From Candidatus Aenigmatarchaeota archaeon (lineage in GTDB: Archaea; Aenigmatarchaeota; Aenigmatarchaeia; QMZP01): 29,089 nucleotides of DNA. Under the pieces are notes generated by a model. The model searched no databases. It saw nothing but the letters and a program-made list of their open reading frames with translations, and was not told the DNA's origin. The translations under genes were made by a program, and so were the position numbers. Positions 1 to 29,089 of the stretch are shown piece after piece (within the stretch, counting starts at the first letter, position 1; every line of letters starts with the position of its first letter). The stretch covers positions 1-29,089 of the forward strand of contig JACQOD010000055.1 in NCBI GenBank assembly GCA_016202725.1, given 5' to 3'.

Positions 1-17
1 CTCCTGTTGGGTGAGCA

Positions 18-136
18 TGGACCGGCCGGGATTTGAACCCGGAGCCTCCGCGAGCTTCGGCGCTTTTGGCCAATTCCAAGAGCGCGTGCGAACGCGGCAT
101 CATTCCGGCGCTGCGTTACCGTTAGACCACCGGCCC
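18..136 (-). tRNA. tRNA-Ala(CGC) with two introns (D-loop 104-115; 37/38 54-86)
   Basis: Manual fold: acceptor GGGCCGG/CCGGTCC with the G3:U70 Ala determinant, T-arm CCGGG-TTCAAAT-CCCGG, anticodon CGC at 88-90. The 33-nt 37/38 intron forms a perfect BHB (TTCG/CGAA helix). The 12-nt D-loop intron has a relaxed BHB (CGGT/GCCG). Confidence 0.93.
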
Positions 137-204
137 AGTGTGTATGCTTGCGCACTGGGGTATTAATGTTGCATCTCTTTTAAGCTGGCGCGCCAACCTT
201 CCCT

Positions 205-762
205 ATGGTCTTTGACCTCTTCACGCTGGTGGAAGGGTTCTGGTTCTTCCTCCCCGCCTACGGCGCCAATGGATTGGCCCCGCTGGTGAAGTACCTGCCT
301 GCGCGCCATCGCATGGACGGGGGACGGCAGTGGCGGGGCAAGCCCCTGCTGGGGGAGGGGAAGAGCTGGGAGGGCTTCGCCCTCGGCACGCTGGTGGCTA
401 TCCTGGTCTCGCTCATCCAGCTGGCGGCCTTCCCCTCCCTTCCCTGGAGCCTGTCGGAGCAGCAGGGGGTGACCCTCCACATCGCCCCGATGGGCCCCCT
501 ATTGGGCCTGCTGCTCGGCCTGGGCGCCATGGGGGCTGATGCCTTGAAGAGCATCGTGAAACGGCAGCTGCGCCTGGCGAGGGGATCGCCCCTCCCGCTG
601 GTGGACCAGGACGACTTCATCCTGGGGTCGTTCCTGCTGGCTGGCTTGCTGGTGCCCGCGGCACTGTCCTGGCTGGTCCTGTTCCTGGTGATCACCCCGG
701 CGGTCCACTTCGCCACCTGCTTCCTCGGCTTCCGCCTCGGGATCAAGAAAGAGCCGTGGTGA
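205..762 (+). CDS. carS: CDP-archaeol synthase (CDP-2,3-bis-(O-geranylgeranyl)-sn-glycerol synthase)
   Basis: PAYxAN, DGG...G.GKSWEG and D..KS..KR....RG..LPLVDQ.DF motifs; hydrophobic 185 aa. Confidence 0.9.
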   Translation: MVFDLFTLVEGFWFFLPAYGANGLAPLVKYLPARHRMDGGRQWRGKPLLGEGKSWEGFALGTLVAILVSLIQLAAFPSLPWSLSEQQGVTLHIAPMGPLLGLLLGLGAMGADALKSIVKRQLRLARGSPLPLVDQDDFILGSFLLAGLLVPAALSWLVLFLVITPAVHFATCFLGFRLGIKKEPW

Positions 763-814
763 GCGGTCGCCGTTTCCTGCGACCGGGAAGCGCTTTGTCA
801 GGCACGTCCCGCCT

Positions 815-1600
815 TCACGTCGCTGGTCCCTCTAGCACGGCCTTCTGCTGCTCGCCCCGCTTCCGGCGGAGCAGCCTCCTCCCCGGGAGGCGGACCTTTC
901 GGCGGCGCTGCCGGGGGGCCTGCGGCTCGGGGAGGGCGGGGCGGACCTTGTCCCAGACCAGCTCTGCAATCGTTTGGGGAGGGAGCATGCGCCCGCTCCA
1001 GACGCACTCCACCATCTGCCATCCCTCGGACCTGGCGAGGTCCATGTAGGCATGCTCCGCTGCACGGAGGTGGGCGGTGTCCTGCTCGTGGATGTCCCTC
1101 TTCTTCCCGCGCAGGTGCTTGCGGGGCGGCTTTTTCCCCACCAGCAGCCGCCCGATCTCGGGAGGCACCTTCAGGAGAATCGTCACGTCCGGCTTGGGGA
1201 TGCCCAGCTTGCCGTACTCCAGGTCCTTGATCCACTGGACCACCCTGCCCCTCTCCTTGAGGTCGGGGATCTTCGCCCCCTGGTGGGCGAGGCTGGCGGA
1301 CACGTACCTATTCGAGACTACAATGTCCCCCGCCCCCAGCCACTTCCTGAGCTGGTCGCGGGAGGCCAGGCGGTCCATCGCGAAGCACACTGCAGCAGCA
1401 TAGGGCCCCACCTGCTGGGCCGTTCCCCATTCCCCCCGGAGGTATTTCTCGACGAAGGCCGCGGACCACCGCCCGTACTGGGGAAAATCCGCCTGCCGGA
1501 CGCGGTAGCCGTGCTGGCGCAGCCGCTGCGCCAGGAGGTGGGCCTGGGTGGCCTTCCCCGAACCGTCAATGCCTTCCAGCACGATCAGCTTGCCGCGCAT
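815..1600 (-). CDS. tmk: Thymidylate kinase with basic C-terminal extension
   Basis: IVLEGIDGSGKATQ P-loop, FAMDR, NRY..S.LA.QG and PKPDVTILL motifs. Confidence 0.93.
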   Translation of the reverse strand: MRGKLIVLEGIDGSGKATQAHLLAQRLRQHGYRVRQADFPQYGRWSAAFVEKYLRGEWGTAQQVGPYAAAVCFAMDRLASRDQLRKWLGAGDIVVSNRYVSASLAHQGAKIPDLKERGRVVQWIKDLEYGKLGIPKPDVTILLKVPPEIGRLLVGKKPPRKHLRGKKRDIHEQDTAHLRAAEHAYMDLARSEGWQMVECVWSGRMLPPQTIAELVWDKVRPALPEPQAPRQRRRKVRLPGRRLLRRKRGEQQKAVLEGPAT

Positions 1601-2810
1601 AGATCTCCTCCCGGCGGAACCAGAGCGCGATCTCCTTCTCTGCTTCCAGCAGGTTGCCGGAGGCGTGCACGAGGTTCCTGACCGGCCGCTGCTCGCGGTT
1701 GGCCTGGAGGATGGTGTCCTGGCCGAGATCCCCCCGGAGGGTGCCCTTCTTCGCCTGGGCGGGGTCGGTATACCCGGTGATGTCCCTGACCTTCTGGATG
1801 CCGCCAGGGCCTTCCAGCACCATGGCCGCCACCGGCCCGGAAGTCATATAGTCGCGCATGCCCCGCACGATCATCAGGCCCTGCTGGCGGTAGTCCCTGA
1901 CCTTGTCGCCGGCAGCTTCGCTCTTCTTCCCCAGCGAGACCAGGTACCCATCCTCTTCGGGATAGTGCTGGGCGATGAGCCTCTTGTCCGGGATGAACAG
2001 CCTGAGCGCCAGCAGCCTGAGACCTCCCCCCTCATACCGGCGGATGATCTCTCCCGTCAGCCCGCGTTGCACGCCGTCAGGCTTCACCACGACCAGGGTC
2101 CGCTCCAGGCCTCCCAGGGAGCCTTCAGGGGCCGCATACCTGCCGGTCCGCCGGCTGCCCTGGATGAGGGCGAGGATGGCGGGAACCATCTCCTCCGGGC
2201 TGCCCGTGACGTCGAAGTCCTTCAGCTTCCCCTGCTGGCGGTAGTGCTGGATGAGCGGGGCGGTCTCCTGGTGGTAGATCTCCAGGCGCTTGCGCACGAT
2301 TGCCTCCTGGTCGTCCGGGCGCTGGACGAGCTTGCCGCCGCAGTCACATTTCCCGGGGGTTTTGGGGAGCAGGGGAGGCATCCGGATGCCCTGCTCCCGG
2401 ATGTCCGCAAGGTTGTAGGTCCTCCCGCAGCTGCCGCAGACGCGCCGGGCGGTGATCTTCTGCACGAGCACGCTCTCCTTGAGCTGGATGTTCACGGCCA
2501 GGTCCAGGGACCCGAGCTTCTCCAGCAGGCGGGCCTGTTCCAGGTTCCGGGGGAAGCCGTCCAGCAGGAAGCCCTGCTTGGCATCGGGCTTCTGCAGCCG
2601 CTGCCTGAGCATCCGGAAGATGGTTTCGTCGTGCACGAGCTTGCCCGCCTCCATGTAGGCCTTGACCTCCCTGCCGATGGCGCCGCCCGCCTGCACTTCC
2701 GCTCTAACCAGGTCCCCGGTCGAGATGTGGGGGATGCCCAGTTGGGGAGCAATCCGCGAGGCGTACGTCCCCTTCCCCACGCCGGGCGCGCCGAGAAACA
2801 TGAGCCGCAT
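1566..2810 (-). CDS. adk-ndk: Adenylate kinase (long, Cys-containing LID) fused to nucleoside diphosphate kinase
   Basis: GAPGVGKGT, HISTGDL, LLDGFPR and CxxC LID, then ERTLVVVKPDGVQRGL...RNLVHASG (catalytic His) in one frame with a short linker. Confidence 0.88.
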   Translation of the reverse strand: MRLMFLGAPGVGKGTYASRIAPQLGIPHISTGDLVRAEVQAGGAIGREVKAYMEAGKLVHDETIFRMLRQRLQKPDAKQGFLLDGFPRNLEQARLLEKLGSLDLAVNIQLKESVLVQKITARRVCGSCGRTYNLADIREQGIRMPPLLPKTPGKCDCGGKLVQRPDDQEAIVRKRLEIYHQETAPLIQHYRQQGKLKDFDVTGSPEEMVPAILALIQGSRRTGRYAAPEGSLGGLERTLVVVKPDGVQRGLTGEIIRRYEGGGLRLLALRLFIPDKRLIAQHYPEEDGYLVSLGKKSEAAGDKVRDYRQQGLMIVRGMRDYMTSGPVAAMVLEGPGGIQKVRDITGYTDPAQAKKGTLRGDLGQDTILQANREQRPVRNLVHASGNLLEAEKEIALWFRREEIYARQADRAGRH

Positions 2811-3569
2811 ATGGCTCCCTTCTTGGCTGCTGCGCTTAAATGTTGCAGGGGGTCGGCTGGCAGAATCCGGCATCTCCTGCCGGGAGAATGCGCGGCTCGA
2901 CTCATCCTGCGCGAATGCTACCCCTTCCCGCGGCAGCGGCGGCGCATCCGCCCTGCGCGGGAGGACGACCTCCTTCTTCAGGGCGCGTCCGCGGTCCCTT
3001 CCCCGGCTTTCCTCCCGGCCCCCGCCGCCCCTCGGGACAGCTCCCCATGCCCGCATGAGCGCGTCCAGCTGCCGCTGCAGCTGCGGGAGGGAGCCGTCGT
3101 TCCGCAGGAAGGCGTTCCCCATGGCGAAGGTTTTCGGGAACTGGAACTGCTGCTCCTCCCGGCGGTCCTGCTCCCGGAAGGCTTCCCAGCTGGCAGGCCG
3201 GTCGCGCGGGCGCTGGCGGAGCCGTTCATACCTGACCCGCTCGCTGGCCTCCACGACCAGCAGCCTGGCCTGGGGGAACGCTTTCCTGGTCAGCTGCCAC
3301 TCCTCCGGCCGCCGGAGGGAGCCTATCAGGACCCGGTCAGGCCTGCGGGCCCTGATTTCCTGCAGGATCCGCTCCGCGGTGAAGGTGGGGCCGCGTTCCT
3401 GCCGGAGGGCGCGTTTCTCCTCCCGGATTTCTGGCCTGCCCAGCTCCCGCAGGATCTGCCCCAGGATCTGGGAATGGTCCAGCAGGGTGAAACCATACCG
3501 CGCGCAAAGGTAGCGGGCGACCACGTCCTTGCCCGACCCGATCTCGCCGGTCACGCCCACGATCAGCAT
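2811..3569 (-). CDS. Dephospho-CoA-kinase-like P-loop kinase domain; no stop codon before adk (whole ORF 1566..3569)
   Basis: IVGVTGEIGSGKD, LRRPEE, R.ERL..R and LRNDGSL motifs of the COG0237-like family, followed by about 70 aa of low-complexity read-through. Confidence 0.75.
2835..2841 (-). promoter_or_regulatory. TATA-like box for adk-ndk inside the upstream ORF
   Basis: ATTTAAG 25-31 bp upstream of the adk ATG, in GC-rich context. Confidence 0.45.
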
Positions 3570-3669
3570 GCTCCTCTTTGGGGGCAGGGAAAGAAATACC
3601 TGGTCGCGGAAGGAATGCGCAGGGCAGGATGCTGATGTCGGCCCTTCCCACCCGGTTCCTGGCTCTACC

Positions 3670-4614
3670 TCACCGCTGCGGCAGGAACTTCGTGAGCAGG
3701 GCTTCCAGCTGGATCTCTTCCGAGCCGCCCTGGTTCAGCCTGAACTCGGTCTCCCCGACCTTGTCCACCAGCTCAAGCTTGCGCCCCTCCGGGAGATCCA
3801 GGTCAAAGACCTCCTTGTGGATGGCCTGGATGAGGTCGTCCCCGGCCAGGCCCTGCTCCACCAGGAGGGAGCGGAGTTTCTTGCGCGCGTCCTGGAACTT
3901 CCCCGCCAGGGCCAGGTGGAGCATCTCCCGGACGTCTTTGGGCTGGGCCCGCGAGGCCACCTCGTAGACCTGGGCACGGCCCACGGTCCCGCTGGCGGAT
4001 GCGGCCTGCAGGAGGTTGGTGGCCTTCCGGAGGTCCCCTTCGGAGATCTCGAAGATGGCGTCGATCCCCTCCTGCGGGAGCGTGACTCCTTCCTTTTCAG
4101 CCACGCGGCGGAGGAAGCGCCCCACATCCTCCGCGGACAGGCGCTTGAACCGGAAGACCGCGCACCGGGACTGGATGGGCTCGATGAGCCTGGAGGAGTA
4201 GTTGCAGGACAGGATGAAGCGGGTCACCTTGGAGAACTTCTCCATGGTCCTCCTCAGGGCCTGCTGCGCCTCCGGAGTGAGGGCGTCGGATTCGTCCAGA
4301 AAGATGATCTTGGCATCGCTTCCGAGGGTCTTCATGCGCGCGAACTCCTTGATGGTCTCGCGCACCACCTGGATCCCACGTTCATCACTGGCGTTAAGTT
4401 CTAGGAAGTTCTCCCGCCACCTCTCCCCGAACAGCTCCTTCGCCAGGGCGATGGAGACCGTGGTCTTGCCCGTTCCCGCGGGACCGGCGAAGAGCATGTG
4501 GGGGATGCTCCCCTCCTTCACCCACGCCTTCAGCCTGCCGACCACGTGGGTCTGGTTGATGACCTGGTCCAGGCGCTCTGGCCGGTATTTCTCGGTCCAG
4601 ATCTCGAGGGGCAT
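3670..4614 (-). CDS. rfcS: Replication factor C small subunit (no intein)
   Basis: WTEKYRP, GPAGTGKTT, LELNASDERGI, LDESDALT and SRC motifs. Confidence 0.97.
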   Translation of the reverse strand: MPLEIWTEKYRPERLDQVINQTHVVGRLKAWVKEGSIPHMLFAGPAGTGKTTVSIALAKELFGERWRENFLELNASDERGIQVVRETIKEFARMKTLGSDAKIIFLDESDALTPEAQQALRRTMEKFSKVTRFILSCNYSSRLIEPIQSRCAVFRFKRLSAEDVGRFLRRVAEKEGVTLPQEGIDAIFEISEGDLRKATNLLQAASASGTVGRAQVYEVASRAQPKDVREMLHLALAGKFQDARKKLRSLLVEQGLAGDDLIQAIHKEVFDLDLPEGRKLELVDKVGETEFRLNQGGSEEIQLEALLTKFLPQR

Positions 4615-4759
4615 ATCCCCCTCTGGTCGGCCAGCAATTTAAAGGGTGGTCATGCGGGGCGTCCATGTCGTGGTGATGACCGCCGCGACAGAAGCTGCCA
4701 CGGGGGGATTCTGCAAGGGGCCCACCAAGGTACATATACTCCGCCTCCAAGACTCTGGC

Positions 4760-5224
4760 ATGAGGATCGCGATCACCGGGACACCCGGAACGGGCAAGAC
4801 TGCGGTTGCCAGGCTCCTGGCCCGCAGGCTGGGTTACCGCTACGTGGACCTGAAGCTGCTGGCTGAGAAGAAGGGGGCAGTCTGCGGGTACGACCGCTCG
4901 CGCAGGAGCAAGATCGTGGACGTCGCCCTGCTGGAGAAGGTCCTTCCTCCCGGGGATCTGGTCCTGGACGGGCACTTCTCGCATGAGCTGGAGGCGGATG
5001 GGGTGGTGGTCCTGCGGACCGCGGTGGAGGAACTCGCCAGGCGCCTGCGCGCGCGCGGCTGGCCTGCCCGGAAGGTCAGGGAGAACCTCCAAGCCGAGAT
5101 CTTCAACGTCTGCGGGGAGGAGGCTGCCGCCCTGCACCGGCAGGTGCTGGAGCTGGACACCACCCGCCTGAAGTCAGCCGCGACGGCTGCAGCTGCGGCG
5201 AAATGGATTGCCACTCTCAAGTAG
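4760..5224 (+). CDS. Adenylate kinase 6 (Fap7/hCINAP family)
   Basis: ITGTPGTGKT, DGHFSH, L.RRL.ARGW...KVREN motifs; ATG at 4760. Confidence 0.88.
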   Translation: MRIAITGTPGTGKTAVARLLARRLGYRYVDLKLLAEKKGAVCGYDRSRRSKIVDVALLEKVLPPGDLVLDGHFSHELEADGVVVLRTAVEELARRLRARGWPARKVRENLQAEIFNVCGEEAAALHRQVLELDTTRLKSAATAAAAAKWIATLK

Positions 5225-5234
5225 GGAAAAAAGC

Positions 5235-5242
5235 TTTTTAAA
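5235..5242 (+). promoter_or_regulatory. TATA box for htpX
   Basis: TTTTTAAA ending about 20 bp upstream of ATG 5263. Confidence 0.55.
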
Positions 5243-5262
5243 CCCGCTGGCCAAGTTTGGGC

Positions 5263-6069
5263 ATGAGTACGGTGGTCTTCGTGGGGACCCTGGCGGGTTT
5301 GCTGCTCAGCCTGGGCTGGCTCCTGGGGGGCCTGGACGGCCTGGCCGGCGGCGCTGTCCTGAGCATCCTCCTGCTGGGCTCCGGGAGGGCCTACGGCCAG
5401 CAGGCCCTGCTCAAGCTCACGCACGCGCGCCCCCTCCAGGACCCGCGGGTCGAGAGGATGCTGGTGAAGATCGCCTACGAGGCGAAGATCCTCGTCCCCC
5501 GCCTTTACCTGGCGCCCATGGCGATCCAGAACGCCTTCTCCACGGGCAGTTCCGAGGGGAATGCGGGGATCATCGTGTCCGAGGGCCTGCTCGCGCTCCC
5601 GGATGACGAACTCGCCGCCGTGCTGGCCCACGAGGTCGCCCACATCAAGCACGGGGACATGGCCGTCTACACCCTGGCGGCCTTCCTGATGGCGCCCCTG
5701 TCCCGCGCGGCAGCGTGGGGGCACCTGCAGCTCAACGAGGACCGCCGCCGCAACTTCCTGGGCATCCTGGTGATGGCGCCCGCTGCGGCGGTGGCATCGT
5801 TCTTCGTCCGCATGGCGACCGAGCGCGAGCGGGAGTACCGGGCCGACTGGACCGGCGCCCTCCTCCTGCGGAAGCCCGAGGCCATGGCGTCGGCGGTCCG
5901 CATGCTCACCGCCTCCGCGCGCCAGCGTCCTGTCCGCGGCGTTCCTTCGACCTCGCACCTCTGGTTCGTCAACCCCTTCCCCACCAGCTGGCTGCACAGC
6001 CTGTTCACCGCCCATCCGGAGGCGGAGCGGCGCATCGAGCGCCTGGAAGTCCTCGCGCCGCTGGGGTAG
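5263..6069 (+). CDS. htpX: Zinc metalloprotease HtpX (M48)
   Basis: NAFSTG, AHEVAH, REYRAD and HP..E.RI motifs; N-terminal TM segments. Confidence 0.9.
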   Translation: MSTVVFVGTLAGLLLSLGWLLGGLDGLAGGAVLSILLLGSGRAYGQQALLKLTHARPLQDPRVERMLVKIAYEAKILVPRLYLAPMAIQNAFSTGSSEGNAGIIVSEGLLALPDDELAAVLAHEVAHIKHGDMAVYTLAAFLMAPLSRAAAWGHLQLNEDRRRNFLGILVMAPAAAVASFFVRMATEREREYRADWTGALLLRKPEAMASAVRMLTASARQRPVRGVPSTSHLWFVNPFPTSWLHSLFTAHPEAERRIERLEVLAPLG

Positions 6070-6147
6070 GGAGAGTCAAGCCTTCCCGGTGGGCCGCACC
6101 TGTGCAGTCGGTGCGGGAACGGCACGCTCCAGGCCGCCTCCACGACC

Positions 6148-6153
6148 TTATAA
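6148..6153 (+). promoter_or_regulatory. TATA box for squalene/phytoene synthase
   Basis: TTATAA ending about 24 bp upstream of ATG 6177. Confidence 0.5.
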
Positions 6154-6176
6154 TCTTGCGCGGACAAACTCTCCTG

Positions 6177-7148
6177 ATGATCGACAAGGCGCTGCACTAC
6201 TGCAGGTCAGCCCTCCAGAATGTCTCCCGCTCCTTCGCCCTGACCATTCCCCTGGTGGAGAAGAACATCCTGGTCCCCATCCTGGTGGGCTACCTGGAGG
6301 CCAGGATTATGGACTCCTTCGAGGACGAGGGCGTTGCCCCTGCAAAGGAGCGGGTCCGCCACATCCGGAAGGTCCTCCAGGTGATCCAGGACCCGGACAG
6401 CCGCCGCACGGCCCGGCGCGTGCAGGAGCTCGTCGCCGTGGCGTCCGACCTGGTCGCCAATCCCCACTACCTCGACCTGGCGAAGAACATGGGGACGGTC
6501 CTTGACCTCCACCGCACGATGGATCCGCGGGCCCAGCTGGCCCTCGCCCGGTGGCTGGGGACCATGGGCGAAGGGATGGAGAAGTACCTGGGGAAATCCA
6601 TCCAGACCTTCGCCGACCTGGACGACTACTGCTACTACGTGGGCGGCACGGTTGGCGCCCTGCTCACCGAATTGGTGGCCATGCAGAGCACCGCCCTGAC
6701 CCCCGGCCAGCACACGGTCCTCCAGCGGCACTGGAACGACTTCGGCCTCTTCCTCCAGAAGGTGAACATCATCCGGGACTTCCGGCACGACCTCCTCGCG
6801 GGCGAGAAGCTCTTCTGGCCGCGGGAGGTCTTCGCCGCGCAGGGCATCTCTCCCCAGGAGGCCCTCCTCCCGGTCCATCAGGACCGCGCCCTGGCAGCCC
6901 TGGACCAGATGGTCCAGAAGACCCAGCACCACGCCCCCGCGGTGCGGGAGTACATCCGGGCCATCCCTGCCGACTATCCGGGCTTCCGGAACTCCTCGAT
7001 CATCAACTTCCTCCTCGGCGAGGAAACCCTCGCCCGCGTCCGGGGGAATCCCGACGTCTTCTACGGGGAGCCGGTCAAGGTGGAGCGGGCCTGCGTGGAC
7101 CGTATCCTCGCCGACCCGTGGGCGCAGTTCTGCGCCAGCGGGAATTAG
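6177..7148 (+). CDS. Squalene/phytoene synthase family (head-to-head prenyl synthase)
   Basis: VSRSFAL, YL.AR.MDSFED, LDDYCYYVGGTVG, FGLFLQKVNIIRDFRHD motifs. The stop TAG is made of TSD bases TA plus the first G of a MITE. Confidence 0.85.
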   Translation: MIDKALHYCRSALQNVSRSFALTIPLVEKNILVPILVGYLEARIMDSFEDEGVAPAKERVRHIRKVLQVIQDPDSRRTARRVQELVAVASDLVANPHYLDLAKNMGTVLDLHRTMDPRAQLALARWLGTMGEGMEKYLGKSIQTFADLDDYCYYVGGTVGALLTELVAMQSTALTPGQHTVLQRHWNDFGLFLQKVNIIRDFRHDLLAGEKLFWPREVFAAQGISPQEALLPVHQDRALAALDQMVQKTQHHAPAVREYIRAIPADYPGFRNSSIINFLLGEETLARVRGNPDVFYGEPVKVERACVDRILADPWAQFCASGN

Positions 7149-7291
7149 GCGCGGCCGCAAAATAAACTGCCTATTTCCCCGAGCTGGCGGCGAAATCCCG
7201 TTGCTGATAAGCGAATGCCTGCGGATGCGCAATGGCATCATATCCTCGTCCGCGGTCTTGAAGACGGTTCACGTTATTCTGCGGCGACCCC
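7148..7291 (-). mobile_element. MITE family 2 copy a (144 bp, TTA target duplication)
   Basis: Ends GGCGCGGCCGCAAA / TCTGCGGCGACCCC, TTA at 7145-7147 and 7292-7294. Homologous to 9931-10073 and 10682-10827. Confidence 0.85.
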
Positions 7292-7522
7292 TTAGTGACC
7301 CGGGTCCACACCTCCCGGGGGATGGCATGCCGTATCTCCGACACGCGGTTTGGGGGTTCTGTGCGCGCTCCCGTCCGTGCAGATGCCTGCAGGCGGCGGC
7401 GGGTCACCATTGGCGAGACCTGCCGGCAGGAGAAGTGCGGCCTCGTCCTCCAGGGCAGGGGGAGCGGAAAAGACGAACCACTAGGAAGGGGGTGCGCCAC
7501 ACGGCTCCTGCAGGCACAACAC

Positions 7523-7939
7523 TCACTTCTCGCCCCGGAGCAGCGGCAGCACTTCGGGGAGGAGCTCGGGCTTTGCCGCGATGATGTCCGTCGTGGTGAG
7601 GATGCCTTCCAGGCGGCCGTCCTCCACGACCGGGAGCTTCTTGATGTGGTGCGTGCGCATGAGCTCCAGGGCCGCGGCCAGGCGCTCGCGCGGGCCCACG
7701 CTGATGACGTAGTTGGTCATGAGGTCCCCCACGGTGGCGTAGACGACCTCCTTCCCGAGCTGGGCCAGGGCAATCAGCAGGTCGCGCTCGGTGAGGATGC
7801 CCTTCAGGGCGCCTCCGGCCACGACCACGAGGCTGCCCACGTGGTTGTCGGCCATGATGGCCGCGGCCTCCTGCAAGAGCAGGGAAGGATCCACGGTGAT
7901 GACGCGCCGGTGCATGACGTCCTGGACGTGCACGACCAT
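7523..7939 (-). CDS. CBS-domain pair protein
   Basis: V.DVM...VITV, HVGSLVVV..G.L.GILTERD and HHIKKLPVVEDG.L.GILT motifs. Confidence 0.9.
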   Translation of the reverse strand: MVVHVQDVMHRRVITVDPSLLLQEAAAIMADNHVGSLVVVAGGALKGILTERDLLIALAQLGKEVVYATVGDLMTNYVISVGPRERLAAALELMRTHHIKKLPVVEDGRLEGILTTTDIIAAKPELLPEVLPLLRGEK

Positions 7940-7960
7940 GCCTTTTCTTTGCCCCTTACC

Positions 7961-8608
7961 TTAAGAGCCTGGGGGCTGCTCCAGCAGGGCGCGGATCCCC
8001 TTCGCGTGCCCGGCCCCCACGACCGCCACGACCTTCCTCCCGTGGGCGAGGGCGCGCAGCTGCGCGGCCATGTGCCGGTCCCGGTCGGTGATCAGGAGGC
8101 GGTAGAGGGCGGGCAGCCTTTTCTTGAGCTCGGCCAGGGCGAGGTCCACCACTTCCTCCCCCGGCGGGGCGCGGAGGTCCATGCGGCCGACCCCCGCCAG
8201 CCCGGTGAGGGTCAGGGCGCCCAGGGAAAGCTTCTCCTTGAGGGGGAGGGAGCGCAGGCCTTGGAGGAGGTAGCGCGCGTCCCGGTCTATCAGGGCGACG
8301 GGTATGCCCTGCTCCCTGCCCACCTGGACCGCGGTGAGCATCTCCTCCCCGGGGAAGACTCCCAGCTGCTTCCCCAGCCGCTGCTGGAGGGCGTGCAGGA
8401 GCCTGAACAGCAGCGCTCCTCCCATCCCTGCCTCCCGGATGGTGGGCGGCCTGCCTCCCCGCTGGAGGGCCTGCAGCCGGCCAGGATCGAGCTCCACGGC
8501 CACTACTCCCGGTTGCTCCCGGAGGATGGTTTCCCGCACGGCCTGCTGGCTCGCGGCTGCGACATGGGAAACCCCCACCAGCACCACTTCAGCAGCCGTT
8601 CGCCCCAT
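7961..8608 (-). CDS. TraB/GumN-domain protein
   Basis: LVGVSHV, VAVELD..R, PG.EM, L.DRD..MA, VVAVVGAGH..GI motifs. Confidence 0.88.
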   Translation of the reverse strand: MGRTAAEVVLVGVSHVAAASQQAVRETILREQPGVVAVELDPGRLQALQRGGRPPTIREAGMGGALLFRLLHALQQRLGKQLGVFPGEEMLTAVQVGREQGIPVALIDRDARYLLQGLRSLPLKEKLSLGALTLTGLAGVGRMDLRAPPGEEVVDLALAELKKRLPALYRLLITDRDRHMAAQLRALAHGRKVVAVVGAGHAKGIRALLEQPPGS

Positions 8609-8641
8609 AACGCTTTAATACCCCCCGGAGATAAAAGGGGT

Positions 8642-8848
8642 ATGCCCGTCGACAAGCAACTGCTCAAGATCCTTGCCTGCCCCCAGTGCAAGGGCCCGGT
8701 GAAGGAAGAGAAGCTCTTCCTGGCGTGCAAGAAGTGCAAGCTGGCCTACCCGGTCCTGGACGGGGTTCCGGACATGCTCATCCCCGAGGCCTGGCCGCTC
8801 GCCAAGGCCCTGAAAGCCAGATTCACCCACACCCTGAAGCTGGCGTGA
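8642..8848 (+). CDS. trm112: Trm112 family methyltransferase activator
   Basis: LL.ILACP.CKG...C..C.LAYPV.DGVPDML motif. Confidence 0.9.
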   Translation: MPVDKQLLKILACPQCKGPVKEEKLFLACKKCKLAYPVLDGVPDMLIPEAWPLAKALKARFTHTLKLA

Positions 8849-8940
8849 GGGTGGAGGAGCAGGCTTCTGGGCACGCATGCGACTCAGGATCCCCTGCCGG
8901 CCCTTCGCCTGGGAACTCCAGATAAGCACCCGCCCCCGCG

Positions 8941-8948
8941 TTTTTATA
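8941..8948 (+). promoter_or_regulatory. TATA box for tRNA-Ser(UGA)
   Basis: TTTTTATA ending about 25 bp upstream of tRNA position 1. Confidence 0.6.
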
Positions 8949-8972
8949 CCCTCCCGGCCAATTCCATGGTAG

Positions 8973-9196
8973 GCCGGGGTGGCAGAACGGCTAAACGTTC
9001 GTGGGCCACTGCGCCAGACTTGAGCACGAGATATGATGATCCCCGCCTCGTGCGGGGAAATGATTTTTTGGCTTGACTCTGATACGGCGGAACATGAGGA
9101 GCAACCCTCGTGAAGATATCTGGTGTCCGCAAAGGCGCGCCGCAGGGATGCGGCCCACCGCGGAAGGACGTACAGGTTCGAATCCTGTCCCCGGCG
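8973..9196 (+). tRNA. tRNA-Ser(UGA) with three introns (8995-9009, 9025-9117, 9133-9165)
   Basis: Removing three BHB-bounded segments gives a canonical type II tRNA: GCCGGGG TG GCAGAACGGCTAATGC G CCAGA CTTGAGA TCTGG T GTCC GCAA GGAC GT ACAGG TTCGAAT CCTGT CCCCGGC G. Confidence 0.92.
9025..9117 (+). ncRNA. Candidate intron-encoded box C/D sRNA
   Basis: ATGATGA (9033-39), CTGA (9079-82), ATGAGGA (9094-9100), degenerate GTGA (9110-13); terminal stem CACGAG/CTCGTG. Confidence 0.55.
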
Positions 9197-9324
9197 TCCG
9201 GTCCCAGGCACGAAAGAGGTATTGAGGTCCGTCGTCCGCATGTAGCCGTTCGGGGCATATGGATGGCAGGTCGCGACCTCCGGTAGGCATGCCACATATT
9301 AGAAAATGTTAGGAACTATACTCT

Positions 9325-9560
9325 ATGATGAACACGGCGGTCCGGAAGCTGGAATTGAAGATCCCTAAGGATGTTCTGGAGCACGCTGCAAAGGAAGGCC
9401 TCTCCATTGAGGGCTTCCGGAGGACCCTTGAGCTCTTCGGTACCATGCCACTTGTCGCGGAGACCAGTTCCCTCACCAGGGGGAAGGCGGAGAAGCTTTC
9501 GGAACCCGTCAAGGGAAGCGCATGGACGAGGGTGGCCCGAGGCGGAAGGAGAGAATCACG
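9325..9560 (+). pseudogene. Possible degenerate small antitoxin-like gene reading through into the DUF59 gene
   Basis: LKIPKDV...SSLTRGKAEKLSEPVKGSAW resembles archaeal antitoxin-like proteins (recollection only). No stop before ATG 9643; end coordinate approximate. Confidence 0.3.
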
Positions 9561-9642
9561 GGGACGGACTAGGGCCCTTTTGAGAAGAGGTTGGGTAGCG
9601 CGGCAACCGGAAAGCATTAGTATCCTTGCGGGAAGCATTAGT

Positions 9643-9930
9643 ATGCTCACGCAAGAAGCGGTCCAGGACGCCCTGAAGCAGGTGATCGATCCGGAGCTGA
9701 AGCTGGATATTGTCACCCTGGGGTTGGTCTACAAGGTCGAGGTGGATACCCAGGGGAATGTCTCGATCCTCATGACCCTCACCACCATGGCCTGCCCCTA
9801 CGGGCCCGCCCTCATCGATGAGATCCGCGAGAAGGTCATGGCCCTCCGGGCCAGCACCGTGGACGTCCAGGTCACCTTCGATCCGCCGTGGAAGCCGCCG
9901 GAAGAGGTGCTCGCCCAACTCGGCCTGTAA
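9643..9930 (+). CDS. DUF59/SufT/MIP18 Fe-S cluster assembly protein
   Basis: ALKQVIDPEL..DIV.LGLVY, MTLTT..CP, V.VTFDPPW motifs. Confidence 0.92.
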   Translation: MLTQEAVQDALKQVIDPELKLDIVTLGLVYKVEVDTQGNVSILMTLTTMACPYGPALIDEIREKVMALRASTVDVQVTFDPPWKPPEEVLAQLGL

Positions 9931-10073
9931 GGGTCACCGCAGAACAACTTGGATCGTGTGCAAGATCTCGGACGAGGAGATTATGTCGTTGAGCGTCCGG
10001 AGGCATTCGCTCCGCCCTCAAGGGATTGCACCATCAGCTCAAGGAAAGAGACGGTTTAGTTTGCGGCAAGGCC
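9931..10073 (+). mobile_element. MITE family 2 copy b (143 bp, TAA target duplication = upstream stop codon)
   Basis: TAA at 9928-30 and 10074-76; ends GGGTCACCGCAG / TTTGCGGCAAGGCC; internal homology to copies a and c. Confidence 0.85.
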
Positions 10074-10201
10074 TAAGCGCTTCGTGAAAGGGTTCTTCAC
10101 GACGTCGCTCGCGGCCCTCCCGGCCCCCCGCCAGCTGGTGACTTTTTATGCCTCCCTCCCCAACAGGGGAGTGCGCGCGTTTGCGCGTTAAGGAGGGTAG
10201 C

Positions 10202-10627
10202 ATGAACACACAGTATGCAATCGCAGCAGCATTGGTCTTCGCTCTAGCAACCACCGCATCTGCAGCCACCATCGGCCCATCCAGCCTGCTCGCAGGCCTG
10301 AACCTGCCGGACCTCATCGTGGACAACGTGTCCATCTCGATCAGCGGCGACAACACCAGCAATTCCACCGTCAACATCACCGCCGTCATCAAAAACATCG
10401 GCAACGCCACGGCAAATGCATCCATCACGGGCTTCAGGGTCGTGCCGCTCGGAGGGGACAAGGGGATATCCACCCCCGCGCTCGCTCCGGGGGCGTCCAC
10501 CGCGGTCACCGCCACCTACAGCCTGCCGTCAGGGGCGTACAACCTGACCGTCAAGGCTGACGCCACGCTCGTGGTCGCCGAGTCCGTGGAGAACAACAAC
10601 GTCCTCAAAACCAGCTTCAGCGTCTAA
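10202..10627 (+). CDS. Secreted CARDB-domain protein
   Basis: Signal peptide; PDL.V...VIKNIG...LAPG...AD....V.ES.E.NN signature; RBS AAGGAGGG. Confidence 0.85.
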   Translation: MNTQYAIAAALVFALATTASAATIGPSSLLAGLNLPDLIVDNVSISISGDNTSNSTVNITAVIKNIGNATANASITGFRVVPLGGDKGISTPALAPGASTAVTATYSLPSGAYNLTVKADATLVVAESVENNNVLKTSFSV

Positions 10628-10637
10628 AGGGCATTCT

Positions 10638-10665
10638 CCCGGGGGCTTGTTCTTTTGCCCCCGGG
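10638..10665 (+). terminator. GC hairpin after the CARDB gene
   Basis: CCCGGGGGC / GCCCCCGGG inverted repeat with a T-rich loop just after the stop. Confidence 0.4.
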
Positions 10666-10681
10666 CCCCTTCCGGGGGTTA

Positions 10682-10827
10682 GGGCTTACCGCAGAATGAC
10701 GTGAACTGCGTGCAAGATCCCGGATCAGGAGATGAGGTCATTGCGCATCCGGAGGCATTCCCTCCATCCTCAATAGAAGTACGCCATCCTCCCCGAGGGA
10801 ATAGACAGTTTATTTTGCGGCAAAACC
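10682..10827 (+). mobile_element. MITE family 2 copy c (146 bp, TTA target duplication)
   Basis: TTA at 10679-81 and 10828-30; ends GGGCTTACCGCAGA / TTTGCGGCAAAACC. Confidence 0.87.
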
Positions 10828-10928
10828 TTAAGGGAAGGGCCGCCCCGCGCCCGGGCTGCGCATCGCCTGTCCCCGGGAATCTCAGACGCCTTTAAAAATC
10901 TTCCCTCCATCACTACGGCAAGGAGGGT

Positions 10929-11597
10929 ATGAAAATGAAAGCGCTTTACGCAGCAGTTGTTCTCGCAACCTTGACCATCGCAGCAGCAGCCAGCGCCTCG
11001 GTACTCATCAGCAGCCAGCATGTCAACGCCAACTCGTGCTTCGACACGGACGGCGGGGACAATGTCCTCGTCGCCGGTTCCATCAACGCCACCCTGAAGG
11101 ACTTCTCCCTGGGCGGCACCGACCATTGCATCGACCAATACACGGTAGGCGAATACGCCTGCTCCAACGACGTCCCGGGGACCCCCCAGAACTACGCGGC
11201 CTTCGGCTCCACGGATTGCCGGACGGTCCTGACTAACGGCATCTGCCAGGCCGGCAGGTGCGTGGGCGGCCTCGCGGACCTCACCGTCACCAGCTTCCGC
11301 GCCACTTCGGCCAACGGCTCCAACAGCAGCAACGTCTCCGTCACCTTCGAGGTCACGGTCAAGAACATTGGCATCAACTCCGCGCCCCAGACCTACACCT
11401 CGGTGAACGTGATCGGCGGGGGCTTCGCCTCCATCGCCACGCCTGGCCTGGCGCCGAACGCCCTGACGACCGTGACGACGGGCATGAACCTTGTCCGCGG
11501 CCGCACCTACAACGCCACGGCAACGGCGGACTGGACCAACCTGGTCAGCGAATCGAACGAGAACAACAACGCGCGCACCATCACCTTCACCGCCTAG
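10929..11597 (+). CDS. Secreted protein: Cys-rich CxDxDGG module plus CARDB domain
   Basis: Signal peptide; CFDTDGG...D.C...EY.C...C...C..G.C; ADLTV...VKNIG...ESNENNN. Confidence 0.82.
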   Translation: MKMKALYAAVVLATLTIAAAASASVLISSQHVNANSCFDTDGGDNVLVAGSINATLKDFSLGGTDHCIDQYTVGEYACSNDVPGTPQNYAAFGSTDCRTVLTNGICQAGRCVGGLADLTVTSFRATSANGSNSSNVSVTFEVTVKNIGINSAPQTYTSVNVIGGGFASIATPGLAPNALTTVTTGMNLVRGRTYNATATADWTNLVSESNENNNARTITFTA

Positions 11598-12202
11598 GCG
11601 GGGGAGGCCAAATCGGTTTTTTTCCCTTTTTTTCTTTGCCCGCCCAGCGGCAGCGCTCCCTTGCGGCGGATTTCCTTGGGCTGGCCGCCGCTCAGGTCCC
11701 AGATGCGCGAGGCCTGCCGTCCCAGGGTCCCGCCGTCCACCCAGAGGTCGGCCTGACGGAACCGGCCGGGCAGTTCCCGCAGCGACCTGGCAGTCGGCTG
11801 GCCCGACAGGTTCGCCGAGGTCGTGACCAGGGGGACCCTGGCCGCGCGCACCAGCGCGGCGATGGGGTGGGCCGGGATCCGTATCCCCAGCAGCCTGCCC
11901 GGGGAGCAGGCCCGCAGGAAGCGGGGATCCTTTTTCTCCAGCAGGAGGGTGACCGGTCCCGGCAGCCCTTCCAGAAAGGCGGGGTGGCGGACCACCAGGT
12001 GCCGGCGCACCCAGGCGAGGGAGGGCGCAATCACCGAGAACGGGTGGTCGGTCCCCTTCAGCAGACTGACCTTTCGGACAGGGGTGGGCAGCAGGGCATT
12101 GCAGCCAATGCCGTAGACCGTATCCGTGGGATACGCCAGGATCGCTCCCTCCCGGATCGCCGCCAGGATCTTCCCCCGCTCCGCCAGCGCGCAGGTCTCC
12201 AT
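11594..12202 (-). CDS. sua5: L-threonylcarbamoyladenylate synthase (Sua5/YrdC, TsaC-like)
   Basis: YPTDTVYGIGC, PGPVTL, GIRIP, TTSANLSG motifs. Confidence 0.92.
   Translation of the reverse strand: METCALAERGKILAAIREGAILAYPTDTVYGIGCNALLPTPVRKVSLLKGTDHPFSVIAPSLAWVRRHLVVRHPAFLEGLPGPVTLLLEKKDPRFLRACSPGRLLGIRIPAHPIAALVRAARVPLVTTSANLSGQPTARSLRELPGRFRQADLWVDGGTLGRQASRIWDLSGGQPKEIRRKGALPLGGQRKKGKKTDLASPA
11617..11637 (+). terminator. Oligo-T archaeal terminator
   Basis: TTTTTTTCCCTTTTTTTCTTT 20 bp after the stop codon. Confidence 0.45.
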
Positions 12203-12237
12203 ACCCCCTTTTATGCCTGTTTCCCGGATAAGTACGC

Positions 12238-13218
12238 ATGGAGTTCCGGCGGCGGGTGCGCACCCTCCAGGGCCTGCTCGAAGCCAAGCGGCTGCCAGGC
12301 ACCCTGCTGTCCCATCCCCACGATGTTTTCTACTACACCGGCTACCCTGCAGGGACCGACGACCATCCCCTCGCCCTCATCCCCGCCGCAGGGAAGCCCG
12401 TGCTGCTGCTGTCGGCCCTGGCAGTCCCTATCCGCGCGTACGGGCAGGTCCTCACGGACGGGAAGGCCTTCTCCAGGCACCTCCCCCGGCGGGTGGGGAT
12501 CGACGAAACCTCCCTGTCCGTGGCATCCTTCCTCTCCCTGCGGAAGCGCACGCGCCCCGTGCCTGCGGGGGAGCTCATCAAGCGCCCCCGCCAGGTGAAG
12601 GACGCTAGCGAGCTGGCGTGCATGCGCGCGGCTGTCCGCGTGGACCGCACTGTCTTCCGCAGCCTGCGGCTGGAGGGGACCGAGCAGGAGGTTGCCCGCC
12701 GCATCCGGGAGGCCTTCCACGCCCGGGGGGCGGAGGAAGCGTATGAAGCCATCGTGGCCACCGGCAGGAACGCGGGCACCTCCATCCACCACGTCCCCAC
12801 CGCAGCCCGGCTCTCCCGGCAGGCCACCACGATCGTGGATGCGGGAGCCTCCCTGGGGGGCTACAGCACGGACGTCACCCGCACCTTCTGGGACTCCAGC
12901 AACAGGGTCCAGCAGGACCTTGCGGACACGGTCAAGGCCCTCCAGGAGGAATGCATCTCCCGGGTGGCCCCTGGCGTGAAATTCTCCTCCCTGGACGCGT
13001 TCTACAAGCGGGAGCTGGGGAAGCGCGGCTTCACGGTCCGGCACGGGCTGGGCCACGGGATCGGGATCTTCGTGCACGAGCCTGCCGAGAAGCTGGAGAA
13101 GGGCATGGTCATCACCATCGAGCCCGGGATCTACACCGGCAGCATGGGCTGCCGGATCGAGGACATGGTCCTGGTGACCCGCTCCGGCAGGGAAGTGCTC
13201 ACGCGCAGCGTGCGGTGA
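12238..13218 (+). CDS. Xaa-Pro aminopeptidase/prolidase (M24B)
   Basis: VDAGA...Y.TD.TRT, HGLGHGIG..VHE.., TIEPGIY, RIED motifs. Confidence 0.9.
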   Translation: MEFRRRVRTLQGLLEAKRLPGTLLSHPHDVFYYTGYPAGTDDHPLALIPAAGKPVLLLSALAVPIRAYGQVLTDGKAFSRHLPRRVGIDETSLSVASFLSLRKRTRPVPAGELIKRPRQVKDASELACMRAAVRVDRTVFRSLRLEGTEQEVARRIREAFHARGAEEAYEAIVATGRNAGTSIHHVPTAARLSRQATTIVDAGASLGGYSTDVTRTFWDSSNRVQQDLADTVKALQEECISRVAPGVKFSSLDAFYKRELGKRGFTVRHGLGHGIGIFVHEPAEKLEKGMVITIEPGIYTGSMGCRIEDMVLVTRSGREVLTRSVR

Positions 13219-13338
13219 GCAGACAGAAAACCTTCTCCAGGCGGGAGCAAGGATGTGCAGAGAAAGGCCTTTCTCTGCACGTCTCATGGAGAATTCACCA
13301 CAGGGCCGCGCTGCCGCTGGATTCCTGGCAAGCAGAAT

Positions 13339-13638
13339 TTACTCCTCTTCCTTGGTGGGCTCGGGCCCTTCCGTTCCCTCGGCCACGGGCGCCGCGAAGT
13401 GCTTGATAAGCACGATGTCCCCGATGGCCCTGACCATGGGGTAGGGGATGATGATTCCCTTCTTCCTGCCCAGCATCTCCGAGAGGTAGGAACCCTTCGC
13501 GGCCTTGACCACGAGGGACCGCATCTTGAAGCGCTTGAGGTCGCACTCGATGTCCTCCACCTTGCCGCAGTAGAGGCCCTTGTCGGTGAAGACGTCCTTC
13601 ATCCACGTCTCGGACACCGAAGAAACCTGGATACCCAT
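13339..13638 (-). CDS. PRC-barrel domain protein
   Basis: KDVFTDKG...GKVED..., IIPY.MVRAIGDIVLI. Confidence 0.85.
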   Translation of the reverse strand: MGIQVSSVSETWMKDVFTDKGLYCGKVEDIECDLKRFKMRSLVVKAAKGSYLSEMLGRKKGIIIPYPMVRAIGDIVLIKHFAAPVAEGTEGPEPTKEEE

Positions 13639-13804
13639 TGAGCAGTCACCAATTGCATCTTAATGGGGGGTTATCTTTATAAACCTTTTCGGGATGCGCG
13701 TTCTTCCCCCTGTTTTCCGCGAGGGGATGTTCCCGGTCTATCGTTTCTTCGCGCCCCCCATGCGAATAAAAGGCCCAGCCACAATAGTGGTATGCTGGGA
13801 ACAA

Positions 13805-13922
13805 GCTGGGATATGGTATCCCCACCCATGGGCCGAACGGCAAGGCGCAGATTCCTTTGGAAGCGCAAGATTGCTAATCCTGTGGGCGCAAGCCCTTGAG
13901 AGTTCGAATCTCTCTCCCAGCG
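13805..13922 (+). tRNA. tRNA-Ser(GCU) with two 18-nt introns (8/9: 13813-13830; 29/30: 13851-13868)
   Basis: Mature: GCTGGGA TG GCCGAACGGCAAGGC G CAGGA TTGCTAA TCCTG T GGGC GCAA GCCC TT GAGAG TTCGAAT CTCTC TCCCAGC G. Both introns form BHBs (TGGG/CCCA; GCGC/GCGC). Confidence 0.93.
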
Positions 13923-14132
13923 CTTCCTTCACGGCTAGGCCTTGGTCCGCTACACACGGCATTCCGGCAAGAAATAGGCGCTGCCATGATCGAGCCCGAT
14001 GAGTCCGTGCTGTGCCAATCATTCGAAGGCCGGGCTGCTCTCTTCCGCTGCGCAGCCGGAAGCGCAAGCTCTACGCCGCCGTAGTATGAGCCTCCGCGAC
14101 CCCGTAGCGGGCTCTGCGCTGCGCAGTGGAAT

Positions 14133-14507
14133 TCATGCTTCCTCGAGGCGGATTCTCCGGATGCCGAGGCGGTCATAGACCGCGTCTGAAGAAATGAGCG
14201 TGTCATTGCATGCGCTCGCCGCATGGAGCGCATCGAAGACGTTCGCCTGTTTCTCCTTGATGAACGAGGCTGCGAGCAGGACCGTCCGGACGTCGATGCC
14301 GCGGATGTCCGCCAGTTCAGCGACGGCTGCGATGATCCGCTCCGGGTCGAGGCCGAAGCGGTCGCAGAGCAGCAGCAATTCAATGCAGGTGGCCATCCCC
14401 GTCCACAGGGATCCCTTGTACCGCTGGAGCAGGCGCTCTGCGCGGCGCTTGAGCCAGTCGGACTCCTTGATCAGCGCAAGGAAGAAGTCCGTGTCCGCGT
14501 ATGGCGT
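14133..14507 (-). CDS. vapC: PIN-domain (VapC-like) toxin; no ATG at the expected start (ACG)
   Basis: YADTDFFLAL...E...FDALHAA...SSD.VYD. The codon two before Tyr is ACG, behind AGGAGGT. Confidence 0.75.
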   Translation of the reverse strand, partial: TPYADTDFFLALIKESDWLKRRAERLLQRYKGSLWTGMATCIELLLLCDRFGLDPERIIAAVAELADIRGIDVRTVLLAASFIKEKQANVFDALHAASACNDTLISSDAVYDRLGIRRIRLEEA

Positions 14508-14734
14508 AGGACCTCCTTCCTTGCTTCCTTGCGGATCTCCTCGCGCAGCTTGGCCGCGGGGACATCGGGAAGCTTGCGTCCCTCCTCCCGCAGGTCGGCG
14601 AGGGGGTGGCGGGGCACGGGCACGAGCAGGACCCGGCCGGGTCCGGGAATGACGTAGTAGCTGTCCCCGTACCGGTCCCGAATGGGCCGCCGCAGGAGGA
14701 GGCGTCCCTTGGCATCGCATCTCACTGGGTGCAT
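14471..14734 (-). CDS. AbrB/MazE-type antitoxin
   Basis: V.CDAKGRL.L...IR.RYG N-terminus; overlaps the PIN gene; TATA at about 14755-14763. Start could be 14734 or 14740. Confidence 0.75.
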   Translation of the reverse strand: MHPVRCDAKGRLLLRRPIRDRYGDSYYVIPGPGRVLLVPVPRHPLADLREEGRKLPDVPAAKLREEIRKEARKEVLRHTRTRTSSLR

Positions 14735-14968
14735 GCACATATCGTGGTGGGATTCTTTATAAGCTTTACCCACTTTCATTCCATCTTTCCCACGTTCGCT
14801 TCAGGGAGCACTTCGATCGGGGGCCGGAGCCAGGTTTTTAAAAGCATGCAGCAAGCATTCCTCCCGGCTGTAGCCGGAGGATGCATTGCTGCCCTGTGGG
14901 AATTCCCCAACGCCAACGCCCTGCCAGCAGGAGCACTGGACGCTCAGCTGATAACCAACGAACCAATT

Positions 14969-15072
14969 GTACGTGTTTAACTGCACAACGCGTGCTATCG
15001 GTTTCCAAAAAGGAGGGAACAATGAAATCAGCAGCAATAGGACTTGTGGTGTGCAATGAGCTAAACACGTAC
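14969..15072 (+). mobile_element. MITE family 1 copy A (104 bp, 14-bp TIR, 8-bp TSD AACCAATT)
   Basis: GTACGTGTTTAACT...AGCTAAACACGTAC; AACCAATT at 14961-68 and 15073-80. Confidence 0.93.
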
Positions 15073-15104
15073 AACCAATTTAATCCCGGACACCCAGATT
15101 CGAT

Positions 15105-15467
15105 ATGCCCAGCGACGCCGAGATCCTGGAAGAATCCGCCCGGAAGGGGGACATCAAGTCCCTGGTCATCACCATGATCATGTCTGCCCTGGGCTTCCTG
15201 GTGGCCCTGCAATGGCGGGACGCGATCCAGGAGACCATCGACGCCTGGGTGCCCCAGGGGGAGGGGCTCTTCTGGACCTACGTCGCCGCGCTGCTGGTCA
15301 CCATCGGCGCCGCGGCGGCCGCGATCATCCTGGTCAGGCTGAAGCAGGCCAACCTCCTGCCCGAGGAGAAGCTTATCGGGCGCGCCCGCCGCATGCGGCA
15401 CCAGGAGGCCATGCGCCAGCGGGCGAAGCAGCTCGAGCAGGAAGCGAAAGAAGGCGCGCCAGCCTGA
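15105..15467 (+). CDS. DUF5654 family membrane protein
   Basis: ..SALGFLVALQW.DAI......L...YVAALLVT pattern; 2 TM. Confidence 0.75.
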   Translation: MPSDAEILEESARKGDIKSLVITMIMSALGFLVALQWRDAIQETIDAWVPQGEGLFWTYVAALLVTIGAAAAAIILVRLKQANLLPEEKLIGRARRMRHQEAMRQRAKQLEQEAKEGAPA

Positions 15468-15468
15468 A

Positions 15469-15554
15469 TGCGACCGCCGGGATTTGAACCCGGGTCACCG
15501 GCTTGGGAAGCCGAGATCCTGTCGTGCCCGAAGGAACCACTAGACTACGGTCGC
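15469..15554 (-). tRNA. tRNA-Gly(CCC) with a 15-nt D-loop intron (15521-15535)
   Basis: Acceptor GCGACCG/CGGTCGC, anticodon CCC at 15505-07. Removing TCCTTCGGGCACGAC (UUCG hairpin, relaxed BHB) restores GTCTAGTGGTAGGAT. Confidence 0.93.
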
Positions 15555-15613
15555 GCTACCGTGCTCTTGGCAGGCCGGGTTAATAAACGAGCAGAAAAGG
15601 GTAAAGAAAAAAG

Positions 15614-15710
15614 GTGCGTGTGCAGCTCGTTGCACATCGCTGGCTCTCCGCTGATGTCATTGTTCCCTCTTTTGGAAACGATAGCATGCGTTGTGCAGCT
15701 ACACACGCAC
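15614..15710 (-). mobile_element. MITE family 1 copy B (97 bp, TSD GAAAAAAG)
   Basis: TIR GTGCGTGTG(C/T)AGCT; GAAAAAAG at 15606-13 and 15711-18; core shared with copy A. Confidence 0.92.
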
Positions 15711-15725
15711 GAAAAAAGGAAGGCC

Positions 15726-15866
15726 TCAGTTGGCCCGCTGCTTCAGCTCCCTGATGCGCTCGGCGACGCCCTGGGATTCCTTGTCCAGCTCGTCCTTGTA
15801 CTCTTCGAGCATCTTGACCTTTTCTTCGCGCGTCAGGAACGACCGGGTCCCGCAACAACCGTCCAT
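15726..15866 (-). CDS. Small coiled-coil protein (DUF5320-like)
   Basis: 46 aa, CCG.R.FLT.EEK..MLEEY..EL.KE..GV.ERI..L; GGTGA RBS. Confidence 0.65.
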   Translation of the reverse strand: MDGCCGTRSFLTREEKVKMLEEYKDELDKESQGVAERIRELKQRAN

Positions 15867-15987
15867 GTCCTTCACCCCCTTGCCATCATATCGGATGTAC
15901 GATATATGGGGGCCGGGATTTATATACTTATCGGGCATCCGATAAGAAGGCGCGGGCTTTTTATTCCCGGCCTCCCAAGAGGGAATC

Positions 15988-16287
15988 ATGGGGAGAAGGG
16001 ACGAATGCTGCGACATGCGGGGGATGCTCTCCTTCCTGATCCTCTTCCTCCTCTCCAAGAAGGCCATGCACGGCCAGGAGATCGCCGAGGAGCTGGAGCA
16101 GCGGAAGGGCATCCGGCCGAGCCCGGGGACCATTTACCCCGCCCTGAAGGCCCTGAAGGAAGCGGGCTTCATCCGCGAGCAGAAGCAGGGGAAAACCATC
16201 CTCTACCGCCTGACCCCGCAGGGTGAGCGGGCCCTCAAAGCCTCGAAGGAACGGTTCTGCAAGATGTTCGTCGGGGTCTACTCCTGA
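15988..16287 (+). CDS. PadR family transcriptional regulator
   Basis: MHGQEI..E......PSPGTIYPALK.L.E.G.I...Y.LT..G. Confidence 0.92.
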   Translation: MGRRDECCDMRGMLSFLILFLLSKKAMHGQEIAEELEQRKGIRPSPGTIYPALKALKEAGFIREQKQGKTILYRLTPQGERALKASKERFCKMFVGVYS

Positions 16288-16388
16288 GGAGTCGGGGGGT
16301 GTGCTGGCCGCGCCGAAGGGCCCGGTGCGCGCCCCACGGCGCGGGGGTGAGTGGCGGGGCGCATGCGCACGCCGCCTCCTGCGCCCCC

Positions 16389-17201
16389 CTACGGGATGTC
16401 CGTGGGGTCCCAGGAGGTGCGGAAGCCTTCGTCCCAGGCGCGCATCTCCCGGAGATCCTGCTCCCGCAAGGAGAAGTCGAACACGGCGGCGTTCTCCCGG
16501 ATGCGGTCCTCCCGGACCGACTTCGGGATGGCCACCAGCCTGTTCTCCAGGGCCCAGCGGACCAGGACCTGGGCAGGGGTCTTCCCCAGCCTGCTGGCGA
16601 GTGCGGCCAGCCGCGGGTCGCTGAACTTCCTCCCCTTGGTGAGGGGGGAGTAGGCCTCCACCTGGATCCCCTGCTTCCTGCAGAAGGCCCTGAGGTCCTC
16701 CTGCGCCAGGAAGGGGGAGAGCTCGACCTGGTTCACGGCGGGGGCCTGCCCACCTGCAGCCAGGAGCTGCTGCAGGTGGCGGATGGTGAAGTTGCTCACG
16801 CCGATAGAGCGGATCTTCCCCTCCCGCTGGAGGCGCTCCAGAATCTTCCAGGTGGCCAGCCGTTCCGGCACGGGCCAGTGGATGAGGAAGAGGTCGATGC
16901 AGTCCACGCCGAGCAGCCTCCGGCTGGTCTCAACGGCCTTCGCCGGGTCGTCGTGGTGGTCGTTGTGGATCTTGGTGGTGAGGAACACGTCCTCCCGGGG
17001 GATGCCGCTCTCCCGCAGGGCCTTGCCGACGTCCTGCTCGTTGCGGTAGTAGGCTGCGGTGTCGATGTGCCGGTAGCCTGCCGCCAGGGCCGCGCGCACC
17101 GCTGCCCGCGTGGCCGGACCCGGCGGGGCCTGGTAGGTGCCCAGGCCGAGCCAGGGCATGGTGATGCCGTCCCTGAGCCTGGCCGCGGAGCGGAGGTCCA
17201 T
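16389..17201 (-). CDS. Aldo/keto reductase
   Basis: GLGTY, GYRHIDTA.YY.NE..VG, FLTTK, DLFLIHWP, IGVSNF, NQVE, IPKS motifs. Confidence 0.95.
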   Translation of the reverse strand: MDLRSAARLRDGITMPWLGLGTYQAPPGPATRAAVRAALAAGYRHIDTAAYYRNEQDVGKALRESGIPREDVFLTTKIHNDHHDDPAKAVETSRRLLGVDCIDLFLIHWPVPERLATWKILERLQREGKIRSIGVSNFTIRHLQQLLAAGGQAPAVNQVELSPFLAQEDLRAFCRKQGIQVEAYSPLTKGRKFSDPRLAALASRLGKTPAQVLVRWALENRLVAIPKSVREDRIRENAAVFDFSLREQDLREMRAWDEGFRTSWDPTDIP

Positions 17202-17291
17202 GCCTGCTCTTGGGAGGCGGGAGTAAAAGCCTTTCACCCGGGTCGAAGCTGGCGCTTGTTCATCCCACAGGGCCTAACGTATTCGCAGGAG

Positions 17292-17395
17292 GCATGTGTG
17301 TAGCCCATTGCCCGCCGCAGGTTCTCTTGCTTCTGATTTCATTGTTCCCTCCGTGTTGGAAACCGATAGCATGCGTCTGGCAGCTAAACACGCAC
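17292..17395 (-). mobile_element. MITE family 1 copy C (104 bp, no TSD)
   Basis: Same TIRs and GCTATCGGTTTCC..GGAGGGAACAATG core; flanks CGCAGGAG / AAACCTCC differ. Confidence 0.88.
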
Positions 17396-17411
17396 AAACC
17401 TCCCACCACCC

Positions 17412-17846
17412 TCACCGGTCGTGGTGGCGGTCCTTGCTGCGGATGTGGGGTATGCGCGGGACGACCACCGCATAGGCCGTGGCGCCCAGGGCGATGAGGT
17501 ACCATTCGAAGCCGATGGCCATGCCGATGGCCGCGGAGAACCAGATGTTCGCCGCGGTGGTGAGGTTGCGGATCTCCCCGTCCCGCTGCTGGAGGATGAT
17601 TCCTGCTCCGAGGAAGCCGATGCCGCTCACGATCTGGGCGGCGATGCGCGCCGGGGAGAGGGGGTCGATGATCGTGGACAGCAGGGTGAAGAGGAACGAG
17701 CCCCCGATCACGAAGCAGTGGGTGGAGATCCCCGCGGCCTTGCCCCGGGTTTCCCGCTCCACGCCGATGGCGAAGCCCGCGATGACCGAGACCACCAGGC
17801 CCGCGAGGAACTGGACCTCGTACCCGGAGAGCAGGTTGACGGCCAT
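17412..17846 (-). CDS. MgtC/SapB family membrane protein
   Basis: IG.ERE...K.AG..TH, RIAAQIVSGIGFLGAG, LTTAA.IW motifs. Confidence 0.93.
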   Translation of the reverse strand: MAVNLLSGYEVQFLAGLVVSVIAGFAIGVERETRGKAAGISTHCFVIGGSFLFTLLSTIIDPLSPARIAAQIVSGIGFLGAGIILQQRDGEIRNLTTAANIWFSAAIGMAIGFEWYLIALGATAYAVVVPRIPHIRSKDRHHDR

Positions 17847-17934
17847 TATTTTCTTGTGGGCGCGCGTCCTAATAAAGCGGGGGGTGTCGAGGTCCTGCTG
17901 CGGAGGATCCCTGTTGCCCTGCTGCACCGCCAGC

Positions 17935-18171
17935 GTGGGCGGGCAGCTCACCCATGCCCTGCCGGCCGCAGCGGGTCCCGCTTTGGGCAGGACCTAACGT
18001 CAGCGGCGAAAACAATCGTCACCACCCGAAACAACGCTCATCCCTCTCCTCTCGTCAAGCGCATTGGGCCGACCTTGCTCAGTAGGTCACCGCAAGACGT
18101 TGTGTCGATTATTTTGGCCCGGTACGTTAGCATGCATCGCCAAGAAGCCTCCTCACCAGCTACCCACGCAC
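17935..18171 (-). mobile_element. MITE family 1 subfamily E copy H, interrupted by a nested element; TSD CC(G/A)CCAGC
   Basis: Both halves align to 19454-19563; CCGCCAGC at 17927-34 and CCACCAGC at 18172-79; 104 bp after removing the insert. Confidence 0.85.
17997..18127. mobile_element. Nested 131-bp inverted-repeat element with TA duplication (IS630/Tc1-mariner-like MITE)
   Basis: About 22-bp imperfect TIR (ACGTCAGCGGCGAAAACAATCG / CGATTATTTTGGCCCGGTACGT); TA at 17995-96 and 18128-29. Confidence 0.7.
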
Positions 18172-18207
18172 CCACCAGCAATTAAAATCCCCGCGCCCAG
18201 AAAGGGC

Positions 18208-18630
18208 ATGCAGACCAAGAACCTCACCCAGCAGGTGGAGATCCCCGCCGCGCCGCACGAGGTGTTCGAGATGCTGCTCGATCCCGAGCGGCACAGCCGC
18301 TTCACGGGCGCGCACGCCGCCATCTCCCGCCGCGTAGGCTCCCCCTTCACCGCCTACGATGGCTGGATCGAGGGCGTCCAGATGGAGGTGGTCAAGGACC
18401 GGCTGATCGTCCAGAAGTGGCGGGGCAAGGACTGGCCGAAAGGGCACTATTCCATCGCCACGTTCACCCTCGCTCCCTCGGGGGCGGGGACGAGGATCAC
18501 CCTCACCCAGAGGGGCATCCCCGCCGGCCTCTTCGAGGGCATCAGCGCCGGCTGGCATGAGCACTACTGGGACAAGATGCAGAAGTCCCTGGACATCGAC
18601 CGCAGGCTCTGGGGAGCGCGCTCCCGCTAG
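18208..18630 (+). CDS. SRPBCC/AHSA1-like domain protein
   Basis: I.A.P.EVF..L.D...HS.FTG, FT.YDG.I.G, IVQKWR..DWP.G, GW.E.YW motifs. Confidence 0.9.
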   Translation: MQTKNLTQQVEIPAAPHEVFEMLLDPERHSRFTGAHAAISRRVGSPFTAYDGWIEGVQMEVVKDRLIVQKWRGKDWPKGHYSIATFTLAPSGAGTRITLTQRGIPAGLFEGISAGWHEHYWDKMQKSLDIDRRLWGARSR

Positions 18631-18663
18631 CGGGAAAGAAAATGAAAAGGGAAAAAGGAATCC

Positions 18664-19056
18664 CTATTGCTTCTTGGGGATGGTTTCCCAGATCCCGATG
18701 ACGTTGCCCTCGGAGTCCGTGACGCGGGCGTAGTACCCCATATCCATCACGGTCATCTTGGGCATGACGATCCTGCCGCCGGCCTTCTGGACCTTCTTGA
18801 GGGTCGAGTCCAGGGACGGGACGTTGATGACGACCACCGGGCTCTCGCCGGGAGCCTGCCGGGGCATGATGCCGCCGTTGATCGCTCCGGCCTCCTTGGG
18901 CATGCGGGTCTTCTTGTCCACCTCAACGGTGGAGACCATCCAGTAAGGCATGGCCCCGGGGGCCTTCTCGATCTTCCACCCGAACAGGTCCTGGTAGAAC
19001 TTGCGGGCGCGGTCAGGCTTGTCGGCAGGGATCTCGAAATGCACAACCTTGTCCAT
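18664..19056 (-). CDS. VOC/glyoxalase family protein
   Basis: VVHFEIPAD..DRA..FY..LFGW, INGG, V..AGG.I.MP, D.EGNVIG.WE. Confidence 0.93.
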   Translation of the reverse strand: MDKVVHFEIPADKPDRARKFYQDLFGWKIEKAPGAMPYWMVSTVEVDKKTRMPKEAGAINGGIMPRQAPGESPVVVINVPSLDSTLKKVQKAGGRIVMPKMTVMDMGYYARVTDSEGNVIGIWETIPKKQ

Positions 19057-19264
19057 AGTACCTCCCTGCTATCCGAGGGGAGAACGGGCATAAATACCTT
19101 CCGGCAGGACCACGCCGCCAGGGCCGGTAGCTCATCTCCATGAAGCGTGTTCTCCTTCAGCGCCGTTTGCGACGTCGTGGGTGCAATGCGATTCCGTGAA
19201 TGACCGTGTCCGCGAGCCCCCTACGGGGCCTGCAGGCACTATTGGCGCCCCGCAATGATAGGCG

Positions 19265-19368
19265 GTACGTGTTTAGCTGCCAAACGCATGCTATCGGTTT
19301 CCAACAAGGAGGGAACAATGAGATCACATGCAAGAGAACCTGCGGTGTTCGATGAGCTAAACACATAC
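19265..19368 (+). mobile_element. MITE family 1 copy D (104 bp, TSD GATAGGCG)
   Basis: GTACGTGTTTAGCT...AGCTAAACACATAC; GATAGGCG at 19257-64 and 19369-76. Confidence 0.93.
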
Positions 19369-19453
19369 GATAGGCGCATTGGCGAAGACGGGCATGGCTG
19401 CCGCGAAGGATCTGCGCCATTCATTCCCCAAGCTCTTGGCAGGCGAAGAGGGC

Positions 19454-19563
19454 GTATATGTTTAGCTGGTGAGAAGGTTTCTTGGCGATGCATGCTGGGT
19501 GGCAATCCTGCCAAGAAATGGAAACGCTGCGACAGACAAGGCGTGGCTGAGCTACACCCATAC
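19454..19563 (+). mobile_element. MITE family 1 subfamily E (110 bp, degenerate TSD)
   Basis: GTATATGTTTAGCT...AGCTACACCCATAC; flanks AAGAGGGC / CAGAGGGG; interior homologous to copy H. Confidence 0.82.
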
Positions 19564-19805
19564 CAGAGGGGAAAGGCCGCCGTCGGAGCCAGAATGGCGT
19601 CAGATGCAACAGGTAGCTGTTACGTGACAGGTAGCATCACAGTTCACGGAAGAGGTAGGCGCGCAATTATCAGGTCAGCGGGCAACAGCCGCTGCCTGCT
19701 CTCCTGCAGACCTCCAAGGACCGGAGGGGGGATGCATTTCCTGCCCCCGCCAGGCTGCGCCTCCCCTCCAGGCGAATCTTTATAAGGAATGGAAAATAAT
19801 ATTCC

Positions 19806-20039
19806 ATGGTGAGAAATATGGAAAAGACAAGATTGGAGAAGGAGGGGAGGGTATTCATCCCCAAGAAGGTCAGGGAACGGCTCGGCATGCGCAGCGGTGA
19901 AGAGATGCTCATTGAAGAGAGGGATGGGGCACTCATCCTCCGGAAGCGAAAGTCCCCCGAGGAGTTCTCTTCCCAGCTCAAGGGCTGCGTGAAGGGCGGG
20001 GGGAATCCGCTGGACCTCAAGAAGATGTGGAGGATGTGA
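19806..20039 (+). CDS. AbrB/MazE-type antitoxin
   Basis: GRVFIPKKVRERLGM..GE...IEE.DG.L.L. Confidence 0.9.
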   Translation: MVRNMEKTRLEKEGRVFIPKKVRERLGMRSGEEMLIEERDGALILRKRKSPEEFSSQLKGCVKGGGNPLDLKKMWRM

Positions 20040-20447
20040 ATGCTCTTCGTGGACAGCAACATCTGGTGTTATTACTTTGACGCCGCGGCGAAAGAGCACG
20101 CCAAGGTCGCGCAGTTCATTGGCCGGACCATCGGGAAGGAGGAGATGGTCCTGAACACGGTCGTCGCGATGGAGATTGCGCAGTACCTCATCAAGAATCT
20201 CGGCCCCGTGCGGGGGAGGGAGAAGATGGATGCCCTGCTCGGGTTCCCTTTTACCATCACGGATTTCGATTACGACCTCCTCCTCAGGTCGGTCCAGGAA
20301 CTCGCCACGCACGCGCATGCGGGGATTGGCGGGCGGGACGCAACCATCCTCGCTTCCATGCGCGCCCTCGGCGTCCGGCGCATCGCCACCCATGATCGGG
20401 CCTTCCAGAGGGTGGATGGGATTGAGGTCGTGGACCCTTGCGCGTGA
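20040..20447 (+). CDS. vapC: PIN-domain (VapC-like) toxin
   Basis: FVDSNIW, V..E, DATILA.M, IATHD..F motifs; abuts the antitoxin stop. Confidence 0.9.
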   Translation: MLFVDSNIWCYYFDAAAKEHAKVAQFIGRTIGKEEMVLNTVVAMEIAQYLIKNLGPVRGREKMDALLGFPFTITDFDYDLLLRSVQELATHAHAGIGGRDATILASMRALGVRRIATHDRAFQRVDGIEVVDPCA

Positions 20448-20458
20448 GTGGATGCCTC

Positions 20459-20641
20459 GTATGTGTTTAGGTACCCTCAATATGCTCGCTGTGTATCGAT
20501 TTCCCCGGATGCGAGCCGAAACACGTCAAAAAGGTCATGTGGCCTAAGTATGCCGATTTTCAATGTAACTGATTCGCAGAGTGGAAGAATTGCCAAAAGT
20601 GTGTGTCCAACTGCTAACGGTTAGACGAGCTAAACACATAC
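20459..20641 (+). mobile_element. MITE family 1 long subfamily F (183 bp, no TSD)
   Basis: GTATGTGTTTAG...CTAAACACATAC terminal inverted repeats; left end matches the reconstructed element at 28886. Confidence 0.75.
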
Positions 20642-20756
20642 GCGGCACGTAGTGCGGCAATGCAGGCAATAATAGCAAGGGGTTGTGGAGCCAAGACCTA
20701 TGGACACCCAATCTCTCCTGTGGTCCTGCGAGCACGGGGCGCATTGGCATGCCGCT

Positions 20757-22190
20757 TCAGTACGCCCGCGCGAAGCAGGCCTGCTGGCCGCTGTTGCCGC
20801 AGACCACGCAAGCTCCCGCAGGAGGCTGGAAGGGGATGACCCGGATGTCTGTCCCGGTCTGGTCCTTGACCTGCTCCTCGCAGGCCTTGTTCCCGCACCA
20901 GCCTGCAAGGATGAAGCCCTTCTCCTTCTCCGCGAGCCTGCCCAGCTCCTTCAGGGTGGCCGCAGGGCGGGTGTTGGCCTCGAGGAAGGACGTGGCCTTG
21001 CGGAAGAGCGCGGCCTGGATGTCTTCCAGTAGGGCGGGTACCACGGTGCCCAGGGCATCCCATTTCACGGGCTGCTTCTGCATGCTGTCCCGGCGGACCA
21101 GGATGGCCTGCTGCTGCTCGAGGTCCTTGGGGCCTATTTCAAGCCTGACCGGCACGCCCTTCAGCTCCCACTCGTTGAACTTCCACCCCGGGGAATAGCC
21201 CTCCCGGTCATCCAGCTGGACCCGGATGCCGAGCTTCTCGAGCTTGCCCTGGAGGTGTTTGGCTTCCTTGAGGACGCTGTCCTTGCTCGCGTCCTGAAAG
21301 ATCGGGACGACCACGACCTGGATGGGCGCGATCCTCGGCGGCAGGACCAGTCCCCGGTCGTCCCCGTGGACCATGATCACCGCGCCGATCGTGCGGGTGG
21401 ACACCCCCCAGGAGGTCTGCCAGGCGTGCTGGCGCTTCTGGGCCTGGTCCAGGAAGGTGATGCCGAAGGCCTTCGCGAAGTTCTGGCCCAGCTGGTGGGA
21501 GGTGCCCATCTGCAGGGCCTTGCCGTCGGGCATGAGGGCTTCCAGGGTCGTGGTGTAGACTGCTCCTGCAAATTTCTCCTTGTCCGACTTCCTCCCGGTG
21601 AGGACGGGGATGGCGAGATAGTCTTCCATGAGCGTGCGGTAGCTCTCCAGGATGCTGCGGACCTCCCGGTCAGCTTCTCCCTCCGTGGCATGGACCGTAT
21701 GCCCTTCCTGCCAGAGGAACTCGCACGTGCGCAAGAACAATTTGGTCATCTTGATCTCCGCCCGGAAGACCGAGTTCCAGTAGTTGTAGAGGAGGGGCAG
21801 GTCCCGCCAGGAGCGGATCCACTTCGCGTAGGCGTCGTAGACCACCGTTTCCGAGGTCGGCCGCAAGATCAGCCGCTCCTCCAGGGGCTGGGTGCCGGCC
21901 TGGGTGACCACGAACAGCTCGGGAGAGAAGCCCTCCACGTGCTCCTGCTCCCGCTGGAGGAAACGCTCGGGTATCAGGGCCGGGGAGTAGGCGTTCTGGT
22001 GGCCCTGCGCCTTCAGGAGGCTGTCCAGGGCGGCCTGGATGAGCTCCCAGATGCCGTACCCGTAGGGCTTGATGAACATGAACCCCTTCACCGAGGAGAA
22101 GTCTGCGAGACCGGCCTTCAGGGTGACCTCGTTGTACCACTCGGAGAAATCCTTGCCCTTCGGGACCGTGATCCCCTGCTGGTCGGACAT
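20757..22190 (-). CDS. proS: Proline--tRNA ligase (archaeal/eukaryotic type)
   Basis: FSEWY, RPTSET, FLRT.EFLWQEGHT, QTSWG.STR and C-terminal ARAY. Confidence 0.97.
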   Translation of the reverse strand: MSDQQGITVPKGKDFSEWYNEVTLKAGLADFSSVKGFMFIKPYGYGIWELIQAALDSLLKAQGHQNAYSPALIPERFLQREQEHVEGFSPELFVVTQAGTQPLEERLILRPTSETVVYDAYAKWIRSWRDLPLLYNYWNSVFRAEIKMTKLFLRTCEFLWQEGHTVHATEGEADREVRSILESYRTLMEDYLAIPVLTGRKSDKEKFAGAVYTTTLEALMPDGKALQMGTSHQLGQNFAKAFGITFLDQAQKRQHAWQTSWGVSTRTIGAVIMVHGDDRGLVLPPRIAPIQVVVVPIFQDASKDSVLKEAKHLQGKLEKLGIRVQLDDREGYSPGWKFNEWELKGVPVRLEIGPKDLEQQQAILVRRDSMQKQPVKWDALGTVVPALLEDIQAALFRKATSFLEANTRPAATLKELGRLAEKEKGFILAGWCGNKACEEQVKDQTGTDIRVIPFQPPAGACVVCGNSGQQACFARAY

Positions 22191-22256
22191 ACCCCTTTCT
22201 TGGGAGGCGTTCTTTTTAAAGCGGGGGCGGGAAAAAACCGCTCGCCTGCGGGCCTG

Positions 22257-23240
22257 TTAAAGGGAGGCCTGGAGGGCCTGGAACGCCTGGGCAGCCTCCT
22301 GGGCCCGGGGAGGCTCCCGCCTGCCGGCCTCCTGGAAGGCCTGCGCTGCTGCTGCGCGCTTCCCGAGGCGGAAAAGGCAGGTCCCCCTCCCGAGGAGGAC
22401 CGGGAAGGAGGGCGGGAGCCTGAGATACTGGGCCAGGGCTTTGTCCCAGGCGCCCTCCCGGGCATACGCATAGGCCAGGTTCATCCTCGCTGGCTGGAAC
22501 CCTGGCTCCCGCAGGAGGGCTTGCTCGAAGGCAGCAGCCGCGGCCGCAGGATCCTGGCGGGTGAAGAGGAGGATGGTGCCCTTGTCGAACCAGGCCTTTG
22601 CCGTGGGGCGGTCCTGGAGTTCCTGCTCCAGGAGGGCGAGGTAGCGGAGCTCATCCTGCTGGATGGCGGCTTCCCCTTTGAGGGCCTTGAGATGGTGGAT
22701 TTCCAGCCCAGAGGGGATGGGTCGGATGCCCTGCCGCTCAAGGGATTCCTCCACGAGTTCGTGCACCCGGCGGGTGAACTCGATCCCGGGGAGGCGGCGG
22801 AAGAAGCGCACGCACGGGACCGGGAAGAAGCCGGGGAATCCATACTGCCGGCTGACCATATTGTTTGCGGGGACGAAGCGCGTCTGGCGGGTGTCCTTGG
22901 TGTAATTGAGTTGGTCCAGGAGGAAGGCCTTGCCTTCCCCTTGGGCGAGGGCGCGCAGGCGTTGCAGGCCTTCAGGGGCAAGGACCTCGTCCGCATCCAG
23001 GACCAGGATCCAGTCCTGGGTGGCCTCCCGGAGGGAGACGTTCCGCTGGCTCGCGAAATCCTGGAAGGGGTGTACCACCAGCGTGCACTGGAACTCGTCA
23101 GCGATACTGCGCAGGGCGGGGGTTTCCAGGTCCACGACCAGGATGCATTCCTCCACCCCTTCCCTGGCGTTCCGCAGGCAATTCCTGAGGAACGCTTCTT
23201 CCCCGTCCCGGACGATCATGCAGAGGCTGATGGTATTCAT
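22257..23240 (-). CDS. GT2 family glycosyltransferase with C-terminal TPR repeats
   Basis: ISLCMIVRD.E, DFA..RN, WILVLDADE, F...VHE motifs; TPR-like helices. Confidence 0.88.
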   Translation of the reverse strand: MNTISLCMIVRDGEEAFLRNCLRNAREGVEECILVVDLETPALRSIADEFQCTLVVHPFQDFASQRNVSLREATQDWILVLDADEVLAPEGLQRLRALAQGEGKAFLLDQLNYTKDTRQTRFVPANNMVSRQYGFPGFFPVPCVRFFRRLPGIEFTRRVHELVEESLERQGIRPIPSGLEIHHLKALKGEAAIQQDELRYLALLEQELQDRPTAKAWFDKGTILLFTRQDPAAAAAAFEQALLREPGFQPARMNLAYAYAREGAWDKALAQYLRLPPSFPVLLGRGTCLFRLGKRAAAAQAFQEAGRREPPRAQEAAQAFQALQASL

Positions 23241-23336
23241 ACTACTAATTATCTACTACTTTCTGTCAATTTAGTAGTTAACTATTTAAAGGAGTAAACT
23301 ACTCGTTATCTACTAACAACTACTATATTAGTAATT
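23241..23336. repeat. AT-rich divergent promoter region with ACTACTnnTTATCTACTA direct repeat and CTACT/AGTAG half-sites
   Basis: 16/18 identical copies at 23241-58 and 23298-315; TTAGTAGTT at 23271-79; TATTTAAA at 23283-90. Confidence 0.65.
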
Positions 23337-23346
23337 CGGGGACAAG

Positions 23347-24687
23347 ATGAACAAACCAGAAAAACCGGCTGATATGAAGCACCTCCTTCTGCAGAATCAG
23401 GAAAAGCTTCCCTTATTCCTTGGTAATGCATCAGTCATGAAATTCGTGCATCAGGCAAATCAAGAATATATGCATTGGGATGATGTGCGGAGGAAAAGGC
23501 TTCCTGAAGGGACGACCCTCGAGCTTCTATGGACCCTTATGAAAATCTTACGGGACCCTTCGCTGAAATTCATTCGCGTTGGAAAAATGCAGTTTAGCTA
23601 TGCGGTTATTTCGGAGATGCAGCGCAAACTCCATCTTCTCGACACCGGTGCCGCCGGAAGGCTGACCTCCCACCAACCGTTTGTGAACCTCGAAGGGCAA
23701 GAGCGATACATCATCAGTTCCCTCATGGAAGAAGCAATTGCATCAAGCCAAATTGAGGGGGCCGCAACGACGAGGAAGGTTGCAAAGGAGATGTTGAGGC
23801 TGAACAAGAGGCCAAGGACTCCCGATGAAATTATGATCCGTAACAACTACCGGACCATGCAGAAGATTATGGATATGATAAAAGGCGGGAGCAAAAGAAT
23901 GACAGTTGAGTCCATTCTCGACCTCCACCGTGAACTCACAGACAGCACGATGGATCCCCAGTGGCAGGGGAAATTCCGCGAATCCAATGACGTGTATGTC
24001 GGAGAGCATATGGATCCGGATAAGGTGTATCATATTCCTCCCGACTACAAGGAAATAGAGGGAATGATCGGCGCGCTATGCGATTTTGCTAATGATGACG
24101 GCGGCGAGTTCATCCACCCCGTCATTAAAGGAATAATCCTCCATTTCATGCTCGCATTCATCCACCCCTTTGTAGATGGAAACGGGCGAACCGCGCGAGC
24201 CCTCTTTTATTGGTACGTGTTGAATAGGGGATACTGGCTGTTCCAATTCATGTCGATCTCGCGCATCGTCTATCGGTCCCGGGGAAAATACTACATGGCT
24301 TTCCTCCATACAGAAACGGATGATAACGATCTGACGTATTTCATTAAACACAACCTTGAGGTCATTCAGGAGGCCTTCGATGACATGCAGCACTACATCG
24401 AAAGGAAACAGCGGGAGCAGGAAGAGGCCAGCAAGCTCGTCAGGGGATTGAAGAGTGTCAATCTTCGGCAGGCCGATATCCTCCAGGACCTGCTGAAGAA
24501 TCCGAACAAGGCGTTGATCATCCCTGAGATTATGAACACCTATGGGGTGGTCTACCAGACCGCGCGAAAAGACCTTTTGCATCTCGTGCACTTGGGGCAC
24601 CTTAATCTCACGCGCGCCGGAAGGAAGTTCGTCTTCAGACTGGCCTCGCGAGGGGAGAAGCTGGGTCATTCGAAGGAGTTGCGTTGA
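23347..24687 (+). CDS. Fic-domain protein with C-terminal winged-helix
   Basis: HPFVDGNGRTAR motif, EEAIASSQIEG segment, YQTARKDL..L HTH tail; visibly lower GC than its flanks. Confidence 0.93.
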   Translation: MNKPEKPADMKHLLLQNQEKLPLFLGNASVMKFVHQANQEYMHWDDVRRKRLPEGTTLELLWTLMKILRDPSLKFIRVGKMQFSYAVISEMQRKLHLLDTGAAGRLTSHQPFVNLEGQERYIISSLMEEAIASSQIEGAATTRKVAKEMLRLNKRPRTPDEIMIRNNYRTMQKIMDMIKGGSKRMTVESILDLHRELTDSTMDPQWQGKFRESNDVYVGEHMDPDKVYHIPPDYKEIEGMIGALCDFANDDGGEFIHPVIKGIILHFMLAFIHPFVDGNGRTARALFYWYVLNRGYWLFQFMSISRIVYRSRGKYYMAFLHTETDDNDLTYFIKHNLEVIQEAFDDMQHYIERKQREQEEASKLVRGLKSVNLRQADILQDLLKNPNKALIIPEIMNTYGVVYQTARKDLLHLVHLGHLNLTRAGRKFVFRLASRGEKLGHSKELR

Positions 24688-24688
24688 C

Positions 24689-25297
24689 ATGGCGGGCGCA
24701 GATTTTCGCGGGGCCGAGGCCCTCCTCCGCAGGGAGGGGGAGGACCTGGTCAAGGACCGGATCCCGAAGGGCTATAGGCTGCCGGAGCTGGACCTCCGGC
24801 TGCGGAAGCAGCGGACCCGCATGGAGGCCTCGCTCCTGGCCACGGCGGCCCGGCTGGGCGTGCCGGTCCCCCGGGTGCGGGAGGTGGGGGACACCACCAT
24901 CCGCATGGAATGGCTTCCAGGGGAACGGGTGAAGGACATCCTGGACGTCCTCCCCCCGCAGGAGCAGCGCCAGCTTGCCGCCCAGATCGGGGAGGCCGTG
25001 GCCCGCCTGCACGCCGGGGGGATCGCCCACGGGGACCTCACCACCTCGAACATGATTTATAAAGACAAGCGCCTCTACTTGATAGACTTCGGGCTTGCCC
25101 GCATGTCCCACAGGGCTGAAGACCAGGCCGCGGACCTCTTCCTCCTGGCGGAGGCCCTGCAGGCAGGGCACTTCCCTGTCCGGGACGCGGTCTGGGCTAC
25201 GATCTTAAAAGCGTACAAAGCCAAGTATGCCCATGCGGCGCCGGTGCTCGCCCAGGTGGCGCGCATCCGGGCGCGGCGGCGCTATCGGAGCGAATGA
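24689..25297 (+). CDS. bud32: KEOPS kinase Bud32
   Basis: GAEA, K.RIPK.YR.PELD..LR..RT..EA, HGDLTTSN, IDFGL motifs. Confidence 0.92.
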   Translation: MAGADFRGAEALLRREGEDLVKDRIPKGYRLPELDLRLRKQRTRMEASLLATAARLGVPVPRVREVGDTTIRMEWLPGERVKDILDVLPPQEQRQLAAQIGEAVARLHAGGIAHGDLTTSNMIYKDKRLYLIDFGLARMSHRAEDQAADLFLLAEALQAGHFPVRDAVWATILKAYKAKYAHAAPVLAQVARIRARRRYRSE

Positions 25298-25995
25298 TGC
25301 AGAAGAGATGGAAGCGGGGAAGGCGGGATGACCGCCGGCGGGACGAGGAGGCCAGGCCCTGGTATCCCCGCACCAAGCTGGGGAAGCAAGTCCAGAAGGG
25401 GGAAATCACCTCGCTCGCCGAGGTCCTCACCAGGGGCGAGGTCATCCTCGAGCCCGAGATTGTCGATGCGCTGGTCCCTGAGCTGAAGGAGGAGATCATC
25501 CAGATCGGCGGCAGCCCCGGCAAGGGGGGAGGGGTCCGCCGGACGCCCACCAAGCGCACCGCGCGCATGCACAAATCAGGCCGCCGGTATAAAATGTCGG
25601 CCATGGTGGTGGTGGGCGACGGCAAGGGCCTCCTGGGCCTCGGCAAGGCCGCCTCGCGGGAGAACCGCACCGCCATCTCCAAGGCCACCCTCCAGGCCAA
25701 GCTGAACATGATGATGATCCGCAAGGGCTGCGGCTCGTGGGAGTGCGCCTGCGGGGGCGCGCACAGCATCCCCTTCAAGGCCACTGCTTCCTGCGGAAGC
25801 GTGTCGGTTTCGCTCATCCCCGGACCCAAGGGCCTGGGCGTGGTGGCGAACGAGACCTGCCGGCGGGTCCTCGGCCTGGCCGGCATCCAGGATGTCTGGG
25901 TCCAGACCTTCGGCCAGACCAGCACGCGCGCGAACCTGATCACCGCCCTGTTCGGGGCGCTCTCCCGCCTGAACCATACCAAGGGAGGCCTGTGA
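25294..25995 (+). CDS. rps5: 30S ribosomal protein uS5 (archaeal)
   Basis: W.PRTKLG..V..G.I, RMHKSGRR, GCGSWEC, P.GLG.VA motifs. Confidence 0.96.
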   Translation: MMQKRWKRGRRDDRRRDEEARPWYPRTKLGKQVQKGEITSLAEVLTRGEVILEPEIVDALVPELKEEIIQIGGSPGKGGGVRRTPTKRTARMHKSGRRYKMSAMVVVGDGKGLLGLGKAASRENRTAISKATLQAKLNMMMIRKGCGSWECACGGAHSIPFKATASCGSVSVSLIPGPKGLGVVANETCRRVLGLAGIQDVWVQTFGQTSTRANLITALFGALSRLNHTKGGL

Positions 25996-25996
25996 C

Positions 25997-26323
25997 ATGT
26001 TCGCGGTGGTCCGGATCCGGGGGTCCACGGAGACCTACGTGACCGTGGAAGACACCCTCCGCATGCTCAAGCTCAGGAAGGTCAACCACTGCGCCCTGGT
26101 GCCGGACACGCCCTCCTACCGGGGGATGCTCAAGAAGGTCGAGAACTGGGTGACCTGGGGCGAGGTCTCCCCGGAGTTGGAGCAGGAGTGCAGGGAGAGG
26201 GGAACCCCGGTCCGGCTGCACCCGCCCTCCCGCGGGCATGCCTCGATTAAGCTGCACTTCCCCAAGGGGGCCTTGGGCTACCGGGGGGACAAGATCAACG
26301 ACCTGCTGCGGAGGATGGCATGA
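25997..26323 (+). CDS. rpl30: 50S ribosomal protein uL30 (short archaeal form)
   Basis: AVVRIRG, TL.ML.L.KVNH, GML.KV..WVTWGE, RLHPP, LGYRG.KIN.LL.RM. Confidence 0.92.
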   Translation: MFAVVRIRGSTETYVTVEDTLRMLKLRKVNHCALVPDTPSYRGMLKKVENWVTWGEVSPELEQECRERGTPVRLHPPSRGHASIKLHFPKGALGYRGDKINDLLRRMA

Positions 26324-26775
26324 AGGACGCCACGCTCTGCTACCTCTTCAAGGACGGCAAGGTCCTCCTGCAGAAGAAGGCTGAAGGCAAGTTCGGCGGG
26401 GGGAAATGGAATGCCCCGGGGGGGAAAATAAAGTCCATGGAGACCCCGGTCAAGGCAGCCATCCGCGAGGTTGCGGAGGAGACCGGTCTCAAAGTGGAGA
26501 AGGTCCAGCCCGCGGGGGTCCTGCAGTTCTTCGACGAGGGCGGGCACGTCTTCCTGGTCCATGTTTTCAGGAGCGACCGGTTCTCGGGCGAGCCCCGCCC
26601 CTCTCGCGAGGGGGAGCTGCAGTGGTTTCCCGCCACCCGGCTCCCGCTGGAGGAGATGTGGGAGGACGACCGCTACTGGCTTCCCGCCCTGCTGGAAGGC
26701 AAGCCCTTCCGGGGGTCCTTCCTGTTCACCAAGGGGTTCAAGTCCCTGGTCAAGCACGAGGTCGTGACGGCATGA
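26320..26775 (+). CDS. NUDIX hydrolase (8-oxo-dGTPase/MTH1-like)
   Basis: WN.PGGK...E....AAIREV.EETGL Nudix box; LP..EMW.DD..WLP. Confidence 0.9.
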
Positions 26776-26800
26776 ACGCGTCCTTGGGGAGGAGAGGGGC

Positions 26801-27298
26801 ATGACCACCCGCAAGAAAACGACCAAACGCAAGATGCGCGGGAAACGGACCTATGGCAGGGGCTCCCACAAAAAAGGGAGGGGGGGCGGCTCCCGCGGCG
26901 GCAGGGGCATGGCCGGGTCCTTCGGGCACAAGAGGCTCTGGGCCCTCAAGCAGGATCCCGGGCATTTCACCAAGCGGAAATTCGTGTCCCTGCGCGGCAA
27001 GCAGGTCCAGGAAACCCTCCAGAGCATCAACCTCCGGGACATCTCCGAGGACTGCGAGCTCCCCGGGTACAAGGTCCTGGGCGGCGGGGAATTGAAGCGC
27101 CCGGTCACGATCAGGGCCTCGGCCTTCTCCGCGCAGGCGATGGAGAAGATCACGAAGGCGGGCGGCAGGGCGGTCGTCTTGGGAGAAGAGGACGACATCG
27201 ACAAACCCAAGGATGAGCAGCCCGCGGAGCAGGAGTCCCCTCCCGCCAAGGGCGAGGACGACGAGGACGACGAGGATGAAGAGGACGAGGAGGAGTAG
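26801..27298 (+). CDS. rpl15: 50S ribosomal protein uL15 with acidic tail
   Basis: [34 protein letters not shown]. Confidence 0.95.
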
Positions 27299-27336
27299 TT
27301 AAGTCCGCGCTCCCCTAAAGATCCAGAGGATCCCCC

Positions 27337-28869
27337 ATGGCACTCCAGCAAGCCTACCTTGCGTTCCTGCAGAAGCTCCCCGGCGTCCGGGGGCCCACGG
27401 GCAAGCTCACCTTCAAGGAGAAGATGAAGTGGACCGGGCTCATCCTGGTCCTCTACTTCCTGCTGGCGCAGCTCATCGTCTACGGGGTCGCCCCCTCCAG
27501 CCTCGAGCAGCTCCGGTTCCTGGAGATCCTTCTCGGCTCCTCGTTCGGCTCGCTGATGTCGCTCGGCATCGGCCCGCTCGTGACCGCGTCCATCATCCTC
27601 CAGCTGCTGGTCGGGTCGAAGATCCTCTCCTGGAACCTGCAGACCACGGAGGGGAAGCAGATGTTCCAGGGGACCCAGAAGCTCCTGGGCATCCTGTTCT
27701 CCTTCATGGAGGCCGTCATCTTCGTCAGCATGGGGGCTGTCCCTGCGGCCTCGCCCAGCCTGGCAGGGCTGGTCATGCTCCAGCTCGCCGCGGGCGGGAT
27801 CCTGGTCATCTTCCTGGATGAAGTGATCTCCAAGTGGGGCTTCGGTTCCGGGATCGGCCTGTTCATCGTGGCGGGCGTGGCCAAGTCCATGCTCGTCCGG
27901 GCCTTCAACCCCCTGACCCAGGCCGGCCTCTTCCCCGGCGCGGGCGCTCCTCCGGCAGGCCTGATTCCCTTCGCCGTGACTGCCGTGGCAACGGGGGAGC
28001 TGCTGAACGCCTTCCTGGCCCTGCTGCCGGTGATGGCCACCATTGTGGTCTTTTTCCTGGTCACGTACGCGAACGCCATCAAGGTGGAGATCCCGCTGGC
28101 ATTCGGCAACATACGGGGCTTCGGGAGGCGGTGGCCGCTGAAGTTCTTCTACACCTCGAACATCCCGGTCATCCTGGTGGCGGCCCTGCTCGCGAACATC
28201 AACCTCATGGGCACCATGCTCGCCAACAACGGCAACCCCCTGCTCGGGGCGTTCGACGCGCAGGGCAATCCCACGGGAGGGCTGGTCTTCTTCCTCACGC
28301 CTCCGCGCACGGAGGCCCTGGGCGGGCTCATGGTGAGCGCGGGGATCTTCGCCCTCCTGGGGGCGATCCTGGCCTCGTTCACGGGGAAGGGGAAGTTCTC
28401 GCTGGTGGCGATCTTCGCCGCGCTCGGGGGGGCCGTCTGGGTGCTCGCCGCTGCGGGGATGGGGATCACCTCCCTGACCTTCATCCCGGCGATCGACATC
28501 GCCCGGGCCATCACCTACACCCTCGTCCTCACCGGCGGGGCGGTCCTCTTCTCGGTCTTCTGGATGTCCACGTCGGGGATGGATTCCCGCTCGGTCGCGG
28601 ACCAGATCTCCGGCATCGGGATGCAGATCCCCGGCTACCGCCGGGATCCGCGGATCATGGAGACGGTCCTGAGCCGCTACATCCCCGGGCTCACGGTCCT
28701 GGGGGGAGCTGCGGTGGGCCTCCTGGCCGCGTACGCGGACTTCACCAACGCGATCGGGACCGGCACCGGGATCCTGCTTGCCACGCTCATCATCTTCCAG
28801 CTCTACGAGCAGCTGGCCTCCCAGCACCTGGACGACATGCACCCCGGCCTGCGGCGCTTCTTCGAGTAG
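27337..28869 (+). CDS. secY: Preprotein translocase SecY (Sec61alpha-like)
   Basis: GSLM.LGIGPLVTA.I..QLL, KWG.GSG..LFI, YTSNIP, QIPG.R, GTG.GILLA motifs. Confidence 0.97.
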   Translation: MALQQAYLAFLQKLPGVRGPTGKLTFKEKMKWTGLILVLYFLLAQLIVYGVAPSSLEQLRFLEILLGSSFGSLMSLGIGPLVTASIILQLLVGSKILSWNLQTTEGKQMFQGTQKLLGILFSFMEAVIFVSMGAVPAASPSLAGLVMLQLAAGGILVIFLDEVISKWGFGSGIGLFIVAGVAKSMLVRAFNPLTQAGLFPGAGAPPAGLIPFAVTAVATGELLNAFLALLPVMATIVVFFLVTYANAIKVEIPLAFGNIRGFGRRWPLKFFYTSNIPVILVAALLANINLMGTMLANNGNPLLGAFDAQGNPTGGLVFFLTPPRTEALGGLMVSAGIFALLGAILASFTGKGKFSLVAIFAALGGAVWVLAAAGMGITSLTFIPAIDIARAITYTLVLTGGAVLFSVFWMSTSGMDSRSVADQISGIGMQIPGYRRDPRIMETVLSRYIPGLTVLGGAAVGLLAAYADFTNAIGTGTGILLATLIIFQLYEQLASQHLDDMHPGLRRFFE

Positions 28870-28885
28870 GGGGGATACTATCCCC

Positions 28886-29089
28886 GTACGTGTTTACGCC
28901 CCGCGCCGCCAGAACCCTGCGGGGCCTTGGCCCGCAGATGAATGGCGGCAAGCACTTCTGAGCGCGGGGCCGGGGTCGCGGGGATGGATCGCCATCACGG
29001 CCGCAGGAATGCTGTCCACTGGACGAGTTCAGTCGGCGTCGAACGCCCGCCGCTGTAGCGGCGGGTAGTTTACGTACCCTCAATATGCC
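28886..29089 (+). mobile_element. Family 1 subfamily F MITE (left part), interrupted and truncated by the window end
   Basis: Removing 28898-29073 gives GTACGTGTTTACGTACCCTCAATATGC, 25/27 identical to 20459-20485. Confidence 0.78.
28898..29073 (+). mobile_element. 176-bp IS200/IS605-like non-autonomous element (PATE / orphan TnpB right-end RNA candidate)
   Basis: Inserted 3' of TTTAC and ends in TTTAC; no TIRs; right end GAACGCCCGCCGCTGTAGCGGCGGGTAGTTTAC has a subterminal hairpin; strongly self-complementary interior. Confidence 0.65.

Follow-up and report, generated by a model that had tools for sequence, protein, structure and literature searches.

At the centre of this analysis is a tRNA-Ser(UGA) gene that lies within a 29,089-nucleotide stretch of DNA (the window, contig C27), part of a groundwater assembly of a 985 kb, ~75% complete archaeal genome with 63% G+C. 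All sequencing runs listed as containing the sequence are DNA runs of groundwater metagenomes, with no RNA run among them. The gene was read by hand and is interrupted by three introns; upon their removal ARAGORN calls tRNA-Ser(tga) with a full class II cloverleaf. This clean cloverleaf, obtained only when two further introns are taken out together with the one at position 37/38, bears out the initial annotation, which had correctly named tRNA-Ser as the host and had set the limits of the 37/38 intron at 9025-9117. When given the unspliced gene, ARAGORN (default) mis-calls or misses the tRNA and Rfam (gathering settings) makes no call; an Rfam search of the gene with E values up to 10 returned chance matches only, with no matching family. 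The features discussed below are, in order:

8973-9196, + strand: tRNA-Ser(UGA) gene with three introns (hand-read; ARAGORN cloverleaf once the introns are removed)
about 8996-9009, + strand: D-loop intron
9019-9024, + strand: anticodon loop nucleotides 32-37, CUUGAG, with the anticodon UGA at 9021-9023 and the 5′ splice site after 9024
9025-9117, + strand: 37/38 intron, 93 nt
9025-9035, + strand: putative guide 2 (N11 to N1, CACGAGAUAUG), which pairs with 9116-9125 and whose N5 (A9031) faces U39 (T9119)
9036-9039, + strand: D-type box A, AUGA (NNGA in the family), the non-bulged strand of K-turn A, with the GA always directly 5′ of the hairpin
9040-9058, + strand: hairpin forming the C-stem of K-turn A, 7 bp UCCCCGC/GCGGGGA with a 5-nt loop at 9047-9051
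9059-9066, + strand: C-type box A, with the bulge A9059 A9060 U9061, then G9062 A9063 and U9064-U9066 (7-nt box AUGAUUU at 9060-9066)
9067-9078, + strand: putative guide 1, the 12-nt spacer UUUGGCUUGACU, whose N2-N11 pair with 16S rRNA 1405-1414 (contig C113:8801-8810)
9079-9082, + strand: D′ box CUGA of K-loop B, in the conserved core
9083-9093, + strand: 11-nt loop of K-loop B, containing CGGCGG at 9085-9090
9094-9101, + strand: C′ box AUGAGGA plus G9101, forming stem II with 9077-9080
9102-9117, + strand: intron tail, with CUCGUG at 9107-9112, AAG at 9113-9115 and AU at 9116-9117 in the 3′ bulge
9118-9125, + strand: start of exon 2, tRNA nucleotides 38-45, the target strand of guide 2 with the predicted site U39 at T9119
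about 9130-9163, + strand: variable-arm intron

The ends of the 37/38 intron can form the structure recognized in archaeal tRNA splicing. CACGAG at 9025-9030 pairs with CTCGTG at 9107-9112 as the inner helix of a bulge-helix-bulge motif, and C32, U33 and U34 pair with AAG at 9113-9115; judged from the sequence, both pairings fit such a motif, if a slightly relaxed one. The tail varies in length and sequence among homologues, except for a terminal A(A/G)AGAU or GAG.

In a BLAST comparison with 40 related genomes, more than 20 genera from the same family and order gave matches of 68-80% identity that cover the intron and are not confined to the exons, although these relatives are kin and the counts of homologues given throughout overstate the number of independent events. 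In every homologue the host is a tRNA with the anticodon loop CUUGAR, that is, tRNA-Ser(UGA), and CTTGAR is kept in exon 1 of them all. The homologues share an invariant core that reads RRUGA, 5 nt, UGGCUUGACU, CNGA, 1-4 nt, CGGCGG, 0-4 nt, RUGANGAG. A search with this core pattern found ~50 archaeal contigs, mostly from Candidatus Aenigmatarchaeota, and ~30 bacterial contigs, none of which had flanking boxes. Comparison of the sequences thus points to conservation of the intron motifs beyond chance.

A box C/D guide-like RNA had been proposed within this intron, with boxes at ATGATGA (9033-9039, C), CTGA (9079-9082, D′), ATGAGGA (9094-9100, C′) and GTGA (9110-9113, D). All four motifs lie exactly at these positions, and two of the assignments held up. 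CTGA and ATGAGGA correspond to the CNGA and RUGANGAG of the invariant core, both conserved in 48 distinct homologous introns, and are therefore real D′ and C′ boxes. The stem II proposed between them was likewise confirmed, its pairs being retained across the 48 introns: the sheared pair between the A of D′ and the G of C′ is kept in 48/48, and C1-G6 takes the form C-G in 45 introns and, as a covarying change, U-A in one (L020). The next two pairs, N1-A7 (46/48) and N2-G8 (45/48), carry stem II into the first two nucleotides of guide 1, so that pairing of N1 and N2 with positions +7 and +8 of C′ can, as far as complementarity tells, compete with the 16S target described below.

The C-type box, missed in the initial annotation, is (A)AUGAUUU at 9059/9060-9066. 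In 52 archaeal loci its GA precedes D′ by a constant 15 nt, which gives a spacer of exactly 12 nt in all of them, as is typical of archaeal C/D sRNAs. The partner of this box lies on the other side of a hairpin. In ~43 of ~50 introns an NNGA is followed by a hairpin that ends exactly 3 nt before the GA of the C box, and here G9062 and A9063 would form sheared pairs with A9039 and G9038. A non-bulged GA, a C-stem, a 3-nt bulge and a second GA is the arrangement of a K-turn, and the hairpin therefore closes K-turn A. The CCCCGC/GCGGGG hairpin (9041-9046/9052-9057, or 7 bp if extended to 9040-9058) had been noticed before as an extra element; it is present, but extra it is not, as it closes the main K-turn. 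Its sequence differs in nearly every genome and the stem is retained. In a set of 40 fully parsed introns of this type, which were selected for a detectable hairpin, all 40 have a stem of ≥3 bp anchored at the ends, versus 8% of shuffles, and 80% have one of ≥4 bp, versus 4% of shuffles. Adjacent to the U.U position, the 4b-4n pair is kept in 34 of the 40 (28 U-A, five A-U and one C-G), a number that 0 of 10,000 permutations reached.

Both box pairs, then, can form the tandem sheared G.A pairs of archaeal box C/D sRNAs. Apart from their GA dinucleotides the boxes are degenerate, with RUGAYN for C in place of RUGAUGA and NNGA for D in place of CUGA. The order of elements along the intron is guide 2, D, hairpin, C, guide 1, D′, loop, C′ and tail. 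Compared with the canonical C, D′, C′, D, the boxes are cyclically rotated, and D precedes C in the gene, as in the permuted sRNA24 type of Nanoarchaeum equitans. The canonical linear order with a terminal stem joining the RNA ends is not seen, the C/D stem being the local hairpin instead. A spacer between C′ and D exists only across the ends of the intron; in a circle it would measure 28 nt here and 13-66 nt in the homologues, versus the canonical 12, and the 28 nt would be partly folded into the CACGAG/CUCGUG hairpin. A minority of 7-9 introns (for example L013, L026 and L089) are built in the canonical order: the C box adjoins the 5′ splice site, guide 2 is absent, and a D-type GA near the 3′ end is followed by a strand complementary to the 5′ end of the intron. 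The family thus exists in both arrangements.

The initial annotation had proposed that the D′ guide acts in trans and not on its own exons. In agreement with this, guide 1 has no complementarity to the host tRNA (it has the same sense as the anticodon loop), and the target of at least 9-10 bp that such a guide calls for was found in 16S rRNA. A genome-wide search with guide 1 gave two near matches in the 16S gene on contig C113. One of them is the conserved sequence GUCAAGCCA(A/U) at the 5′ base of helix 44, which we number 1405-1414 by aligning it to the E. coli sequence. This site is invariant in the 23 genomes in which that part of 16S is assembled, and it is the sole rRNA site for guide 1 that is conserved across relatives. 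The duplex comprises 10 Watson-Crick base pairs, in which N5 (U9074) faces A1408 (C113:8804), the fifth pair from D′ (N+5). Ten contiguous Watson-Crick pairs between N2 and N11 are present in 13 of the 14 genomes that have both the intron and the 16S gene. At N11/1414 guide and target covary: the pair is U-A in nine family-f1 genomes and A-U in four others (families f2, f3, f5 and f6). The N11/1414 rule has one exception, G020; separately, the guide is degenerate in G025. The other 16S match, GGUCAAGCCAG (C113:8848), lies close to the tip of helix 44; since relatives do not conserve it, 1405-1414 was preferred. An exact 10-mer match on contig C75 was set aside as chance, ~2 such matches being expected in 1 Mb on both strands.

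Guide 1 is therefore predicted, on the strength of this complementarity, to direct 2′-O-methylation of 16S A1408, a nucleotide of the decoding centre that is known as a site of aminoglycoside-resistance methylation. C/D-guided methylation of the equivalent of A1408 has been predicted in Sulfolobus acidocaldarius and N. equitans (Dennis 2015, PMC4644070). The guide-1 core is absent from five relatives with an identical 16S site, among them two whose genomes are ≥90% complete, suggesting that the rRNA guide is dispensable or replaced there.

The hexamer CGGCGG in the loop of K-loop B is present in all homologues found by BLAST, always 0-4 nt before C′, and the long hairpin insertions that some homologues carry are located only between D′ and CGGCGG. 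A role for CGGCGG as the N+5 guide of a box at C′ was rejected, since the gap between the hexamer and C′ is not constant (0-4 nt). Comparison of the homologues revealed no consistent partner for it inside the pre-tRNA. The sole constant complement found was CUGCC at 16S 1399-1403, which offers five pairs, including one G.U, directly 5′ of the guide-1 target. Yeast snoRNAs are known to make such accessory pairings. The geometry is doubtful here, however, because a single unpaired target nucleotide would oppose eight nucleotides of the sRNA.

A second complementarity links the start of the intron to exon 2. Over its first 10-11 nt the intron repeats and extends the 5′ strand of the anticodon stem, so that this segment can pair with 9116-9125, which consists of the last two intron nucleotides (−2 and −1) and tRNA nucleotides 38-45. 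In the window the duplex of 9025-9034 with 9116-9125 has nine pairs and one G.G mismatch at N8. In 40/40 introns of the permuted type U39 pairs with the nucleotide five positions upstream of NNGA, and positions on either side covary across the same 40 introns: N7 with tRNA nucleotide 41 (A-U in 25, G-C in 15), and N3 with intron position −1 (C-G in 19, A-U in 18, U-A in two, G.U in one). Guide 2 changes in several combinations with the type of anticodon stem, which argues against a single inherited change. The duplex buries the 3′ splice site and so cannot belong to the splicing motif; the guide 2 duplex and the bulge-helix-bulge fold are mutually exclusive. As the duplex spans the end of the intron and exon 2, the pre-tRNA on which it forms and acts, whether in cis or in trans, must still be unspliced. 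The linear precursor has no C′ box upstream of guide 2. From its register, guide 2 is predicted to direct 2′-O-methylation of U39 in the host tRNA-Ser. The intron of pre-tRNA-Trp guides modification at two sites, one of which is this same position (PMC7994747, PMC11408192).

In one relative (G019) the intron measures 49 nt; of the elements described, only guide 2, NNGA, the hairpin and a UGA box remain, with the U39 register intact and the rRNA-guide half absent, which suggests that the guide 1 and guide 2 halves are separable modules.

The predicted energies of the two pre-tRNA conformers, one with the guide 2 duplex and the other with the splicing fold, are close to each other, at −33.1 and −35.0 kcal/mol, making them near-isoenergetic. 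Unconstrained RNAfold of the precursor returned a third structure of −42.3 kcal/mol, in which exon 1 is paired with guide 1 and which contains many G.U pairs; no conservation of this structure was found.

The proteins of a box C/D RNP are encoded in the genome: fibrillarin (E=1e-74), Nop5 (Nop domain, E=3e-25; cut by the contig end) and a member of the L7Ae family (E=1e-10) that might instead be L30e. The same ~75%-complete genome yielded no stand-alone canonical C/D sRNA in a strict scan, and a relaxed scan found two versus 0.3 expected; one plausible stand-alone candidate lies just downstream of the 16S gene.

Taken together, the conserved boxes with their K-turn geometry, the 10-bp rRNA target, the covariation of both complementarities and the presence of the core protein genes argue that the 37/38 intron of tRNA-Ser(UGA) is probably a box C/D-type methylation guide RNA with cyclically rotated boxes. 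The guide-like character proposed for it in the initial annotation is thereby upheld, in a different arrangement of boxes. The strongest competing explanation accepts the K-turns and the mimicry of exon 2 as real and assigns them to the control of pre-tRNA folding or splicing, assisted by L7Ae, or to intron mobility, with the 16S match acting as a chaperone or being functionless. A duplex that buries the 3′ splice site must indeed influence splicing, some relatives lack guide 1, and methylation itself is deduced here from sequence. However, U39 is found exactly at N+5 from the GA of the K-turn in every permuted-type intron, the C-to-D′ spacer is exactly 12 nt, and the 10-bp match to 16S places at N+5 a nucleotide, A1408, that is a recurrent predicted methylation site in archaea. 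An N+5 register and a 12-nt spacer are hallmarks of methylation guides and are not required by any role in splicing or folding, so we consider this explanation rather unlikely.

Much less probable still is the canonical linear C/D sRNA that was originally drawn, with C, D′ and C′ at 9033, 9079 and 9094, GTGA at 9110 as a degenerate D, and the hairpin as an insertion in the D′ spacer. It would account for a perfect RUGAUGA at 9033-9039 in the window, and some relatives (L013, L026, L089 and others) do show canonical order. Yet the full RUGAUGA is present at that place in just three of ~40 parsed homologues, the others having TAAGA, AAAGA, TTTGA or GGCGA; apart from the last GA (9038-9039) the proposed C box is not conserved, and it is really the D-type NNGA box at 9036-9039. 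GTGA is unconserved as well and lies inside the CACGAG/CTCGTG splicing helix, no terminal stem flanks the boxes, the distance from the supposed C box to D′ would be 39 nt rather than 12, and the conserved AAUGAUU exactly 12 nt from D′ would be left unexplained. With both its C and its D box lost, this 5′-C…D-3′ layout is left without support, and of the box conservation expected in orthologous introns only that of D′ and C′ was borne out.

The idea that guide 1 targets the anticodon loop of pre-tRNA-Leu(CAA), also put forward initially, is hardly credible: the precursor (contig C88, L152) reads ACUCAAG/CUU and pairs with N1 and N3-N9, including one G.U, and Pyrococcus sRNAs do target C34 of tRNA-Leu(CAA) (PMC7994747), but the match has only seven contiguous pairs with a mismatch at N2, puts A35 and not C34 at N+5 and falls partly in a non-conserved intron, whereas with the invariant 16S site guide 1 makes 10 Watson-Crick pairs and shows covariation. 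No tRNA-Leu(CAA) genes were recovered from relatives for a comparison of conservation. The tRNA-Leu(CAA) on contig C88 is mis-called as Trp by ARAGORN.

If the intron is a methylation guide with rotated boxes, the following course of events can be envisaged. AUGA (9036-9039) and AAUGAUU (9059-9065) would form a K-turn closed by the local hairpin and not by the termini of the RNA, CUGA and AUGAGGAG would form a K-loop, and L7Ae, Nop5 and fibrillarin would assemble on both. The pre-tRNA would first take the guide 2 conformer, allowing the RNP on K-turn A (with K-loop B) to methylate U39 before splicing, and refolding to the bulge-helix-bulge would then permit splicing. The excised intron, if expressed as a stable RNA, probably persists as a circle, as is usual for archaeal tRNA introns, the circularization of which is established (cited in PMC7994747 and PMC3491384). 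The circle would restore the canonical order C-D′-C′-D and may guide Am1408 formation in 16S rRNA through pairing with 1405-1414 at the start of helix 44. We infer the order of these events, as well as action in cis or in trans.

A fuller version of this scheme is possible, if doubtful: the complete dual-guide RNP and the canonical box order would arise only after the splicing endonuclease and ligase have excised and circularized the intron, and the gene would produce a tRNA-Ser, a cis-acting Um39 guide before splicing and a circular Am1408 guide after it, with CGGCGG providing accessory pairing to 16S 1399-1403. Were it true, maturation of tRNA-Ser(UGA) would be coupled to modification of the ribosome, in genomes that seem nearly devoid of stand-alone C/D sRNAs. 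The guide reading also predicts ribose methylation of A1408 in organisms whose genomes measure ~1 Mb and seem to encode very few further guide RNAs.

The closest known counterpart is the box C/D guide in the intron of pre-tRNA-Trp of Euryarchaeota (Haloferax volcanii; sR50 of Pyrococcus), described by Clouet d'Orval 2001 and Singh 2004 (via PMC7994747 and PMC11408192). Like it, the present RNA is a 37/38 intron with two box pairs, one guide of which is directed at the host pre-tRNA with U39 at N+5, and in both cases the guide duplex excludes the splicing fold, so that action would precede splicing. Unlike it, the intron described here resides in tRNA-Ser(UGA) of a DPANN lineage (Aenigmatarchaeota) and has the rotated order D-hairpin-C-D′-C′; the tRNA-Trp intron guides Cm34 and Um39, whereas here the part of exon 1 around position 34 has no complement in either guide and the second guide is aimed at 16S rRNA rather than at a tRNA. 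An Rfam search detected no sequence similarity between the two. That a C/D guide had not been known for tRNA-Ser, as the initial annotation had it, agrees with the reviews consulted, up to 2024 (PMC7994747, PMC11408192), in which tRNA-Trp introns are the only functional C/D guides named among tRNA introns.

Other parallels come from N. equitans. According to Randau 2012 (PMC3491384), this organism has a C/D sRNA in the intron of elongator tRNA-Met and, separately, the permuted sRNA24 and sRNA26, which are stand-alone RNAs with box D upstream of box C and were detected as circles. The tRNA-Met intron sRNA resembles the present RNA in its DPANN host, its location in a non-Trp tRNA intron, its C/D-like boxes and a stable GC hairpin, and differs in host tRNA and targets; with sRNA24 and sRNA26 the intron would share a correct box order that exists only in the circular form. 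In Nanoarchaeum the permuted sRNAs are genes of their own and the intron sRNA is a case apart, while here permutation and intron location coincide, and the splicing machinery itself would therefore make the circle. The canonical dual-guide C/D sRNAs (PMC4644070) share with the family a 12-nt C-to-D′ spacer, a duplex of ~10 bp, the N+5 register, the same predicted 16S site and the combination of K-turn and K-loop. In contrast to them, the intron has no gene of its own, its boxes are degenerate, its second spacer is not 12 nt and its D′-C′ loop is 11 nt long with an invariant CGGCGG.

Set against these systems, the family would extend archaeal tRNA-intron guides to tRNA-Ser(UGA) across a whole DPANN phylum, to an rRNA target and to a rotated box order that splicing and circularization would naturally restore. 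Annotation pipelines for tRNAs and sRNAs (ARAGORN, Rfam) miss both the tRNA and the sRNA at this locus. The intron may provide a concrete case for the evolutionary and mechanistic link between circular C/D RNAs and tRNA introns, an idea raised for Nanoarchaeum by Randau 2012 (PMC3491384). The family thus appears to join in one element two traits known from elsewhere, the intron guide and the permutation, and to add to them an rRNA target, a new host tRNA and phylum-wide conservation.

The box order is canonical in the tRNA-Ser introns of a set of relatives (L013, L026, L034, L060, L081, L089, L099, L109 and L110), where the core of guide 1, D′, CGGCGG loop and C′ is the same as in the permuted type and guide 2 is missing. 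At two of these loci, L060 and L109, a hairpin lies directly 3′ of the anticodon loop, and G35 and A36 of the anticodon occupy the place of the GA of the permuted-type D box, with a 1-nt offset. G019, a genome of the same family as that of the window, has a tRNA-Ser(UGA) 37/38 intron of just 49 nt (L030:1555-1603), which retains guide 2, the NNGA box, the hairpin and the UGA box, with the register with U39 intact. Since guide 1, D′ and C′ are absent from it, this intron represents a natural 'half-mer' of the tRNA-Ser intron family. The tRNA-Ser gene in the window carries two further introns:

Window 8996-9009, D-loop intron
Window ~9130-9163, variable-arm intron (exact limits ambiguous by 1-2 nt)

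The 16S rRNA gene of the genome that holds the window, on contig C113, is interrupted and spans ~2.4 kb (C113:6629-9080). One insertion, placed after GUCGUAA near the 3′ end of the gene, has a conserved start, GAYNGNGAGAYGGGCAA, in many relatives and probably belongs to an rRNA intron family. All 23 of 23 Aenigmatarchaeota 16S genes contain CACACUGCCCGUCA (C113:8795-8800, outside the window; L120-L142 in relatives), which in our alignment places U at E. coli position 1400, where C is expected; to our knowledge, C at this position is otherwise near-universal. Downstream of the 16S gene lies one of just two matches to the relaxed C/D sRNA pattern genome-wide:

C113:9591-9646, + strand, candidate stand-alone dual-guide C/D sRNA

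The boxes of this candidate are GUGAGGA, CGGA, AUGAUGA and CUGA, with spacers of 12 and 13 nt.

Introns are also found in other tRNA genes of the genome. ARAGORN called the gene at C88:16888-17026 (L152) as an intron-bearing tRNA-Trp(cca); contrary to this call, reading by hand shows that the gene encodes tRNA-Leu(CAA) and that, besides an intron of ~30 nt at 37/38, it has an additional insertion in the variable arm. The tRNA-Trp(CCA) gene is on contig C102 (6688-6793; L153:189-294), and its intron is merely ~35 nt long, with a single GAUGA. A dual-guide C/D RNA is a feature of euryarchaeal tRNA-Trp introns; the tRNA-Trp(CCA) intron of this genome, however, is too short to accommodate one of that type.

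Follow-up and report, generated by a model that had tools for sequence, protein, structure and literature searches.

The stretch of DNA analysed here (the window) comprises 29,089 nucleotides of Candidatus Aenigmatarchaeota archaeon, whose genome (G000) is a groundwater MAG of about 1 Mb and 75% completeness. At 13805-13922 on the forward strand it carries a gene for tRNA-Ser(GCU) that is interrupted by two BHB introns of 18 nt each, located at positions 8/9 and 29/30 of the tRNA. Exon 1 (GCTGGGAT, 13805-13812) supplies tRNA nucleotides 1-8 and ends with U8, as in all intron-less orthologues. It is followed by intron 1 (13813-13830), by exon 2 (nucleotides 9-29, 13831-13850), which encodes the D arm and the start of the anticodon stem, by intron 2 (13851-13868) and by exon 3 (nucleotides 30-73, 13869-13922), which holds the anticodon GCT, the long variable arm, the T arm, the 3' acceptor strand TCCCAGC (13915-13921) and G73 (13922). 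Removal of both introns in silico yields an 82-nt class II tRNA with a normal cloverleaf, recognized by ARAGORN as tRNA-Ser(gct); the spliced molecule has the long variable arm, 3-bp D stem, G73 and GCU anticodon of a class II tRNA-Ser. The unspliced gene is called neither by ARAGORN nor by Rfam at the gathering score. A Logan contig assembled from a groundwater DNA run, possibly the window's own source sample, is identical to the window over 13650-14050, and aligning DNA contigs to the window reproduced the assembly and otherwise gave T-arm cross-matches.

Intron 1 forms a canonical hBHBh' motif together with the exon sequence around it. The outer helix (2 bp) pairs G1C2 with G10C11, the central helix (4 bp) pairs UGGG (nucleotides 3-6) with CCCA, and the inner helix (3 bp) pairs UGG with CCA; two bulges of three nucleotides each, A7U8-A and UG-G9 (hyphens at the splice sites), lie on opposite strands and contain the splice sites. 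The initial annotation had described this intron as a perfect BHB that consumes acceptor-strand nucleotides, and all of the helices and bulges it drew are confirmed. Since the motif is built from exon nucleotides 1-6, it occupies six of the seven nucleotides of the 5' acceptor strand. The second BHB intron that the annotation had placed at 29/30 is likewise borne out: its coordinates follow from in silico splicing, and its central helix (GCGC/GCGC), inner helix (UUCC/GGAA) and bulges (AG-A and AA-G) can be read from the sequence by hand, the outer helix of this reading being weak. Intron 2 is shared with the orthologue in a genome of the same genus (G001).

The genome encodes the proteins that such a gene calls for, with the splicing endonuclease EndA represented by a PF01974 match on contig C97 (E 1.6e-28) and the RtcB ligase by a PF01139 match on contig C20 (E 2.8e-167). 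The RNase P RNA model RF00373 is matched in 69 of the 91 genomes of the order; in G000 the match is partial and below the gathering score (C36:4476-4682, E 2.6e-11). The window holds three further tRNA genes, at 18-136 and 15469-15554 on the reverse strand and at approximately 8972-9195 on the forward strand; they are interrupted as well, their inserts lying in the D loop, the anticodon loop and the variable arm. Many genomes of the family have just 4-10 Rfam-detected tRNAs among the matches listed, which, together with the interrupted genes, points to very heavy disruption of tRNA genes in this family. Directly after G73, where the trailer begins (13923-13925), almost every Ser(GCU) gene in the order has CT(T), whether or not it contains an intron, and its 3' end thereby forms a conserved palindrome, AGCGCT.

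Upstream of exon 1 the acceptor strand is present a second time. The sequence GCTGGGA at 13794-13800 is an exact match to tRNA nucleotides 1-7, is fully complementary to the 3' acceptor strand at 13915-13921, and is separated from exon 1 by the 4-nt spacer ACAA (13801-13804), so that the copy and the coordinates originally reported for it are correct. We refer to it as the leader copy. To survey the rest of the assembly, we anchored a scan on T arms and counted upstream occurrences of the complement to the 3' acceptor strand. Among the genuine tRNA genes found in this way, the 5' strand is doubled in two, Ser(GCU) and Cys(GCA); a third doubled 7-mer, on contig C110, was set aside as we judged it to belong to no tRNA gene. 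The tRNA-Cys(GCA) gene, on contig C115, reads GCAGAGG-AAC-GCAGAGGT, followed by a 23-nt intron at 8/9 and then G9. Its intron, too, forms a perfect hBHBh' motif (AGAG/CUCU, GUGCC/GGCAC and G1C2/G10C11), and the product spliced in silico is 71 nt long and accepted by ARAGORN with the anticodon gca. No 8/9 introns other than those of these two genes were found in the assembly, nor any second gene for either anticodon.

The position of the copy relative to the promoter suggests where transcription begins. The octamer GAATAAAA at 13764-13771, which includes AATAAAA (13765-13771), is the sole AT-rich octamer upstream of the gene and a likely TATA-like promoter box; such boxes are conspicuous in G000 because the genome is GC-rich. 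Measured in 20 ordinary tRNA genes of G000, the distance from the end of the box to the mature 5' end is 22-27 nt. In both the Ser and the Cys gene the distance from the box to the copy is 22 nt, while that to the real strand is 33 nt (Ser) or 32 nt (Cys). The spacing between box and copy thus equals the normal spacing between box and 5' end, and on this sequence evidence the primary transcript probably starts at the copy, in agreement with the start that had been predicted from AATAAAA. Three intron-less tRNA genes of G000 (C2:312-384, C2:886-956 and C45:2041-2113) have T as their first nucleotide (T1, TGGGGAG...CTCCCCA) and an encoded GCCA after the gene, and no recognizable archaeal promoter box precedes any of the three. 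They differ in appearance from the rest of the tRNA genes in the assembly and may be foreign or mis-binned.

We searched for Ser(GCU) genes by pattern in the family (47 genomes), the order (91 genomes) and the phylum (371 genomes). Nine genomes have such a gene with an 8/9 intron, and in eight of these (G000, G016, G022, G028, G043, G075, G257 and G262) the leader copy is present; genes with both the intron and the copy come from four families and nine genera. The Cys gene of G022 has the same layout of copy and 8/9 intron, bringing the genomes with the Cys version to two. A scan of metagenomes added 10 genuine Ser genes with an 8/9 intron, nine of them with the copy. Taken together, 19 of 21 genes with an 8/9 intron (Ser and Cys, from the nine genomes and the metagenome contigs) carry the copy, a count in which independence is overstated as the genomes are related. 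The 4-bp central and 2-bp outer helices of the BHB are present in all 21. For tRNA species other than Ser(GCU), our census of 8/9 introns is a partial one, drawn from truncated Rfam matches in nine genomes: these are mostly due to D-loop introns, the one new 8/9 case being the G022 Cys gene. BLAST retrieved about 20 Cys orthologues, all intron-less, and missed the G022 gene.

In all copy-bearing genes the parts follow one order: the copy, a spacer of 2-23 nt, the real strand with U8, and the 8/9 intron. The spacers are mostly A-rich (3-10 nt in the eight Ser genomes) and not conserved in sequence, the introns of the eight Ser genomes range from 14 to 31 nt, and spacers and introns are otherwise impossible to align. 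In four contigs of the lineage with the acceptor strand GCTGAGA (L214, L216, L228 and L233) the spacer is conserved as AAAC.GCCT.T; either these contigs are close relatives of one another or the spacer serves an additional role in them.

The copy is tied both to the intron and to the sequence of the acceptor strand. No copy precedes an intron-less Ser(GCU) gene (pattern GCTGRGRT-GGCCGA) in any of the 371 genomes, and the congeners G001, G003 and G061 have neither the intron nor the copy. The upstream sequences of G000 and G001, when aligned, are so diverged that no positional homology of the copy emerges, and the GTGGT they share just upstream is only a hint. In the metagenome scan, 10 chance matches to the pattern in GC-rich bacterial contigs served as a further control, and the copy was found in none of them. 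The absence of a duplicate from orthologues with the 8/9 intron had been named at the outset as an observation that would refute the proposed switch; what we find is its presence in the great majority of these genes and its absence from the intron-less ones. The covariation of leader and acceptor, which had been suggested as a check in related genomes, is also seen. Four variants of the acceptor strand occur (GCTGGGA, GCTGAGG, GCTGAGA and GCAGAGG), and the copy matches in all four: in G043, for instance, acceptor and copy are both GCTGAGG, and the variant GCTGAGA, found in four of the nine copy-bearing metagenome genes, is accompanied by a matching copy. The single departure is in G075, where the copy is GCTGGGG and the real strand GCTGGGA, an A-to-G change that preserves pairing through G7.U66. 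Whether the copy follows the real strand by identity or the 3' strand by complementarity can hardly be told apart in these data, this G.U pair being the only case that separates the two. Copy positions 1, 2 and 7 are conserved although they lie outside the central BHB helix, as expected if all seven base pairs form with the 3' strand. The fetched loci contain 53 other tRNA genes; a 7-mer capable of such pairing, with a G.U pair, precedes one of them, where we estimate by hand that approximately 0.3 would be expected by chance. In locus L058 (G063:C33), an intron-less tRNA-Cys gene, GTGGAGG lies 9 nt upstream of GCGGAGGT and can pair with the 3' strand via one G.U; it is due either to chance or to an 8/9 intron that has since been lost, of which it would be a relic.

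Next to the conservation, folding energies bear on what the copy might do. We compared constrained ensembles of seven precursors (six Ser and one Cys) at 37 and 20 °C. In the presence of the copy, the BHB is favoured over the real acceptor helix by 3.6-5.0 kcal/mol in all seven precursors, forcing the central BHB helix carries no cost, and at the unconstrained energy minimum the copy is paired to the 3' strand in every one of them. When the leader is omitted, the BHB becomes less stable than the cloverleaf by 5.3-10.8 kcal/mol, again in all seven. Shuffling just the seven bases of the copy gives mean values of +1.5 to +4.9 kcal/mol. From the energies with the copy, without it and with its sequence shuffled it follows that, in the folding model, the copy shifts the balance by approximately 9-15 kcal/mol and does so in a sequence-dependent manner. 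The suggestion in the initial annotation that the leader copy is a placeholder on the 3' strand is thus upheld by the model, in which adding the leader flips the balance to the BHB.

We propose that the leader copy is a cis-encoded surrogate, or decoy, acceptor strand that makes splicing possible and conceals the RNase P site until the intron is gone, a reading to which we assign a probability of about 0.7. Transcription would start at or beside the copy, and in the primary transcript the copy would pair with the 3' acceptor strand (nucleotides 66-72). The real nucleotides 1-6, freed in this way, would be available as pairing partners to the 3' end of the intron and to nucleotides 10-11, forming the BHB at 8/9 for the splicing endonuclease. 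In the same fold the real -1/+1 junction would lie outside the acceptor helix, and RNase P should therefore not cut before splicing. An unspliced RNA that lacks the leader would be locked into the cloverleaf, with the BHB unable to form. Cleavage by the endonuclease and ligation by RtcB would bring the real strand beside the D arm, where it could displace the identical copy by branch migration as the native tertiary fold forms; in the final step RNase P would remove the 11-nt leader. With the 8/9 intron removed, the two-dimensional model keeps favouring the pairing of the copy, by 1.3-6.3 kcal/mol, which means that the exchange would need tertiary folding or capture by RNase P. We infer where transcription starts, which strands pair in vivo, in what order the events follow and that the strands are exchanged; that the leader is a switch which orders splicing and 5' processing is a well-supported inference rather than a demonstration.

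One lineage has the intron and lacks the copy. The two exceptions among the 21 genes are in fact one sequence, found in G030 (L049, G030:C38) and on the identical contig L225. This suggests that the copy is not strictly required or that something else replaces it there. The 12-nt leader of the G030 gene holds AGCGCU, which is complementary to A70-G73 and the first two bases of the trailer, and in constrained folding this leader reduces the penalty on the BHB from +7.1 to +2.2 kcal/mol. In addition, the T loop of this gene is interrupted by a long intron with a CCCAGG/CCTGGG hairpin that resembles the acceptor helix. These features may be alternative means of occupying the 3' strand.

Of the other explanations, the one that fares best is that the copy has no function and is a by-product of intron gain or loss: a relic of tandem duplication, a tract of gene conversion or the former 5' end stranded by a mobile element, which has not yet decayed. 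Intron and copy do appear and vanish together within genera (G000 versus G001, G016 versus G061, G028 versus G003), the Cys version was seen in two genomes only, and the distance from the promoter box suggests that the copy sits at the site of the ancestral 5' end. A duplication origin is plausible, as it fits the joint gain and loss with the intron, but it is also compatible with a copy that functions. As for the particular case of a target-site duplication, we rejected it: the repeats are separated by nothing more than the 2-23 nt spacer, and the intron lies downstream of both rather than between them. A decaying remnant is also hard to reconcile with a 7-mer that has stayed intact across four families while spacers and introns diverged beyond alignment, that tracks four variants of the acceptor and whose single change still pairs, or with an energy flip of 9-15 kcal/mol that depends on the sequence of the copy. 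We consider this explanation unlikely, with roughly one chance in eight.

Somewhat less probable still is a reading in which the upstream copy is the true exon. A longer intron would then extend from just after the copy to G9, and the mature tRNA would begin at the transcription start without any need for RNase P. It is true that, measured from the promoter box, the copy is where a mature 5' end would normally be expected, that the CCCA of the central helix can pair with either UGGG, and that in the GCTGAGG lineage, where a T follows the copy, both readings yield an identical tRNA. The product, however, would have A8 in 13 of 19 genes and G or C in two more, whereas every intron-less orthologue has U8. 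No inner helix adjoins the bulge in this arrangement, and pairing of the real strand with the 3' strand combined with pairing of the copy with the intron makes a pseudoknot and not a BHB; for this topology and for the A8 product we rejected a precursor in which the intron takes the copy as its partner and the acceptor helix is formed by the real strand. The downstream reading, by contrast, yields a canonical 3-4-3 BHB for every one of the 21 genes, and G030 has the same BHB without any copy at all. We also considered a second CCCA in intron 1 of the Ser gene as a partner for the copy and discarded it, as it is not conserved in other genomes. That the repeat is a product of chance or an assembly artefact has next to no probability left: although a single 7-mer repeat is not rare when many features are scanned, for any one gene a repeat within about 20 nt has a chance probability of approximately 1e-3, the same architecture recurs in 19 assemblies or contigs and in two tRNA families, with 0/10 among the chance matches and 0/371 among genomes with intron-less genes, so that its recurrence in other genes and genomes excludes chance, and the Logan contig mentioned above, though possibly from the window's own source sample, repeats the assembled sequence.

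The surrogate strand would answer a specific puzzle, namely how a BHB can form when one half of its exon sequence is locked in a very stable acceptor helix. Archaeal tRNA introns close to the 5' end have hitherto merely been catalogued; a decoy strand is a testable answer that predicts an obligatory order of processing. The model would also explain why such genes are invisible to tRNA finders, and it offers a rule for annotation, which is to search for a doubled 5' strand. In physical terms it would be a natural, minimal strand-displacement switch that is triggered by RNA cleavage and ligation. Since intron and decoy come and go together, the element has a bearing on the gain and loss of tRNA introns. 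A broader proposal, to which we give even odds, is that surrogate acceptor strands form a general and hitherto undescribed class of cis-acting RNA elements in Archaea, allowing BHB introns to become established no more than about a dozen nucleotides from the start of the tRNA, with a strand-exchange switch that forces splicing to come first and RNase P second, and with gain and loss alongside the intron revealing the way in which such introns originate. The features by which we would define the class, a leader 7-mer able to pair with nucleotides 66-72, co-occurrence with an acceptor-proximal intron and covariation with the acceptor, are all found in the copy-bearing genes described here.

In the full-text literature searched, which included review articles on tRNA introns in Archaea and a preprint of 2026 on those of Asgard archaea, we found no account of an acceptor strand repeated in the leader so as to relieve competition between acceptor and BHB. 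With respect to that literature, the Ser(GCU) gene combines a pre-tRNA of a known kind, one with BHB introns, with an accessory element not previously described. Non-canonical and multiple BHB introns are known from tRNA genes of the Thermoproteales, ARMAN and other DPANN archaea (PMC4090602, PMC4033280), and the breadth of the splicing endonuclease in such lineages, with a broad-specificity EndA, has been documented (PMC3239211, PMC5829648). The introns described here resemble these in being spliced by protein, in lying at sites other than 37/38, in occurring several to a gene and in being missed by standard tRNA finders. They differ in that the motif is there described as composed of exon and intron alone, whereas here the leader duplicates the acceptor strand.

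Split and permuted tRNA genes, as in Nanoarchaeum equitans, Caldivirga and Cyanidioschyzon (PMC3218864, PMC3978253), offer a second comparison. In these, as in the present case, sequence outside the mature tRNA base-pairs to build the substrate of the endonuclease and is later discarded. However, their leader and trailer form the BHB themselves and are cut off by EndA, whereas the leader described here stays outside the BHB and would occupy nucleotides 66-72, its removal presumably falling to RNase P. In transcription attenuators and in the expression platforms of riboswitches, two strands compete for one partner and the helix that forms decides the next step. The proposed leader switch has mutually exclusive helices in common with them. 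Unlike in attenuators and riboswitches, neither a ligand nor a ribosome takes part: the trigger would be the excision of the intron, and the outcome would be an order of processing rather than on/off control.

Follow-up and report, generated by a model that had tools for sequence, protein, structure and literature searches.

The 29,089-nt stretch of archaeal DNA analyzed here (the window) carries short, closely spaced repeats, which raises the question of what these repeats are and what moved them. The stretch belongs to a groundwater MAG of the Aenigmarchaeota (DPANN), for which 0.985 Mb was assembled of a genome of ~1.3 Mb (75% complete). The initial annotation of the window had described the repeats as a MITE family with 14-bp TIRs and 8-bp target duplications, and had suggested that they were deletion derivatives mobilized in trans, with an IS66-like transposase as a possible mover.

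Repeats sharing a 14-bp end

Searching the window with the TIR pattern (up to two mismatches) returned 12 matches to the 14-bp end GTRYGTGTTTAGCT, compared to 0.10 expected, and none of 100 shuffles of the window contained 12 or more. The annotated cluster of seven elements, with an eighth at 28886, was thus borne out (Table 1). Genome-wide, the end was counted 147 times in the 0.985-Mb MAG, and the MITE family amounts to ~118 copies or fragments at many unrelated loci. The exact 14-bp end occurs 51 times in this MAG versus 0 to 9 times per genome in 370 others of the phylum. The MAG contains 42 inverted end pairs; the longest, at 511 bp, bridges two separate elements, and the TIR search therefore yielded no long, transposase-coding copy of the kind that the initial annotation had proposed to look for. 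The window harbors the densest MITE cluster of the assembly, with 7 copies in 5.7 kb against 0.68 expected (Poisson 7.5e-6; ~1e-3 once corrected for the number of windows). As had been noted from the sequence, all seven clustered copies are intergenic and have small accessory genes on either side, the surrounding genes being PIN, DUF5654, tRNA, PadR, aldo/keto reductase, MgtC, AHSA1, glyoxalase, and VapBC. Since 48 of the 230 contig ends in the MAG stop within these repeats, the family explains much of the fragmentation of the assembly.

Table 1. MITE copies in the window, with their flanking duplications and immediate context
Element	Type	Length	Coordinates	Strand	Flanking duplication	Remarks
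A	T1 MITE	104 bp	14969..15072	+	AACCAATT, 8/8 (14961-14968 and 15073-15080)	24 nt upstream of DUF5654 gene start (15105)
B	T1 MITE	97 bp	15614..15710	-	GAAAAAAG, 8/8 (15606-15613 and 15711-15718)	24% off consensus; tRNA (15469-15554) on one side, small gene on the other
C	T1 MITE	104 bp	17292..17395	-	Lost (0/8); flanks CGCAGGAG vs AAACCTCC	Left end degenerate, GCATGTGTGTAGCC
H	T3 MITE, old		17935..18171	-	CCGCCAGC/CCACCAGC, 7/8	Ends degenerate; interrupted by an unrelated 131-bp insert (~17997-18127)
D	T1 MITE	104 bp	19265..19368	+	GATAGGCG, 8/8 (19257-19264 and 19369-19376)	6% off consensus
E	T3 MITE	110 bp	19454..19563	+	AAGAGGGC/CAGAGGGG, 6/8
F	T2 MITE	183 bp	20459..20641	-	Direct duplication absent (3/8)	12 bp past VapC stop codon; flanks inverted relative to each other, extending the inverted repeat to 18 nt
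G	T2-type MITE end		28886..29089	+		First 12 nt of TIR; cut by contig end; split at 28897/28898 by a mini-element of ~176 nt with hairpin ends (28898-29073), T2 interior continuing beyond it

Between their ends the MITEs lack coding capacity and fall into three interior types, T1 (104 bp), T2 (183 bp), and T3 (~110 to 128 bp), and the annotated grouping of copies A to D (T1), E and H (T3), and F and G (T2) was correct. A fourth size class consists of T1 with a hairpin-ended mini-element inserted in its end, so that MITEs measure 97 to 183 bp or, with the nested insert, 262 to 280 bp. A quick mini-element tree scattered these 262- to 280-bp composites among solo copies, with weak support. T1 copies lie 2 to 25% from their consensus, no two are identical, and their median pairwise identity is 85%; the youngest, at 2 to 4% from consensus, have perfect duplications. 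Copy B is among the most diverged. The mirrored changes that had been pointed out in both of its TIRs are real, yet they reflect no general coupling, as variant states at the two ends were uncorrelated across 41 end pairs (Fisher p 0.37 and 0.42). Given this lack of correlation and the strong divergence of B, chance suffices to account for them.

Target duplications and insertion sites

The 8-bp duplication is perfect in 18 of the 41 paired copies and matches at 7 or more of its 8 positions in 27 (40 were scorable). In contrast, shifted controls reached 6/8 at most, and a would-be ninth duplicated base agreed in 2 of 27 cases. For the window, this analysis reproduced the duplications originally read off copies A, B, D, H, and E. 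The target carries a weakly dyad-symmetric signal, with T at −2 and A at +2, and position 1 of the duplication is never T and position 8 never A. Positions ±1 to 4 have an AT content of 66% compared to a background of 40% (p 1e-16); this AT-rich signal extends just 4 nt, symmetrically on both sides, and the sites are intergenic.

The initial annotation had called for a comparison with empty sites, in which the 8-mer should be single. This was observed at a paralogous site, where a T1 copy (C39 of this MAG, 3370-3473) lies within a hairpin mini-element: each of eight intact mini-element copies contains the 8-mer GTCGGCGT, or a version differing at one base, a single time, and it stands on both sides of the T1 copy. 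The comparison did not extend convincingly to orthologous sites in the sister species. There, the site of A falls inside a 1.2-kb indel, with synteny broken into two contigs, and the remaining five MITE sites have no match. The orthologous site of B may be an empty site; because it is rearranged, poly-A rich, and low in complexity, it is only suggestive. A repeat of ~130 bp beside A is uninformative as an empty site, since the window copy is truncated at that point.

An ISH10-like partner of the IS66 family

An autonomous partner was found in a related archaeon (locus L011, 160-1527). This 1,368-bp element has perfect 14-bp TIRs identical to the MITE ends and is flanked by the duplication AATCAAAG (8/8). 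It contains one ORF of 429 aa (L011:230-1516), with its stop codon within the right end, and neither tnpA nor tnpB. The encoded transposase scores 282 bits on NF033517, the NCBIfam model of the IS66 transposase (cut-off 180 bits), and 143 bits on PF03050 (DDE_Tnp_IS66), and 30 relatives all retain its residues D212, D262, and E377 and its CWAH motif unchanged. These data support the proposal that an IS66-like transposase was the mover. When the partner transposase was used to fetch 160 loci from metagenomes and species genomes, all 160 encoded a relative of this IS66-family protein and ~120 were bounded by the 14-bp ends with no more than one or two changes, most of them by ends identical to those of the MITEs. 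Overall, more than 100 single-gene elements across archaea have this end. The relatives span 1.37 to 1.6 kb and include dozens with 8/8 duplications; single-gene elements of 1.37 to 1.45 kb with the same ends and 8/8 duplications were found in metagenomes and in named genomes of Methanothrix, Hadarchaeota, Bathyarchaeota, Woesearchaeota, and Pacearchaeota, and a variant end, GTATTTGTTTAG, was seen on Thermoplasmatota elements. A GC-rich relative (L108, 61% GC) is present in many groundwater runs and absent from the study that produced the window.

The partner has the IS66 DDE transposase, single ORF, ~1.35- to 1.9-kb size, 8-bp duplication, and GTA-starting ends of ISBst12/ISH10-like elements. 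The end GTACGTGTTTAGCC of ISH10 from Halobacterium salinarum agrees with the MITE consensus GTACGTGTTTAGCT at 13 of 14 bases (the other end of ISH10 is GTACGTGTTTACCC), and ISH10 likewise contains one transposase gene, annotated in RefSeq as "IS66-like element ISH10 family transposase", and generates an 8/8 duplication, CCGATCTA. However, ISH10 is a 1,584-bp autonomous element of a haloarchaeon, whereas the MITEs described here are noncoding, 97 to 183 bp long, and reside in an Aenigmarchaeon, and the transposases of ISH10 and of the DPANN partner have just 40% identity. Canonical IS66 elements comprise tnpA-tnpB-tnpC in ~2.5 kb, with ends GTAAGCG and an 8-bp duplication. The partner has the DDE_Tnp_IS66 domain and the duplication in common with them, but its 1,368 bp are too few to accommodate tnpA/tnpB, and its ends start with GTAY instead of GTAA. 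In the ISBst12 group, ISDge4 of Deinococcus geothermalis is a single-ORF element with a TIR of 14 bp and a direct repeat of 8 bp (PMC12898284). The partner fits the size and gene-content pattern of this group, whose inverted ends begin GTA; however, the elements of the group are bacterial and autonomous, and the ends of ISDge4, GTAACTGCTCAGCA, have just 9 of 14 bases in common with the archaeal end.

We conclude that the repeats are very probably noncoding MITEs of 97 to 183 bp that have nothing in common but the 14-bp end of a single-gene, ISH10-like IS66 element (ISBst12 group). The DDE transposase of the ISH10-like clade would recognize the 14-bp ends and cut the target with an 8-bp stagger, and repair would then duplicate the 8 bp. 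The MITEs would be mobilized in trans by the transposase of the partner. In this DPANN host the family expanded to ~118 copies per assembled Mb. Counting against the IS66-MITE reading are the lack of an intact transposase in the MAG and 46 family genomes, the T1 and T3 interiors that match no sampled insertion sequence, and the missing duplications of window copies C and F. The 2 to 25% divergence of T1 from its consensus, with no recent polymorphic insertion in the contigs of four runs, counts against it as well.

Activity and origin of the MITEs

Protein and profile searches of the MAG and of 46 genomes of the family recovered decayed transposase relics and no intact IS66-family transposase. 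The relic in the MAG is C-terminal (C102, 60-337) and has a different end, GTAACTACTCACCT; a search with its 8-mer for the missing half found nothing. Because relics are the only transposase traces in the MAG and family, the swarm appears to be either an orphan or dependent on a transposase encoded outside the assembled bins. We see an even chance that the swarm is a fossil, that is, that the MITEs are of IS66 type as concluded above and the transposase of the lineage is extinct, leaving the copies immobile and decaying; this scenario competes solely with continuing activity. The relics are in keeping with extinction, as are the T1 copies, which are never identical (85% median pairwise identity), and the decayed ends and duplications of C, H, and F. 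Likewise, no contig from four source-study runs skips a MITE. The polymorphic insertions proposed for checking in the initial annotation were thus not seen, but their absence is weak evidence, as Logan contigs drop rare variants and Logan unitigs break at MITEs. Insertion sequences present in several copies usually drop out during binning, and 48 of the 230 contig ends stop in these very repeats. Moreover, the MAG is just 75% complete, so the absence of an intact copy from the genome of the window is not proven. The youngest T1 copies, with their perfect duplications and 2 to 4% distance from consensus, also speak against a long-dead family.

A second question is how the MITEs arose. T2 resembles the right ends of the insertion sequences over ~25 bp beyond the TIR, in agreement with the suggestion that the MITEs are deletion derivatives. 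T1 shows just a weak resemblance over ~16 bases next to its right TIR, and no IS-derived interior was detected in T3; the suggestion was thus borne out in part. Apart from the short subterminal stretch of T2, nothing in the interiors significantly resembled the ISH10-like elements sampled or their transposase genes, and for T1 and T3 no parent emerged among ~170 IS copies (nhmmer E above 0.01). We therefore considered whether T1 and T3, rather than being internal deletions, were born de novo or as chimeras when unrelated DNA gained two 14-bp ends, a proposal that bears only on their descent by deletion. The absence of significant matches beyond the ends and the restriction of the IS-derived subterminal stretch to T2 favor such an origin. 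On the other hand, the direct parent may be unsampled, as clade transposases diverge down to 44% identity with the ends kept. Furthermore, the MITEs, including both T1 and T3, retain the end asymmetry of the partner insertion sequence, AGCTG at one end and AGCTC at the other, and the right end of T1 is similar to that of the insertion sequence over ~22 bp. De novo birth of T1 and T3 is thus possible, though we hold it to be somewhat doubtful.

It is quite improbable, in our assessment, that the swarm lacks a resident transposase and is mobilized by an ISH10-like one that comes from outside the chromosome, with a plasmid, with a virus, or from the archaeon to which this DPANN cell attaches as its host. 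The idea is conceivable, since the 14-bp end is identical across elements of Methanothrix, Hadarchaeota, Bathyarchaeota, and DPANN even though the transposases of the clade have diverged to ~44% identity, so any member of the clade could cross-mobilize the copies. An 8-bp duplication alone does not tell IS66 from IS1595, ISL3, IS256, IS6, or IS1. A mover from one of these other families is nevertheless highly improbable, as all long elements found with these ends encode IS66-family transposases. The 160 fetched loci included none of the other 8-bp families listed in the initial annotation, and between such ends no transposase of another family was seen. Finally, the strict 104-bp length of T1 and its conserved GGAGG...ATG stretch might suggest genes for structured RNAs, or regulatory palindromes that recombination has spread, but this is scarcely credible given the duplications that flank the copies, the copy inserted within another repeat, the identity of the ends with insertion-sequence ends, the three unrelated interior types, and Rfam and tRNA scans in which the repeats matched no known RNA family.

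No new type of mobile element emerges from these findings; the repeats are ordinary selfish DNA, notable only for their copy number and for the absence of a working transposase from the assembled genome. We found no paper on IS66-derived MITEs in archaea, nor on MITEs in Aenigmarchaeota. A recent census (NAR 2024, PMC11602168) located the highest archaeal MITE densities in DPANN, with 146 per Mb in Altiarchaeum and 105 per Mb in a Woesearchaeon, and did not assign MITEs to IS66, a term that is absent from the paper. Here, one family alone contributes ~118 copies per assembled Mb, which places this reduced genome at the upper end of the archaeal densities on record. An ISH10-like IS66-family element can now be named as the partner that had been missing for this abundant DPANN repeat family, and a single 14-bp end proves to be conserved across a very wide clade of archaeal insertion sequences. 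With its high copy number and no intact transposase, the family is a useful case for the birth and death of MITE bursts in symbiont-sized genomes.

MITE copies in the window and across the genome

The 14-bp MITE end is GTAYGTGTTTAGCT, and we searched for it with the pattern GTRYGTGTTTAGCT, allowing ≤2 mismatches. The 29-kb window contained 12 matches versus 0.10 expected, a number reached by 0 of 100 dinucleotide-preserving shuffles of the window. Where the initial annotation had placed short elements, the matches paired as inverted ends, and the 8-bp flanking duplications (n/8 denoting agreement between the 8 bases on either side) were perfect in copies A, B and D, 7/8 in H and 6/8 in E; C and F had no 8-bp duplication at their flanks. 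The MITE cluster described in that annotation was confirmed. It is the densest of the assembly, with 7 copies in 5.7 kb versus 0.68 expected (Poisson 7.5e-6). All seven lie between genes, their neighbors being small accessory genes (PIN, DUF5654, an intron-bearing tRNA, PadR, aldo/keto reductase, MgtC, AHSA1, glyoxalase and a VapBC pair).

The window comprises all of contig C27 from a MAG of 984,961 bp in 115 contigs (63% GC, estimated completeness 75%). This MAG contains 147 ends (≤2 mismatches), which form 42 pairs in inverted orientation; a 511-bp pair spanning two elements was excluded, leaving 41. Lone ends are numerous, mainly at contig ends, and 48 of the 230 contig ends lie in or adjoin MITE repeats. 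Profile searches found 118 copies or fragments (0.12 per kb): 71 of type T1, 11 of T2, 24 of T3 and about 12 composites. High MITE density is already known for DPANN genomes, at 105-146 per Mb (PMC11602168).

The three interiors are mutually unrelated. T1 (104 bp; window copies A-D) has 25 full-length copies genome-wide, T2 (183 bp) is represented in the window by F and G, and T3 (about 107-128 bp) by E and H. Elements of 262-280 bp, a fourth size class, consist of T1 plus a ~175-nt hairpin-ended mini-element placed directly after the TTTAG of the MITE end. T1 copies diverge from their consensus by 2-25%, with a median pairwise identity of 85% and no identical pair among the copies compared; across T1 interiors, contig word depth summed to ~740-890, versus ~10 for unique sequence (best run). 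Elsewhere, a T3 copy in G323, a genome of another genus in the same family, is 87.5% identical and has a 7/8 duplication, and T2 has a distant relative in G012, from a third genus. Copy H is an old T3 copy carrying an internal insert, upon removal of which it is again collinear with T3; the initial annotation had described the insert as a TA-duplicating element. This insert shows no kinship to the ~130-bp repeat near copy A.

Locations of elements, repeats and neighboring features (contigs are those of the window's MAG unless stated)
Feature	Location	Remark
Autonomous partner	locus L011 160-1527	1368 bp
Related element	locus L108 342-1895	metagenome contig Ga0180009_10056383
T1 copy within mini-element	C39 3370-3473	
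IS66-family relic	C102 60-337	locus L024 (C102 1-337)
Insert in copy H	window 17997-18127	131 bp
Mini-element (~175 nt)	window 28898-29073; C6 1221-1405; C9 8657-8827; C77 8526-8705	about 20 more
Second repeat	window 14836-14966; C25 4295-4483; C11 9013-9148	about 25 more
High-depth stretch	window 14717-14933	
tRNA	window 18-136	119 nt
tRNA	window 15469-15554	86 nt
Prolyl-tRNA synthetase	window 20757-22190	minus strand
Synteny comparison	window 13000-22500; sister species G001 C15 26949-29376 and C10 145628-150622	

An autonomous IS66-family partner

When 371 genomes of the phylum were scanned for the exact end, there were 51 matches in the window's MAG and 0-9 in each other genome, and in one of these, G089, two ends lay 1368 bp apart. 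They bound the autonomous partner (locus L011), which has perfect 14-bp ends identical to those of the MITEs, an 8/8 duplication (AATCAAAG) and one 429-aa ORF, the stop codon of which falls within the right end. Its protein scored 282 bits on the NCBIfam model 'IS66 family transposase' (cut-off 180) and 143 bits on Pfam DDE_Tnp_IS66. The suggestion in the initial annotation of an IS66-like source is therefore supported. The MITEs also retain the end asymmetry of the partner (AGCTG left, AGCTC right), and the left end of T2 has about 25 bp in common with the right ends of Methanothrix-type elements.

A search with 30 relatives as the query retrieved 160 loci, half of them from metagenomes and half from species genomes. 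About 120 of these loci are bounded by the same ends, either exact or with 1-2 changes, delimiting elements of 1.37-1.6 kb; where both flanks were available, roughly one third had 8/8 duplications. Named hosts included Methanothrix, Methanotrichaceae, Hadarchaeota, Bathyarchaeota, Woesearchaeota, Pacearchaeota and Nanoarchaeota; related elements in Thermoplasmatota and haloarchaea have variant ends. One member of the clade, at locus L108, is GC-rich (61%) with a 433-aa ORF. Near-identical copies occur in many runs (groundwater, soil and lake) belonging to at least 13 studies, which indicates an insertion sequence that has spread very widely.

Among plasmid records, the named protein that matched best was the 'IS66-like element ISH10 family transposase' of Halobacterium salinarum (40% identity); its element is 1584 bp long, with ends GTACGTGTTTAGCC and GTACGTGTTTACCC and an 8/8 duplication, CCGATCTA. 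The ISBst12 group of IS66, exemplified by ISDge4, has a single ORF, 14-bp ends and an 8-bp repeat (PMC12898284), features that the partner shares. The window repeats work like MITEs that stem from ISH10-like, single-gene elements of the IS66 family, and their ends and footprint make it very probable that they belong with these. Our literature search found no paper on IS66-derived MITEs in archaea or on MITEs in Aenigmarchaeota.

Target duplications and insertion sites

Among the 41 paired elements, the 8-bp flanks were identical (8/8) in 18, and 27 reached 7/8 or better; when the right flank was moved by 1-20 bases as a control, every pair scored ≤6/8. The ninth flanking base matched in only 2 of the 27, indicating that the duplication is exactly 8 bp long. 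On contig C39, a T1 copy has inserted into an unrelated mini-element with a hairpin end and is flanked on either side by an 8-mer (GTCGGCGT or a one-base variant) that is single at that place in eight uninterrupted copies of the mini-element. We take this paralogous filled-versus-empty comparison, together with the duplications, as proof of transposition. At the site of copy B, the orthologous spacer of the sister species has one A-rich 8-mer-like stretch and no MITE; as an empty site it is suggestive, because the adjacent tRNA has the opposite orientation in that genome and the spacer is of low complexity.

The reconstructed empty sites (n = 31) have weak dyad symmetry: position -2 is T in 18 of them and position +2 is A in 19; T occupies position 1 of the duplication in one site, and A position 8 in one. 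AT content was 66% over the four bases outside each edge versus 40% farther out (p 1e-16). Because this signal is symmetric and just 4 nt wide, it looks like a target preference of the transposase rather than TATA-box homing.

Neighboring repeats, host and driver of the swarm

The ~175-nt mini-element lacks inverted ends, beginning GCCCCGCGCC and finishing with a GC hairpin and TAGTTTAC. Its position is invariably just 3' of TTTAG or TTTAC. Of 25 near-full copies, 15 are located within an IS66-type MITE end, after base 12, a share far above the proportion of TTTAG/TTTAC motifs located there. Composite and solo copies are intermixed, with weak support, in a quick tree, which hints that the mini-element inserted repeatedly and independently; it looks like an IS200/IS605-type derivative favoring the MITE end as target. 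A second repeat family, with at least 25 copies that start TTTAAAAGCATGCAGCA and measure about 130-190 bp, adjoins element A and interrupts a T1 copy on contig C25. Summed contig depth over the high-depth stretch was 382 versus ~10 for unique sequence.

The MITE cluster coincides with a synteny break relative to the sister species: 13.0-16.3 kb and 18.3-22.2 kb of the window correspond to two different contigs of that genome. The intervening 16.3-18.3 kb, with the aldo/keto reductase and MgtC genes, is missing from it, and the tRNA of 86 nt is inverted there. Only one T1 fragment is present in the sister genome, and it lies at the end of a contig.

The MAG came from a groundwater metagenome, and the proteins nearest to the window's prolyl-tRNA synthetase are named Candidatus Aenigmarchaeota (65% identity). 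Rfam reported two tRNAs in the window that were not detected by ARAGORN. They are consistent with the intron-carrying tRNAs of the initial annotation, and tRNAs of this type fit an archaeal DPANN host.

No intact transposase of the partner's clade was present in the MAG or in 46 other genomes of its family. The relic on contig C102, about 90 codons of the C terminus of an IS66-family transposase, belongs to a different lineage, ends in GTAACTACTCACCT, similar to an ISDge4-type end, and is cut at the start of the contig by a T1 MITE; its missing half was not found in the MAG. In G315, of the same family, an exact end is succeeded by 85 decayed N-terminal residues. None of the contigs from four runs of the source study skipped a MITE. 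With transposase relics only and no MITE-skipping contig, the swarm is either orphaned and decaying or driven from unbinned DNA, two readings that we consider about equally probable.

Follow-up and report, generated by a model that had tools for sequence, protein, structure and literature searches.

The window analysed here, a stretch of 29,089 nucleotides, is the entire contig C27 of G000, an archaeal MAG from a groundwater metagenome that comprises 985 kb in 115 contigs, is 75% complete and has a G+C content of 63%. The size of the host genome is about 1.3 Mb, and genomes in the same order range from 0.5 to 1.9 Mb. All public runs containing the locus are DNA only and derive from groundwater metagenome material. 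At the right-hand end of the contig, secY is followed by the left terminus of an F-type MITE, and this terminus is split by a 176-bp insert (Table 1). The secY stop codon lies 16 nt 5′ of the MITE terminus, the insert begins 28 nt past that stop codon and has the same orientation as secY, and the contig stops at 29089, inside the interrupted MITE.

This layout had been proposed from the letters alone, and all of its parts were confirmed when the region was re-read. The insert has no terminal inverted repeats, its start (GCCCCGCGCC) and its end (GGGTAGTTTAC) being no inverted copies of each other, and it finishes in the hairpin CCCGCCGCT-GT-AGCGGCGGG followed by TAGTTTAC (29066-29073). The 15 nt on its 3′ side, GTACCCTCAATATGC, recur exactly at another place in the window, where they are preceded by GTATGTGTTTAG and thus by TTTAG, as had been reported. 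Since the 10 uninterrupted F-type copies of the genome read straight through the corresponding position as GTA(T/C)GTGTTTAG|GTACCCTCAATATGC or close variants, the insert is placed exactly between MITE positions 12 and 13.

Table 1. Features at the insertion locus and at the related uninterrupted MITE copy (positions in the window)
Feature	Position	Strand	Basis
secY	27337..28869	+	ORF list; protein atlas (archaeal SecY)
F-type MITE, left inverted-repeat terminus, first 12 nt, GTACGTGTTTAC	28886..28897	+	alignment with 10 uninterrupted F-type copies
Target motif of the insert (TAM), TTTAC	28893-28897	+	last 5 nt of the 12-nt terminus; motif tally
Gene-less mini-element, 176 bp, very probably an IS200-type PATE	28898..29073	+	blastn copies; covariance-model matches
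Left-end module, long imperfect hairpin	28898..28970	+	folds; homology to the left ends of L070, G055:C17 and G017:C21; compensatory change in the same-genus copy
Left outer stem	28898-28911 pairs with 28943-28970	+	folds
GAAC 5′ of the left inner hairpin	28912-28915	+	
Left inner hairpin	28917-28937	+	folds
GATGAA 3′ of the left inner hairpin	28937-28942	+	
Variable middle with small hairpins, subfamily-dependent	28971..29037	+	alignments
Right-end module	29038..29073	+	fold, pairing counts
GAAC, then hairpin (29046-29065), then TAGTTTAC	29041-29044	+	
Element-encoded cleavage motif (TEM), TTTAC	29069-29073	+	
Rest of the split F-type MITE, its positions 13-28, GTACCCTCAATATGCC	29074..29089	+	alignment with uninterrupted copies
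Uninterrupted F-type MITE copy (paralogous empty site)	20459..20641	+	blastn and alignment
TTTAG, then the 15-nt match, within the uninterrupted copy	20466-20470, 20471-20485	+	

Copies, flanks and copy number of the mini-element

Using the 176 bp as a query against the whole of G000, a search that the sequence-only reading had proposed, we retrieved by blastn 22 full-length copies with 75 to 95% identity, together with partial ones, many of which lie at contig ends. A covariance model of the right 101 nt gave 39 matches in the 985-kb assembly, and 12 of the 230 contig ends of the assembly fall within a copy of the mini-element. The 22 full-length copies start with GCCCCGCG and end with GGGTAGTTTAC, and the mini-element has a G+C content of 70%. 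Its ends are nearly invariant, the left one over about 50 nt and the right one over about 40 nt, and its middle exists in at least three unrelated versions.

The left flank was found to be T(T/G)TA(G/C) in 22 of 24 copies. Counted by position from −5 to −1 in these 24 flanks, the bases were T (22), T (16), G (6) or C (2), T (22), A (22), and G (15) or C (7), and the most frequent pentamers among the 24 to 25 flanks were TTTAG (9), TTTAC (6) and TGTAG (4). On the other side, TTTAC terminates 24 of the 30 right ends of the family. No target duplication was present in any of the 22 full-length copies, the left and right flanks being unrelated, and the ordinary 7-bp duplications from varied targets that the sequence-only reading had named as contrary evidence were accordingly not seen.

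The window copy taken by itself could be read as an ordinary DDE-type MITE with a 6-bp duplication, as GTTTAC flanks GCCCC...GGGTA on both sides. This duplication was rejected, since the other 21 full-length copies keep the right-hand GTTTAC while their left flanks differ (for example, TTTTAG, CTGTAC, GTCTAG and GTGCAG) and are unrelated to the right ones. Because the right end is constant whatever stands on the left, the two GTTTAC motifs of the window copy are a coincidence of target motif and end motif. Terminal inverted repeats are absent as well, and a DDE-type origin is hardly credible.

The genome of the same genus (G001) contains a single copy with 82% identity, inserted after TTTAC and just past the 3′ end of a gene, and neither a MITE nor a PATE is found downstream of its secY. 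Within one genus, copy number therefore ranges from 1 to at least 39, and the expansion of the mini-element is lineage-specific. The presence of dozens of copies in an archaeon with a genome of about 1.3 Mb, against one in a genome of the same genus, is of modest interest in its own right.

Word depth was determined across 28867-29082 for the public contigs of run X1, the best-matching run, which come from the source sample. On secY and unique flank the depth was 10.3, whereas the summed depth reached about 1,800 at the left end, about 1,000 at the right end and about 120 to 450 in the variable middle. The true copy number is probably well above the assembled one, because the summed depth of the ends far exceeds that of the unique flank. 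These data suggested an order of magnitude of 100 copies per genome equivalent, a figure that other organisms in the sample may have raised.

In a second subfamily, the same ends enclose an unrelated middle of about 75 nt; its copies were found at C111:656-810 (L051), at C56:4416-4584 (L052) and at C64:~5366-5469 (L053), the last copy seemingly without the usual left end. In two further copies, C109:3412-3586 (L054) and C50:677-846 (L055), the whole 73-nt left-end module is present as the exact reverse complement while the remainder keeps its orientation. In L054 and L055 the palindromic left-end module has been flipped, which would expose the left hairpin on the wrong strand.

Terminal hairpins and tnpA-only relatives

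The insert is highly structured, with a predicted RNA fold of −98.5 kcal/mol (z −2.7) and a DNA fold with a z score of −2.9. The left inner hairpin lies 19 nt inside the boundary and the right hairpin 8 nt inside the end, and the two differ in sequence. The pairing was found to be conserved beyond the bases themselves. Both hairpins are changed in the same-genus copy with their pairing preserved, and one pair of the right hairpin occurs as CG, AU and GC in the family and its autonomous relatives. Overall, 98.7% of the cells of the right hairpin were paired, versus 36 to 52% when the partner strand was slid.

At the right end, the (G/A)AAC located 5′ of the hairpin forms base pairs with GTTT, the first four bases of the terminal GTTTAC, and in two copies AAAC...GTTT is replaced by ACAC...GTGT. 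Across relatives, a base pair joining the GAAC region to the cleavage motif appears as GC, GU or AU, and it is G-C in the relatives that end in TTCAG. At the left end, the flank change from TTTAG to TGTAG was not mirrored in GAAC among the family copies compared. Such variation of end motif and hairpin foot is a natural source of information on cleavage-site reading by Y1 transposases.

Homologous ends were identified in autonomous elements. Two genomes of the same taxonomic family carry elements of about 690 bp (G017:C21 and G055:C17) in which a Y1 transposase of 154 to 157 aa is the sole gene; both are located 3′ of TTTAG and end in GGCGGGTAGTT(T/C)AG. A high-GC element with tnpA as its only gene, on the ENA metagenome contig L070, also follows TTTAG. 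The TnpAs of all three (~150 aa) match PF01797 with E values of 1e-23 to 1e-25, and the three elements have in common a left end of the form GAACCC-hairpin-GATGAA and a right end of the form hairpin-GGGTAGTT(T/C)A(G/C). As in the mini-element, the left and right hairpins of the tnpA-only relatives differ in sequence.

L070 was reached by ranking 120 TnpA homologues by amino-acid composition, and this ranking for a high-GC TnpA yielded the tnpA-only L070 and L071 and not the exact parent. L070 aligned with the insert over about 53 nt at the left end and 43 nt at the right. Its left end has the same 14-nt spacing between cleavage site and GAACCC, a compensated inner hairpin, GATGAA and the outer stem. 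The middle of the insert (~65 to 70 nt), compared with both strands of the L070 interior, did not score above shuffled sequence. Scans of genome_contigs and metagenome_contigs revealed no full-length parent of the exact family, and exact patterns of the family right end and left end gave 0 matches in both collections. When the scan was repeated with a left-end core of 19 nt, about 175 loci were retrieved, all of them chance matches in high-GC bacteria except L113, a locus that repeats the left end of L070.

Thus, because its ends are homologous to those of elements carrying only a Y1 tnpA and its hairpins show compensatory changes, the insert is very probably a non-autonomous, protein-less PATE of the IS200 group within the IS200/IS605 family, and on sequence grounds it appears to be a deletion-type, gene-less derivative of an IS200-group element. 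The family assignment made in the sequence-only reading is upheld by the insertion at a motif without duplication, by the compensated subterminal hairpins and by the homology of the ends to Y1-tnpA elements. Of the defining IS200/IS605 features that were tested, the junctions without inverted repeats or duplication, the oriented insertion at a motif, the subterminal hairpins and the homologous ends are present, covarying pairing of the cleavage motif was observed at the right end, and a resident tnpA is lacking. Y1_Tnp (PF01797) was found neither in G000, by a Pfam-based six-frame search plus tblastn of this 75%-complete MAG, nor in the same-genus MAG (G001) by either approach. This absence weighs little, since the assembly is incomplete and broken at repeats, and the mobilizing enzyme is hypothetical in G000 because its gene was not found there. 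The IS200/IS605 relatives expected earlier do exist, as tnpA-only and tnpB-bearing elements in related genomes, whereas no tnpA or tnpB is assembled in G000 or its congener.

IS608 recognizes its cleavage site through base pairing with nucleotides 5′ of the hairpin foot, and the TnpA mechanism of IS608 and ISDra2 has been described (Barabas 2008; Guynet 2008; He 2015). By analogy with these two elements, a TnpA acting in trans would bind the two subterminal hairpins of the insert, and the insert keeps left and right hairpin modules of the kind that a Y1 (HUH) TnpA recognizes on single-stranded DNA. Cleavage would occur on the left 3′ of the flanking T(T/G)TA(G/C) and on the right 3′ of the element's own TTTAC, with each cleavage site presented through pairing with the (G/A)AAC just 5′ of a hairpin. 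The strand would then be excised as a circle and inserted 3′ of another T(T/G)TA(G/C), the target not being duplicated. In this way the window copy would have landed on the TTTA(G/C) at the end of the 12-nt terminal repeat in an F-type MITE directly 3′ of secY. We infer the trans-acting enzyme, this chemistry and any present or recent activity of the element. When contigs from four public groundwater and freshwater runs were compared with the locus, none carried a joint skipping the insert (an excision junction or empty orthologous site), and the assembly contains no right-end-to-left-end junction and no tandem copy.

Comparison with known element classes

PATEs of the IS200/IS605 family were defined in Haloquadratum walsbyi (PMC3119063), and they have also been seen in Geobacillus stearothermophilus (PMC10055086). 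The mini-element conforms to the published definition (PMC3119063). Like PATEs, it has no terminal inverted repeats, palindromes near both ends and no target duplication; it is too short to encode a protein, is multicopy, has ends related to those of IS605-type elements and inserts at a motif of 4 to 6 nt. The kind of element is therefore already known, and what we describe is a PATE of the IS200 group with an identified type of parent. Many described PATEs are derived from IS1341-type or tnpB elements, often with an omega-RNA, whereas the ends here match the tnpA-only IS200 group, and the host differs too, being a small-genome groundwater archaeon. Given the origin of the family in the tnpA-only IS200 group, IS605-like mini-elements should not all be taken for orphan guide RNAs.

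The relatives of the mini-element resemble the IS200 group in their length of about 700 bp and in their tnpA, which encodes a Y1 HUH enzyme of about 150 aa, and the insert differs from IS200 elements in having lost tnpA. As in IS608 and ISDra2, the hairpins are subterminal (~19 nt inside on the left and ~8 nt on the right) and the left end is preceded by the target; at the right end, the cleavage motif can pair with the nucleotides before the hairpin, as it does in IS608. In contrast to IS608, the two hairpins are not alike in sequence, and the target is T(T/G)TA(G/C), where IS608 uses TTAC and ISDra2 TTGAT.

Elements of the IS91/ISCR/Helitron type also insert beside a short motif without duplication and have a subterminal hairpin at the 3′ end. 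A non-autonomous rolling-circle element of this type would fit the lack of inverted ends and of a duplication, the 3′ hairpin 8 nt from the end and the fixed 5-nt target. However, both ends of the insert are homologous to ends of elements encoding Y1_Tnp (PF01797, ~150 aa) alone, and its left hairpin and the pairing of the GAAC region with the cleavage motif fit the IS608 scheme. No Y2 HUH Rep-like transposase was found between homologous ends, the autonomous relatives encoding Y1_Tnp only. A rolling-circle origin is accordingly very improbable.

The family could also be regarded as domesticated repeats similar to bacterial REP/BIME-RAYT systems, in which case the hairpin modules would have been kept for terminating transcription or stabilizing mRNAs 3′ of genes such as secY. 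The resemblance lies in multicopy intergenic hairpin repeats related to IS200-type Y1 enzymes, and some databases name relatives of the matching TnpA RayT. The copies are highly structured, as the RNA and DNA fold scores given above indicate, and they are intergenic, the window copy following the secY stop and the same-genus copy the 3′ end of a gene. However, a REP consists of one hairpin of about 35 nt, and REPs usually occur in pairs close to a resident rayT gene, whereas the units here are of about 155 to 180 nt, every copy keeps a left plus a right end with target and end motifs, as a mobile unit does, and no RAYT, tnpA or other Y1 gene is assembled. Copies located inside other mobile elements argue for neutral landing sites over function, and the spread of copy number within one genus also speaks against domestication. 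We consider this reading unlikely, and an IS200-group PATE remains the preferred explanation.

MITE termini and the guide-RNA question

Almost half of the insertions lie in MITE terminal repeats. GTG precedes T(T/G)TA(G/C) in 11 of the 24 left flanks, and this combination is the end of a 12-nt repeat common to several MITE types. The same GTG context was found at 5.6% of such pentamers assembly-wide, an excess of about 8-fold with a binomial p of about 2e-8, which overstates the significance because the copies are not independent events. The insertions involve at least three types of MITE interior, namely F, H and one starting with TGGTTCGGG. About 11 of the roughly 70 copies of the H-type MITE are filled, and about 60 are uninterrupted and, like the 10 uninterrupted F-type copies, represent paralogous empty sites.

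The autonomous element of L070 likewise follows GTACGTTTTTAG, the same kind of site. On that contig (L070:1-2183), tnpA occupies 1606-2064, the element stands directly 3′ of IS3-like genes (HTH_Tnp_1, rve), and the sequence on its 3′ side may be the remainder of a short MITE with a related terminal repeat.

Possible causes of the terminus preference are tolerance of insertions in the junk DNA of a compact genome, an extended TnpA preference, single-strandedness of MITE ends, composite spread or guide-directed homing; the position of the L070 element at the same kind of site hints at a target preference. The preference for MITE termini is a mildly new point and is open to study with recombinant TnpA. 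The H. walsbyi table (PMC3119063) has no PATE in a MITE.

The sequence-only reading had interpreted the right part of the insert as an orphan omega-RNA scaffold and the 3′ flank as its guide, by which a TnpB or TldR acting in trans would be directed against the MITE family; with the copies adjacent to TTTA(G/C) as targets, such a system could drive homing into MITE termini. The geometry does fit and resembles that of TnpB omega-RNA and TldR guides, with the motif on the left and a candidate guide beginning at the right boundary, and the last 11 nt are akin to GGGTAGTTCAC. In line with this, TnpB-bearing IS605 elements of the same taxonomic family (G022 and G017:C3) and of the same order (G026) terminate in a hairpin followed by GGGTAGTTCAC, a motif that contains the stop codon of tnpB. 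The 16-nt flank of the window copy has nine motif-adjacent matches in the assembly with at most 2 mismatches, and flanks in H-type MITEs have up to twelve. The excess of insertions at MITE termini could also be counted in favour of this interpretation. Transcription might be supplied by read-through from secY, and the use of PATE-borne omega-RNAs in trans is an idea already in print (PMC10055086).

These observations are open to simpler explanations. The flank matches other MITE copies because the element inserted into a multicopy MITE, and the 15-nt match is neither due to chance nor special, because both sites belong to one MITE family. The claim that the TTTAG copy is TAM-mismatched was wrong, since TTTAG is the commonest target motif of the family and the copy at 20466-20485 is thus not motif-mismatched. 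The enrichment at MITE termini can be explained by selection against insertion into genes, by TnpA target preference or by composite amplification.

The components of a guide-RNA system were not detected. Searches for PF07282 and PF01385 gave 0 matches in G000 and in its congener G001, and tblastn with the TnpBs of relatives gave none. When the last 300 nt of four tnpB elements were compared with G000 by blastn and nhmmer, no match was obtained, and between the insert and the tnpB elements only the last 11 nt (GGGTAGTTTAC) are similar. All matches of the 101-nt right-end model outside the genus were right ends of tnpA-only elements, and none fell at a tnpB locus in the 91 genomes searched from the order. 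No high-GC TnpB candidate was present in the best 120 of more than 5,500 matches ranked by composition. An Rfam scan of 28000-29089 (E up to 10) yielded nothing relevant, a negative without weight because the right ends of true tnpB elements were also unmatched.

The mini-element itself also differs from TnpB omega-RNA modules. It has no nuclease gene and no scaffold homology past the terminal hairpin, and the region upstream of that hairpin, the expected place of a scaffold, varies within the family and exists in at least three unrelated versions. Scaffolds of TnpB are roughly 100 nt long or more, whereas the homology to autonomous elements ends about 45 nt from the right end, which is too short for them. 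The element contains no A/T run of 5 or more, and thus there is no TATA-like box and no promoter box. An orphan omega-RNA for a trans-acting TnpB or TldR is therefore improbable, given that no nuclease gene and no scaffold homology were found and that the middle varies between subfamilies, and this reading survives only because the assembly is incomplete, the MAG lacking 25% of the genome and repeats being under-assembled. Slightly less probable again is a specific version in which an unassembled TnpB- or TldR-like protein would be guided by read-through transcripts, the flank after each right end being the spacer. Elements residing in one MITE copy would then target dozens of uninterrupted MITE termini next to TTTA(G/C) for cleavage or binding, with copying into these termini by repair in a gene-drive-like manner. 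If true, such guide-directed repair copying would amount to one mobile element spreading through another, and it would explain the 8-fold excess at termini.

Next to the preferred IS200-group PATE, several small-element features of these genomes were noted. At C39:3330-3593 (minus strand, G000), a copy of the mini-element is itself split by an H-type MITE with the 8-bp duplication GTCGGCGT, so nesting between the two element classes goes both ways. The H-type MITE, about 107 bp in length, gave 77 blastn matches in 985 kb, and copies in the window include those at 14971-15058, 15631-15713, 17304-17392 and 19267-19348. Counting also the F-type MITE (about 11 copies) and further types, the burden of small mobile elements is heavy for a genome of about 1.3 Mb, and the mini-element and several MITE families break the assembly.

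Two observations concern elements in other genomes. In L023 (G022:C22), at about 1940-2040, the left end of an IS605-type element whose tnpA and tnpB are divergent lies only a few bases away from where a tRNA gene ends (Rfam tRNA, 58.7 bits). In L060 (G049:C41), a 138-aa ORF of unknown function, encoded on the opposite strand and repeating a peptide of the neighbouring gene, is followed at about 1120-1150 by a right-end-like hairpin and GGGTAGTTCAG; this may represent an IS200-type end with cargo or an insertion into a duplicated gene.
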